From NCBI GenBank assembly GCA_951406725.2, contig OX597815.1, forward strand, positions 89,404,001-89,468,000: 64,000 nt of DNA, read 5' to 3'. The translations under genes were made by a program, and so were the position numbers. Below, piece after piece: positions 1 to 64,000 of this stretch. The notes under the pieces are model-generated. The model worked only from the letters and a program-made list of their open reading frames with translations. It searched no databases and had not been told where the DNA came from. The stretch is from Octopus vulgaris. Its lineage: Eukaryota. Every line of letters begins with the position of its first letter. Positions within the stretch are counted from its first letter, which is position 1.

Positions 1-952
1 ACATAAAATTTAAATTAGAGAATTACCTGATTAAGTTTGTGGGCTGTGAGTGAAAACGTGTAAAATATATTTGGTTTTAGGTAGTAAAATTAATCATTGT
101 TCGCATTCACTTCTGCTAGCCTGTAATTACGGCAAAATGCCGGAGTTCCAAGATACGAATATATCATTTACAGTGTATGTTTGTTTAATTCTCTATATGT
201 TGCGTAATGCATTAGAATTCGTGAAAGGTGCCTGGGTTTATTCTTTGTCGTTGCTATGGTATTTTTCATTTAGAAACTGTACTCAAATACCAGTTGTAAT
301 TACTTTAATGATCTATGAAATATACTTCACATGTACTTTGTCATATTTCAGTCGTAGTCGAAATTAACAAAAATATAGTGGAGTTATATAACATTAGGTG
401 AAATTTGTGCTTCTACTATGGTTTTTACCAGCGAAATAACCTGATTGCAACCGAGAATGCAAACCTCCATTCAGAAAACTGGTTGTGAAATATCTGCAAT
501 TATTGGTCGGATTTTAAACAATGGAGGTGTATTTGATTGAATTGATATGTGAACATTAATGACAATTATATATCAACATTGGTGCAATGAAAGGCATTGA
601 ACCAACATATTTAAACACAAAATGTAATGGTTCATGGCAAGATACTGCAAGTTAATCTACCATCTCTTTTATATTAAACTTCTGATTTCCATTAACTAGA
701 ACTGCACGACGTAAATATATGCGTTGAATTCGATAAAATCGCGCCGTGCAAGAAGCCTTGCGTTAGTTTCATAGTTATATTTTATATTTTCAGATTTGGT
801 TGAAAAAGTATTAACCTTCCGTCCTTCGGTGATAAATGAAGTACATACTGTCGAAATGTTGCAGCTGATAAAATAAACACCGACTCCTGAAACATTACAA
901 GTGTATTTTGGTTTTACTTCATATTAATTCATTTGTCACATCGATTAGCTTG

Positions 953-1066
953 AGGTTCGATATCAGTATGCAGAACCACATGCGTTTGTCTTCTACCGTA
1001 ACCTCCGTTTGACAAATAAACTGTGAAAGGAAAAACGTAAAACCGAAACCGTGCTAGAAGCCTTTC
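953..1066 (+). mobile_element. Highly degenerate tRNA-derived SINE head/body fragment
   Basis: GGTTCGATATC...GTCTTCTACCGTAACCTC...CTGTGA...AGAAGCC followed by (AT)n parallels the reverse complement of the better-preserved SINE at 34261-34686. Confidence 0.45.
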
Positions 1067-1389
1067 ATATATATATATATGTACATATACTTTACGAGAT
1101 TGTAAACCTGTGAAAAGTATAAAACGTTTTGAAATGATGATTACATTCTAGGCTCCTTCTATACCAAAGTTGTAGATGGGCTTCAAGTGAACCCAATCTA
1201 CAACAGGGTTTCGTTTTCGAGAAAAGCCATTTCAATCTGTTTTATAATAACACTATCAAGCGCAGCTCCTGCATACTCGCTATTACCCCATGTTTGACCA
1301 TGCATATCACTATTTCATAAAATACCAACTCATAGTGATAATTAATCAAAGGGTTTCTACTTGTCATATAACCACCTACAATGAAGCGC

Positions 1390-1432
<43 letters not shown>

Positions 1433-2267
1433 TGCTTCTTCTAATGAGCATATATGACTATATGTATATTAATATGAATGCAGGGTGAGTGACGATATCT
1501 ATATACTTATTTTTTCTAATTTTCAAGGAAGGACACGGAAACTAGACTGTAATGAATTAACATTAAACAGAAACTTATTCCTGCGTAGAATGGACCAGTC
1601 GTTTTGTCGCAAGGTACAAGGGATACCTTAGATCTTTCAAAGAAATAAAAGAGCAAACTAATAGAAAAGTATTGAAATGGCCAGTCTTCACCAATTTATT
1701 ACTTTATTATCACTAAATACTTAATTTTATTCTTCAGTCTATTGTTCAATCGGTTCAGCATCTTTTCCGTTTAATCTGACCATTAAGGTAGAATGGTAAT
1801 TCATAGTCCACCCAGCCCTTTTCTTTCCCTCTCCATTTATTCATGTATTTTGTATTTCGATTGTATTTGTAATCTGTCTCTGCCTGTCACTGTATTCATT
1901 AGTTCAGTTTTGTCTGTAAGCTGCTGAAAATGACACTTTACTTTCGGTACGCATTCACAAAGTGAGTGAAATGAGGAGACGATCTAAGAAAGGATTTATT
2001 TAAACAATCACCTCAAGAAGCGGATTTTACACCTTGGATCTATGATAATGATTACACAACATCTCATCAATGTACTACGTGTGTAAACACGTGCTGAAAT
2101 ACTTGGCGTGATTTGAATAAAGATATATATTTATATAAACTCTACGATAGAATGCCTCCAGTATATCCAGTAATAGGAGCATTTTCCGTCTATGATGACA
2201 TCTGGTAGTCAGTAACTGTGGACAAGCTTTGTATAACATCCTACAAAATTTTTATTCGCATCTTGTT

Positions 2268-2304
<37 letters not shown>

Positions 2305-2357
2305 GCACATACACACACACGTATATATATGTATACATATATACATATATGCATATA

Positions 2358-2408
<51 letters not shown>

Positions 2409-2427
2409 CTTACTTTTCACACTTTGT

Positions 2428-2522
2428 GTAGAAGACACGTGACCAAGGTGCTACACAGCGGGACTGAACCTCGAATCATGTGGTTAGAAAGTAAGTTTCT
2501 TACCACACAGCCACGCCTGTGC
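2428..2522 (-). mobile_element. tRNA-derived SINE 5' head fragment
   Basis: Minus strand reads GGCACAGGCGTGGCTGTGTGGTAAG (A-box-like) ... GGTTCAGTCCC (B-box-like); matches the copy at 34261-34686. Confidence 0.8.
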
Positions 2523-2570
2523 CATACGTACATACATACATGCATACATATATATATATATATGTATATA

Positions 2571-2688
<118 letters not shown>

Positions 2689-3569
2689 CATCCTGAAGTG
2701 CTATGAAAATAAGATGTACTTACATAGGCATATGTATGTGTGTAGTATACACACACATTTAAATATCAAATTGTAATTTTATAATTATAGAATTATAAAT
2801 GTGTTCTTCAAAAGGAAAAATTCTGAATTGAATGATGGAGATATATTTTGCAGGTATTCTATGACATTTATGTGAAGTGTGAGATTTTTGTTTTATAGAA
2901 GCGGTAATTAATGGAATATAAAACAGATATATGAACACAGGTGTATGGTCGCAAGCATTTGCTTTCGCAAACATATCAAGCAATTAGTGAACGAATAATA
3001 CAGAAATGAGTATATATGTTTATTAGATATTCAAGTGTACTTGTGAATTAATTTGACTTTATGATGATGAGAAATTAATATTCGAATATTGACTAGTGAG
3101 ATTGAAGATGTAAGAAATGAGATACTGCAGGAGCAACTCCATCCACTTTCGTTTCAGACTTCGTACTTTAGTTACCTTAAAGATGATAATGATACAGACA
3201 AATTGGACACAATTATCGAAATACATTGTCTACAATAGAAGCCATTTAATTGAAAGCAGATTCTTAGTAAGAAGTATAGTGTCCCGAAATTTAGATCGCA
3301 TATTCTATTTTCCATTACATTAAGTTTCACTTATTTTAACTATTTATAAATGAGGGAAATGTCTAAATTGTATGGGTAAATCAAAGGGATTGCCAGAAAC
3401 TGATCAAGGTGTTTTGAAACAAAATTTTGACTATTCGATTGAAATTCCAAGTATCTATCAAGCTTGTTAACTTAGCGAGCTGATTGGATAAAGATTGAGT
3501 TTGATTGCACTCTAAATATGTAAAATATATGCGTCTGCACTGAAACAAGATAGAATGGCCGCATCGACC

Positions 3570-4400
3570 GTGTGCACTCCAGTCGCAAGTAGATGAGCTC
3601 AGTTTTCTCAGCACTAAACCGAACTGTTTTCGATGTTGCACTTGAGACAGCACTTTTTGAGACCTACCTCGATGGTTTCCCACTGAAGGAAATGGCAGAT
3701 GTGATGGGTCGCTGGGTGGAGCGATTCTCAACAGAATTGATGACCTGTCATACAAGCTATATTTCCACATGCCAAACTTGTTCGCCCCTCTCTTCATAAC
3801 CGTCTAAACAGGCGGTAACAGGCTTGAACCATTCTCAATCGATTGAGCAGGAGACTGGTGACAGTTCAGGAAGGATCCGAACAATGGGAATGTGATTAAA
3901 AAGTTCAGACCCGAAACTCTGCTCAACACAAAAGTAAAATACTTGCAGGAAACCTCCACCTGCTGTGATATATTATAAAATGGGTAGGGAATGGATCTGC
4001 GTTTGGCGAGACAATGGTCAATTTGGATCAGTCGAAGGTATTTGACAGAGTAGACTATCGATACCTGATGACTGTCTTAAGAGCTATCTGTTTCAGTCCC
4101 GTCTTCAGACGCTGGATCACCATAATGTATGGTGGCATCTACTCCATGGTCAAATTAAACAGTCATCTCAGTCTCATGAGAATGCTCCTCTCCTGCCCAC
4201 TCTTAAATGTGAAGGTATTCCATTAGAGTTGGATTACAGGGTTGCAATTTCTCTTCATACGAGTACGACTTGACTGACATGTAGTCGGACACTCGGATAT
4301 AGCGATCGAGAAGTCATCACATGACTTGTTTCAAGAATTGCTGCCAACTGAATAGTTCCTATGAAGTTTAGTGTATGTTTTGATGCTAGACTTGCTCGTT
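3570..4400 (+). mobile_element. Tx1/L1-clade LINE reverse transcriptase relic
   Basis: Frameshifted RT motifs DDLSYKLYFHMPNLFAPL, KKFRPETLLNTKVKILA and NLDQSKVFDRVDYRYL...FRRWITIMY. Confidence 0.8.
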
Positions 4401-4419
4401 ATGAGAAGGTCCAAAATGC

Positions 4420-5550
4420 ACTGACCACAATATACCAAACTTAATTTTGAGGCTCTTTGGATTCTTTTCACTGACGATCATAGGTCTTGTTACATCCCGA
4501 CTTTCCCTTCTCAGTCTTCAAAATATTCTGGTCTCCGGTATTTTGAGAATCCATTCTTTGGACTCTTTAAGAGGAGAGTTTTATCTGGTAGGTTATAATG
4601 AAGTTCTATGCTTATGTATATTGGCATATCCCATGTCAGTTTCAGATGTTCACTCTCTGCTACTGGCAAAGGTTGGTGCTCATGCCAATTCTTGGACAAT
4701 TCTACCGCATACGTTTGGGACGACTCCCAACGTATTCACATTGCTACTTTGTCACGGCGTTTTTTGTACTCCTTTTAGGCCAGTTTTAAGCATCCACTAC
4801 TTTTATATGTCTCATTATTTTCTGCATAGTCTACACAAAGGTAATACTGCTGTCTTATCAATGCTACACTTGCTAGAGTTAGTTCGTAAAGCTTGTTCTT
4901 GCTCCTTTAAAAAAACATGTCTTCGCCATCTACAAGATTGATCAGCTTCATCCTCGGGTTACTAGACAAACTCTCTGTGTAGGTCTTTCTCTTTTTCGTT
5001 CATGACTTTTCCACTATTAGTCCTCATATTGTACTCCAGAAGGGTCTCACCATTGTCACTGATCACTTTCGCATGTAGTGCAGCCTGCAACATTCTTTCA
5101 TCACTATTCCCCAGATAGACATGCAAAGACTTGATCTCCTTCACAAAACTGTCCTCTATTCCAATCACTCATCTTCCAACTTTCTTCCGTGGCATTTTCA
5201 CGTTACTTCAAATATGAACGCAGCTATGCATAGCTATAGCTTTTCTAGATTTTCTCTTCATGTTGATAAGTTCTACCTTTGTCCATTCTACTACTTCTAC
5301 GTAGCAACATATCACACCTATAACCCATGCATCGATGTCTCAAATCAGGTTCCCTGCATTTAGATTAGACCTACATAGCTTCTGGTACATTCAAAGAAAT
5401 TTTCTGCTTCATCTTGGTGTTCAATATCTGACGTAGATGTAAAACACCAAGATACTTGAAAGCCCCTCCGTTCACTTCTCTTCTCCACTCATTATCTGGA
5501 AGCTATACTCAACTGCTGTTTCTTTTTTGCCCTTTTCTCTGTTCATTAAC
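4420..5550 (-). mobile_element. Dong/R4-type (REL endonuclease) LINE relic, C-terminal part
   Basis: Minus-strand fragments IGIEDSF..KSLHVYL, KDLHREFV and KLTWDMPIYISIELHYNLPD resemble the R4/Dong WDxxIxxD...HNRPD endonuclease region. Confidence 0.7.
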
Positions 5551-5990
5551 AGCGCATTTCTCTATAATGTGCGTGACATGGTGATCTCATATCAAGATAA
5601 ACAACGCATGACTCAGTTAAAAATTTCCTTCAGGTTGAGTAGCCTATCCCAGTGAAAAGGTCCCTGAATAAGGTTAATTTATGGATGGTGAATAAAGCAC
5701 TCATGTTTCCAGATGTGAATTATTCAAAGCCCCAAAATTCCTCTCAACTCATGGCTATGATGCTCTCCCACAACTGTTACTCATGATCAGAGATTCACAT
5801 ATCGTCAGCCACTAAGGGACATGCTCAACTGGTTAAAGTCAAACAACTAACATGCAAATCTGTGGTATTGAGCAGATTATTTGCTGTGGCCCATCTTTTA
5901 TACCAAGACAAAACACATACATGACGACACTTCCGATCAGTTAAGACCAAAAGCCATGGGAGTCACTGCCCAGTGCTGCATCACGGTATT

Positions 5991-6950
<960 letters not shown>

Positions 6951-7463
6951 GTTCATTCCACTCTCACTCTCTGATACTGTATACATCGACCCTTCACCCT
7001 GTTTTCTGTCATATATATTTCTCTTTGAAGTCATTTATTCCTGATTCTACTGTACTGCACACAATATCAAAGTGTCCACCACTGAAAGAAGGAAAGAAAA
7101 GAGGATATGAATTTCAACCATAATCTACATGATTTCGTAAACTAACCCACCTATTATGAACGCTAGGCGATAACAATGACAGAACTACGTAGGTGAGAAA
7201 AATATATATTTAAAATACTTAGGCCTATATACGCTGGTCGCAGCCTCATCTTAGCACAGTTGTAGTGGATGTGAGTGAGTGAGCATGTCGTAAATAATAC
7301 GACGAAGTTTTTGACCCCAAATAATAAATGATTAAGTGAAGTTCAGAGCTTTTGTGTTTTTGAATGGCTAGTACAAATATAAAGCTTAATGATATATATA
7401 TATCACTATACAAATATAAAGTATAGTGATACATACATACACACACACACACATGTACATACA

Positions 7464-7510
<47 letters not shown>

Positions 7511-7852
7511 TTATATTAATAAATAAAATAAAACATATGCATATATATAAACATATATGTACGTACCTACCTCTACATGTACATATACACGCATATATGA
7601 GTACAGGACACCAAAAGGACGTCGAACACAATGAGAAACGAAAACATAGACACAAACCAAAGGAACTGGACAATTATTTAAAAACAGCAAAAAAAAAAAT
7701 AGAGTACAGGACAATTAACACAAAGAAAAAACCCTTCTTCAGTCGCTAAAGATTTCATCTACTCTACGTTTATATATATATATATATAAGAATTTTTTGC
7801 GTAATAAGATAAAAATCCAAGGGGGTGTAAATATTAGAGCATTTATAGATTG

Positions 7853-7904
7853 GTCTTACAACTGTTTCTAGGATATTTATTAATTATATCCCTTCATCGG
7901 AGAC
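7853..7904 (-). ncRNA. Minimal type-I hammerhead-ribozyme-like motif (PLE terminal repeat)
   Basis: GUCU-CCGAUGA-A-GGGAUAU..AUAUCCU-A-GAAA-C-AGUU-G-UA-AGAC; stem I GUCU/AGAC pairs; core has U4C. Confidence 0.6.
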
Positions 7905-8077
7905 GATGTGGGAGGATGGTTAAGTCATAGTTAGTTTAGATGTGATACAAAATAGAGAGAGGTGGAGGAAATAAAATAGATGCAAGAAATTACTGAATCT
8001 GGAACTTAACTTTGGTCTGTCTATAGCACTTATTCAGCATTACCTGGCACCTTTGGGTCTCAATGACCATTATCTCT

Positions 8078-8105
<28 letters not shown>

Positions 8106-8108
<3 letters not shown>

Positions 8109-8262
8109 GACGGCTTTCTTTCATTTTGCGTCTACCAAATCCACTCACAAGGCTTTGATTGTTCCGAAGCTATAGTAGAAGACACTTGTCTAAGCTGCAT
8201 CGCAGTGGGACTCAACCGGACACCACGTGGTTGGGAAGCAAGCTTCTTACGATACAGCCACA
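8106..8262 (-). mobile_element. tRNA-derived SINE head/body
   Basis: Matches 34520-34686 (CTACCAAATCCACTCACAAGG...GAAGACACTTG...ACAGCCAC). Confidence 0.85.
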
Positions 8263-9476
8263 CTCACACACACACACACACAAACATACAAACACATACA
8301 CATATACACACTTACATACCTGCACTAAGTGCACATGTATGCAAATATGTTTGTTCATATATCAATGTTTGTGTGCGTCAAGGCAGGAAATAAGTACGTG
8401 CTGCATAGGAAATATGAAGGGAATCGTTACATTTTTGCTTTTCCTTTATTCAAAATTTTATGCATCTTCTATTTTCCATAACTAATTCCCACTTTGGTTC
8501 GGCAGTTTACATTCTCTCTCGCTCTCAGTACAAAATTATATATTCATGTGTGCTAGTGTGTGTTCGTGCACGTGTGCGTGCATGTGTGTATGTGTGCATA
8601 CTTGTAAACATAGTTGGCGCTAATAAATAGAACGAAAGCAGGTGTTTCATACAATTATCAATGCTTTTGTGAGCAAAGTATATTTACTATTTGTTAACAA
8701 AGCAATTATTTTGTGAAATATTAAGATACTTATTCTAAGAGATACGCTCCATCGTACATACATTTTCTTGAAATAAAGGATTTTCCAAACACTGGTGATG
8801 CAATTTTATTTCCTGTAGTATCCATATAAATTATATTACTAACGTTTAATTTACTTTCGGCACTATATTCCAATTTATCTTACTCAAGAGGTCAGACATA
8901 TAGTTTATATTTTTGCATAAATTTTAGCGTTGCAGATATACATTTTATTTGACAGTATTTCACATATTGCATAGTTCAGTGAAACAAAATTAAAGGAAAG
9001 TGGATTGAACAAATTTAGAGAAGCACCTTCGGGATTTTTTGAAAATATTTTTAATTCAATATCTTGATTTTGTGTGCACGTTAAATTATTTTGTTGTTTA
9101 CAGTTATGATGTAATGGGATTTGAGTTTTACAAACTATAATTTAAAGTAAAATACATTTTCGAATATCACGGACTATTGCAGCAATTGGGAAATATGGAT
9201 AGATATGAATATGTAAAACATTTAATTCAAAATTAGATAATTATATCTTTGAGAATACACTACTTTTTTAATCACACACACACCGCAAACATATACGTAC
9301 ATACATACATACATACATACATACATACATACATACATACATACATACATACATACATACATACAAACACACATATATGTAGGAAGTTCAAGATTAACAC
9401 ATGAGTTGATACTTATAAGGAAAATAAAGCGGATAATGCTAAATTAATTTTATCATGAAATATATTTTGTGACGGT

Positions 9477-9512
9477 TAGTACCGGTTTCAGATATTTCGA
9501 CTTTTTCAACTA
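9477..9512 (-). ncRNA. Hammerhead-like motif with UUGAAAA core variant
   Basis: UAG-UUGAAAA-AG..CU-GAAA-CCGG-UA-CUA; same layout as 63715-63752. Confidence 0.45.
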
Positions 9513-9756
9513 AGAGTAAAACAAAGTTGGATATTAGTTATGAAGAAAAACAATTAGATAGCAGAAAAATTAAATCAAATGTTTTGTAAATATTTCCATA
9601 GTCTTCAAATAGGTAGGACATTTTCCTTTTTTCTGTCCCTCCCTTTTTTTTTCTTTGTGAAGGCTAGGTAGGTAGTAGCAGATATGAAAAATTAGTGTTT
9701 ATGGGTGCAGAGAAATATTTGGTCCTGAAGTTTGATGGTTTAAGCATAAGTAGCCG

Positions 9757-9860
9757 AGGAAGGAGAAAGAAAAGAAGAAGAAGAAGAAGAAGAAAAAGAA
9801 GAAGAAGAAGAAGAAGAAGAAGAAGAAGAAGAAGAAGAAGAAGAAGAAGAAGAAGAAGAG
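9757..9860. repeat. (AAG)n microsatellite
   Basis: Seen directly; gives the poly-Arg ORF 9695-9922. Confidence 0.97.
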
Positions 9861-10329
9861 ATTGGTATGACTCAATAATAGAAGCTGTCCGCGGAATCTA
9901 CTTTAATAGTCAAGTGACATAAAACAGCTCTAACTTTGCAGCTCGTTACAAAAATATTTTAAATGACCACTTAAAATGATTGCCTGATCAAGATCTACAA
10001 GTTCATGCAAATGATAAGCAAAATTATTTTGCAAAAAGGTCACAGAAGTCAAGAGGTCACTAACTTTGACCTTTACCTATATTATCTCGCATTCAGAGGT
10101 TTTATATATCGCCAAGGCCATATAAGGTTGTTGTTATTGTACATTAATCAAAACGAAGGTTTACATGTGCTTTTTAGTACAAGAATTAAAAACAAATTGA
10201 AGAGAAGTAGTGTTTACCCTGTGGAATGTAAGATATTTGTGCACATGTACCGCTTTATTGATTGAAGGAAAAATAGACTTGGTTAATTGGGAGATGAAAA
10301 ATACTAAATCGAAAAAAAAAGCTTTCTGA

Positions 10330-10760
10330 GAGGAAATGAAGTTTTACCTGCTCTTGTGTGATCCCAGCTATGGCCGATGTGGGTAAGTTGTACCTGCTTA
10401 ATTTTTTCCCGTTTTCATGTCCGAAGCAGAGAAGATGACGTTTTCACCGTCTACTTCCGTTAAGTTATGGCCCAGGTTGTCCCAGCAGCTTACAGTTAAT
10501 TGTATATGGCATCCTCTCCACTTTTAATCACCTTATATAGCTACCTATTGTTGTAACGTTGCAACTCTCCAAGATCGTAAAAGAGGACCTGTTGTTTAAC
10601 CTGGTCGCAAATAGGCACTTTGATGCTCCAACATATAGCCGTGTATGTGTTCTATCGTTTCTAATGATATTGCTGCTGCTACTGTTGGACACCACCTCTG
10701 CTTCGTGGACCATGGCGTCAGAATTGCATCTACCACTCACAGGGCACTCATGTTAAATTT
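10330..10760 (-). mobile_element. Penelope-like element GIY-YIG endonuclease relic (Naiad/Chlamys-like pattern)
   Basis: Minus translation ECPVSGRC..MVHEAEV...LYVGASKCLFATRLNNRSSF...NVTTIGSYIR*LK fits CPLxGxC..VYxAxV..YIG..FKxRxxNHxxSF..STxLSxYIWxLK. Confidence 0.7.
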
Positions 10761-11078
10761 ACATGAGCATGCCATCTCAGTGAGGTGTTTGGAAGCGTTC
10801 ACTATTATAATTTTTTACATTAGGGGCAGAGCCGAAACATACCCTAAAGTTATTTCTATTGAATGATCCAGTATTCTAACAAGACATCAATCTTGAGTTG
10901 GCTATATAGACTACCTAATATTTAACAGATAAAATGCAGGAATTAATTTAGCTAATTTTCTTTTCATATATTATGGTATTTTAGAAATATAGTCATCAAA
11001 ATATATGTTCTATGAATAAGTAAATAGTCTTCAACATCTAACGCTGACTGGTCATCCAACATTGACCGGTTCTTTTAA

Positions 11079-11654
11079 GGCGGCGAGCTGGCAGAAACGT
11101 TAGCACGCCGGGCGAAATGCGTATTTCGTCTGCCGCTACGTTCTGAGTTCAAATTCCGCCGAGGTCGACTTTGACTTTCATCCTTCCGAGGTCGATTAAA
11201 TAAGTATCAGTTACGCACTGGGGTCGATGTAACGACTTAATCCGTTTGTCTGTCCTTGTTTGTCCCCTCTGTGTGTAGCTCCTTGTGGGTAGTAAAGAAA
11301 TAAGTATTTCGTCTGCCGCTACGTTCTGAGTTCAAATTCCGCCGAGGTTCACTTTGACTTTCATCCTTTCGGGGTCGATTGAATAAATACAAGTTACGCA
11401 CTGGGGTCGATATAATCGACTTAATCCGTTTGTCTGTCCTTGTTTGTCCTCTCTGTGTTTAGCTCCTTGTGGGTAGTAAAGAAATAGGTATTCCGTCTGT
11501 CTTTACGTACTGAGTTCAAATTCCACTGAAGTCGACTTTGCCTTTCATCTTTTCGGGGTCGCTAAATTAAGTACTAGTTGCGTACTGAGGTCGATTTAAT
11601 CGATTGGCACTCTACCGCAAAATTTCAGGCCGTGTGCCTCGAATAGAAACGAAT
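11079..11654 (+). mobile_element. tRNA-derived SINE (second family) as a head-to-tail trimer of ~183-bp units with TSD
   Basis: Head GGCGGCGAGCTGGCAGAAACGTTAGC; B-box-like GAGTTCAAATTCC in units starting 11121, 11304 and 11488; ATTGACCGGTT at 11061-11071 and 11655-11665. Confidence 0.9.
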
Positions 11655-13156
11655 ATTGACCGGTTATTTAGTAATTAACGATACTTTAAACAGAACAATG
11701 CTATCGTATTTTCATTGACCAGTACTTGTCATTAACTGAGTAATTCCATTATCAGCACTATAAATTTTGAAAACAAATTGTGGCTATATGCAGTAACAAC
11801 AGGAAAACCCTTAAAGTTCATAAAAGTAAAGTTTTTTCTATGGTTATGTCAGTAAATTATAACCTAGAGATTTGTAGATAATCTTTTTTTCCTGCTATAG
11901 ATAGAAATGATAATTTCAAATTATTAGTTACCTGTTCTGAATAACTAAATGTATTCAGAGATTTCGTTGCATATCTTTTTTAAAATGGCAACCAAACTTA
12001 TTCCAAATGATTTGAACTGACGGCATGTGAAATAGCAATGAACGATGCTCCATTTCAGCCTTGAACTTCGTTGACTAAACATGAATAATATAGTACTGTA
12101 AGTTTAATGAATCAAATTAAATTATTATTTTAAATAGTATGAAATATGTAATCAGAACGTTAAATGAAATAATAATTTAAATATTCACTAAGTTGTTGAA
12201 GTTTACAAAATATACATTATGGCATGCCCACAATACCTCAGATGCACAGACTTTTAGAAGTAACATTCATATCTTTCTTTTGGCTACAATTAAATCAACA
12301 CTTGCACGTCATACCTGCAGTCTATTTAAACCAATTGTGTTCTGTATTAAGCATTCCATTCAATCCGTTGAACTATTCCACTAAACAAGTATATTGAATT
12401 TGCTATTGTAATTCGTGCATGTTGTACTATGTATGAAACAGATTATTAACTTCACTTTGAAATTTATTGGAAATGCATTTACGCACATAGTGACGTGTAA
12501 TTAATGAATTGTTCGTCCGCAGTATGGCATAATCTTATTTACGTGATCGTTATGAACAGCTGCTGTTTCTACATTAGTAAAAATTCGCTGTGAATTATTC
12601 ATATCCATATATTATGGACGAGATTAAATTGAGAAAAAAGAGCATCCCAGTTAATTGAAAAAAGTATTGTGGGTAATTATAACGCCTTTACTCGGCCTAC
12701 AAACTATACAACATTACCCATATCATTCCTCTTTCAAAGATTTGATATGATTGCTAAGCTTTTGCATTTTAAGTCTTCATTTCCCTACTTTATTCGTTAT
12801 CATTTTCTGCCAACATTAATACATCGTTTTGCTTTATATAGTATTAAAGTGTTCCTTTCCTAAGTGTTCAGTTAAAATTCTTCGGATGGCATTAACATAC
12901 TTTTCTCGCTGGTAAGGTGAAATATTTTAAGATTGAAAAAGAAATTCGAGCGTTTGCTTTGGCCCAATTTTAAAACGTCTTCCATCCCTAAGTGCGATGT
13001 GGGTTCAAATACCATGCGCAGCTTTCTACAACCCAAAACTTTTTTTATCCAATATTTACAAGCTATCATTTATAGTCTATCTACTTCTAAATCCTACGTT
13101 CCAAGAAAGAGTTTTATATATTTTTTTCAGAATTTGTGTGAATATGTATAGAATAA

Positions 13157-14198
13157 TATATCAGTTGAATAAAGTTAAAATATGGTCTGGTTTTCACGTT
13201 TTTTTTATAGTCCTTTAACATTAAAAATTATTTTGTAATGTTCAAGAACTTCAATTAGCGCTTTTATACGTTCGTAGTAATCAACAGTGTTGAGTTCTTG
13301 ACAACTATAGTACCCTTTAGAACGCTCCAACAAGCCGAGTTTTTAGAATTAGTTTTGACTAATTCACGTGCAGCTTCAACGTCACGTTTTTCCGAGCGTA
13401 CTGATATTTGTACTTACAGGAAAGGCAACCACATAACCTAAAGAAACTATTAACAAATGCAAAATTCAACATGAACAAACAGGATAAAACACAGTATCCA
13501 AGTGTAATCATAACAGATGTGGAACGTGTCAATACATGCATACTGGTAGATCCATGAGAAGAAAAAATGGACAGGTTTTCGCAAAGGCAGATATGAACTG
13601 CAAAAGCAGAAATTTGATCTACTGCATTAACTGCCCCAATTGCGAAGAACTATATCTAGGCGAGATAGGGAATACACTATCGGAACGATCAAGAGCCCAC
13701 AGACAACAAAGCCGGAATACCAATTTTCGCCAAATTCCATTGAGCGAAGAGATATAAACATGTGGTCAGAAGATGTTTCTAAATTTTCCTTTCCACAAGC
13801 TACATGACACAAGTGAAGTTGGAAGAAAGAAAAAAGAAAAACGGTTTATTAAAATGTTCAAACCTTTTATGAATGGAAATAACAACAATAATATAACAAC
13901 CGGTTAATGATGTGGACTGAAAATATATCTTTAACATATGGATAGAAACAAATTACAGAATATCGGTGCGCCTGGCAAACCGTATTCCAAAAATTCATCC
14001 TGTTGGGGCGTTCTAAGAGGTACTACAATTGTCAAGATCTCAACTGTTAGTTGAACACGTTTTGAAATCTGATGATTATTAGGAACGTATAGAAGCTTTA
14101 TGAACATTACAAAATATTAATGTTAAAATACCATAATACAATCCTATAATAAAAAACGTGAAACCCAGACCACGTTTTAACATTATTCAACTGATATA
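13157..14198 (+). mobile_element. Penelope-like element 3' fragment: Zn-linker/GIY-YIG flanked by inverted terminal repeats (pLTRs)
   Basis: ORF has MNCKSRNLIYCINCPNCEELYLGEIGNTLSERSRAHRQQ; 13157-13349 is a diverged reverse complement of 13984-14198. Confidence 0.85.
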
Positions 14199-14224
14199 CA
14201 TGCATGCATACATATATATATCAT

Positions 14225-14612
14225 TCTTTCAGTCATTTGACTGCGGCCATGCTGGAACACCGATATAGTCAAGCAAATCGACCCCAGGACTTATTCTTTG
14301 TTAGCTTAGTACTTATTCTGCCAGTCTCTTTTGCTGAACCGCTAAGTTACAGGGAGTTGGGGGATAAACACTGACACACGAACAAACACACACATGTCTG
14401 CACCACCTGTCTTTCTCTTTAGTTTTTTTTTGTGAATTCTCCCTATATATATATATATATATACACACGACGGGCTTCTTTCAATTTCCGTCTACCAAAT
14501 CCACTCACAAAGCTTTGGTCGGCCCGAGGCTATAGTAGAAGACACTTGCCCTTTGGGCCTCGCAGTCAGACTGAATGTAGTTGATAAGTAAGCTACTTAC
14601 CACACAGCCACT
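14225..14612 (-). mobile_element. tRNA-derived SINE (head 14467-14612, internal microsatellite, tail 14225-14380)
   Basis: Head and tail (TTTCAGTCATTTGACTGCGGCCATGCTG...) both match 34261-34686. Confidence 0.88.
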
Positions 14613-14964
14613 ATATATACACGCACACGTAGAGAATAGCATTAGTAGATACTTTGGTAAGTATTTTCTCTACAAAATGCCATTCTCTCTCTCTCCTTCT
14701 TCCCTTCTTTCCTGAGCGTCCAATGATACTTTATTTGTTCCACGTCCTTGCGTTGTTGTGTTTTTGTTTTGTTTTCTTGTTTGGATTAACTTTATATATT
14801 TATATATATATATATATACAACATACACACTTACAGACATACACACATATCATATGTATGTATCGATAAATACACACAGATATATACGTATGTATGTGCA
14901 CGCGTATGAATGGTTTTTGTTAGAATTTTTAATACGGCCTTCCATACCTTATATAATGTACCTA

Positions 14965-15245
14965 AGGCGGCGAGCTGACTGAAACGTTAGCACGCCGGAC
15001 GAAGTGCTTAGCCGTATATCGTCTGCGGCTACGTTCTGAGTTCAAATTCCGCCGAGGTCAACTTTGCTTTTCATCCTTTCGGGGTCGATTAAATAAGTAA
15101 CAGTTACGCACTGGGATCGATATGATCGACTTAATCCGTTTGTCTGTCCTTGTTTATCCCCTCTGCGTGTAGCCCCTTGTGGGTAGTAAAGAAATAGGTA
15201 GTTCGTCTGTCTTTACGTTCAAATTCCGCCGAGGTTGACTTTCCC
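14965..15245 (+). mobile_element. SINE of the 11079 family with a partial second unit
   Basis: GGCGGCGAGCTG head, full unit, then restart GTTCGTCTGTCTTTACGTTCAAATTCCGCCGAGG at ~15200. Confidence 0.88.
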
Positions 15246-15308
15246 TTTTTATTCGGAATTCTTTTATTTTCAGTCTCTAGTCTTTCTTTCTTTCTCTCTT
15301 TCTTTCTC

Positions 15309-15391
<83 letters not shown>

Positions 15392-15479
15392 ATTGCATTC
15401 CCATATTTGTATGTTTAATATTACAAAAAATACCCCACTCATTATTATTATTTTAATATTCCAAATAAGGCAGCGTTTT

Positions 15480-15546
<67 letters not shown>

Positions 15547-15829
15547 GTCACAAACGCACGTTGATTATATGCTTTGATTTCTTCGGTATTTCTTTTTCTT
15601 TCTTTTAACTTTTGTAGAGAAAATACTTAACAAAGTATCTACTTATGCCATTCTCTGTGTGCTGTATTTGCGTGCATTTTGGTGTTTGAGCTACCTATTA
15701 CTCTCAAACCTAGTATTTTACAAGAGGTTATTACTCTTTTAAATGTCCACATTTTCCTCTCTCCCTCTCTCTCTCTTTCCAAATTTATATATTTGAATAA
15801 CTATTTTGTTTAGAAGTATACTGTCGTGT

Positions 15830-16750
15830 GTTGATTTGACAAATCGATTAGCAGATATTTCTTTTCCAGCTAGCCTTTCACAATAATAAATTGGCGATTT
15901 GTCTTAATCCCATTGGTTTTATGTACTGACATGTCCCAGGCTATGCCGCTTGTCATTCTCTGAGAAGCATTTTATTGTATACGTTTTTATACCATCTATT
16001 TTCTGTGGGTGTTTCATAATCCCAGAATACTTTCAAGTATATGAAATATCCAAATCTGTCATGTCTATACTTTCCTTTGTTTAAGATTGGCCTGTCAGAA
16101 ACAATGTGATTGATTGTGGTTCACAAGCTAAATATATTCAACTGTTAATTTTTGTATTCTTCTTCATTATATGGTTTGTGTAGTTTATAGCGGTAAGGCT
16201 TCGGTATTAGTCGCAATAAAATATCCTTTGCTCTTTTTGAGTCTTGTACTTCAAAATTTTTCTTTATCCACTTATGCTTTGTTCACTCTTGTCAGTTATT
16301 CGGTATGAAGTGTTTTCTTCTTGCCAATGTCTTTACGCTTCATAATCCAGGATTTCTGTTCATTTATATATTTGTATCATGTTTCTGTCATTCTTTTTCT
16401 ATCCTTCTCAAAAAGTGTGCTAGCTTCCATATCGTTATTAAATATTGTGTAGTCCCATAGTAATTTTCTAATTGCCGACTTCAGTTATCTCTCTTTATTC
16501 GAGATAGTTATCATCTCACCGTGTCTGCTATTGAATGGCGCATTCTCAGTACAATCACTAATATATTTTACAACTTCATTCTTCTTTCTAAACCTCCGCG
16601 CTGTTCAATTTCTCTCGCTATAATTCATTGTAATATGACAGTGAATTTGTGTTTATTTCGTGCTCTAGTATTAAATTGTCCAAATGCTAGTCTAGACGAA
16701 AATACATTACCTAAGAGTGTTGTTTTCGCTATTTTACAACAATTAATTAT
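15830..16750 (-). mobile_element. Dong/R4-type LINE relic (Zn knuckle and REL endonuclease)
   Basis: Minus fragments TINHIVSDRPILNKGKYRHDRFG and IAWDMSVHKTNGIKTNRQFIIVK..EKKYLLIDLS. Confidence 0.7.
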
Positions 16751-16811
16751 TTTTAGTAACTGGCACGCGGTAGGCATGTGTTTATTTCAATACACTTATA
16801 TACATACATAT

Positions 16812-16860
<49 letters not shown>

Positions 16861-16937
16861 TATATATATGTATATATACGTATATATATATATATAGATA
16901 TATATATATACACATACATATATATATACATATATAT

Positions 16938-17023
<86 letters not shown>

Positions 17024-17299
17024 GGGGAGAGGGAGAGAAAGAAAGAGAGAGCAATATAAAAATTCTATCAAACGATTCTATTGAAATATCATATGTCCTT
17101 ACTTGAAAAGCATATGTCATTTCAAGTATGCTCACTCGTTAAAAAATAAACTCAATAAATATACGTCAATCATATTAACATTAATGAAATAAATAGTAAA
17201 ATTTTGTAGTTATTTACAAATCTTTGCAACAGTAAGTTTGCAACATTATGGTAATATCTTTTATAGTTTCTTATTTCAAGAATAATGAATTATGAGGAC

Positions 17300-17980
17300 G
17301 AAGCTTTTAATCCCTATGCAAACAGTTAGAACAGGATAATCAGCACTGTTTTTTAAGGATGTGATTCTAGTGCACTGTATTGAATGAGGTAAACTTTCGG
17401 TGTATCTATTCCGAAATTAATGATACATATACAATTTCAGTTAACTTGCTCTATTTTGGCAACCAGGACAAGATCCAAAAGGTATTATGGACCTCGGTTT
17501 ATATATTACGCTGATCAATAATGATTCCGGATCGAAATAAATTGATAAATGCGTATTATACATGCTCTTTTCAACAATCAAGGCAATACGACTAATACCT
17601 AATTTGAAACAACAGAATCATTGCAAAATTATAACAGTAGCACTATACAAATTGGTGTAGTTGAGACGTTTAAACATTGCTTTAAACGGAGCGACTATAT
17701 GAACTATTAGATATTTGAGTAATGTTTACAAACTTTATTCCAAGATACAAACATTGAGAATTGCATAACTACGGAGTATGTTGAGAATATGATTTGAAGC
17801 GCAGTTCTGTTTTCTTAATAATATGGAGTGTGTGTTAACCATTGCATATTTAATTTCTGATGACGGTAAGAAATGATGCTATTCACTGTAGATTTGAAAG
17901 CTGGTGAGGAAAATGACGGATACGTATGTCATAAAGAGCTTACCCCAATGAAAATATCTATTATAAAAGAATAATTATAT
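17300..17980 (-). pseudogene. Possible decayed class-A GPCR fragment (TM2-TM4)
   Basis: Minus frame HIVAPFKAMFKRLNYTNLYSATVIILQ*FCCF places a TGA (ex-TGG?) 23 residues after the ICL2-like Pro; upstream IDIFIGV; weak. Confidence 0.25.
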
Positions 17981-18718
17981 CTATTATAATAGAATGATAT
18001 GTATTATATTATATGACAATGCTAATTTTGAAAGATTAGGATATTTACATCATCATAAAGACCAAGATATTTACAACGTGCGTTACTGTACACAATAACA
18101 ATTAAAATTCAATTTCAAAACGAGCGAACAGATTTATACAATTTTTGCTTGCATATGTGAGATTTATGTGAGATTTTGGGAACAGTGATTGCAAAACTGA
18201 AATTTCACTCCGTGACAAATTTGCGCACCGATTCTTTTTTTTAAAACTCTAGTGTATACCATCATGGTAAAAATGAGTATACACATCATTATTTTGGTTC
18301 TCGTTGATGTATGTTTGGTTATACTACATTTGTTCCACGCGGGAAATCCTCACCACACACAAAGCATATATTGTTGCTCTTTATATATATGTATACGAGC
18401 AGAAGTTGTTGCCTATCTTCATAAGTCGGAGGCGATTTCTGCCACTGAGTATGAAATACATTGAAATACTATCTGGTAATCTACTGATGTAATTTGTGGG
18501 CTTACCATGATGTACTTTTCAAAACAAAATCTATACACAAAAGTTTTTCTTCGATATAAAATCCATTTGTGTATCTACTTTCATCTTTTTCTTTTTTCGT
18601 ATAGAAGTACATTGAAAATGAATGTTCACGCCATTACGTTGGTTCCTGCTATTACATATGCTTACACTAAGTATACCGAAGAATAGATCTTACATCCTAA
18701 CCGGCGGAAGCAAATTAT

Positions 18719-18893
<175 letters not shown>

Positions 18894-19753
18894 TACAGAA
18901 TTACATATTTACTCTCACATATTATGTGGAAAGAATAATAAAGTTTTAAATTCTTGAATTTGTAATGTTTCTTCAAGACCACACTCCATGCACGAGACGA
19001 AATAAATGCAAAATAACGCCAATCGTTCAATAAACATTCATCAGTATTGAAAATTATGTTAATTTAAGATAACTAATTGGAGTGGACATTTTATGAATTT
19101 TACACAGTATCTGTGTGCTTACGAGTTCTAGCATATGTATCAGTAAATTTAACACAATATCTATAATAACCTACTAGTGGTTTCAAGTAGTGTTGTTATA
19201 AATAAAATGATATAATTAGCTTTCAGATAAGTTTATTTAATCTGACAAAACACGTAAATTATATGCACATTTAAAACAATCTATATTGATTCTAGACTTT
19301 ATTCTACGAGCATACTCATATACGTGTACAAATAGAAGTGACATTTGCTCACCTGTACGCACACATGCATTAATCAGAAAATACATAACGTTAGACTAGA
19401 AACGAATATACTTAACTACAGCCCAAACAAAAAACCATACAGATACATAAATATATGCGCAAGCACATACATCTATACAGTCATACATATATGTACATAT
19501 AAACATAGTATACACATTATATATATATATATTTATATATACACATAAAACACTCGACAAACATAAGCATTTGGATATGGGCAAATATATGTGTTGGCAT
19601 ACCAGAGTTCCATTTTACGAGTGAGCTGTAGATACACTTCAAAATTTAAACACTGATTTACAATAATTACGAAAAGAGAAGTTTTTGTTTAACAAGTTAT
19701 AAGAGAAAACCACACTGAATGAAGTTATGTATACCGTAATATATGTGTGTAAA

Positions 19754-19836
<83 letters not shown>

Positions 19837-19914
19837 ACGCACGTATAGGGTAAAATATAAAAAAAATCCTTTGGTAATGAACTACTATGAGATTACATCG
19901 AGAAAGTTACCCTC

Positions 19915-20180
19915 CGAGTCTAAGTAAGGTTGTTTATGGATGGTCAGCAGTCACCTATGCATACGAGCTTCCCCTCTACACTGATGTTATTGAAGGGAAA
20001 AGCAAAGAACGATACAACTCGTACTAGTGACATCGCAACTCATTTCTACAGCTGATTGAACAGCAGCAACATGAAATAAAGTGTCTTGCTCAAGAACACA
20101 ACACACAGTTCGATCCGGGAATCGAACTCACTACCTCATGAGTGTGAGCTTGACGTTCTAACAAGTTTGCCATGCGCCTT
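19915..20180 (-). mobile_element. tRNA-derived SINE (third family)
   Basis: Minus strand GGCGCATGGC head, GAGTTCGATTCCCGG B-box-like, then TGTGTTCTTGAGCAAGACACTTTATTTCA body. Confidence 0.7.
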
Positions 20181-20184
20181 CGCC

Positions 20185-21125
20185 AACCCTATCAAATCCC
20201 TAATCGGTAGAACCTACTCTTTTAGTAGAACCACTTGTACTGATAGGAAGTGGATTTTATGTAGATTTAGCCCACAGACAAGCTGTAAAGCTAGGAATGT
20301 AGTCTATAGTATAAGATGTACAGAGGGACGGTGCAGTAACAAGACAAGGACATACGTAGGGGAGACAGCACGGAGAATAGAAGAGCGGGTAAATGAGCGT
20401 TGGAGGGAACCTAAGAAAGAGAAGAGCTCATCGGTTCTGTACCAGCAAGCCGAGCAGGAACACGGGGGCTCACTCAACAATATAGAATTTAAAATCTTGT
20501 CCACACATAGAACAGACGCAACGTTTAGACAAATTACGGAAGCTACACACATAATAGAAGATAAACCTAGCCTGAATAGGAAACTAGAATGGACACTAGC
20601 ACCCCTCCCCCCCCCAACATACCACAACCTCTGACAGAATGGGACCCTCATAAACGGATAATAATATGAATATAATACAATACACAGATAAAGAAATGGA
20701 ATTAAAAAAACTATATACATTAACAAAATAAATCAAATTAAATTAATACAAAAATAGAAAGAAAAGAAGAAGTAAGTACATATAAACAAATGAATAAAAA
20801 AATAAAAGTAAATTAAATGAACGTGTATAAACAGGGGATACGGATAATGCAGGCACATCCCCACCCACATACACTTGCTAAACTTAGATATATGTTTAGG
20901 GATATACGCATGCGTAAATAAAGTCACATCAATAGGAATACAAAATGGCAGACTATTGGTAAGGAGAGACACACAAAACAGAAAGAAGAAAGCAAAGGAC
21001 CACTGATAAGGTCGCAGAAATGTGACAAAAGAAATACAATTAATATAAAATAAAGCTGAAGCAAGTGAACACTAAATATATAGTGCGTGTGTTTTTATTA
21101 GCTAAGCTGACAAACATGACCATCT
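20185..21125 (+). mobile_element. Penelope-like element 3' end: GIY-YIG endonuclease plus 3' repeat
   Basis: ORF 20086-20634 has SCKARNVVYSIRC..C..TYVGETARRIEERVNE...RQITEATHIIEDKPSLN; partial hammerhead-like CUGAUAA-G-GUCGCA-GAAA-UGUGAC at 21003-21026. Confidence 0.85.
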
Positions 21126-21133
21126 CCAAATAC

Positions 21134-21325
21134 AACGTTAGCACGCCGGGTAAATGCTTAACGGTATTTCGTCTGTCTTTACGTTCTGAGTTCTAATTCC
21201 GCCGAGGCACATTTTGCCTTCCATCCTTTAGTGGTCGATAAATTAAGTGCCAGTAGTGTATTGGGGTCGATGTAATGACTGCCCCACCCCCAAATTTCGG
21301 GCCTTGTCCCTAGAGCAGAAAAGAA
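21134..21325 (+). mobile_element. SINE of the 11079 family, single unit
   Basis: AACGTTAGCACGCCGGG...GAGTTCTAATTCCGCCGAGG...GTCGATAAATTAAGT. Confidence 0.85.
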
Positions 21326-23464
21326 TATATATGAGTGTGTGAGTATGTGTGTGTGTGTATGTTACTATGTGTTTTTGTACGTATGCATGTATGTGTGCGT
21401 GGTTTGTGTATGTGTGTGTGTGTGTGTGTGTGAATATGTCGTACGGACGAGGATTTGTATCATTGGGTGTTAATTCTTACTGCGTAATTATTGTTATATA
21501 GAATGTCCAAAAGGGAACATACATTTATTTCTTGATTATGTTGTGAAACTTTAAGAAAACTATGGATTTCTCTGCACAAGGTGACACATACGTATACTCA
21601 CATATGTGTACAAATATATGTATACGTGTGTTTGTGTTCGAATGTAAATTTATGTTGAGATCTCTCTGTTTATCTATCTGTCTGTCTGTCTATCTATCTC
21701 TCTATCTATGTAGCTATCTAACTATATGTATATATACATACATACACATTTGCATTCCTACATGTACATAATTTTTCAAGGAACTTTCATCGGCAGCATG
21801 GCGCGATATTAAATACAAAATTTTATCTATTACTCTTTCGAATGTCCTCACATGCATTCAGTTACATCCACTTAATTTTTCCCTATTCATACTTCTATTT
21901 TTTAATGTTACTATATCTTTATATATGTTGCTTCTCTCTCTGTACCATTGTTATTCTTTTTTTTTCTCTGCATCTCACTGTGTAAGTATACATTAGAATG
22001 TGTCGAATTCGTTCTGAGTCTGGTAAGATTCTTAAATTCCAACTTTCTAAAATAATCTGGTAAGATAAGCGTTGACTCGAATAAATACATAGCGCGTACG
22101 AAAAATAAATAGGCAAATGATCGACAAACAATTAGTGGTGCCAGAAATTCGTTTATAGTAATTATTAAATATCTATGCTCAAGTTATAAAAGGAAGATAG
22201 CAAATAGTCACAGCTGTTTGAAAGATTCTCTCACTGGCGAATGTTATTGTGTTTGGAAACACGGGAGTAGTACACAAAGTTTCTGAACTATAGAGGAGAT
22301 TTCGGCGGATTCAGCATGGTAAATTTCAATTTTGTTATGCATCCCAATATCTATACTGTTACATATTTTACTTAATGGCTTCAGCAACAGCAAATGCATT
22401 TAAATACATACATATTCAACATATATAAGTCTGTCTGTATTTCGGACAAATTCAAAACTGTTTATATATTTCAGTTCGGTCTAGCTTATCTTTATTCCAA
22501 GAAAAATATATATGATATATGCTTGACTATCATCTTTGCTCATATACAAGTGAATGATCGTTGCGTTCTCGTCAAGTTGGGGAATGGTGACAGTTAACAA
22601 CACTATAGAAATGACAGGTTTAGTGTTTCAGTGAAGTGTTTCACCACCATCGATGTATATTTCAATCGAAATTAAATCTGCACCTGCTGCTTTAATGACG
22701 AAAATTGGACTTATAAACTCAGTGCTATAAAGAGGACGACGGAATTATCAAGATACAATCTGCCCAGGTAGATACAATCTGCCCAACAGAATGCTTATTT
22801 ATGTTGGCTGACCTGTTCAAGACTATTCCTGCTCAGTCAATCTTACATGGAATGCTTATTTGTGTTTCGTAATTTGTGTTTCTTAATTTTCCATCTGCTA
22901 CGTAGCTAGGTAATATCCTCATGTAAAAGTCACATTAATATATATAAATTAAGGAAATAAAAAAACATCTCATTAGGCTTCTATTCATATCTACTACGGA
23001 ATTATCCCTCCGACAAAATAATAAATATAGATTATGATTAATTAATCTAAACAATAAGTTGCTTATACTAATTAATTTATATAAATAAGAGAGTTGTATT
23101 GAAGATGTAATTGTTTATATATTTTTTGCTGCAGTCATACGTAGGAGAAGACTTAGATACTTAATTATATACATTTATAAATACACATATATCTTACTCT
23201 TGTATGTTATGGTGACAAGCGACTATCATGGACATGGAAGGGTTTCAATTGGTACGTGTTTGAGTTGTAATGAAATAAATTTCGATGGTTGTGGATTGCA
23301 CTTACTTGATTGTATCATCTGTTAAAGTGATTTTGTTGTTTTTTTAATGGTAATTGATGTATGATTCAATAGTTAACGTTCACGCTCGTAATACCAAGAC
23401 ATTTGAATTACTTTTTACAACCCAGGCGTCCTTTTGCACGGAATTACGTCTTTTTCTAGACAAT

Positions 23465-23546
23465 GACCCATAAGTGACTTTATATATAGGTAACTGTGGT
23501 TACAAATATCAGAAAAAATCTATATAAGTCGAAACAATTTGTTGTC
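23465..23546 (+). ncRNA. Degenerate hammerhead-like motif
   Basis: GAC-CCAUAAG-U-GACUUUAUAUAUAG..CUAUAUAAGUC-GAAA-CAAUUUG-UU-GUC; stems I and II pair but the core is decayed. Confidence 0.3.
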
Positions 23547-23885
23547 CTCTTATAGTTTTTATAATTATTTGTTATATAATATTATGTTATGCTATATTCA
23601 TAGTATTTAATGTAATATTGAAATATAAATAAATTTTTGGATTGTCAATATTATATCTATATTTAATTTATCTTATAATTGAATTATACCAATATTTTTA
23701 TGGTATCCAACTGACATAGCAGTGAACTGGATGTTTAACACACTCCTTTGAAGGAATTATTCCTCAATTTGTTACTACACACACACACACACACATATAT
23801 GTGTGTGTTTATATACATATATATATGTAGATACATACATACATATACATATAGACACACACATATATATATACATACACACACA

Positions 23886-23948
<63 letters not shown>

Positions 23949-24225
23949 TAACCATGAGCATACATATGCAAGTATATTATCCTCATAAATTATATTTAAA
24001 GACAAGGAAAGGATAAACCTGAGTTTATAAAGAATCAAAATTTAAAGAAAACAAAATGGAGAAATATTGATGAAAGACAACTGACTTACATCAATTATTT
24101 GAATTAAAAAACAATATTTGATGTAAGTCAATAGTTGTTCAACAATATTTCTCCATTTTCTGTTTTCTTTATTTACATGCATACAAAAATACAAATACTC
24201 ACACACAAGCACACACACACACATG

Positions 24226-24295
<70 letters not shown>

Positions 24296-24296
<1 letters not shown>

Positions 24297-24708
24297 CCCA
24301 AAATTAGGGAATGGAGTAGATAAATCCAGGCCACATATATGCCATAACTAGCGAACCTCGGAAATAATAAAAGAGAAGTAGACCGAAAGCTACTCTTCAG
24401 GCCAAGGATACCTTAATTATATGAAGTTTTCATTGTCATTAGGAGATACTGTGTTAACGTGCTGGGGATTCGAACGAAATGCATTTCAAAGTGTATTCAA
24501 TCGAAAGGCATTTCCATCGAATCCCCAGCCAGCTAAAACGGGATCGACTAACAACAATGTAAGCTTCATTTAATTAAGGTGTACTTGGCCTGCAGTCTTG
24601 CTTGCGGTCTACCCCTCGTCTGGATAATTTCCTGCTCGCGAGGTTCCGCTACCTATGAAACATGTGTAGCCTGGATTTAATATATTTCATTCTCTAGTTT
24701 TTGGATGT
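24296..24708. mobile_element. ~410-bp imperfect fold-back element; each arm carries a hammerhead-like motif
   Basis: Arms pair throughout (GCTGGGGATTCG/CGAATCCCCAGC, CAGGCCAAG/CTTGGCCTG, TAAATCCAGG/CCTGGATTTA); centre ~24495; arm consensus GGC-CUGAAGA-GUAGC..GCUAC-CUAU-GAAA-C-AUGU-G-UA-GCC. Confidence 0.8.
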
Positions 24709-25032
24709 TTATTCGCATATAAAACAACCCCTGTTGCTAACCACGAACTATAAAATTAACTTTCTTCAACTTGTATTTCTATACGGGAAACAATTCACAA
24801 CCTCCTGCGCCAATAAACCACTATTGTTCCTGAAAGTTGTATGTTATGTTTTCTAGAGATCGCTTAAAGTCTCTAAATTCCTACACTTTAATCCTTGGCT
24901 CTTATCTCCACACACACACACACGCACAAATTTATGTATATATATATTTACATATAAATATATATATACATATACATATACATACACACACACATATATA
25001 TATATATATGTGTATGTGTGTGTGTGTATATA

Positions 25033-25095
<63 letters not shown>

Positions 25096-27059
25096 GCGCA
25101 TATAATTGAGGAGTTACAGTATAGCTGGAATCCCTTGTGCATTTAGCCTGTCCATGTGCATATTTGCATTCTTGTGTGCTTATCTATATATTTAAATGTT
25201 TCCGTGAATAAGGATCGATTCCTTTCAACTTGTATTTAAGGAAATATGACTGTGTTCTAAGTTTTACATTTTCTAAAATATTTTTAAATTAATTCTTTAT
25301 GACGTCATTGCATTTTGCTGGGACGAATACATTTCTAAAAAACATGAAACCTTACAAGTATTCCAAATTTCCAAGATAAAGTGCATATTTGATTGCATGT
25401 AGGAACAATGGCAAAACCTGTATTTTTCTTCTTTATTACACCATCCTGTAAATATTCTAACAAAAATTATTTCACAAATCAGTAAATAATTATTCTGTTG
25501 TGTCGTATTAGTTTGTTTATAGAAGCTATACATGTATGTTTAAATCTGTCACATATTTTGCTATGAAAATAGTTTTCATGACACATATCTAGAAATTTGT
25601 GGACATATCTAGAAATGACACGTATCTAGAAATTTATATATTGTTTATAATAAATTTAGGAGGCTGTTACCTGATGTTTTTCTATCAAGTTATGCTGTGT
25701 GATATGAATTATACAATCAGCTTGTTGAGGAATAACCAGCCAGCAAGACATTGTACATATCCAGTGTAACAATTATGGTTATGAGGTTAACTGTTTCATG
25801 TTTTCAAATAATATCGTAAATTACATTGGTAATATGAAGTTTATTCTCCGGTTTCAAGGCTTGAAAGCTTACCATTTCTTCATGTTCCTGTAATAACATA
25901 TTATTAATACTAGTTTACAGTAGGGGTGTAATGTATATTGTATTCTGTTTAATGGATTTGGGCATAACATAAGATGTGCTTCTGCAATACATAATATACT
26001 TTATATGTGGTTTCTTTGGTTTTCAGTATGATTTGTATCTGATGTACTTATATTTTTAAAAGTCTTATACCTTTATTACAATATCTATGACGAAATAGCG
26101 TTTCATTTATCGAATGAATTTATATTAAAGGCTACATTGTGCAAATAAATTTAAAGACACTTCTAAGAATATATTTCATCACTGGAATTTATATCAATAT
26201 GGGAATTCACTATCTCAGTAAATTTATTAACATTTTCCCGTACGCTTATTATATGTAACGTTACATATTTCTATATTTATACATTAATGTAGGTCTATGA
26301 TTAGTTGCAGTTTGTTCCAAAGCTATTTTGGCTATAAAATTATACAGTAGATTTATTTTTCAAGTCCTGTTTTAGGTTTTCATTTACTTCCTATGAGACT
26401 GCCAAAACTTATTTTAGTGTGGATATTTGACCGAATACAATTTCATACTCTTTCTCTCGCTCTCCCTCTCCTTGTGTATGTGTTCTTTTTCTTTTTGTCT
26501 CTATCGCTCACTGTATACACACAAGATCTTACGCATATATGCATGCGTACGTAGACACACACGTTCGCGTGTGGACACACACACATACACACAATACCAC
26601 AATTCCGGAATTAGTAGGTATTGCTATTGATATAGGTTATTCTATTTGTAGGATAGAAATCGATTTGCAAAGGAGTGCTAAGACAAAATAAATTTGTAAT
26701 TAATATGATATATTTTCTTTGACGGGAAGCATTTAAAACACTGACACATTTTTAGAAATAAGTGCATATGGCAATATCGATGCTATAACAAATATGTCAA
26801 AAAACGTTGAATTACTTTACGCATCATAGAAATCTACACAGCTAGTACTAATTTGTAAGCTAAGAAAAATTTCTCTTATGAAGAAAAAAATTTACCTACC
26901 TCGGATAAGCTACACAGCATTATTCCTTTTTTTAAAAAGCATTTTGCATGTACTTTTTCATAGTTTTTGCAGCAATGCGCAATATTTTGTTATTAGAAAT
27001 TGTGGCCTGAGACATTTTCAGCGCCATTGGTCTCCTGCAAATTTATCCGATAGACAAAC

Positions 27060-27250
27060 GCGGTGAGTTGGCGAGATTCGTTAGAGGGTCAGACAAAATG
27101 CCAAATCTTTGCGTTATCATTTCAAATATCGCTGAGGTCAAATTTGCAATTTATGCTTCTGGTGCAATAAAATAGTGTACCAGTAATAACAAGGTCGATG
27201 ATTTCATCTAATACACCCACCTTGTAATTGTTGGCCTTGTGCCAAAATTA
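27060..27250 (+). mobile_element. Degenerate SINE of the 11079 family
   Basis: GCGGTGAGTTGGCGAGATTCGTTAG...TTCAAATATCGCTGAGGTCAA...GTACCAGT...GGCCTTGTGCC. Confidence 0.6.
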
Positions 27251-28081
27251 TAGGTAAACTATTACACGAAAGATAAATAAATTATGCAGAAATACAACAG
27301 CATTCACATTAGTGTTTTGTTAACATTATTTAAATATTATTTTATTGGCTAAACTGGCAACATGACCATTCCTGAATACAACAACAGTTTTGTTAACTGT
27401 TTTTGTGCTATAGGAAACCGGGTATCTATCGATCGACAGCCTATGTCTTATAAGGTTTTGGATATTCAGTTCTTGTATTCATCTCTCTAGACAGTCTATC
27501 GTTCTCTAGGTTCCTGTAGCTACTCGCCCCCACCCTTATTCTCTCTCTCTCTCTCTCTCTTCGTCTATCTCTCATTCTTTATCTATCTATACATATATAT
27601 GCATATATATATATATACACGTATATATATACATACATATACACACTCACGCACACACGCATACACAAAGATTCCTATACGCGATATGGTTCGCGTGCAT
27701 GCATTTGTGTCGGAGCGGGTATGTTTCATATGTGTGCGTGTGGGAATGAGTAGCTTTCCTTTGCTATAATTTAATCTTTTGTCTGCCTTCGTCAATTACG
27801 AATTTAGAAGTAGTAAAATTCAATCTAATACGCGTTTGATGGAATCGCCTAAAGATTCAGATGTATTTCTTCATATTTGTCATATTTTCTTTCTCTGGTT
27901 ATATATTGCTTCGTTTCTTTATATCTTTATATTAAGACATTATTATGTTTCATGAAACAATCAGTTTATCTTACCTATTCTACGTTTATTACTTCTTTAC
28001 ATCCTTTCGATTGCTATCGCATCCTTTATACAGAAATCTTTTCTATACATTTTAAATACTTTTTATATTACAACCTATTCA

Positions 28082-28116
<35 letters not shown>

Positions 28117-28329
28117 GGTGTGTATCTAATATATGTATATATATATATACACGCATATACATACATATATGTTTATAAATCTAATATATATATTTGTGTG
28201 TGTATTGTATATATATATATATATATATATATACATTGTTTTATTCTTTTATTTGTTTCAGCCATGCGGTTGCGGTCATTCTGGGGTACAACCGTGGTTT
28301 TGCACCGTTACTAATCATTATTCTTCGGC

Positions 28330-29534
28330 TGATTTCCTCAGGTTGCGTGGGTTACACATCGCTGCTCCTGTATGTGTCTTTGTCTCTGCTGTTGGCCCAT
28401 TTGGTGTATGAGGAAGTTTAACTCCACTGCCCTCATCTGTACCTCATGCCGGGCTGTTTATTCATCCAGTATTGTGAAGTGGAGGATGTATAATTCCGTT
28501 TTAAAGACATCTACGTCCACATCTTAATTTTTGTGCATGGTATTGAAGAGCTGTAGGCCTTTGAAACCTAGACTATTGTGGTACCTCGACTTGAATTTAG
28601 ATGGCGTGGATGGTACGTTTGGTACAATACAATGGCGTCCAGTTCTGGCGTTTGTATAACATTTAACGCTGAAAGTACTAGCTGAAGGTACTAACCCTGC
28701 CTGCTAAAACTTTCCATATGAATATTATTACATATCTGCCGTGCCTTCGTTCCAGGGAGTGAAATCGTAGTTTCATCAGCTTCTCCCTGTAGCTCCTCTG
28801 CTGCACTGTTTTCGAACCATTTAATATAGTGATGTTGGACCGATTTAAGCGCCGCAGTTAATTTGGCACTATGTTGTGGCCATAGCTGAGAGCAATAATC
28901 CAGCTGGCTGAGAACAATGGTCCTTCACAGGGTCAGCATAACTTCTTGGTCTCTTGTCTTGAAGGATGTTAGTATCTCTCCAACCAGTCTGCATCTTGGT
29001 AATGTGCATTATAAACGATACATCATTGCATATGCTGATCATAAAGTCTTTTACTGCCTTTGGCTACCTAATTGCAGTCAGTGCCTTCGGCTCCTCTAAA
29101 TGAAGGCTGCAGTGCATTTGTGAGTTTATAGTGCAGTGCTTGATATTTCCCAGCATTAACCTGCATGTTGTTTACTTCAGCCCACCTGTATATCGTATTC
29201 AGGTCCAACTGCTGGCATGTGACGTCATCTGGATTTTTTTATTGCCTGTAATAATTTCGTATAATCAGCTTAGCTGATATACTCAGTGCCAGTCTGAGTG
29301 AACATGGGCATAAATAAAAGAGTTATTATAAAGGGCAATTGTCCCAAGAGAGTTCTCTGGGGAACGCCACTTAGAATTGACGTATTCTCAGACAGAGCAC
29401 CATTGGTTGCAACTGCCAGAATTCTGTCATTAACAAAGTCATGTAGCCACTCTCTCAGATTACCACCAGTACCAAGATCTTGTAGCTTGTGATATATCAC
29501 ACCACGACCTACCTTATCAAAGGCCTTTGCAAAC

Positions 29535-29537
<3 letters not shown>
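28330..29537 (-). mobile_element. CR1-group LINE RT relic, 5'-truncated at a (CA)n tract
   Basis: FAKAFDKV...HKLQDLG..GNLREWLHDFVNDR...SGVPQRTLLGQLPFII then SYADYTKL and DLNTIYRWAEVNNMQVNAGK. Confidence 0.85.
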
Positions 29538-29629
<92 letters not shown>

Positions 29630-29917
29630 GGTAAACGAAAGATGCAAGGTGGAATATACGGGAATTTTTTTTATTAATAAAGTGACCGTGCTTAACATGT
29701 ATGCTACTAGGTGTAAACCATTCGTTTTATTATCTAATAATGATAATAATAATAATATTGATGATTATATATATATTTTATGTATACATATGTATGTATA
29801 TTAATATATATGTATGTATATATAAATCTAATATATGTGCTCACACATATTTATACATACGTATATTTATATACGTATGTATAAATATGTAGATTCATTC
29901 ACACTCACACACACACA

Positions 29918-29995
<78 letters not shown>

Positions 29996-30329
29996 CATAT
30001 GAAGTATAGTACTCTACCCCCGATATTCGAGTACTATTTATTTCCACCTTGTTTCAGATTTATGTGGTTATATATACATATATACATAAGAAGAACTCTA
30101 ATTTTGTCATCCCTTAAACTTGATCTGCCTCTAAACTTGGACATTTTCATAAGTAAAATTTTATTTGTATATTTAATGCAGAGTTGCAGGGAGGCAATTT
30201 AAAATAGCCTTAGCCAGGTATTGTACTGAAATACTAAGCTAGGTATTGTGTAATTGATGTAGGTTAGCTATGACTGTATATTCTATTTCTTTTCAGATTA
30301 CTTTATTGTGTTGAAAATAGAGCAAAGAA

Positions 30330-31780
30330 ATCCCCATCATAGTGGTATATAATCGTAAAAGAAAACAGGTTACATAAATTACTCGAAAAACGTCAAATTC
30401 TAGAAAAATTAGATGCTGGAATTGTAAATAGTGACATATTGAAAGATTATAAAATTGGAAGGATCACACACATCTACATAAAAAAGAACATGGTGGAAAT
30501 ATTGAATGCTGCACCCCTCTCTCTGAGAATATAAAAAGACAAACCAAAAGAAGGACTCTTCATGGACCAAAGCAAGTTGAACTCGATAAAATATTACATG
30601 AATAGTTTTTATCGAAGCGAAATAAACGTATAGCACTATCGGGACCGATGATAATTGCTAAAGCAAAGTCTCCTAAGAGAGAGTTGAATATCACAAGGGA
30701 AATGAAATTCAGCCAAGGCTGGCTTAGCAGTATTATGAGTAGACATGCTATAAGGCAATTAACAATTTCAGGTGAACAATTTTCAGCTGATACGTTCTTG
30801 CGAAAGGTTCCAAAAAATAATTGAGGACTATGCTTTAACACCAGGTATTATTTAGAATGCTGATGAAACTGGTATAAATTGGAAGTGCTTACCCACAAAA
30901 ATTTTCGCTGGATCAGACGAGCAGAAAATAAAAAGATTAAAATTAAATAAAGAGAGACTTACAGTGATAGTACGTGCAAATGCTTCTGGAACTTACAAAC
31001 TTAAGTTTCCTGTCATTCGTAAATCTAAGTGTTCTTGAGCATTGGAAAGAGTTTCACCTTTACCAGTATCATATTCTTCAAAAAATGGGTGGATGAATCA
31101 ACACTTGCTCACAGAATGGTTCATACTAGAATTTTGCCAGCTGTACAAAAGCAGTCTCATGAATACGTAAGTCTGATTCAAAGTGGCTGCTGCTATTTGA
31201 CAATTGTAAGTACATCCTCACGAGACAAAATTAGTGTTATCGTGTGAGAATGTTTTGCGTGCTACTTACCACCGAACGTGACATCTCTCATACAACCTAT
31301 GGACCAAGGGATTATTTAGAACTTAAAAAGTTTCTACAGAAAGGATTTCATGATAAATATGGTAAATAGCAATATTAGTATAGGCGATTTCCACCGCAAT
31401 TTTACCATCAAATATGCCATTTTTACCCTCGCAAGTGCATGGGATCAGGTTCCAGCAGGCACATTAACAAAAGAGTGCTCCCGAAGCGAAAGAAGAAGAA
31501 AATGAATCTGGAGTACAAAATATTCTTGAAACTACACAATTTCCAACCAAACACACTGTTCTTCAATCACTTGATACAAATAGAATTGAAATGTGGGTGC
31601 GACAAGATCAAGAAACCGCTGAACAATGTACTGAAGAAAATAATGGTGATGAAATTAGCGATAGCGTCAGCTCCCATTCGAGTAAATGGCAAGAAAACTT
31701 TAATGAGGAAACATGGTATAATGCAGAAAAGTCTATGGAGATAGTGATAAAATTTCTAGAAAGAAATCCTTTCTATGTCT
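30330..31780 (+). mobile_element. Tigger/pogo (CENP-B/Jerky-like) DNA transposase relic
   Basis: ILEKLDAG, GPMIIAKAK..FSQGWL..RHAIRQLTISGE, NADETGINWKCLP..KERLTVIVRANASG and LPPNVTSLIQPMDQGII; multiple stops and frameshifts. Confidence 0.92.
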
Positions 31781-31799
31781 AGGTACTGGGATATCGTAT

Positions 31800-32230
31800 T
31801 TGTTGTCGGTGAATGGTCAGTTTATTTCTTAGAGTAAGCTTTGTTTGACCTAAGTTATCTTCATTACATCTTCACTTTTAATAGCGTATATTAAATTCCT
31901 TGAAAATCTTGTAAAGTGATTGTTTTTACGGTAAAAGTCTGTCTTGATTTGAATTTGTATGTTGTGTCTTCAATACTGTTGATGCAGGTCCCGCAATTGG
32001 GGCGGCCACATTGTTTTGACTGTTGTTGTAGGAATTGTGGAAGCTAATTTAGCGCGTGGGAGGAATTTTTAGAAGGACTTCGATTGTCTTTTACTTTTGA
32101 TTATTTTGAGTATTTCGAATGCTTGTTTCATTTTTACGTTTTTTTAGTAGTAGGATGTTCTGATGGATAATATTGTAAACCTCTATAGCGACGTTATGCC
32201 TCCATTCTTTTTGTGTCTCATGAATTATCT
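31800..32230 (-). mobile_element. Penelope-like element linker (Cys finger) relic
   Basis: Minus fragments KIIKSKRQSKS..LPRAKL and CGRPNCGTC...YKFKSRQTFTVK. Confidence 0.65.
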
Positions 32231-33148
32231 TACTATATTTGTATAAACCGAAATGTTATTCTTCACATGATCAGTAATTCTGATTGGAGCAGTTCAGTCG
32301 ATTACATCGATGCTAGTATTTGACCAGCTTATTATGTTATCGACTACCAAATTAGGAAAGGCAAAGTTGCACTTCATTTAGTTTGAACAAATCTAAAGAA
32401 GCTGATAGCAACGTATATTTTTCGACGTTTTAACGAACATGACACTTGAGGTGAAAAGCGCATGTCCATGTCTTATGTGAATTTTCCTTTCGATCCTTGT
32501 CATACTTCAGTTTAATTTTTAAAACTTATCATTTAATATAACACCATTCGAATATATTATATTTTTCGTCCTATAGCAGAAATATTTTATGCGTCGTCTC
32601 TTTCTTTTTCACGTTCTCTCTTTTTCTTCCTCTCCCACCTCTCTCTCTCCCCTTTCCTCTCTCACCATCTTACCTCTCTGACCTTTTTGTCCCTCTACTC
32701 TCCACCACTGGTTTTCACTTCCACTACCATTTGACCTACGTCTATTCCCTTTTTAACTTACCTTTTTCGATTGACCAATGACTTGTCTTATCCTGCCCCT
32801 CTTGGCTTCTCTAAACTCTGGCGATCTCTAATTTCAACATCAGGTTTATTTTTTTCAACATCATTGTTTTCATCTTTCGCTCTATCCTTCATCTTTCTAG
32901 CCCTATAGAATATTTCCTATTGCATTAATTAAACACGTCATGTCTTGTCCCAGAGACCCACGACCTTATTTTTTGTATAACGTATAATTTACTTTGCTTG
33001 TATATTTACATTTATACCTGTATCATATTCGTATTAGTTTTCGTCACTGTCAACAACGTTTGTTCAGTATCCTAGCACCTATTTGCTATTGACGTCACCA
33101 AATGTGAAGAATATCGTTAAAGGCGTGAAGTTGTAATGATTCTGTAAA

Positions 33149-33203
33149 CGACAACTGACGAGGAAAAAGTATATGTATGTCTTGTTTGAGAATTATTCGG
33201 TCG
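33149..33203 (+). ncRNA. Degenerate hammerhead-like motif in a PLE-like 3' tail
   Basis: CGACAA-CUGACGA-G...UC-GGUCG; core intact, outer stem partly pairs, GAAA box decayed. Confidence 0.3.
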
Positions 33204-34260
33204 TTCCTTGTGTTTCGGTTTTATTTTTGAAAAAATATATATGTAGCTTGACTGAAGTGGTGTAGAAATTTTATGCATTAAGAAAAAGTAGGTGATCAAA
33301 ATTTTAGAATATTAACAACTTGGCGCTTTTATCACACATTCACATATATATTATACATACATATATATATGCACACACACACATACACACACACAGGCGC
33401 GCGCACGTATATATAGAAACAGATGGCTGTGTATCTGTGTGTTGATTGTGTACATGTGTGAGAGTTTGTGTGTAAATGTGTAATTATTTTATAGCCATTT
33501 AAATACGCGCATAATGCATATTCTACAATGTCAACAATCTATAGTTACAACAAACATGTCATCAGTTATGATCACTGAGATTAATACATTCAATAGAGAG
33601 AATACTTAAACTGACAATTTATGAAGCATAAAACTTTCATCATAATAATAATATCATAATTATCCAAATAATCGTCAGAAATCTAATTTCCTGTGATTTG
33701 ACGAAAATGAGGTGATGAATCGTCCAAGATTATTATTAACAAGACACCTTTGATGTCTCATTTCTCTCTCTTGTTCCTCTCCTTCTCCCCCCTCTCTTTA
33801 CGCATAACCATGTATAACATGTATGCAATATACACATGGACTGATAAAAAATATATATGTATATATAATACAATAGATATAATATCAAATATACAAATAA
33901 CATGCAGTTCAATGCAGAGAAATCTCAAGCACTCTACTATCGACCCGCAGATAGACTATAATTAAAATATACAGGACCAATGGGCTGTGCAATCCCAGAG
34001 TAAGACACCAGATGACTAATGATGCAACATTCCATGTGCGTATTACCAAGATGGCAACAGTGTGCGGGCAAGTAGCTAGATGAATTCTAAGATCATTCAG
34101 AACTAGCTGTCCACTTTCTCAAACTGAAATATTATCGTATTTCTCCTCGTGAATGATTTACTGTAACCACCTATTACATATCGTATGGAGATCGCCCGCA
34201 TAAAAATTCATTTCTCTCTTAAACAGCATTTGTTATGTAATAAATACATCCAACGCCATG

Positions 34261-34686
34261 CTCTTTTACTCTTTTACTCTTTTACTTGTTTCAGTCATTT
34301 GACTGCGGCCATGCTGAAGCACCGCCTTTAGTCGAGCAAATCGACCCCGGGACTTATTCTTTGTAAGCCCAGTACTTATTCTATCGGTCTCTTTTGCCGA
34401 ACCGCTAAGTGACGGGGACGTAAACACACCAGCATCAGTTGTCAAGCAATGCTAGGGGGGCAAACACACACAGATACACAAACACACACACATACACATA
34501 TATACATATATATACATATATACGACAGGCTTCTTTCAGTTTCCGTCTACCAAATCCACTCACAAGGCATTAGTCGGCCCGGGGCTATAGCAGAAGACAC
34601 TTTGCCCAAGATGCCACGCAGTGGGACTGAACCCTGAACCATGTGGTTGGTTAGCAAGCTACTTACCACACAGCCACTCCTGCGCC
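34261..34686 (-). mobile_element. Full-length tRNA-derived SINE (best copy in window)
   Basis: Minus: GGCGCAGGAGTGGCTGTGTGG A-box-like, GGTTCAGTCCC B-box-like, internal (TA)/(TG) tract, 3' tail ending in (AGTAAAAG)n. Confidence 0.92.
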
Positions 34687-35885
34687 TATTGGTCTTTTGA
34701 AACAAAATGCCTATATTCTTAGAATATCTCATGTCAGCTCAAAGCAGATCTTCCTGTCTTGTTCAGTTTTATTAACTACTAGATTTAGATAAATTATTAT
34801 TGCAAGATTAACATGCTGATGATAAATTACAAAGCACAATACAATATTCCTGTTATTAGCATTTGATTGATTAAGAAGCACAAAGGGCCAGAGAAAAACA
34901 TTATGGAATACATTTAAAGTATAATTATAAACACCTATCATCAAATCTATATATAGATTGAAATATATGCTTGGCTACCTCTAATTTGAAATCTTGTATC
35001 TATTAAACGCGGATACATAATGAAATATATGAATTAAGGCACAAATCTAAATACGAAACTGAATTTATAGAGACATTTAAAAGCATTCAGAAGGATTAGA
35101 ATTACTGTCCAGTTATTTTCTGAAGTCATTGTATTGTTGTATGGCCCCGCAACGACCTAATACAGAAAGCATATTTTCAAAAGTATTCCAGTCATGAGTA
35201 GCCTGTCTTTATGTATATCTCGAGCCACATTCTAATATTTAAGATTGTAAAACTGAATTTAAGGAAAATGTGTCTGAGATTTCCAGCAATTAAAGTGACT
35301 TCATAGACACTCTCTTGTAACCGTTTTCCTTAATAGAAATACAACTGTTAATCCTTATTGTAAAATAGTATAGATATTATTAGAATAATCTTACCAATAT
35401 ACATTTGAATATGTCTGAGATAAAACATAATATACAGTAATAATTGAGAATGATGTAAACATACCAATACTACATAGAATTAATGCAACAACATATATAA
35501 GGCGGTGATATGGCAGAAACGTTAGCGCACCGCGCGCATTGCATATCATTGTTTCGCCTATCTTCACGTTTAAATGGCGGTGCCCCAGCATGACCACAGC
35601 TCGTGAGATGAAACTAGATGGAATAAAGAAATATACATGTGTGTGTGTGTGTGTGTATGTGTGTGTGTGTGTGTGTGTATGTGCGTGTGTGTGTGCATGT
35701 ATACACACACACGTACACACATATATTTTTGATACTTTTTCATTCTATTGCGTGTTGGTATCTTTCTTTTGCATCTGCTATTTTGTTGTTGATCTTTTAT
35801 ATTTATGAAGCTATATTCTTTAACCTGATGCTTTTCTTTACACGTTGCAGAACTGTTATTTTAACGAGTTATATCTATTTATTAC

Positions 35886-35981
35886 CCGAAGAGACACACC
35901 TGCACCGTAGGATACCCGTAAACTAGTTGTGAAGTATCCCACCCGTGAGGGATCGATGCTAAATATGTCGAAACAATTGTA
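35886..35981 (+). ncRNA. Hammerhead-like motif with long stem II, followed by AATAAA
   Basis: CCGAAGA-GACA...UGUC-GAAA-C-AAUU-G-UA; palindromic stem III loop; stem I poorly paired. Confidence 0.45.
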
Positions 35982-36149
35982 ATGTTTAATAAAAATTATC
36001 TTATCTTACGTCTCTCGTTTACCATACATACATAGATTACATATATATACATGTGTCTGCGCCTGTGTATGTATGTATATATATATATATATATCATATC
36101 ATATGTAGGCGACTACATTTATATATAGAGATCAATGCTACATAGTCTG

Positions 36150-37420
36150 ACTTCAATGTCCAAATGTTCTATAAATTTATCTTTCCTACATAGCAGGAAA
36201 CTTGAGTAGTCACAGCAGCAAAAATATTTCATATGGTCCAAGTCCCACAGTTTACTGACCACATCTGTACAATAGGAATCGATTAAAAAGTTATCCTACC
36301 AACATAACCCATTCGTCTCGATGTTTCCTCTTTGGAACGCTTATGGCATTGAGCTATATTTCAGCATGTTTGACATAATCGCATTTTCGCCGCTCTTCAG
36401 CAAATATTTGCCATACCTTTCAAAGCTGCTCACCGTTGTGAAGCAAAATGCGTTCTCAGCACACTCTAGAAACTTGTTGCCGTATTTTGAGTATTTTCAG
36501 TATTTTGAGCCTAAATGAAATCTCATTGCTTTTGGGAAAACTGTTCTTGTGACTGTCTATGCTGTGCACTATCTCCTTCTAATGTATGCACGCTGTTTAT
36601 GAGTAAGTTGTTCTTGTCTATATTGGGCAGTAACGTATTCTCGCTGCTTTTGCTTGTCTCGTTATTATCTGAATTTCTTTTCTGTTTCGTTCGAACTCTG
36701 TTTCTTTGCTTGCTTCTGTATACTTGCTGCATCTGGGCAAAAAATACTTTGTTGCTCATTCATATTTTTATTTTTGGAGTACAATTTTATTGAACAAATT
36801 GGAATTGATAGGATTAGAAAAAGAAAAGGAAGTCCATGAATACACCTTGCCTCACATGCTATGAATGCACGTAACATTGGTACAGTTGCTTTTCTTTATA
36901 TTTCATTTCTTTTTATTTCATATCCAGTAAACAAGAGTTTAAAAAACAAGTACTCTGCAAACATTTCAGAAACTGGAATTGACTCTTTTGTAATAACACT
37001 ATTCTAAAATTTGCAACATTTTTAATTGCAATTAATAAATAGTACATGCTTAATGAAGAATTCTGGGACATCATACATGGGATAAAAACATATTTTCTTG
37101 CTAATTTATTTAATATAATGAACATTTGGTTTTTAAATGACGCCATAACTTGTGCTCTCACAATTCTGTAAATGGGGAGAATATGGCCTGTATTGGTAAT
37201 CATTGCCAAATGGAATTGAATAAATAACAAGCAAGCTGTGGTGCACACATCGCTTATGATACCTATGTATATGTAATGTGAATTCGGTGAGCTTGTATTT
37301 CTCATTTTAGGTTGTAAGCATTTATCAGGTTTTGAAATATCATATGAATTATACGGATCGTATATGAATAGTCGAAGAGATATAGCTATAGGTGGATAAG
37401 ACTCTGATTCTTTGGAATTA
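36150..37420 (-). pseudogene. Decayed intronless class-A (peptide-receptor-like) GPCR
   Basis: Ordered motifs: TM1 YPPIAISLRLF; TM2 QPKMRNTSS..YIYIGIISD; TM3/ICL2 LAMI..AIFSPF; TM5 C..M*GKVYSWTSFSFSNPI..LFNKIV; TM6 ITF*SIP; TM7 VVSKLWDLDH..FLLCRKDKFIEHL; many stops and frameshifts. Confidence 0.5.
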
Positions 37421-39008
37421 GAAGAAAAAAGAAATATTTTGACATCCACATATTCTAATATTAATATAGGGGAAGATATGAGCAAGAGAGCAAGCGGTAT
37501 TGAGTTTTAAAGATAGAATTACTGACTTTGATATCCACACCATTATAGTTAACTAACATGGCAAATAGCTTAAAGTTGTTCTGACCATATAATCACTTAA
37601 TTCAAAATTACATTGTGCATTGACAAAATAAATCGATATTTGTATAAATTTAAGTTTTTGTAAGTGGCATTAGACATACTCAAATACTAGGCACTTTCGT
37701 TCCCCATTTATCGTTTCAATACACCATCACGAAGTATCATGAAGAAAATTTATTATAACTGATAAAAACACTGGACAAAGAGGGTCGTGAAAAATCCATA
37801 GCCTCTTTTTTAATGCTTTTATATGCAGAGATTCTCTTTAAGCAATTAATAGCTTCAATTTTCTGAACACATTTCAAAGAATACTGACAGACTTAAAGTT
37901 GAAATAGCATTCTAATTAATATGTATTATGTTGATGGGAATGCATTAAGTTATTCAAATTCTCTCAAATATACTTCAAATCTACACAACAATCTTTTTAC
38001 AAAGGAGCTAAATATTTATGCGATTAAAATATTAAATAACTTGTATATAAATCATAAGTACAACTATTATATAATTGTCAGTACTTGGAGGAAAATAATC
38101 ATTGTCTCAGCACCAATCGGTGCTGTTTCATTCGGAAATAAATTGACAAAATTGTTTACGAAATTTAGTAATACTTCATTCAATTATTTCTGCCAAAATT
38201 ATTCTTTAAGAGTGATGCTTATAAGTACCAGTGGGGTTAAACGGACTGTTTCTAATTCTAAATTTAGCATTATTTGGCACCAGTATTTCCCCTAGAGCTA
38301 TGTAGAATAGAGTGCAGACATTTTTTCAATTTAAATCAATTATCAGAAACAAGCGTAAACTAATATTGAATAAAGGTTTGTAAAGCAGTGAATGTAGTTA
38401 AATACATACATTTTCGTTTACATTGACCCTTTTATTGAAATCCTTTTACAATTAACAGTATTATCTGCTGCATTTATTTAGTCGACTATGCCATACCCTC
38501 ATACATATCACAAATCAGAATGAATAATTATTAATAATTGAATTTAGTGATGCGTTCAACTTGTCGGAAAGGTAACAGATACTTTATAAGATATTTCCAA
38601 CAATATGATTTGAACGAAAATAAATGTGCTCAGTAACGAATAAACTAATCCTTTATCAGCTTTCAGCCACATGGTAACTGAATAACGCAAGTGTTATATC
38701 GTAACAAGTATTGTACATTTAAATGTAATTCAAATAAAATTTAAAGGTATGTGAAAAGGAAGAAAATAAGAACATGTAATTCAATTAGAAGTTACATTTC
38801 TTGGCAAATACATCTTGAGTTATAAATATAAAAGATATTGGAAGTATAGAAAGTCAGGTGGAATTGTTCATATAGAAAATCTACTGCGATATTAAGTATA
38901 TTAGTTTTCAACGAGAGCTTCAGGAATAAACACCAATTAAGTCTTTCTCTTACTCAAATATACGTACATAACATATATACATAGCTTCTCCACTTGCACA
39001 TACATACA

Positions 39009-39070
<62 letters not shown>

Positions 39071-39075
39071 TATAT

Positions 39076-39125
<50 letters not shown>

Positions 39126-39699
39126 GTGTGTGTGTGTGTATGTGTGCGTGTGTGTATGTATATCTATCTTTCTCTCTCTCTATATATATATGTGTGTATG
39201 TGTGTATATATAAATATGCGACAAATTTAAAAATCATTAACTCAGAAAAATGAATAATGTATTTTCTAAGTTTACAGCTGAAGTAGTTCTCCTTTAAAAT
39301 TTTGACATATATTAAATTTTCATTGAGTTATCGACTCGATGAGAATATAATAAAATCTAGACAATACAATCTGAAATGTTTTTCTTAAGAATCTGGAAGC
39401 GTTTACTTCATTAAAACTACACTCTACATTTTTTTAAAAATATTATCTCATATATCCATACGAATGGTGAGATTTTATACGCTCATAGACAATATTTATG
39501 AAAAAGATCACAACGCCTGTGAAGCAAATGTTTAAGAAAATTCGTGCGTGCTTGCGTGTATGCGTGTATATTTGTGTGTGCGTATCTGTGTATGTTGGCG
39601 TGTGTACATACGTACAAATAGTAAGACTACAAATAAATGTGAAATATATACGCAATAATACTTATATTTTACTGGAAATTACTTCTAACAAATTGACAA

Positions 39700-42070
39700 T
39701 TAATACAACAATAGGACAAGTTTCATCAAAACCATTTGGGAATTTCAAAAGAGAAATTACATAGAACTCTGAGAGTCTGCCCTGCTCTAAAAGGGACAAA
39801 ATATTCAACACAAAATTTTCATGAATTATGATTATACTTCTGCAGAAAACGAAAAAGATTAAAAGAGTGTTCTTAAAAACAATGCTTGAAGAAATAAAGT
39901 AATAAAGGGTAAAATAGCAATGAATGAATGATAATTTGTAGTTGGTTACTTGGTTAGTAGCCTTAAAAAGAGAAAGAACAAAAAAATCTTCGACAGAACA
40001 ATGATTTCCAAAATATTTGCTCAATAGTGGAAAATATGAGATGAAGAGAGGAGCGTGAGAGAGTAAGAGAATGGTTGAGATATAACTGCAGGAAATGGGA
40101 TGTAAAATTTTAGTAAATCATTTTTGAACTCAATCTCTAAGAGAAAGAATATTGCCAGTGGTACCAGACAATATTCTAAATAAGTGTATTATAAAATTGA
40201 AGAATACCTCGCAAGATAACATGATAAGGGGGTCTACAGGAAAAATCAATTGTCATTGAAACAGATCTGATATAATCATTCCAAATAAATTCATAAGAAA
40301 AAGTTAAACGTAGAAGACTGTGACTCAGAGCAAACTGTATTAGACAGAAAAAGGAATATTACTAAAGTTCTTGATAGATTAACACAAAGAATTGTAGATT
40401 TTGCAGATATAAAAGTAATCAACCCTTGGCAATTCTAATCAGTCAGTAAACAAGTATTCAGCTCAAGATAATCGATGTGGATCGAGAGAAAGTATAAGTC
40501 TTCTTATTGAATAAATGATACTAAGGCATGACATCAGGGTAGACAGGAAGGTCAGGCATGATATCATCTGAAAATTCCTTAATGAAAGTTAAAATTGGAT
40601 TGCAATAAAAAAACAACAACCCAAATCCCATGAGAAGCAGTACGTAGAATAATAATAACCATTTAAATCAATATTAAATAGTATCTTTATGCATATAAAA
40701 TTTAGAAATCTCAGGGAGGCTTCCAAAAATCTCATATAACTTACGTTTGCGAGAGACCAGCTTACCACATTTTGTGGAATGAAAAGACAATAATACGCAC
40801 CTTACCAGAATTATCTAAAGTATGCTGAAATTGTTTATTTATTACAAAAGATCAGCAGCAGAGTGTGAAGTTCAGAAATATAAGGGTTTACGAAAAACAA
40901 ACGAAATGAATCGTAATATAAGAAACTACACTGGGAAAAATGCTGACTGGGGTGTGGATATGAGGAGCAGAACATTCACCAGCCTTAGTTTTGAAGGTAA
41001 AAATAACAGAAGCCGACTTTCAGAGAGATGGATACGAAGACTCAGCTAAGTATTTGTTGAAGAGTATCCACAAAAAAAAAAATACAAAGTTCAGAAGAAA
41101 TATTTTGCAAACAATAGCAAAAGTAACGTTAGAAACAGAAGCCATGTAAGCGTCTAGATTCAAAATAAACTGCACTTCATATTCCAGAGTTTTATGTAGG
41201 CCACAAAGAAAACATCACATCAAAACGGAAATTCTGGGAAAACATACATGAACTGAGGGTACAAAGCTGCAATGAATTCTACATTAGATTATGTATTATT
41301 AGTTCATAGTCATTGATGTACAGGTGGATATGACGTTTACTATTTTCAATAAGCTATTGAAATAATTACAAACCCCTATAAACCCAGCGTTTGTGAAGCA
41401 ATACTGGATTTGGCTTGCTCCAAATATGAGATAAAGCAGAATCTTTTTGCAGCGCTCCCAAGCCAAAGAAATACGTCGGTTATTCATATATTTATGTGGC
41501 TTTGGTCACTACACAAGTTTCAGAATCGTAGAACTCAACATATACATATATATAACTTTTGTGGTGTTATTACCGAAGCTGCCCCCCATATCATAAGCAG
41601 TTGTTCGAAAATGTCATCACAGTATTATCTACCGGTGAAACATGATGTTGTAACTAGGACACTGTATAACGAGATCCACCGAAGACAAAGAAATAAGAAA
41701 TAAGTCATATCCACTCATAATAAAAAAAGTATTGGTAGAATGTCTCAGTGAAAACCATAATAATATGTAAACACAATAGACTTGATATAATGATTTGGGA
41801 TAGAGGCGAGAAACTGTGTACGGTTGTGAAGATCAGCTGCCCAGCAGATGTTAACATAAGGTGAAAAAGAGGATACCTATGCTGAACTACTGAGAGATCT
41901 TCATCTACTCTATCCGGATTACAAGTTCCGGGCTATACCTATAATTATTGGGGCACTGGAATATGTAAGACACTGCCTAAGAGAAAGACAGAGACAACTC
42001 ATTTGTAGACTACAGATCCAAGCCATCACTGGAACTGTGAAATCTCTAAACTTTCTAGATGTTTGTCATT
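39700..42070 (+). mobile_element. Dong/R4-type LINE relic
   Basis: Zn knuckle FCGVITEAAPHIISSCSKMSSQYYLPVKHDVV; REL region HNRLDIMIWDRGEKLCTVVKISCPADVN and IPIIIGAL; 5' limit approximate. Confidence 0.75.
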
Positions 42071-42719
42071 TAAGTATATATGAGCATGTCTAGATATGCA
42101 AGTATATGCATGAGAAGACATATATAAAAAAAAACATGCAAATCTACACATATACATACACATATGTATAATTACATTCATATGTAAATATGTACTTATA
42201 TGCGTAAATATATCTGTGTGTGTTTCTATACACACACACAAACACGCACACACAAACACATACATGCATATATATATATTATATAGATACAGAGAGGAAG
42301 GGAGTGTGTGAAATAGTGAGAAAGAGGGAGAGAATCCCGTTTCTTACCCACAAGGATAAATTTTGTATATACATAATTTTGGTGAAAACAAACTGTGATA
42401 AAACTAATTTAGTCTGTCCTGTTTCCATTTTAATGCAAGCGCTGAAAATATTTATTTACGTATTAATATTGTAGTATGTTTTAAATCTTTGTGTTTTTTG
42501 TAGCAAGTATACAATTTTAGCATTGCTCTGAAAAGTTTATAAATTGGATAGAGTAACATTTATGTTGCCAATGACAGCCAACATGATTAGGCTGACAAAT
42601 GTCAAGTTTCCTAAAGCATCATAAAATATTGCTCATATCTGTGCCAATGTGTATACAGCATAGTAACCTATACGCTAGCTAAGCTATAACTGTTCTAGTC
42701 ATAGATATAAATTTCTTGT

Positions 42720-43095
42720 GAGTGCCTCGTTTACGTTTGACAGTGCGAGAAAATGTGTGCGCTCCAAAAATAACAAAGCTCGCTGTCACTGGCAAACGAA
42801 TAGAGCAGCGTAACATCTACCGTGCTTGACCTAATTGATTGTGTTGACTGCATAACTCGAGAACACATAAGAAACTCTCTGGCTCTGCTCAAACTTTACC
42901 AAGTGTCACATCTAAGATGTGACACATAGAAGGAGACTGGGATGCACAAGTACCTGGATAGTGTTCATTTCAGTTAAGTCGCCTGAAACAATGAAAAAAA
43001 AATTCCTTACTCCAGAACACAATATGAGGCCAAGTCCAGTAACTGAACCCACAAATTTGTGATCAGGAGCCGATCATCTTAACCACAAGCCCAGT
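42720..43095 (-). mobile_element. Degenerate tRNA-derived SINE
   Basis: Minus strand TGTGGTTAAGATGATCGGCTCCTGATCAC...GGGTTCAGTTAC...TGTGTTCTGGAGTAAGG resembles the head of 19915-20180. Confidence 0.5.
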
Positions 43096-44495
43096 AATTT
43101 CACAAAGTTTATCTTACATGCAACATTATTCTTTAAACTATACTATTTCGTTAGTAAGGTCTTTATTCATATCGATACAGCCTTGGACAAGTAGTCATTG
43201 GCAATCCTAGTTCTTGATAAACTTGACTTTGCTCGTAAGATTATAGAACAAAAAATACAACCAAGCTTATTATCACTTTTATGTATTTTAAGATAAGATT
43301 TCTGGAGTATAATAATTCCTACAATTTGAGATTTAAAATATATTAGTGAAAATGATTTAGATCATTTAGAGTGTTTGTATGTTTTTACGTTCTTTTATTA
43401 ATTCTATTAAGCGCAATGTAACAATACGTTTTCAGCGCATAAAGAAAATGCCAATGCATTCTGAAGTTGTAAACTCGGTTAGCTGGTTTCTAAACGTTAA
43501 AAAACCTATTCTTAGTTCATCAAGATATACGACAATTTATCAAGACATACGAAAATTGTAAACGTCAATTTATTATCGTGTTTTCACGATCTTATATTAA
43601 CTTTTCAGGTAAAGTTATCAGGAACACCGAGCTTTCTATGTGAATCAGATATTCAAATAAATATATAAAAGCTATTCTTTCATTCCAAATAAATTAATCA
43701 CACAAACACACATACAGATATAAATATGCACATATACTCACAGAGCTACACAAATGTGTACGCATATGTACATACCCACAAATATACACTCACACAGACA
43801 TATATAATTTGTATCCAATGCGGGAACGAATACTGTCTCACTTTCTACGATAGCTGACTAGAAACTGGTACTTTATATGTATATGACCAAATCATACAGC
43901 ATCAAGTAGATGCACTTGTAGGTAAAACCACAATTCTTTATAAAGGTATTTTTAAGCGTCCAATATCAGCGTGCAATATTCGATGGAAGAAAATATTTGG
44001 TATTGAGATATACTTTCATTCATATAAGTACAGAGAAATATATTGGCCATTATATTCCGTGTTAGACTTAACGCTCTTCATATGAAGAAAAGAATAAGAC
44101 AGAAATGTTTATGCGGTACTCTACATACCAAATACATGCCATCAGCCAGTACATGCCAATACATATCATTACCAAATCAAAATGCAATGTTAAAAACAAT
44201 ACAACAATATAAATGCAATGTTAATTATGCATGTGGATGCGAAAAGAAGATATAAATTGATTTGATAATTCACTTAGTGTAACTGGCTTTCTAAATATGA
44301 CTGAGAATCACACAATTTACGCTGCGTATGTAATTGATATAACCGAGTGTTAGCTTATTTTACTGACTAAGAAGAACGAACACAAAGACAAATTCGTGAG
44401 ATAATATATTATTTTATCTCCAAAATTCGTTCCAGTGGTCCCATTTGATCATAGCTCCATATATTCAATACTTGTCCCTGCTATTTTTAACTTTC

Positions 44496-45110
44496 TTATA
44501 TCCATCTGTGAACATTGCTCTCGAGAATGATGTCATCTCCGGTAAGAATCTGTTGTCTTCTGTAGACATTAGATGTATCATATTCTTCCTTTTTTAAGAT
44601 ATTACTGACAGCGCATTGCTTTTTCTTGAAACACATCTTTACTTTTGCCTGCCATGAAAAAGGGCAAAAAGTGTTACTACAGAGAAGAGGATTTGCATGA
44701 TCCATATAGTTTAATACATTTGTTACGTCCGCTTTTGTATTTGTGTCGGAAGAAAACTGGTCTAATAAAATACGAGCAATGAGCAAATAAACCAAGATCA
44801 AAGCCAATAATTATCAGCGCGATACCATTTCTGGGGTTGTTTTTGTGTAAAGAGGATTGGTATATGAATATTTCTTTGCAGAAGATTCATGCATCCTTAA
44901 ATATGGGAATTCTAGTTTAGCATATTGTTACATAACGTGACACATACCTTTCTATTAATACATGATCTAATTGATGTGTATTAGGTCCGTAGTATGTTAC
45001 TTTTATGTGTTGGAATCGCATTATTCTCTCTTAATACCGTATGCAAAAGTGAGCATATTTTCCCTTATGATACTTTGATATATGGTACAACCATAGGTAA
45101 AAGAAGGCTT
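44496..45110 (-). pseudogene. Possible decayed class-A GPCR C-terminal half (TM5-TM7)
   Basis: LLPMVVPYIKVS*GKICSLL (TM5-like), LLALILVYLLIARILL (TM6-like), VTNVLNYMDHANPLLC (NPxxY-like). Confidence 0.4.
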
Positions 45111-45534
45111 GAATATTTTGAACATGTCAAAGAAGGATTAGAGAGGATTATATCACGTCGTTCAATGTAGTTTAGATAATAGATATTAAATTGTTAATCA
45201 ATTTATTTCCCAATTAAATAGAAAAGTGTAATTTAGGATTGACATTTATTGTGATAATTACTAAAGTTGACGGCACTATCATAATGCTAGTTCTTTACAA
45301 CAAATACAGAATAAATAGTTTCTTGTTTTCTCAATTATTATCTCAAGTACCAAGTAATAATCAGGGAATATACTGAGTGGAAAAGTATCTTTGCAATTAG
45401 AAAAGTAATTGCTGAATAGCGAGAGTAAATATTTAGGGTAATTAACATAATTGTTTGGCATCCTTTCTGTCTCGGGAGACAATGGAGTTGCGCATTTTTT
45501 TTTTTTTTTCTAGGTCTAGTCCGGCTGTTATATT

Positions 45535-46956
45535 TTATTTCCTGTTACATTTCTTGCTGTGGCTGTGTAGTCCTATCCTGGACAAACACTCCCTCTGGCA
45601 GGTACTGCAAATGTAGCGAAGACTGTTCCTGGCTGATTGTAGTGCCATGGTCTCTTGTTTATGTCTCTTCCTTTCTTTCCATTTCTCCTCTCTCTTTCTG
45701 TCACTCCTCTGTATACCCTCTTTTACTGTACGTCGCCATTCTCCACGGTTGCCGGCGACTGCCTCCCAACCGCTAATGTTGATGTTGCAGGCCTTCATAT
45801 CCCTTTTGCAAACATCCTTGTAACGCAAGATCGGTCTACCCACAGACCTAGTACCCCTAGCAAGCTCTCCGTAGAGTATGTCCTTGGGGATTCTGCCATC
45901 TTTCATACGGCTAACATGCCCAAGCCATCTCATACGTCTTTGTGTGAGGAGTGCAAACATGCTTGGTATTCCTGCTTGCCTGAGGACATCTTTGTTGGGG
46001 ATATGATTCTGCCATTTGATGTGGAGGATTTTTCGGAGGCAGCGCAGGTGAAAGATGTTTAGGCGACGCTCTTGGCGTGTGTATAGCGTCCAGGTCTCGC
46101 TTCCATACAGTAGAGTGCTGAGTATACATGCCTGGTAGATCTTCATTTTTGTGGTCTTGGTCAGCTTATTGTTGTCCCAAGCCCGTTTGGAGAGTTGGGC
46201 CATCGCAGCAGCTGCCTTGCCAATGCGTATATTGAGCTCAGCGTCAAGGGATAGGTTGTAGGTGACGGTAGAGCCCAGATAGGTAAACTTCTCCACCTCT
46301 TGTAATCTGTGGTCTCCAATATGTATGTTTGGGATGTCCGATGTAGCCTGGCCCATGATGTTGGTCTTCTTAAGGCTGATAGCTAAGCCAAAGTCGTTAC
46401 ATGCTTGCTCAAAACAGTTAATGAGCCTTTGGAGGGCTTCTTCTGTGTGTGTTACCAGAGCGGCATCATCAGCAAATAACATCTCCTTGATCAGGACGTT
46501 TCTGATTTTGGTCTTGGCACGCAGGCGCGAGAGATTGAACAGTTTCCCGTCACTTCTACTGTGCAGAAACACTCCATCATCTGATGTCTGAAAGGCATGT
46601 GACAGCAAGAGTGAGAAGAAGATGCCAAACAATGTAGGAGCGAGGACACAGCCTTGCTTTACCCCGTTTTTTATTTGGAAGGCGGCTGATGTTGAACCGT
46701 TGTGCTGTATGGTGCCTTGCATGTCATCATGGAAAGACTTGATGATCCTCAGCAGCTTTGGTGGACATCCGATTTTTTGGAGCTGGAGGAAGAGGCCTGT
46801 TCTGCTTACCGAGTCAAAAGCCTTTGTTAGATCAATGAAGGCCATATATAATGGCATTTTCTGCTCTCTGGACTTCTCCTGAAGTTGGCGTATGGAGAAT
46901 ATCATATCGATAGTTGATCTGCTTCTTCTAAAGCCACACTGCGATTCCGGATAGAT
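45535..46956 (-). CDS. RTE ORF C-terminal part: reverse transcriptase and terminal Cys/His finger
   Basis: IYPESQCGFR, FIDLTKAFDSV, GVKQGCVLAPTLF, LFADD, FTYLGS, LLYGSETW, RWLGHV, CSTCQRECLSRIGLHSHSKKC; same frame as the upstream part. Confidence 0.95.
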   Translation of the reverse strand: MYPESQCGFRRSRSTIDMIFSIRQLQEKSREQKMPLYMAFIDLTKAFDSVSRTGLFLQLQKIGCPPKLLRIIKSFHDDMQGTIQHNGSTSAAFQIKNGVKQGCVLAPTLFGIFFSLLLSHAFQTSDDGVFLHSRSDGKLFNLSRLRAKTKIRNVLIKEMLFADDAALVTHTEEALQRLINCFEQACNDFGLAISLKKTNIMGQATSDIPNIHIGDHRLQEVEKFTYLGSTVTYNLSLDAELNIRIGKAAAAMAQLSKRAWDNNKLTKTTKMKIYQACILSTLLYGSETWTLYTRQERRLNIFHLRCLRKILHIKWQNHIPNKDVLRQAGIPSMFALLTQRRMRWLGHVSRMKDGRIPKDILYGELARGTRSVGRPILRYKDVCKRDMKACNINISGWEAVAGNRGEWRRTVKEGIQRSDRKREEKWKERKRHKQETMALQSARNSLRYICSTCQRECLSRIGLHSHSKKCNRK

Positions 46957-48579
46957 TCAAGAAGCAAGTAGTTGTAGCCTGGCCAGGATAACGCGGGCAA
47001 AGGTCTTTCCAACAGTGCTTAGAAGGGATATACCACGGTAATTGTTACAATCACCACGGTCACCTTTGTTTTTGTAGAGCGTAATGATGTTGGCATCCCG
47101 CATATCCTGAGGGACTGTACCCTCTTCCCAGCACTGACACAGAAGCTCATGAAGGTGCCGAAGCAGGATGGTGTTTTTGCCGGCTTTGATGATCTCTGAG
47201 GGGATGCCGTCTTTTCCCGGAGCCTTATTTCTTGCTAGGGAGTCAACAGCCTTGGTGAGCTCTGCTATAGATGGCGGACTGTCAAGTTCGCACATGACTG
47301 GCAAGATCTTGACACTCTCGACTGCAGCCTCAGCCACTGTGGTCTCCCGTGAGTAGAGATCCTGGTAGTGCTCCACCCATCTATTCATTTGCTTGCCTTG
47401 ATCCCTGATGAGATCTCCAGTAGTTGATTTCAGAGGGGCTGACTTGGTTGCGGATGGACCGAGGGCCTTCTTCAAACCAGCATACATCCCACGGGTGTCG
47501 CCCCTGTCAGCAGCTGACTGGATACTCTGACAGATTTCCTGCCAATACCTATTTGCACAGCATCTGGCTGTCAGTTGGGTTTTATTTCGTGCCTTTCTGA
47601 GTTCTTCGAGTGACTTTGTAGAAGAGTCACTTTTGTATTGCACCAGAGCTGCACGCTTTGCTTCGATAACTGGCTCCAGCTCTGAGAGCCCAGCATTGAA
47701 CCAATCTGGGTTTTGCCTTTCTCTCATGCCGAAAGTATCCAATGATGTCGTATACAAGGCTTCCCTGATATAGTCCCACCTACTTTCAGCAGAGGAGGTT
47801 GGGCAGCTACTGAGGGCAACCTTGATAGAAGCAGCAAAACATTTTCGCAGTGTAGGGTCCGAGGTTCTGGCGGTGTTGATGCGTGGTCGGCCCACTTTCT
47901 TGGAGCGATAGACTTTTTTAGGGAGAACCCTCACCCTGCTTCTAATTAGTGAGTGGTCTGTGTCACAATCCGCACTGTGGTAACTGCGGGTCAATAGAGT
48001 GGAACTCAGAAAGGATCTCCGTGTAATGATGAGATCCAGCTGATGCCAGTGGTGAGATCTTGGATGTCTCCAGGATGCCTTGTGGGATGGCTTGCTGGTG
48101 AAGAATGTGTTTGTGATGCACAGGATGTGGTATGTGCAGAATTCGAGTAGTCTCTGACCATTGTCATTCATGTTGCCAATACCAAAGTGTCCAACACAAA
48201 TGGGCCACGAATCATGGTCAGATCCCACGCGAGCGTTAAAATCCCCTAGAAGGTAGATATTTTCAGTCGTTGGTATATTTTCTAGGACACAGTTGATATC
48301 TTTGTAGAACTGGTCCTTGGTCTCCTCTGAGCTGTAGATAGTGGGAGCATAGATGCTGAGTAGATGTACTGAGCCAGAAGAAGTCGAGAGGCGCAGTGAG
48401 AGGATACGCTCAGTGCCTCCCGATGGTGGTTCTATTGAGGAGAGTAGTGAGTTTCTCACTGCAAAGCCAACGCCATGTTGACGAGTTTCTTCTGGATCTC
48501 TTCCCTGCCAAAAGAAGGTGAAGTCCTGCTCTTTGAGTCTGCCGTTTGAGGGAAGTCTTGTCTCCTGCAGCCCTGCAGC
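46957..48579 (-). CDS. RTE ORF N-terminal part: APE endonuclease and start of RT
   Basis: LQETRL, HGVGFAV, SIYAPT, LLGDFNARVG, WHQLDLII, DCDTDHSL, KAPGKDGIP, NYRGISLLS; ends at an in-frame TGA at 46957-46959. Confidence 0.93.
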   Translation of the reverse strand, partial: AAGLQETRLPSNGRLKEQDFTFFWQGRDPEETRQHGVGFAVRNSLLSSIEPPSGGTERILSLRLSTSSGSVHLLSIYAPTIYSSEETKDQFYKDINCVLENIPTTENIYLLGDFNARVGSDHDSWPICVGHFGIGNMNDNGQRLLEFCTYHILCITNTFFTSKPSHKASWRHPRSHHWHQLDLIITRRSFLSSTLLTRSYHSADCDTDHSLIRSRVRVLPKKVYRSKKVGRPRINTARTSDPTLRKCFAASIKVALSSCPTSSAESRWDYIREALYTTSLDTFGMRERQNPDWFNAGLSELEPVIEAKRAALVQYKSDSSTKSLEELRKARNKTQLTARCCANRYWQEICQSIQSAADRGDTRGMYAGLKKALGPSATKSAPLKSTTGDLIRDQGKQMNRWVEHYQDLYSRETTVAEAAVESVKILPVMCELDSPPSIAELTKAVDSLARNKAPGKDGIPSEIIKAGKNTILLRHLHELLCQCWEEGTVPQDMRDANIITLYKNKGDRGDCNNYRGISLLSTVGKTFARVILARLQLLAS

Positions 48580-48893
48580 CCATAATTAGTTCATAACTAA
48601 TGCACATTTAGCTTTCTACCTCTAGAAACGATACTATATTAATTCTTTCCAGATTACTATTCATAGAGACATATATACAGTAGATTAGTATAGAAACTAG
48701 TATCTTTCATAAGCTTAATTCCACAAATTGCAAAATATGAACACGTTATTTAAAAATTAATAAATTTGAAGTGTGTTTGCTTAGTTAAGTATTTAAAACT
48801 AATAAAAGAAAAGATCGTGTAATTTCATGTTACAATCTAATCACATGAACAATTAAATATATTTTACTGTCGAATAAAAATGGTTAATATATA

Positions 48894-49759
48894 CGAGGGG
48901 GTACCCAAAAGTATCCCGGAACGTTCTATGTGGAACAAGCCCGTTCCAGTTCAGGTTTCTATTGCTAGAAGCTACTTGATGCAACCTTCAGTTATCGGTT
49001 TGCTTTCCGGTGTTGTTCAGTGCGCTCATACTGTCAAGCGTCTTTGTCTAGCGGTGTTTCTCCTCTGTTCGTCGATTTTTGCGATGGCCGAAATGAAGGA
49101 ACAGCGTGCTTCCGGGAAATTCTGTTTTCTGCTGGGGAAAGCAGTGGCGGAAACAGTTTTCCCGCTTCAAAGAACTTACAAGGACGCTGCCATGAGCAAA
49201 ACAGAAGTTTACGAGATTGGTTTTCATATTTAAGAACAGTCACTAGTAGCTTGAAGGAAATGGAGACCAATCTCGTTCAGGACGACAGTTGACCTCCCGA
49301 ACGAATGAAAATTCGTGAACTGATCTCAGAAGACCGTCACAGAACAATTGACAGACTTGTTGATATGACTTGTTCCTGGAAAAGAATTTTGAGCGAGAAA
49401 TTGTGAATGAAAAGAGTTACAACAAAATTTGGACGTTGCTTACTCACGAAAGATCAAAAGCAGTCACAATTGAATGCATGTTGCGGACTGAAAGAACAGT
49501 TGGAAGCTGATCCGGATCTTTTTTGGAAGGTCCTCACAAGTGACGAAAGCTGGTCCTACGGAATTTGCAGATATGGAAGAGGGGAAGACAAAACGACGAA
49601 GGTATCACTTCGCAAGGGTGCCAGCACTGCTTCTAACTGTGGAAAATGCGTGTGATCCGAGGCATTGCTTCAAATGGAGAATACTTTGAAAGGCGATAAA
49701 AGCATAAACATGAATAAAATAATATTCCCAAATTCCAGTTTGTTCTGGGTACCCCCTTG
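48894..49759 (+). mobile_element. Internally deleted mariner DNA transposon with TIRs and TA TSD
   Basis: TA-CGAGGGGGTACCCAAAA ... TTCTGGGTACCCCCTTG-TA; HTH EQRASGKFCFLLGK..ETVFPLQRTY; TKFGRCLLTKDQK..KVLTSDESW; rest of the catalytic domain is missing. Confidence 0.92.
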
Positions 49760-49762
49760 TAT

Positions 49763-49797
<35 letters not shown>

Positions 49798-50569
49798 CAC
49801 ACTGGATATTTCACAATTTTAAATTCTCTAAAACAAGAGAGTTCGTGACAAAGTTAAACAGAAATCACTTCAGATTACAACCACTGTTACGTAACCGGTT
49901 CGTCTACGTTTGTAAGGAATGTTTGCCATGATTTTATACTGAAAATGAAAGAAATAGTGAAAGATGAATATGATTTAGCAACATGAGAGACCAATCCTCA
50001 CTAATTGGAAATCAAAAGATACATTTTGTGGCTTGATGGTTACAGTATTCTTAAAGTAACATCATTTTTTATTTCTTTTATTTTCTTTTTTGTTTTGTAT
50101 TTTCCTGTATTAAGTCACTTTTATGGGGTTTTTCTTACACTACTACATTATGTTAACAATATTTGTGGCAACAAGTTTCCCGTTTTTTTATTATTCAACT
50201 AAAGTTCCTCTCTTTGGTACAATTTAGATATTCATAAAAAATATTTAGAAACACAAGCTGTCTGAAACAAAATTTGAAATTTCTATCTTTGTTATCGCAT
50301 CTAAAAACGCATCTGCCTGACTCGTCCAACATATGTGCATATATTACTTCTGTCTTCATGAATACGCAGATGCCTATATTTAGTATGCAAGCGTGAATTG
50401 TATATTTGAATATGCGTATCAAAGGGCCTGTTGATTGATCATTCATTATTGCTTTTGCTAATATTCTAAAAATTATTCGTTATTCTCTTTTCGGTATTCA
50501 TGCAATTATATACTCACCACTTTTTAGACACACACATACACTTAAAAATACAAATACATAGTATATTTC

Positions 50570-51350
50570 CCTTACAGTCCTGCAATCAGTCGTCGCATCT
50601 ATGACTTTGGCATGACTTGATAAGCTTTCCCCATACTGTTCGGAATTTTCGTTCGTGTTTGCTGTTTATCATTATCAATTCCTTTACACCTCATAATCCT
50701 TATTGTAGTATCTTTGAATCTCAGTCTAGATCTTCCATGATTTATTTTCCACTTGTGTAGTTAGAAGTAAACAAGTTGTCTTAGGAGTCTGCTGTATTCT
50801 ATCCTGTGTATGTGTAAACGAACGTAATGTGTAAACCAACGCAAATTTCCATCGTAGAAAGCAGACAAGTACGCCAGAGAATCTCTTCATTCTTGATATT
50901 CATAATATGTTGCAGCTGTCTCATGATATATGCATGTAACTTATCTACTCGAGTGTTATATAAGCTGTTCATGGGTAAGCTCCGTACAACAAAGAAGAAA
51001 TTACTATAGCTTGATATATCTTATATTTGACTTGTAGCGAAACATACTTATTTTTCCACGGCCGCTCCTGAAGCCTGACAAATGAACCACTAGATCTAGA
51101 CATTCTGTATATGATTTACTGGTCCAGTCTTGCATTATCTGAGATGGTGTAACCTAGGTATCTGAATACTTTGCAACATAGAGATGTTTTACAGGGGCAG
51201 CTAGATTCTCCGCAGGCTGGTAAAGGCATTCGGTTTTCTGATGTTAAACTTTAAGCTGAACAGTTGCGCAAATTATCTACCAGTTTCCACATAACTTCAG
51301 TATTGTAAAGAGAAGGTAATTGAAGCATTTTGGACAGTTTATCACAGCGA
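50570..51350 (-). mobile_element. Old RTE-type LINE RT relic
   Basis: FRYLGYTISDNARLD..IYRMSRSSGSFVRLQERPW..KYKIYQAIVISSLLYGA. Confidence 0.8.
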
Positions 51351-51512
51351 AAGGTAACGTCTTTTTTAAAGATGGATTATATGACTTAGTGAAAAGTTGA
51401 GTAAAGTTCATAAATGAACATGGATCAAACTTTGCTTAAATAAATCAGTTCTCTAATACTTCTGAAATATTTTATTTTTAAACTTTCAAATGCGACACTT
51501 CATGTGTGACAA

Positions 51513-51573
<61 letters not shown>

Positions 51574-51748
51574 GCATGTATGTATGTATGCATATATGTA
51601 TATATATATATATGATGTGTGTGTGTGTGTATATGTATATATATATATACATATATACATATATATATGTATGTATATATGTGTATATATATATATATGT
51701 ATATATATATACATATATATATATATTTGTATATATATATATATATAT

Positions 51749-52902
51749 TGTTACGGAATCACCCGTCGTCGCCCGTCCCGAACGGCTCACACAAGTTCCG
51801 CCACGGAACCCAAAGAGGCGGAGAGAGGAGATACAGATAGATACTGCCACAACCTCAACAGCACAGAGATACAGAGGCACAACCCGAGATACAACCCAAA
51901 GAGGCAAGGCAACAACTGGCAACACTGGCTTATATTCAAACAACAGTTTATACGACAATTACAATTGCTACACATCAAATACATTTAAAGGAAACATGCA
52001 CGTGACTACTCAATACATCATGCAACAGATCAAACATTTAACAACAGCATTTCAAGATTACAATTCAAAGCATAATACAACATCATGTAACAATTCAAGA
52101 GTACACGTCCCAAGACAACAGTTCTCTTAAAGTCTCTTTCTGAACATCATAACCACGACTCGATAATCGACACATCGACAGAGTCTCTGACTGTTCTCTT
52201 CACTGTTCAATACACCGTGACACATATCAATGCACAACACATACCTCATTTCCCATTTGAATCTGCCAGTGTCCCATTCCTCTCAATACTGCTAATTCCT
52301 CTGAATACTCTGCTAATTCCCCTCTGTGCATATTCCAATCGCTCGCTCCTAGGCCTCCTCGCATCCCAGCTCGCTCCCAGGAATTCCAACGCTTGCTCCT
52401 TAAATCCAAGGTTCCATCCACTCGCTCTGACCTCCAGAGTCCGTCCGTGTTCCTCGACGACCGCTCAACGACTGCCAAGACCTCACTTCGTCTCTGTCCT
52501 TCTTCCACTCCCTCATCTCCCTCTGTTCTACCACCTATAGTCTTTCTATTTGCTATCTGATTCCTTACTCTATCTATATCGCCTACTGTCCCTTAGCCTC
52601 TCTATCTGTCCCTTAGTCTTATACTCTATCTCTCTCATGACAGCTCTACCAAACTCTCTGCCTGTTCTTCTCTCCTACTGTCAATACCCTCTCCATCTGC
52701 TCTTAGATTCCCTTAATCTGTCCTCCTCTTCACTTCTTCAAGGGGTGCCCAGAGCGACCCCTAATTCACCGCACAAGGTCACAGGTCATTCCAAAACCCA
52801 TTAGTCCTCCATTAAACAAAAGACTGTCACTTTTCTACTAGACATGCCGGAACCATAATTCCAATGTGGGTCACCGGGAAATGCACCAGCTAAACCGTAA
52901 CA
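51749..52902. mobile_element. Solo LTR (probably Gypsy-type) inserted in a (TA)n tract
   Basis: Starts TGTTACGG and ends CCGTAACA (TG..CA with an 8-bp inverted repeat); ATAT on both sides; no coding domain. Confidence 0.8.
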
Positions 52903-53003
52903 ATATATATATATATTACTGTGTAAATTATAAGGGTAAATAAGTAGAACAATTTATTACCAGCGGTTTGCATGAGTAATAACAGTCATAAGACAACATA
53001 TTT

Positions 53004-53148
53004 TTATATATAAGAGTGTATAAATGTTTATACACGGAGAGAAGACCCGTAAAGGAGTTCTTACATGCGACTTCCCTTTTTAACATGTAAGAAGTCCTGT
53101 TATGAGTATTCTCTCCGTGTATAAACCTTTATTCACTCTTATATATAT
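53004..53148. repeat. ~145-bp imperfect fold-back element
   Basis: TATAAGAGTG..TTTATACACGGAGAGAA..TTCTTACATG pairs with CATGTAAGAA..TTCTCTCCGTGTATAAA..CACTCTTATA. Confidence 0.85.
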
Positions 53149-53229
53149 ATATACTCATACGGTTGTGTATGATTGTGTATAGAAGAAACTATTAATCAAA
53201 GGAATTCCAACTTTGTCTGAGCTTCATGT

Positions 53230-55435
53230 TTCATTTACAATCTTATAAAAATATAATATAATATAATATACTATTTAAATGAAAGAATATTAAATGTTCA
53301 TTCTGACTGAACTAGAACTTTCATGCCTTAAACTATGCAATCTTCAGGTTCATGTAGTAGTGGTTTTACAAATTACAACTGTAGTGAGATGGCTAAAATG
53401 TGTGCCTTAAATGCATTTGTACAGGCTCCAGAATGTTAAATTTTGCAAACTGTGTTATGACCAATCAATGTGTGGCTTCATTAAATTACTTAAGTTGATT
53501 AGTGTTTGGTTTAGGCGTCACGGTTTGTTAAACATGTGCAGTGACCTGTATTTTGATCCTAGCCAAAGCAGTAAGCGTTTGGCTATTTTTAGAAATGTAA
53601 CATTTTCTAGTGATTTTTACATTTCAGTTATCATCATTACCGTTATCGTCACCTTTATTATTTTTATCATTGTTGTTGGTGGTGGTGGTAGCAGCTGTGG
53701 TAATGGAACTTTAACTCTAAATAAGATTATTTCTACTGACCGTTCTTTTAGCTAGTATTTTCCTGTTATCATCATAATGAGAACCTTTAGTATTGTTTTT
53801 GTTGTAAGCTGTAGAAGTAGTACCTCTAAGTATTATTATTATTCTTTATTTAGCTTGTGTTGGAATTTATCAATAAAGTTCTTTTCTTTGACATTTCTTA
53901 CGATTTCACTTAGACTGTATAGTTTGTAGAATGGAAATGTTATAAATATTTCTAGATGGTTACTCAGAGGTATCTGACGGACATCTGGATCTCTAATTTG
54001 CTGTCGGTACACACGTGAACGTTCTGATAGAACATTTCCAGTCTGACCCACATAGCTTCTTCAGAATTCGAGCATTTGAGGCAGTAAAATAAAAAGAAAT
54101 GATTTTGCAATTCATATTTGCGTTTGTGAATATTTTTCGGTTGTTTTGTGTTCATATATTTGGCAGTATGTATGAATTGGCATGTGCCACAGCGGCTGTC
54201 ATTGCATTCTGATACAGTGAATGACTGATCTTTGTTGCTAAGGTCAAAATGTTGTCTTTGTTAATGATGTTTTAATAATATTTCAAGCTGTCTTTTACTA
54301 AGAACTATAAGCCAATCCGATATTATATGTTTCCATTCATTACTTTGGTAGGTTTACTTTGGCAATGTTGAAGATATTCTGGTGACATGGGTTGTGTGTC
54401 ACTATAAATGGTATGACTTGTTCCTGTTTTCCTCTTCTTTGGGTCGTCCCCAGTTGTTCTATGGGTATTTTTATAGCCTGCTATGCCATTTTCTAAAAGT
54501 GGAGACAGGTAAATTTGTTTGAGCAAAAATTTTCTTAGTTCTGTTATGCGTTTGTTCAAAAAGAATGGTACACATTCTTCTGGCTAGGCTGTATGGGATG
54601 TTGCGCTTTGTATGTGGTGGATGACACGACTTAAAGTTCAGGTATTGATGTGTGTCCGTGTGTTTATAGTATATCTGTGGTAATGACGGTGTCCTTTTTA
54701 ATTACTATTATATCTAGGAGTGGTAATTTGGTACTACTCATCTCCTTTGTAATTTGGTGAGATGCGTATAGGTTGCTCAGGAGTATATTGAACTTCCAGA
54801 ATATTTAGTGATTCTATCCAGATTATGAAGCAGTCGTCAAGATAACTCTTCCATGCCTTTTCACTATAATTTCTAAATTCAGTGCTATAGTTTTTTTCCT
54901 GTTTCTTATTAGAGTTGTTCTAAATATCCCATTACAGAATTCTCGTAAACAGGCGCAAACCTTGTTCCCATCACCGTTCCTTTAATTTGAATGTAATTAT
55001 TTCTATTAAAGAAGAAGGTGTTGTTTTCTTGAATACGACTGACTGTGTCTAATATAAATGGCACTCTGAATCTCTTGGGAATCTCTTCACTATGTTTTTC
55101 TACCAAGTATTTAATTAGCTTTATTCCTAAATCCTGTGGAATATTGGTGTAAAGGATTAAAACATCAAAACTAAGTAAAAGTGGATTTCTTTCTGTTGTT
55201 TTGTGAAGGTGGGGCAGGAAGTCGATATCATTCCTGATGAAACTGGTTATGTAGGTGCATAGTGATTTCAAAACAATGTCGATAAAATTGCTTAGACGGT
55301 CGGTAGGACATGTTCTACCAGCAATAATAGGTATAAGTTTTAAGTCTTTTGTATATAGTGATTTTATGTACTCACTTTCTTTTTCTTTTACAGCATGCTG
55401 AATATATTTTGACTTATGTATTTTCGGTAGGCAGT
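53230..55435 (-). mobile_element. Penelope-like element relic: RT, GIY-YIG and 3' repeat with hammerhead
   Basis: YCLPKIHKS, PIIAG..CPTDRLSNFIDIVLK, SFDVLILYTNIP, YIQIKGTVMGTRFAPVY, WKSYLDDCFIIW and GQTGNVLSERSRVYRQQIRD; endonuclease resembles that of 13157-14198. Confidence 0.92.
53308..53352 (-). ncRNA. Minimal type-I hammerhead ribozyme motif
   Basis: UGAAC-CUGAAGA-U-UGC..GCA-U-GAAA-G-UU-C-UA-GUUCA; 5-bp stem I; canonical CUGANGA and GAAA; downstream of and on the same strand as the PLE ORF. Confidence 0.72.
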
Positions 55436-55449
55436 ATTCCTCATACAAG

Positions 55450-56028
55450 ACTAGAAAGGGTCGAATTTTATTCCAAGTCATCAATGACAAGAGGAAAGAC
55501 CGTGCTACGAAGCTTTTGAACAAACTCCAGCATCCCCTTCAGAGGAACGTGCTTTGGTTTTTCTCCGACGAGGAAAATTTCTGCCAGGATCAGGTGGTGA
55601 ACACATAGAGCAACCGTTGGCTTGTCGTATCTCCAAAACCTACTGAGGGTGATGAATATCAGACATCCAGTCAAATCAAGGTGTTTGGAGTGATCACTAG
55701 TGATGGCGGCGCTATGCTTCCATTCATCTTCCCACACGGCCTCAGACTCAACACAGAGGCCTACATCAAGTGTCTGGAGGAGGTAGTGTTGCCCTGGGTC
55801 AAGTGAGTGGCTGCTGGAAGACACTATGTCTGGCAATGGGACTCTGCACCATTCCATACAATCAGGATAACCCAGTCATGGCTATCAAACAATTTCTACG
55901 ACCACATTACTCCTAACATCTCTCCACCCAACTTCAATGACTGCAACCTCATTGATTATTACGTGAGGCGCAGTTGAGCGAGAGACCAGCAAAGTTACTT
56001 GTAACATCAAAGATGAACTGAAAGTAAG
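55450..56028 (+). mobile_element. Tc1/mariner-superfamily DD37D (maT-like) transposase fragment
   Basis: LWFFSDEENF, VFGVITSDG, YVWQWDSAPFH then 37 residues to the Asp of DCNLIDYYV; stops present. Confidence 0.88.
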
Positions 56029-56371
56029 GAGGTGGTGCTACAAAATTCTTGGTCGAAATATATAGTATTCAAAGTGACACATAGTCAATGATCTAATAAA
56101 ATAAGATATTTCTATTTGTAAATCTCTCAACAAAAGACATTCAGTAACAGTATAGAATAAAGATTATTTGCCAACATTACGTGGCAGTTCTGATTTTGAA
56201 CCAATGTTACTGTTATGTAGCCCCAGGAAAGTTCGTCTCCAGCTGGCTGTACGACACACTATATGTGTCCTTATATTTTTGAGCAAGAGAGGTTAGCATC
56301 CCTACTCAACATAAAATAATATCTGCGTATCGCGATCTCTGGGTTAGTTCCATTTATCAGCACAGAATAAC

Positions 56372-56512
56372 TGTTCGGCTAGAGGTGGTACTGCTAAATT
56401 CTTGTTCGAACGAAATAGTTTTGAATGTGACACACGGTCACTGATCTAATAAAATAGAAAATTTCTATTTTATTTCGAACAAGAATTTAGCAGCGTCATC
56501 TCTAGCCGAACA
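56372..56512. mobile_element. MITE-like element with ~39-bp inverted termini; diverged direct copy of its left part at 56029-56120
   Basis: TGTTCGGCTAGAGGTGGTACTGCTAAATTCTTGTTCGAA vs TTCGAACAAGAATTTAGCAGCGTCATCTCTAGCCGAACA. Confidence 0.75.
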
Positions 56513-56723
56513 CGACTTCCTCGTTATGTTGGCAAATAATCTTTATTCTCTCTCTCACTTTGTCTGTCTCTCTCTCTATATATATACATATATATATATG
56601 TGTGTGTGTGTGTGTGTATTTATACGTGTATGGTGTGTGTATATATATATATGTGTATATATATATATTATATATATATATATATATATACATATATGCA
56701 TATATACATATACATATATATAT

Positions 56724-56780
<57 letters not shown>

Positions 56781-57484
56781 TAGGTAGAGAGAAAGAGAGA
56801 AAGAGATTTGTTGAGTGATAGGAAGACAGAAAGATTGACTGATAGGGGGATAGATATATAGATAAATATAAAAGCGTTTTAACACGTTAAAACAAGGGAC
56901 TAACAGTCACAAACTTCATACCCATGGAGAATCTCATGACTATTACATCAATGTCGAAAGTCAACTTCAAATTACCGTAGTACTTGCCTTGTCGGAATGG
57001 AAAGGAGTATGTAGTAGAAGTGCATATACCTACCATTGTAAAGTATGAAGACGAGGCAATAATTGGTAAACGAGATGTGCTGGTTAAGTGAATTAGAGCG
57101 GTCAGGTTAAATCACAGGTGCAATCTAAAACACAGAATATTTCTAAGATATGGTTAGTTTAGTTAGAGATTTGACTGGAAGGTTAAGAGAAGCTGGCCTG
57201 GAGCTGAAAGGTTGGACAGTTACAATAAAATAATGGTATTATACAGTGACCCATCTATCGAAAAGTGCTGCCGTAATTTTGTGAGAATACGATTGGACTG
57301 GGTTTAAAAGATAAATAGATGCCACATGAAAGAATCTTTGAGTGTGTTAAAAGATGTTCTTTTAGATAATATTTTGTAGGTTAGGAAAACATTAAAGGTC
57401 ACTGATGGAGATTTTTTCTTCATATATTGTAGCTAATGTATGTGCGTATAAATGTATGTGTATGTGTGTTTATGAGTATATCTA

Positions 57485-57532
<48 letters not shown>

Positions 57533-57534
57533 AC

Positions 57535-57594
<60 letters not shown>

Positions 57595-57610
57595 CATACA
57601 TACATACATA

Positions 57611-57652
<42 letters not shown>

Positions 57653-57766
57653 AGAAAAGTTATAAGTACATACATGCACACGTCGTTCTTGCTACCTCTC
57701 TTCCACTTTCTGTCTCTTTAAACATATCTATATACACTTACACGTATATACTTATATACAGATGTA

Positions 57767-57816
<50 letters not shown>

Positions 57817-59399
57817 AATATATATAGGCGCTGTATCCATTCACGGTTAGACGATGATGAGAGGAACAAACACACACCCATACATATATATATATGTGTG
57901 TGTGCGTCTATACAAACATATATGTGAATATGTATACAACCTTCAACAAAGTAACAGTCATGTACACAACTTGGACGGACACATGCCAGTACACGGACAT
58001 ACGTTCACATACACATACACATGTACCCACTCTCACAGACACGTCTGCCCATTCTCCTAGACACTCACATACATACGTAGCACATGAATACAAACATACA
58101 TACATACCTACGTATGGGCATACACACGTACATACGCACGTACATGTACGCACACACATACATGGGCACATGCATACGAGCGCGTATACATACATACGCA
58201 CATGCGTACGTATGTACATACACACATACATACACACATACATACATACATACATACATACTTACATACATACATACATACATGCATACATACATACATA
58301 CATACATACATACGCACATACATACATACATACATACGCACAATAGTAAAACAATAGTTCTGTGATATAGAGATAAAGATCTGATATTAGATTTTAGGGT
58401 ATAGTTTTGGGAGTAAGCATCGTAAATCACTTTCTAGCTTCGGCCTGAGGAAGTTGAAATTTGATAGCTTTGTGATGAGTGGTCACTCTACATCCATCCA
58501 TTGCTACAGGTTTATAGCTTTATGTTTATAGAGTGTATGTGCGTGCATATACACACATACATATATACATACATACATACATACATACATACATACATAC
58601 ATACAAGCATACACAGGCGTATGTATGTACATGCATACGTACATACATACACACATGTATGCATACATACACACATACATACGTACATATATATGACGAA
58701 CTAACTGTTACTTTCTCAGATGCAGCACGGACTTTGTCAGTGAACAGGTCGCTGATTTTAGCGACGAAAATATTTTGACAAATTAAACTTAAATGTTGAA
58801 GTGAATCGAACGGCTTTTGTGTGTTTCTTAAATGGCTTATAAACACCTTCCACGCTGCAATTGTTGTAAATATATATATATATATATATAAATTATATTT
58901 CTATATGAATAATATTTTGTCTAATGACTAATTCGTCTTTTGTGCTGGGCCACTGGTAGTAATCTATGTTATTACCCTTTTTTGATTATATATATATATA
59001 TATATATATGTGTGCGTGTGTGCGTGTGTGCGTGTGTGCGTATGTGCGTGTGTTTGTGCGTGATACACACACATATGCATGTATTTTGTATAATCTGGAA
59101 TGAAACTTTATTATCATAAGGAGAGAACGATAAGGAATATAATACACTGTTCTTTGTTGAAAATTTTCAAAAAGTGGTGGGGACCCAATAGATTCCTGAT
59201 CGGACAACTCCGAATGGTTAAATAAAAGTATTCCCAGATTTTTAGATTTCTCTGCTCAAAACATCGGAGATGAAACACGTTTTGCTACGCACATACCACA
59301 GACATGTACACACACACACGCACGCACTCAGACACATACACATGCTTTCACACTTGCATACATGAGTACTTATAAAGATAGGAATATACATATATCTAT

Positions 59400-59601
59400 T
59401 CTTTTATTCTTTTTGTTTCAGTCATTTGACTGCGGCCATGCTGGAGCACCACCTTTAGTCGAATACATCGACCCCAGGACTTATTTTTTGTAAGCCTAGT
59501 ACTTATTCTATCGGTCTCGTTTGCCAAACCGCTAAGTTACGGGGAAGTAAACGCACCCAACGTCGGTTGCCAAGCGATGGTAGGGGCAAACACAGATACA
59601 C

Positions 59602-59620
<19 letters not shown>
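59400..59620 (-). mobile_element. SINE 3' tail half (34261 family)
   Basis: TTTCAGTCATTTGACTGCGGCCATGCTGGAGCACC...CGCTAAGTTACGGGG. Confidence 0.88.
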
Positions 59621-59638
<18 letters not shown>

Positions 59639-59656
59639 ACGGAAGCTGAAAGAGGC

Positions 59657-59724
<68 letters not shown>

Positions 59725-59870
59725 AAATAGAAAGATGAATAATCTTGTAGTAGATTAATCAAAAGTTTAACCGATACCTTAGTAGCAAAAATCACAGCAG
59801 TAAACAGCACGGTTGGAGGTACAACCATATGGTGTTGCAACCGTGCGTTGGTGCGGATAATTGAAATTAA

Positions 59871-60059
59871 AACATTATTGGTGAATTGAAGAAATGGAGC
59901 TGAACGCAGATTGAACAGAAATCGTTTTATTTCATTCTACACGTGTTTCGAAAGGCACAAATTGTGGTAATTTGTGCCTTTCGAAACACGTGTAGAATGA
60001 AATAAAACGATTTCTGTTCAATCTGCGTTCAGCTCCATTTCTTCAATTCACCAATAATG

Positions 60060-60061
<2 letters not shown>
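59871..60061. repeat. Perfect palindrome: 93-bp arms and a 5-nt loop (GTGGT)
   Basis: 59871-59963 reads as the exact reverse complement of 59969-60061; each arm read outward contains C-GAAA-C-ACGU-G-UA then AATAAA. Confidence 0.97.
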
Positions 60062-60096
<35 letters not shown>

Positions 60097-60098
<2 letters not shown>

Positions 60099-61465
60099 AA
60101 AACAAAAGAAACAGACAGGTGGTGTAGACAACAAACTAGTATTAGTATAACGCTCGGGAATTGAAAAAGTCATTAACGTTTCGAGACTACGCTCTTCCAC
60201 AGAAAGAAACAAGGACAGAAACAAGGACAGAAAAGAAAAAATGTGTGCACTGGCTACCGATCTAACATGGCGAATGCCGGGCAAAGGGTCACACGGTGAC
60301 GCTAAGATGGAGGAGAGATAACAAAGTAGTAGTGTTCCCAAAACGAAGGTGCGTGTGTGTGTAAGAGAGTACGTAAGTGCGTGTGAAAGAGGCTGGTGAT
60401 CGTGACGTGTGCGTGTGTGTATGTGTAGGTATAAAAATGTGGGGATGGGAATTGGTCAGTGCTGTTGTGTGCGTGGTCGTGTGTTGTGATGTGATGTTTT
60501 GTGTGGTATGGTGTAATGTGGTGTTGTGTGATGTTGGGATGTGGGGGAGGCGAGAGTGGAGAAAGCACGGGTGGGATGTGGGTTAGACTGAGGGTCGGGT
60601 ATGTGGGTAGGCAGAGGGTGGGGGTAGAGGTAGGGTATGTGGGAGAAGGTGTAAGGGATGGGATGGGGATGGATGGGAAGGATAGGGAAGGTGGGTTAGG
60701 AATGTGTAGGATTCGGGTGGGTTTATGGGGAGGGTTGACGATGGAGGGGGAAGGGAAAGGTGGGTATGAGAGAAGAGAGAAGAGAGAAAGAGAGTAGGAG
60801 TAAAGAGAAGTAAGAGTAGGAGCAAGAGAGGAGAGGTGTGGGAGGAAGTAGGAGGGAGGGGGAGAAAGGCAAGGGGATGTGGTTAGATGAAGAGGGGAAG
60901 AGAGCTGAGCTCATGTGGCGCAAAGGAGCGAAGAGAGAAGATTAATCCATGTTCACGCCGCAAGGACAAATGTGAACACGGACAGGTGTTGCAAAGAGTG
61001 AGCGGTAGAGTGGAAATTGCGTGAGACCGGAATGTCATTGCCGAGGCGGATGTCTCGGAGGTGTTCCGCGAACAGGTCAGCCAAGAGGCGTCCCGTTTAT
61101 CGGATGTACACAGAATGGCAGAGAGAGCAGGAGATGCAATAGATGATATAGGTAGAAGTTCAAGTGAAGGAGTCGGTGATGTGATAGGGTCGATGATGGG
61201 TGCCGTTGAGGAGGGTCTTGTTGGAGAGGTAAGGGCAAGTGCGGCAGCGAAGGCGGGAGCAGGAGAACGAGCCAGGTTGGGTGGTTGGGGAAGAAGCTGT
61301 GGACCAAGAGGTCTCGTAGTTTGTGAGCTCATTTGAAGGAGGGGAGGTGTCGGTTAGTGAAGATGTGTGAAGTGGGGGTTCGGTCTGGAGACGCCGGAAA
61401 GCTCGGAGAATGGTGCGTTGGAAAGGTAATGTTAGTGGGGTGGGAGGTGAGGGGGAAAGGGATAG
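60097..61465 (-). mobile_element. Penelope-like element 3' fragment: Cys linker, GIY-YIG, CT-rich UTR and terminal repeat
   Basis: KLRDLLVHS, CSRLRCRTCPYL, IIYCISCSLCHSVYIR*TGRLLADLFAEHLRDIR..IPVSRNF; hammerhead-like CUGUGGA-A-GAG..CUC-GAAA-CGU-UA at ~60168-60208. Confidence 0.88.
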
Positions 61466-61488
61466 ATATATATATATATATATATATA

Positions 61489-61649
61489 CAGGGGGGCCTC
61501 TTTCAGTTTCCGTCTACCAAATCCACTCACGAGGGTTTGGTCGGCCGGAGGCAGTAGAAGACAGTTGCCCTAGGTACCGCGCAAAAGAACTGAATTCGAA
61601 ACCATGTGGTTGGGAAGCAAGTTTCTTACCACATAGCCACATCTGCGCC
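61489..61649 (-). mobile_element. SINE head half (34261 family)
   Basis: CTTTCAGTTTCCGTCTACCAAATCCACTCAC...TTACCACATAGCCACATCTGCGCC. Confidence 0.88.
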
Positions 61650-62095
61650 TATATATATATATATATACACACACAAACACACACACACACACATACACAC
61701 ACACACTCACACACTCTCACACACACATATATATATATATATATTTCAGTATGTGTGTGTTTATATAATTTCTTAGTTCAGCTCTCTCTCTATATATGTA
61801 TATATGTTTGTGAGACTATATGTATTTACATATGCCAAGTCATCTTATTGGATACGTGTATTTTGTAATCAAGTAATGTAAGACCTCATACTCACAGACA
61901 TACTTGGCAATTTACCTTATACCATCTACAAAAATATAAGAGCACTTGGGAACAACAAGGATGTGTATAAACTACAATAACTCTAGACAAATTATTAATC
62001 CATGGACCAATAATTACTTGAGTGTATCAGTTATAATAACTTTCGTACTCGAAACGTTACTGAAACATCTAATTAGCTTTGAGAATAACGAGAAT

Positions 62096-62127
<32 letters not shown>

Positions 62128-62241
62128 ATATATATATATATACTTAATTATACTTAATTATATCAAAGGGAAATGGAAATTAATTTAAATTATAATTTCC
62201 AGTGGCTTAACGTGTAAAAGTTTAGTCCAAAGACTATGTAT

Positions 62242-63001
62242 TAGCCATAAAATACAGTGTATATTTAAACACATAAGGAATCCACTCGTGGGATTCAACA
62301 CAATAGAAAGCTAAAAAGCTAGAAAGCTATAGAACAGCTAGGTTCTATAACCACAAGATATAGATATAAAATTCGATAGGAACGAAATGAAAAAATAAAA
62401 ACATTTTGCCCTCTAGTTTCCTGGACCAATTGGTTTCTGATTTTAGTTTAGCAAGCAAATAACCCTTACACGCTAGGTAAAATCGTCTTCAGCAGGTACA
62501 CCCTAGATAAATATATAAACACGAGGGGATCAAACTATGTGCCTCTTCTTTATACATCCTATTATCACTGGAAATGATAGTTTTAATTATTTTCCATTTC
62601 CCTTTGATATAATTAAGTATTGTAAGTTTTTGGATAATTTTCGGTTTTTAAATGTCGGCATTTTTTTATTGCCGGCGAAGGGTTGCGTCTGCGCAGTAGA
62701 ATTTGAAAACTTTAGTATATATAAACAAGAGACACATAGTTTGATCGCCTCGTGTTTATATATTTATCTAAGGTTGGAGACGATTTCACCTGGCGGGTAA
62801 AGGTTATTTGCTTGCTAAACTAAAATCAGAAACCAATTGGTCCAGGAAACTAGATGTTAAAATGTTTTTATTTTTTCATTTCGTTCCTGTCGAAATTAAT
62901 CCCTAATTTTGTGGTTATAGAACCTAGCTGTTCTTTCTAGCGTGTTGAATCCCACGAGTGGATTCCTTATATGTTTAAATGTACACTGCATTTTATGACT
63001 A
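62242..63001. mobile_element. ~760-bp fold-back element: ~300-bp inverted arms, ~160-bp spacer, hammerhead in each arm
   Basis: 62242-62557 is a diverged reverse complement of 62717-63001 (TAAGGAATCCACTCGTGGGATTCAACAC / GTGTTGAATCCCACGAGTGGATTCCTTA); no meaningful ORF. Confidence 0.92.
62420..62496 (-). ncRNA. Type-I hammerhead ribozyme motif (best in window)
   Basis: CCUG-CUGAAGA-C-GAUUUUA..UAAAAUC-A-GAAA-CC-AAUU-GG-UC-CAGG; all three stems pair; GUC cleavage triplet; palindromic stem III; sister copy at 62774-62846 (+) has a damaged core. Confidence 0.8.
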
Positions 63002-63564
63002 TATATATATATATCTGTACAAATATGCCTGAATACATGTATACACGCTCACACATATACTATGGCCGATATAAATTTGGGATATTTGTTTGGTTCTTGG
63101 TTTTCCCCCTGTTACGCTTTACATGAACAATGAGAGAGTGAGAGTAGGAGATTCAAAGAAACAAGAGACCCAAGATGAGTGCATGTGCTGGGCTTGGTGT
63201 CAGCAGTAGTAGTAGGAGGAGGAGGAGAGAGATAGATAGAGAGAGAGAAATAGAGAGAAAGAGCGAGAGAGAGAGTAAATTAAAGAGTAGTTATCAGAAA
63301 CTGTTCAAATTAGAAGTTTTCCTTTACGAGAATTTACCTTAATTTTTTGAAATTAGTATTCATTTCAACATTTTGTACATGCTCCATGAAATTTGATAAA
63401 GTTAAATTATATCTGACAGTACATCTATTAGACTAGCTAGCTGCCTCTCTTCCTGTCTCATTCATTCATTTTATTTCTCTCACATACACGCATGCTGGTA
63501 TGAATGTACGACCCCCACACACAGACGCACAACCACACAGACACACACATATACATATATATAG

Positions 63565-63625
<61 letters not shown>

Positions 63626-63714
63626 ATAAGGGTGGAAAGGAACACACGAGTTGATATATATGAAAAAACAAGTCAAAAATAGAAAATGCTAAGATGATTT
63701 TATAGTGAATCTTT

Positions 63715-63752
63715 CAGTACCGGTTTCGGTCATTTTGAGACCTTTTCAACTG
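63715..63752 (-). ncRNA. Hammerhead-like motif with UUGAAAA core variant
   Basis: CAG-UUGAAAA-GGUC-UCAAAAU-GACC-GAAA-CCGG-UA-CUG. Confidence 0.55.
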
Positions 63753-64000
63753 TAACGATAAAATAATTAAATTTAGAAAAATTGGAAAAAAAGTTTTTTT
63801 AAAAGAATATTTCTGTAGTAGTGTTCAGATATAAGTAGCATTCTGCCTTTCTCTGACTCCCTTGTTTGCACTTGTGTGTTCGAGGTCGTACTCGAAACGT
63901 TACTGAAACATCTAATTAGCTTTGAGAATAACGAGAATATATATATATATAATATATATATACTATAGAAGTGGAACCGCAAAGGATGGAACCAAACAGC

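Follow-up and report, generated by a model that had tools for sequence, protein, structure and literature searches.

How did a perfect palindrome come to stand within a (TA)n microsatellite in the 64-kb stretch of DNA analysed here, hereafter referred to as the window? Comparison of the left arm (59871-59963) with the right arm (59969-60061) in the window sequence revealed complementarity at 93 of 93 pairs around a 5-nt loop, GTGGT (59964-59968), with the first mismatch at 59870/60062, confirming in the assembled sequence the 191-bp palindrome with mismatch-free 93-bp arms that an earlier note had described. It is the longest perfect inverted repeat of the window, followed by a TA-rich one of 22 bp, and a perfect inverted repeat of 93 bp has a chance expectation of ~7e-47. 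No second copy of the palindrome, of an arm or of the parent's continuation was found elsewhere in the 64-kb window, and no copy of the whole palindrome occurs among the matches listed (27 of 6164 public-run pieces). The outward-reading motif GCCUUUC-GAAA-C-ACGU-G-UA-GAAUG-AAAUAAAA was likewise recovered on both arms, at 59976-60007 (+) and 59925-59956 (-). That the structure was "folded at stem II" is, however, an interpretation rather than an observation, and the unit measures 340 bp instead of 191 bp, as the same repeat extends the left arm by 149 nt to 59722 (Table 1).

The origin of the arms was traced with contigs of four public sequencing runs (X1, X2, X12 and X16), which were aligned to 59722-60064 and of which 4716, 629, 788 and 3 per run could be placed. 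Sampled words from 59730-60062 are carried at 74-87% by 20 of the 24 listed runs, found under six organism codes, some of these runs being possibly mixed samples; the four runs aligned represent three of these codes, and none of the runs listed is an RNA run. The summed depth reaches 1e4-1e6 in three large runs compared with 8-81 for 12 of 15 single-junction contigs, from which it is a fair inference that the parent repeat exists in thousands of copies, depth not being equal to copy number. Because contig cover is continuous from 59722 and without gap up to 59963, the repeat also includes the 149 nt that adjoin the palindrome on its left; the records bridging 59870/59871 include X1 records 7 and 8 and X2 record 27. 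X2 records 25 and 27 match the long copy with 0 other letters, and X2 records 25 and 26 stop three letters past 59722. At the loop, at least 41 plus 11 contigs of X1, at least 8 of X16 and at least one of X2 depart from the reference into other sequence, counts that rest on 19 of 104 rows and hence are lower bounds. The parent repeat is non-palindromic and very abundant. With X2 record 27, a contig of 2962 nt that matches 59804-59963 with 0 differences and continues for 2.8 kb past the match, its length amounts to at least 3.0 kb, which, as an argument from length only, speaks against a short tandem unit of the non-LTR retrozyme kind. The locus thus represents the terminal 250 nt of the repeat, whose 3' end is assigned from a half-hammerhead, and the RNA sense of the long copy would be the minus strand. 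The continuation of the parent beyond the arm is known from 30 letters, and a pattern scan for it returned none in metagenome contigs, viral contigs and prokaryote genomes.

These public-run contigs support the earlier view that the arms derive from a parent repeat, namely the end of an abundant, non-palindromic one with Penelope-like traits: a (TA)n target, a half-hammerhead with palindromic stem III, and recurrent head-to-head junctions. Judged from the repeat end alone, the parent is likely a Penelope-like retroelement (PLE). Runs X1 and X16, which share one organism code, differ in variant share at 59801 (10% vs 86%) and 59803 (5% vs 77%), a subfamily difference suggesting recent lineage-specific bursts.

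Table 1. Features of the palindromic locus and its flanks, with positions in the window.
Feature	Position	Strand	Basis
(TA)30 run, left portion of the target microsatellite	59662..59721		sequence
Long copy of the repeat end, 242 nt, long terminus at 59722	59722..59963	-	family contigs
149-nt extension, long copy only; gap between the two termini; comparable to a PLE tail (30-40 nt) but longer	59722..59870	-	contigs bridging 59870/59871
Perfect palindrome, left arm	59871..59963	+	complementarity
3-nt overlap ATT common to both copies; junction microhomology	59961..59963		contig loose ends
5-nt loop; parent sequence of the right (short) copy	59964..59968	+	arms and contigs
Short inverted copy, 101 nt, second terminus equivalent to 59871	59961..60061	+	X12 contigs
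Type I hammerhead-like 3' half with AATAAA, without 5' core	59976..60007	+	sequence
Mirrored half-hammerhead, predicted cut between 59938 and 59937	59925..59956	-	sequence
(TA)n run, right portion of the target microsatellite	60062..60096		sequence

Within the (TA)n flanks no target-site duplication is discernible, and the right flank is unrelated to the left flank and not a mirror of it. For the 71-codon open frame on the minus strand of the stub, none of 28 candidate homologs reached E 0.01, which is weak evidence, and no Pfam match was obtained. The reading of the hairpin as a miRNA precursor was rejected, its best Rfam match (MIR5565, 59.9 bits against a cut-off of 80) being a generic hairpin match. 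The AATAAA, proposed earlier as a polyA-like signal in the arms, was not accepted as such either, for its distance from the termini is 55-200 nt, the surrounding DNA is AT-rich and no poly(A) comes after it.

Turning to the hammerhead, the motif at 59976-60007 comprises CGAAA, a stem III of the AC-ACGT-GT type and GUA, with a predicted cut after 59994; its format was compared with the table in file S2 of PMC8557442, as far as this table was available. GAAA, stem III and an NUH cut triplet are thus present at the locus. The same half-hammerhead pattern fits four other sites of the window and is weak when taken alone, and there was no Rfam hammerhead match at the palindrome site. CUGANGA is absent from both strands of 59722-60061, and the 48 parent letters upstream of GAAA, read by eye, hold neither CUGANGA nor any UGA; in the PMC8557442 table, the canonical rows seen place the end of the core no more than ~30 nt from GAAA. 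At the fold point the parent reads ATT-5 nt-AAT, a hairpin of 3 bp only, and the GAAAGGC/GCCUUUC pairing is present in the mirror and not in the parent. With a hairpin this short and CUGANGA missing from those 48 letters, a canonical stem II does not exist in the parent where the fold lies, and the stem II apparent in the palindrome is a product of the mirror itself. Consequently, two expectations of the earlier note found no support within the 48 nt read, namely that the fold had occurred on a stem II hairpin of the parent and that the parent would show CUGANGA upstream of the central hairpin. Its description of a 3' half-hammerhead in which the mirror copy takes the place of CUGANGA stood in part: the 3' half is there and CUGANGA is missing, but a CUGANGA of the parent, for which it would have been substituted, was not found within those 48 nt. 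A complete hammerhead is not present at the locus. The parent might have one whose stem II is long and whose core is farther upstream, in which case the fold would lie in the 3' strand and not at the apex; two deviant rows in the seen part of the PMC8557442 table have such a long stem II. Elsewhere in the window, 63699-63763 (-) gives a weak match to Rfam Hammerhead_HH9 (19.4 bits, E 0.67) with a UUGAAAA core variant.

The architecture of the junction constrains how the two arms could have been made. On the right side, the match to the commonest X1 parent variant begins at 59961 and so takes in the loop plus three more letters; at least 41 X1 contigs align from this position on the right copy, and the parent matches the left copy up to 59963 (X2). 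From these alignment limits it follows that the long copy occupies 59722-59963 and the short inverted copy 59961-60061, with ATT common to both. The loop has parent orientation on the minus strand, whose 5' arm is the short arm, and is reversed on the plus strand. A cDNA that had been primed at the long terminus and then snapped back would place the parent-orientation loop on the plus strand, and one primed at the short terminus could by snapping back copy 93 nt only and not the further 149 nt. Simple snap-back of a target-attached cDNA therefore fails on loop polarity and on the 93-nt copy limit, which leaves two readings, either two joined cDNAs or a trimmed free hairpin. In X12, at least 7 plus 2 contigs carry the terminus of the short copy directly against (TA)n; accordingly, this terminus is recurrent and not a random deletion.

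Joints of the repeat number 22 in all. Among the 16 visible ones, 15 are other head-to-head junctions, and the sixteenth was dropped as a plain deletion. They are scattered over many positions; extra letters (3-17) occur in 5 of the 16 visible joints, spacers of 26-208 nt in five, and an overlap of 0-1 nt in 6 of the 14 tabulated head-to-head rows. Each of the 15 other junctions is represented in a single run by a single short contig whose shorter side has 20-28 letters; none is common to several runs, and some of them may be library chimeras. In 6 of 15 cases the farthest junction end falls at 59931-59939, next to the cut predicted at 59937/8, and in 7 of 15 it lies beyond this cut. The p value for this clustering is 0.007-0.016 at 59931-59939, 0.18-0.28 at 59932-59942 and 0.09-0.19 at 59928-59947, the statistic covering 16 of the 22 joints, with junctions ending past 59963 invisible. 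As it disappears on a slight shift of the interval, the clustering at the predicted cut is not robust and serves as a lead only.

We favour, with a probability of about 0.58, that two truncated copies of the repeat end (242 and 101 nt) were joined head to head in (TA)n through the joining of two separately primed cDNAs. The endonuclease of the element would nick both strands of the TA tract, whereupon one target 3' end would prime reverse transcription at the long terminus (59722) and the other at the short terminus (the equivalent of 59871). Both cDNAs would then stall ~25-35 nt upstream of where the ribozyme is predicted to cut, with no more than 8 nt between their stopping points, and their 3' ends, ATT and AAT, would anneal and be filled in. 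The loop polarity fits two primers without an extra step, and the extra letters and long spacers at other junctions suit end-joining of separate cDNAs better than self-priming. According to the part of PMC11167929 available, the Poseidon PLE protein in vitro nicks and extends both target strands with two internal initiation sites, and does not require ribozyme cleavage. Among the points against joining of two primed cDNAs, no RT or GIY-YIG ORF was seen in the 30 known letters of the parent's continuation, the termini lie 149 nt apart compared with a PLE tail of 30-40 nt, and the junction sits on the 3-bp micro-hairpin of the parent, which would suit self-priming as well. The resulting stub, carrying neither an ORF nor a complete ribozyme, is predicted to be inert debris whose transcript would form one long hairpin.

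This last point leads to the alternative that an antisense RNA or free first-strand cDNA folded on the 3-bp hairpin and copied itself up to the long terminus, the short terminus arising when the template arm was cut or primed there in the course of integration, a sequence of events that we consider unlikely, although it is the foremost rival. It needs exactly the loop polarity found, the junction at the locus falls precisely on the micro-hairpin of the commonest parent variant and has no inserted letters, and the accessible text of PMC3846280 explains head-to-head palindromes by self-priming on an antisense template. The price is that 149 nt must be removed at a specific site in a second step and that a hairpin of 3 bp makes a weak primer, and the other junctions, with their overlaps of 0-1 nt (6 of 14 rows), long spacers or inserts, weigh against it. 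Asymmetric trimming of this sort differs from the snap-back of a PLE cDNA on stem II advanced earlier, which is not supported, since the loop polarity demands extra trimming and the other junctions are varied, 5 of 16 with inserts. A DNA fold-back after insertion, through a template switch during replication or repair at ATT/AAT within an existing single copy, appears very improbable. (TA)n tracts are fragile, and an intermolecular template switch is known to give a centre-inverted junction at a short inverted repeat, both of which count in its favour; it does not, however, predict a short arm ending at a recurrent family terminus beside (TA)n, nor many junctions concentrated in this repeat end. 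Least credible of all is the insertion at TA of a palindromic MITE or a fold-back DNA transposon: terminal-looking perfect arms, TA flanks and high copy number would agree with it, but the parent is non-palindromic, the same repeat continues the left arm by a further 149 nt, and the palindrome has no second copy in the window or among the listed contigs. A multi-copy unit bounded by TIRs was thus not encountered, and this candidate is largely refuted.

It also had to be considered whether the palindrome is an assembly or amplification chimera, in which a fold-back read or polishing created or homogenised the arms. Among the matches listed (27 of 6164 pieces) no contig spans the palindrome centre, the best runs carry 20 of 23 sampled words of the stretch, and the arms are perfectly identical, as a chimera would have it. 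The three missing words of 23 are, however, about what a private junction would account for, and contigs of other individuals are expected to lack a junction that is private or single-copy. Moreover, the mirror ends after 93 nt exactly at the terminus found directly against (TA)n in the contigs of a different run, the loop is genuine parent sequence, the right flank does not mirror the left one, and older decayed palindromes exist in the same window; taken together, these points make an artefact improbable. The older palindromes, at 24296-24705, 24043-24171 and 53013-53139, lie beside TA/CA repeats with arm identities of 73%, 81% and 78%, and are possibly decayed head-to-head stubs. As to age, the left copy is identical to X2 contigs 25 and 27 and the two arms are identical to each other, which bounds divergence at ~0.9% over 335 nt and, in keeping with the earlier note, makes the copy young, even if polishing or conversion could also equalise arms.

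Several further elements lie around the locus. At 60097-61465 (-), sharing the (TA)n tract with the locus, we found a broken 3' portion belonging to another Penelope-like element, which we take to be Neptune-like and which shows a CxxxxCxxC linker and a GIY-YIG-like YIIYCISC..VYI motif with stops, without a Pfam match; a degenerate hammerhead-like motif is located within it near 60170-60200. An inverted repeat at 62246-62997 (arms of ~300 nt at 83%, spacer of 173 nt) ends at (TA)n and is overlapped by a second, 55-nt inverted pair at 62150-62620, together constituting a fold-back element or a nested inverted stub. A 77-nt direct repeat (62043-62119 and 63886-63962, 97%) carries CGAAACGTTA, ends in (TA)n and probably represents the ends of a third PLE-type family. 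More distant are a near-intact, presumably RTE-like LINE at 45535-48585 (-), in which one stop divides a 542-aa endonuclease frame from a 473-aa RT frame, and, from other families, a GIY-YIG fragment at 20080-20634 (+), whose Pfam E of 0.034 does not pass the cut-off, and a PLE-like RT fragment at 54909-55538 (-).

Overall, the locus is a young head-to-head stub that behaves like an inverted PLE end, membership in the PLEs being likely from its sequence traits. As a single locus it is of little weight, being inert debris of an already described kind, and as a junction it provides a clean data point on how Penelope-like elements build inverted ends: loop polarity and the second terminus together exclude the simplest snap-back and point to two primers or to a snap-back trimmed at a fixed site. 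As the family is both abundant and young, a genome-wide table of junctions could separate these two. A bolder version, in which a long-stem-II hammerhead of the family cuts in vivo and sets the cDNA stop and inverted ends arise by twin priming at sites 149 nt apart, strikes us as doubtful. If it were true, the thousands of copies would allow both the origin of inverted pLTRs and the function of the PLE ribozyme to be tested on genome sequence alone.

A mechanistic precedent is offered by L1 twin priming, where two target-primed cDNAs are joined by microhomology to give an inversion and mostly copy adjacent, non-overlapping parts; at the present locus, in contrast, the same 93 nt were copied twice, which yields a palindrome. 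Among the literature listed for twin priming together with Penelope and inversion, no title concerned the PLE mechanism, and all full-text matches listed for the motifs of the locus were unrelated by title. For the Poseidon element PAc of Anolis, the text of PMC11167929 at hand describes nicking and extension of both strands and two internal initiation sites, in agreement with two primers; inverted products are not modelled in that part, and the sites lie one tail length (30-40 nt) apart.

The claim that the palindrome would be a direct footprint of how inverted pLTRs arise loses its novelty, since such palindromes have already been described as common for Penelope-like elements. The available part of PMC3846280 reports abundant head-to-head inverted repeats with junction palindromes and proposes self-priming on an antisense template. 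As depicted there, Pen2a_Av and Pen3a of Adineta vaga share with the locus a head-to-head inverted 5'-truncated copy, a junction palindrome, an inverted copy that is the shorter one, an extension at one end and an AT-rich target. In comparison with these excerpted examples (PMC3846280), both copies at the locus are ORF-less stubs, the extension measures 149 nt instead of 31-37 nt, and a TSD is not discernible in (TA)n.

In the sections of PMC8557442 available, an inverted 5'-truncated copy is a frequent PLE feature and (TA)n targeting is listed, and four 11-12-nt motifs of the locus gave 0 matches in the part of its supplement searched. The hammerhead half of the locus differs from the Hydra-1_Obim hammerhead given there, and CUGANGA is absent at the canonical distance. 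The short palindromic stem III is shared with the PLE minimal type I hammerheads of PMC4209133, of which the locus possesses the 3' half only; the portion of that paper at hand describes pairs of hammerhead motifs on opposite strands, 100-700 bp apart. Agreement in target, size and motif is provided by the Hydra- and Neptune-clade PLEs in the rows seen of PMC8557442, such as Penelope-13_HM with its inverted 5' copy and Hydra-1_Obim, which have in common with the locus the targeting of (TA)n, a length of ~3 kb and a 3' hammerhead half of the form stem II-CGAA-AC..GT-A.

Follow-up and report, generated by a model that had tools for sequence, protein, structure and literature searches.

Two 5'-truncated copies of a non-coding hammerhead repeat lie head to head between (TA)n tracts in Octopus vulgaris

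RESULTS

Genomic context

The window, that is, the whole 64-kb stretch of Octopus vulgaris DNA that was analyzed, is composed of AT-rich, microsatellite-rich animal DNA containing many interspersed repeats. A near-intact LINE, which we take to be of the RTE type, is present at 45535-48585 on the minus strand, with endonuclease and reverse transcriptase (RT) frames and one stop between them. The homologues of a Penelope-type RT remnant at 54909-55538 (minus strand; 17 matches among 427 candidates) are RT proteins of 365 to 800 residues, several of which contain GIY-YIG, and a GIY-YIG endonuclease-like remnant is located at 20080-20634 (plus strand; E = 2e-5). Comparison with Pfam afforded no direct match for either remnant, both being assigned through their homologues, and both are unlinked to the repeat family described below. 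Further repeats include a tandem array at 11076-11656 (period of about 183 bp) with dispersed copies at 14963-15248 and 21134-21328, in which no match to the type-I hammerhead descriptor was found, and an old inverted pair (13157-13357 and 13976-14198), the halves of which are 70% alike and about 620 bp apart.

Structure of the element

The initial annotation described a fold-back element at 62242-63001 with inverted arms of about 300 bp, a spacer of about 160 bp, and no open reading frame (ORF). In a BLAST comparison of the arms (62235-62561 and 62713-63009), 271 of the 328 columns were alike and 32 were gap columns. Global alignment of 62242-62561 with 62713-63001 gave 265 like columns out of 289 (91.7%), the right arm displaying four gaps of 16, 6, 1, and 8 nt relative to the left arm. 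The region between the arms spans 151 nt (62562-62712). Arms and spacer were close to their initial description. A second inverted pair (62150-62204 and 62566-62620; 51 of 55 positions alike) extends the element leftward to 62150, giving a full span of 62150-63001.

The element was divided into segments A (62566-62620), B (62621-62712), and C (62713-63001) on the plus strand and x (62241-62205) on the minus strand. The plus strand of the element reads A-B-C and the minus strand reads C-x-A, both arms being oriented outward from the center, as previously noted. This order of segments shows the left and right copies to be parts of a single non-coding unit in circular permutation, each reading outward. 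Closed as a circle, the unit would comprise 473 nt, or 481 nt with the 8 nt that are absent from the right hammerhead core.

The left copy (62150-62561, minus strand; 412 nt), delineated by alignment and family context, is 5' truncated at 62561, reads C, x, and A, and stops at the far 3' end of the unit. Its final 92 nt (62150-62241; x and A) form a one-sided, tail-like extension past the end point of the right copy, and other copies end at both places. The right copy (62566-63001, plus strand; 436 nt), delineated by alignment and by the A-B and B-C continuity of other copies, is 5' truncated at 62566, reads A, B, and C, and stops at the near 3' end. The two copies are separated by a head-to-head turn of 4 nt (62562-62565) that is unlike either side of the unit on comparison with the loose-end consensus. 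The copies end 92 nt apart on the unit, at 62150 and 63001, both within (TA)n. In the left (TA)n tract (62088-62149), 10 nt of the element's terminus are repeated in tandem at 62140-62149, and the right tract (63000-63014) was recognized in the window and in a contig of sequencing run X1. Any target duplication is hidden within these flanking TA tracts. The left tract is shared with a stub (62043-62123) that is 96% identical to a second stub at 63886-63967; each runs from a GAAAC box into terminal (TA)n, and they are probably the 3' ends of another hammerhead-bearing family.

An assembly fold-back artifact was rejected, since the arms differ at 8% of columns, contain four indels, and end differently, and since an X1 contig that crosses the right end of the element (62972-63194) matches the window with no difference. 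A MITE or DNA transposon was also rejected: the 55-bp inverted pair is one segment of the unit, found once in each of the opposed copies, and there is no correspondence between the outer ends.

Three ATG frames of at least 30 codons overlap the element. The longest (62537-62800, plus strand; 87 codons) begins in the antisense arm, runs across the turn, and has no Pfam match, in agreement with the annotated lack of an ORF. The element contains no RT-GIY-YIG ORF between terminal repeats, and the ORF and Pfam checks revealed no ORF remnant in the unit. The sequence GTAAGT at 62622 could denote an intron in B; the spliced joint was absent among 12 joints, and one contig of run X16 crosses B unspliced. 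The GC content is 0.317 over 62001-64000. Self-pairing gave z scores of -3.08 for the right copy (0 of 100 shuffles) and of -1.73 for the left copy (6 of 100 shuffles).

Hammerhead motifs

A type-I hammerhead motif was identified at 62420-62496 on the minus strand by descriptor match, alignment, and folding, its cleavage being predicted only. As initially described, this left-arm motif is near canonical: the core boxes CUGANGA, GAAA, and UH are present, and helices I to III follow the type-I order. It is composed of a 4-bp helix I, a CUGAAGA/GAAA core, a helix II of 17 bp in the left copy, and a palindromic helix III carrying a 10-nt palindrome. This was the sole type-I descriptor match on both strands of the window, against a background, established with 100 locally shuffled windows, of 0.04 loose matches per window and none with a palindromic helix III. 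Cleavage is predicted to occur after the GUC triplet, between 62424 and 62423. An extra nucleotide is present between A9 and G10.1; this position (62485) is C in the window and A in 42% (X1) and 27% (X2) of the depth in the family. The G10.1-C11.1 pair is present (62484/62439), but A62438 stands between C11.1 and G12, a non-canonical feature that is equally readable as a C.A or an A.A mismatch at the base of helix II.

Folded alone, 62420-62496 adopts the hammerhead topology as its minimum-energy structure, with probabilities of 0.76 to 0.80, 0.98 to 0.99, and 0.90 for helices I, II, and III, respectively. The stability of this fold is no greater than that of shuffled sequences (z = -0.79), and the Rfam hammerhead models, proposed in the initial annotation as a check of the motif, gave no match to it even at E values up to 10. 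For two copies of the motif, the best fold is a double hammerhead (-42.4 kcal/mol, versus -31.2 kcal/mol for two monomers). When the left copy is folded in its entirety, helix I should rarely form (predicted P of about 0.004). In a read-through hairpin transcript, 69 of the 77 hammerhead nucleotides are predicted to pair with the other arm, and all tested helix probabilities are 0.0. The rarity of helix I in the left copy and the burial of the motif in the hairpin transcript make a working ribozyme from this locus unlikely.

The right-arm counterpart (62769-62846, plus strand), characterized by alignment and folding, is a damaged copy. It lacks 8 nt equal to 62492-62499, which correspond to the 5' strand of helix I plus C3, and its A6 is changed to G. 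The claim of a hammerhead in each arm therefore held for the left arm and was overstated for the right. This damage is confined to the window copy, the family keeping helix I and the core. As modeled, any activity of the hammerhead would probably stem from dimers within head-to-tail transcripts made from source copies. No pile-up of 5' ends was visible at the predicted cut site among the contigs listed.

A second, unrelated minimal type-I hammerhead motif is located at 63710-63757 on the minus strand. It displays the U3-A8 core variant, a G10.1-C11.1 pair, a GUA triplet, and a helix III with a 4-nt palindrome, and it weakly matches the Rfam model HH9 (19.4 bits; E = 0.3). Folded alone, it does not take a hammerhead shape.

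Copies of the unit in sequencing runs

Other copies were sought at 80% likeness in the contigs of four public DNA runs (X1, X2, X4, and X5). The search for runs gave 21, the best two of which share 0.40 and 0.38 of the sampled words. The arms and the spacer alike were matched by 2181, 2476, 2831, and 1702 contigs in the four DNA runs. The summed depth in X1, which is no copy number, ranged from 2,187 to 175,658 over the element, compared to 26.5 to 52.4 on the flanks. The left flank (61900-62087) is covered only in X1, at a depth of 26.5, which is half of the right-flank depth, and is absent in X2, X4, and X5; the locus may differ between individuals, this hole in the coverage proving nothing by itself. 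Contigs on the unit were also found in X13 (6 contigs) and X16 (9 contigs), which are guessed to be RNA runs, may be DNA, and provide no expression evidence. Exact-pattern scans of metagenome contigs and of viral contigs gave no match.

All four seams between segments run on along one strand in other copies. C-x continues on one strand in another copy (X5 record 25). For x-A, the loose-end consensus before 62566 is x (16 contigs in X1 and 19 in X2), the commonest neighbor, and A-B is continuous in X1 records. For B-C, opposite-strand joints (62558-62563/62699-62712) occur in 8 contigs from three runs, and contig pieces 62591-62766, 62643-62837, and 62687-62876 also span the seam. A direct B-C junction is present not only in the window but also in several further copies, across all four DNA runs. 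That the spacer belongs to the repeat had escaped the initial annotation; A and B are continuous with C and x in other copies, and the spacer is repeated in the runs because it is part of the linear unit. The seams suggest a self-closing, ORF-free unit of about 480 nt, which resembles an ordinary head-to-tail retrozyme unit rather than an inverted counterpart of one. Neither a whole unit nor two units or two hammerheads in tandem were found within one contig of the runs. An ORF-bearing parent with like ends is possible, since the closure is deduced from overlapping seams in short contigs and since the B-C loose-end consensus agreement is only 0.6.

This low agreement is also what one would expect if the copies were terminal-repeat stubs of an autonomous Penelope-like element, the 480-nt closure coming from a few internally deleted copies and no self-standing retrozyme family existing. 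Head-to-head stubs with opposite-strand hammerheads 100 to 700 bp apart are described for Schistosoma in the available part of the report by Cervera and De la Pena (PMC4209133), and the X1 depth is greatest at the 3' end of C, as in truncated retroelements. Stubs are difficult to reconcile with the direct B-C junction seen here and in several further copies from all four DNA runs, with the presence of x before A in the commonest loose end, and with a unit devoid of any ORF remnant. We consider this explanation unlikely and favor copies of a non-coding unit.

The depth profile revealed where such copies end. In X1, the depth drops twelve-fold across about 62230 (from 175,658 to 14,460), and TA-like loose ends were found before 62235 in X5 and X4. 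The depth halves across 62614-62624 (from 55,010 to 26,668), and at 62617 the letter is A in roughly half of the coverage. The unit therefore has two favored 3' termini, separated by about 90 nt. By analogy, these two ends and the one-sided extension resemble the Penelope tail.

Head-to-head turns

In the four-run comparison, 10 of the 15 joints listed were head to head, leading from an antisense left arm into a sense copy. Each of these was at a different pair of places, with one contig per run, and their depths were near those of the flanks (37 to 85 in X1, X2, and X5; 5 to 15 in X4). Four opposite-strand arm switches and one within-copy skip were left out of this count. In a second set, 4 of 12 joints were head to head, two within-arm skips being left out. 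Altogether, at least 11 distinct other turns with known intervening letters were found, none of which is the 62561/62566 turn of the window. The latter was crossed by no piece among the 29 contigs listed, with X1 covered to about 80%.

These observations bear on the initial proposal of a mobile fold-back family equipped with ribozymes, in which the arms, spacer, and turn would move together as an inverted counterpart of retrozymes. The initial annotation had itself stated that a different inversion point in each copy would point to one-off insertions, and differing inversion points are what was found: the sequence before 62566 is usually same-strand x, and the other turns lie at different points, with one contig per run each. 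The arms and the spacer are all repeated in the runs, one X1 contig contains a nearby joint (62540/62565, the closest found, the letters between being not known), and a small family could exist beyond the contigs listed. Against such a family, the hammerhead would, according to the fold predictions, be masked in a hairpin transcript, and the right hammerhead is broken in the window copy only, the family keeping helix I and the core. Thus, the turn point varies from copy to copy and the hairpin itself is not a mobile family, an idea to which we now give hardly any credence. The Penelope link and the one-off head-to-head insertion, which the initial annotation had also offered, are supported.

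Age and common origin of the two arms

Across 344 aligned columns, the arms show 28 differences. A family letter was available for 21 of these, and in all but one of the 21 the majority letter is retained by one of the arms, the departures from the majority being private to the left arm in 12 cases and to the right arm in 8. Four minority letters are common to both arms (62192/62578, 62159/62611, 62456/62810, and 62464/62802). The simplest reading of these letters would be a single template lineage followed by about 4% decay per arm. The locus is a dead, old insertion.

The 28 differences would also fit two independent insertions of one family, the later one landing in or alongside the 5' end of the earlier one and, by chance, head to head with it. 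Penelope-like elements often land within or adjacent to older copies, according to the available text of a review (PMC6765202), other stubs are also present in this TA hot spot, and the common minority letters, which argue for a shared template, could also stem from two insertions of one subfamily. Two events would not explain why the TA tract is absent at the turn, though present at both outer ends, or why head-to-head joints recur at many loci. We regard two independent events as very unlikely and retain a single insertion.

Variation of the hammerhead across the family

The complete variant table of X1 and X2 contained no variant at or above 12% at 62420-62454 or 62493-62496. The former interval includes the 3' strand of helix I, the triplet, helix III, the GAAA box, and the extra A62438. 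The substitutions C3 to U and G8 to A were found at like shares (10% and 6%, respectively, in X1; 26% and 22% in X2). These shares, though unphased, are as would be expected for the U3-A8 variant reported in the available part of PMC4209133; one loose-end consensus pairs U3 with G8. Based on the variant tables rather than on an alignment, the majority letters of the family give Watson-Crick pairs at three helix II positions (62456, 62465, and 62470) where the pairing is otherwise weak or mismatched, the majority letter at 62479 removes one pair beside the internal loop of helix II, and a common minor letter at 62474 breaks a helix II pair with no partner change listed. Loose ends at 62452-62462 in contigs of X2, X13, and X16 represent a sister subfamily with a like 3' half of the hammerhead and a different outer helix II, which explains the drop in depth inside helix II.

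DISCUSSION

We hold it to be likely that this locus consists of two 5'-truncated copies of an abundant non-coding hammerhead repeat, laid head to head between (TA)n tracts in one old insertion by a Penelope-type RT and endonuclease acting in trans. The unit (473 to 481 nt) is inferred to be a retrozyme-like, non-autonomous Penelope-type RNA. In the proposed mechanism, a Penelope-type protein would bind the unit RNA in trans and cut both strands of a TA tract. Each cut end would then prime reverse transcription, starting at either of two fixed sites inside the RNA, and use of the near site on one side and of the far site on the other would generate the one-sided extension. The two cDNAs would converge as they are extended, terminate at random positions, and become joined head to head, thereby producing outward-reading arms and a variable turn. 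Exact twin priming was rejected as a description of this locus because the two pieces fail to meet end to end on a single RNA; that scheme would leave out 184 nt of x-A-B.

The sequence located 5' of the predicted cut site amounts to 138 nt and 277 nt in the two copies. Both copies therefore run past this site, suggesting that the template would have been an uncut RNA or a re-ligated or circular RNA rather than a linear cut-to-cut monomer. A tentative model, which we regard as possible though doubtful, is that the unit of about 480 nt would be a circle-forming retrozyme with an active hammerhead, atypical in its long helix II and in the mismatch at the base of that helix, copied in trans by a Penelope RT/endonuclease dimer from both cut TA strands, at two sites about 90 nt apart and through the re-ligated cut site. 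If this were true, head-to-head pairs would be a routine footprint identifying the enzyme that moves animal retrozymes. RNA circles have been proposed for Penelope-like elements (PMC4209133) and shown for retrozymes (PMC7229834), as stated in the available parts of these papers, and cleavage by hammerhead dimers was described by Lunse et al. (as cited in the available text of the review PMC6765202).

The layout of the locus is already published for Penelope-like elements. According to the accessible parts of Craig et al. 2021 (PMC8557442) and Arkhipova et al. 2013 (PMC3846280), insertions of these elements combine an inverted 5'-truncated copy, a one-sided tail of 30 to 40 bp, and a bias for (TA)n. 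The octopus element shares with the endonuclease-positive members the head-to-head repeats, the extension at one end, the (TA)n that hides a duplication, and a hammerhead in the repeat. Unlike them, it contains no RT-GIY-YIG ORF, its extension is 92 nt long instead of 30 to 40 nt, and each of its arms is nearly a whole unit rather than a short terminal repeat.

The PAc Poseidon protein provides a biochemical parallel. In vitro, as reported in the available part of Frangieh et al. 2024 (PMC11167929), both DNA strands are cut and extended, two internal start sites are used, and uncut RNA is the main template. An AT-rich DNA target and two start sites bounding the tail would be common to this system and to the mechanism proposed for the octopus locus. 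The lizard element is autonomous and acts in cis, whereas the octopus steps are deduced for a non-coding passenger from the shape of the insertion alone.

The hammerhead can be compared to the minimal type-I motifs of Penelope-like elements in the available text of Cervera and De la Pena 2014 (PMC4209133), where opposite-strand pairs 100 to 700 bp apart are on record. The short helix I, the extra nucleotide after A9, and the dimer-suited palindromic helix III are shared. The octopus motif differs by a helix II of 16 to 17 bp with an internal loop, in comparison to 7 to 8 bp in Schistosoma, by the invariant A between C11.1 and G12, and by a 3-bp helix III. In the available part of Cervera and de la Pena 2020 (PMC7229834), the axolotl retrozyme HHR_Amex2 has a mismatch at the base of helix II and still cleaves.

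The unit itself resembles the metazoan non-LTR retrozymes described in the accessible portions of PMC7229834 and of Li, Clavereau and Pollet 2026 (bioRxiv 10.64898/2026.07.22.740005), which are likewise protein free, low in GC (<50%), and high in copy number, with one type-I hammerhead and a head-to-tail joining that the seams suggest for the octopus unit. It is longer (473 to 481 nt versus 150 to 450 bp), has a much longer helix II, and, unlike retrozyme arrays, is present at this locus as a head-to-head pair of partial units. The word "inverted" does not occur in the available main text of PMC7229834. The literature search found no report on this octopus family or on head-to-head retrozyme insertions, and none joining "retrozyme" with "head-to-head" or "non-autonomous Penelope" with "pLTR."

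Animal retrozymes have been proposed to be non-autonomous Penelope derivatives (available text of bioRxiv 10.64898/2026.07.22.740005), and the role of Penelope in moving them has so far been proposed from co-occurrence and sequence kinship. In its mode of insertion the octopus locus resembles a Penelope-type element, without being an autonomous one, and its unit has the look of a non-LTR retrozyme. A non-coding unit bearing the Penelope footprint, that is, the inversion, two fixed ends, and the TA target, would lend anatomical support to that role, and the octopus unit could serve directly as template in the in vitro assay already in print.
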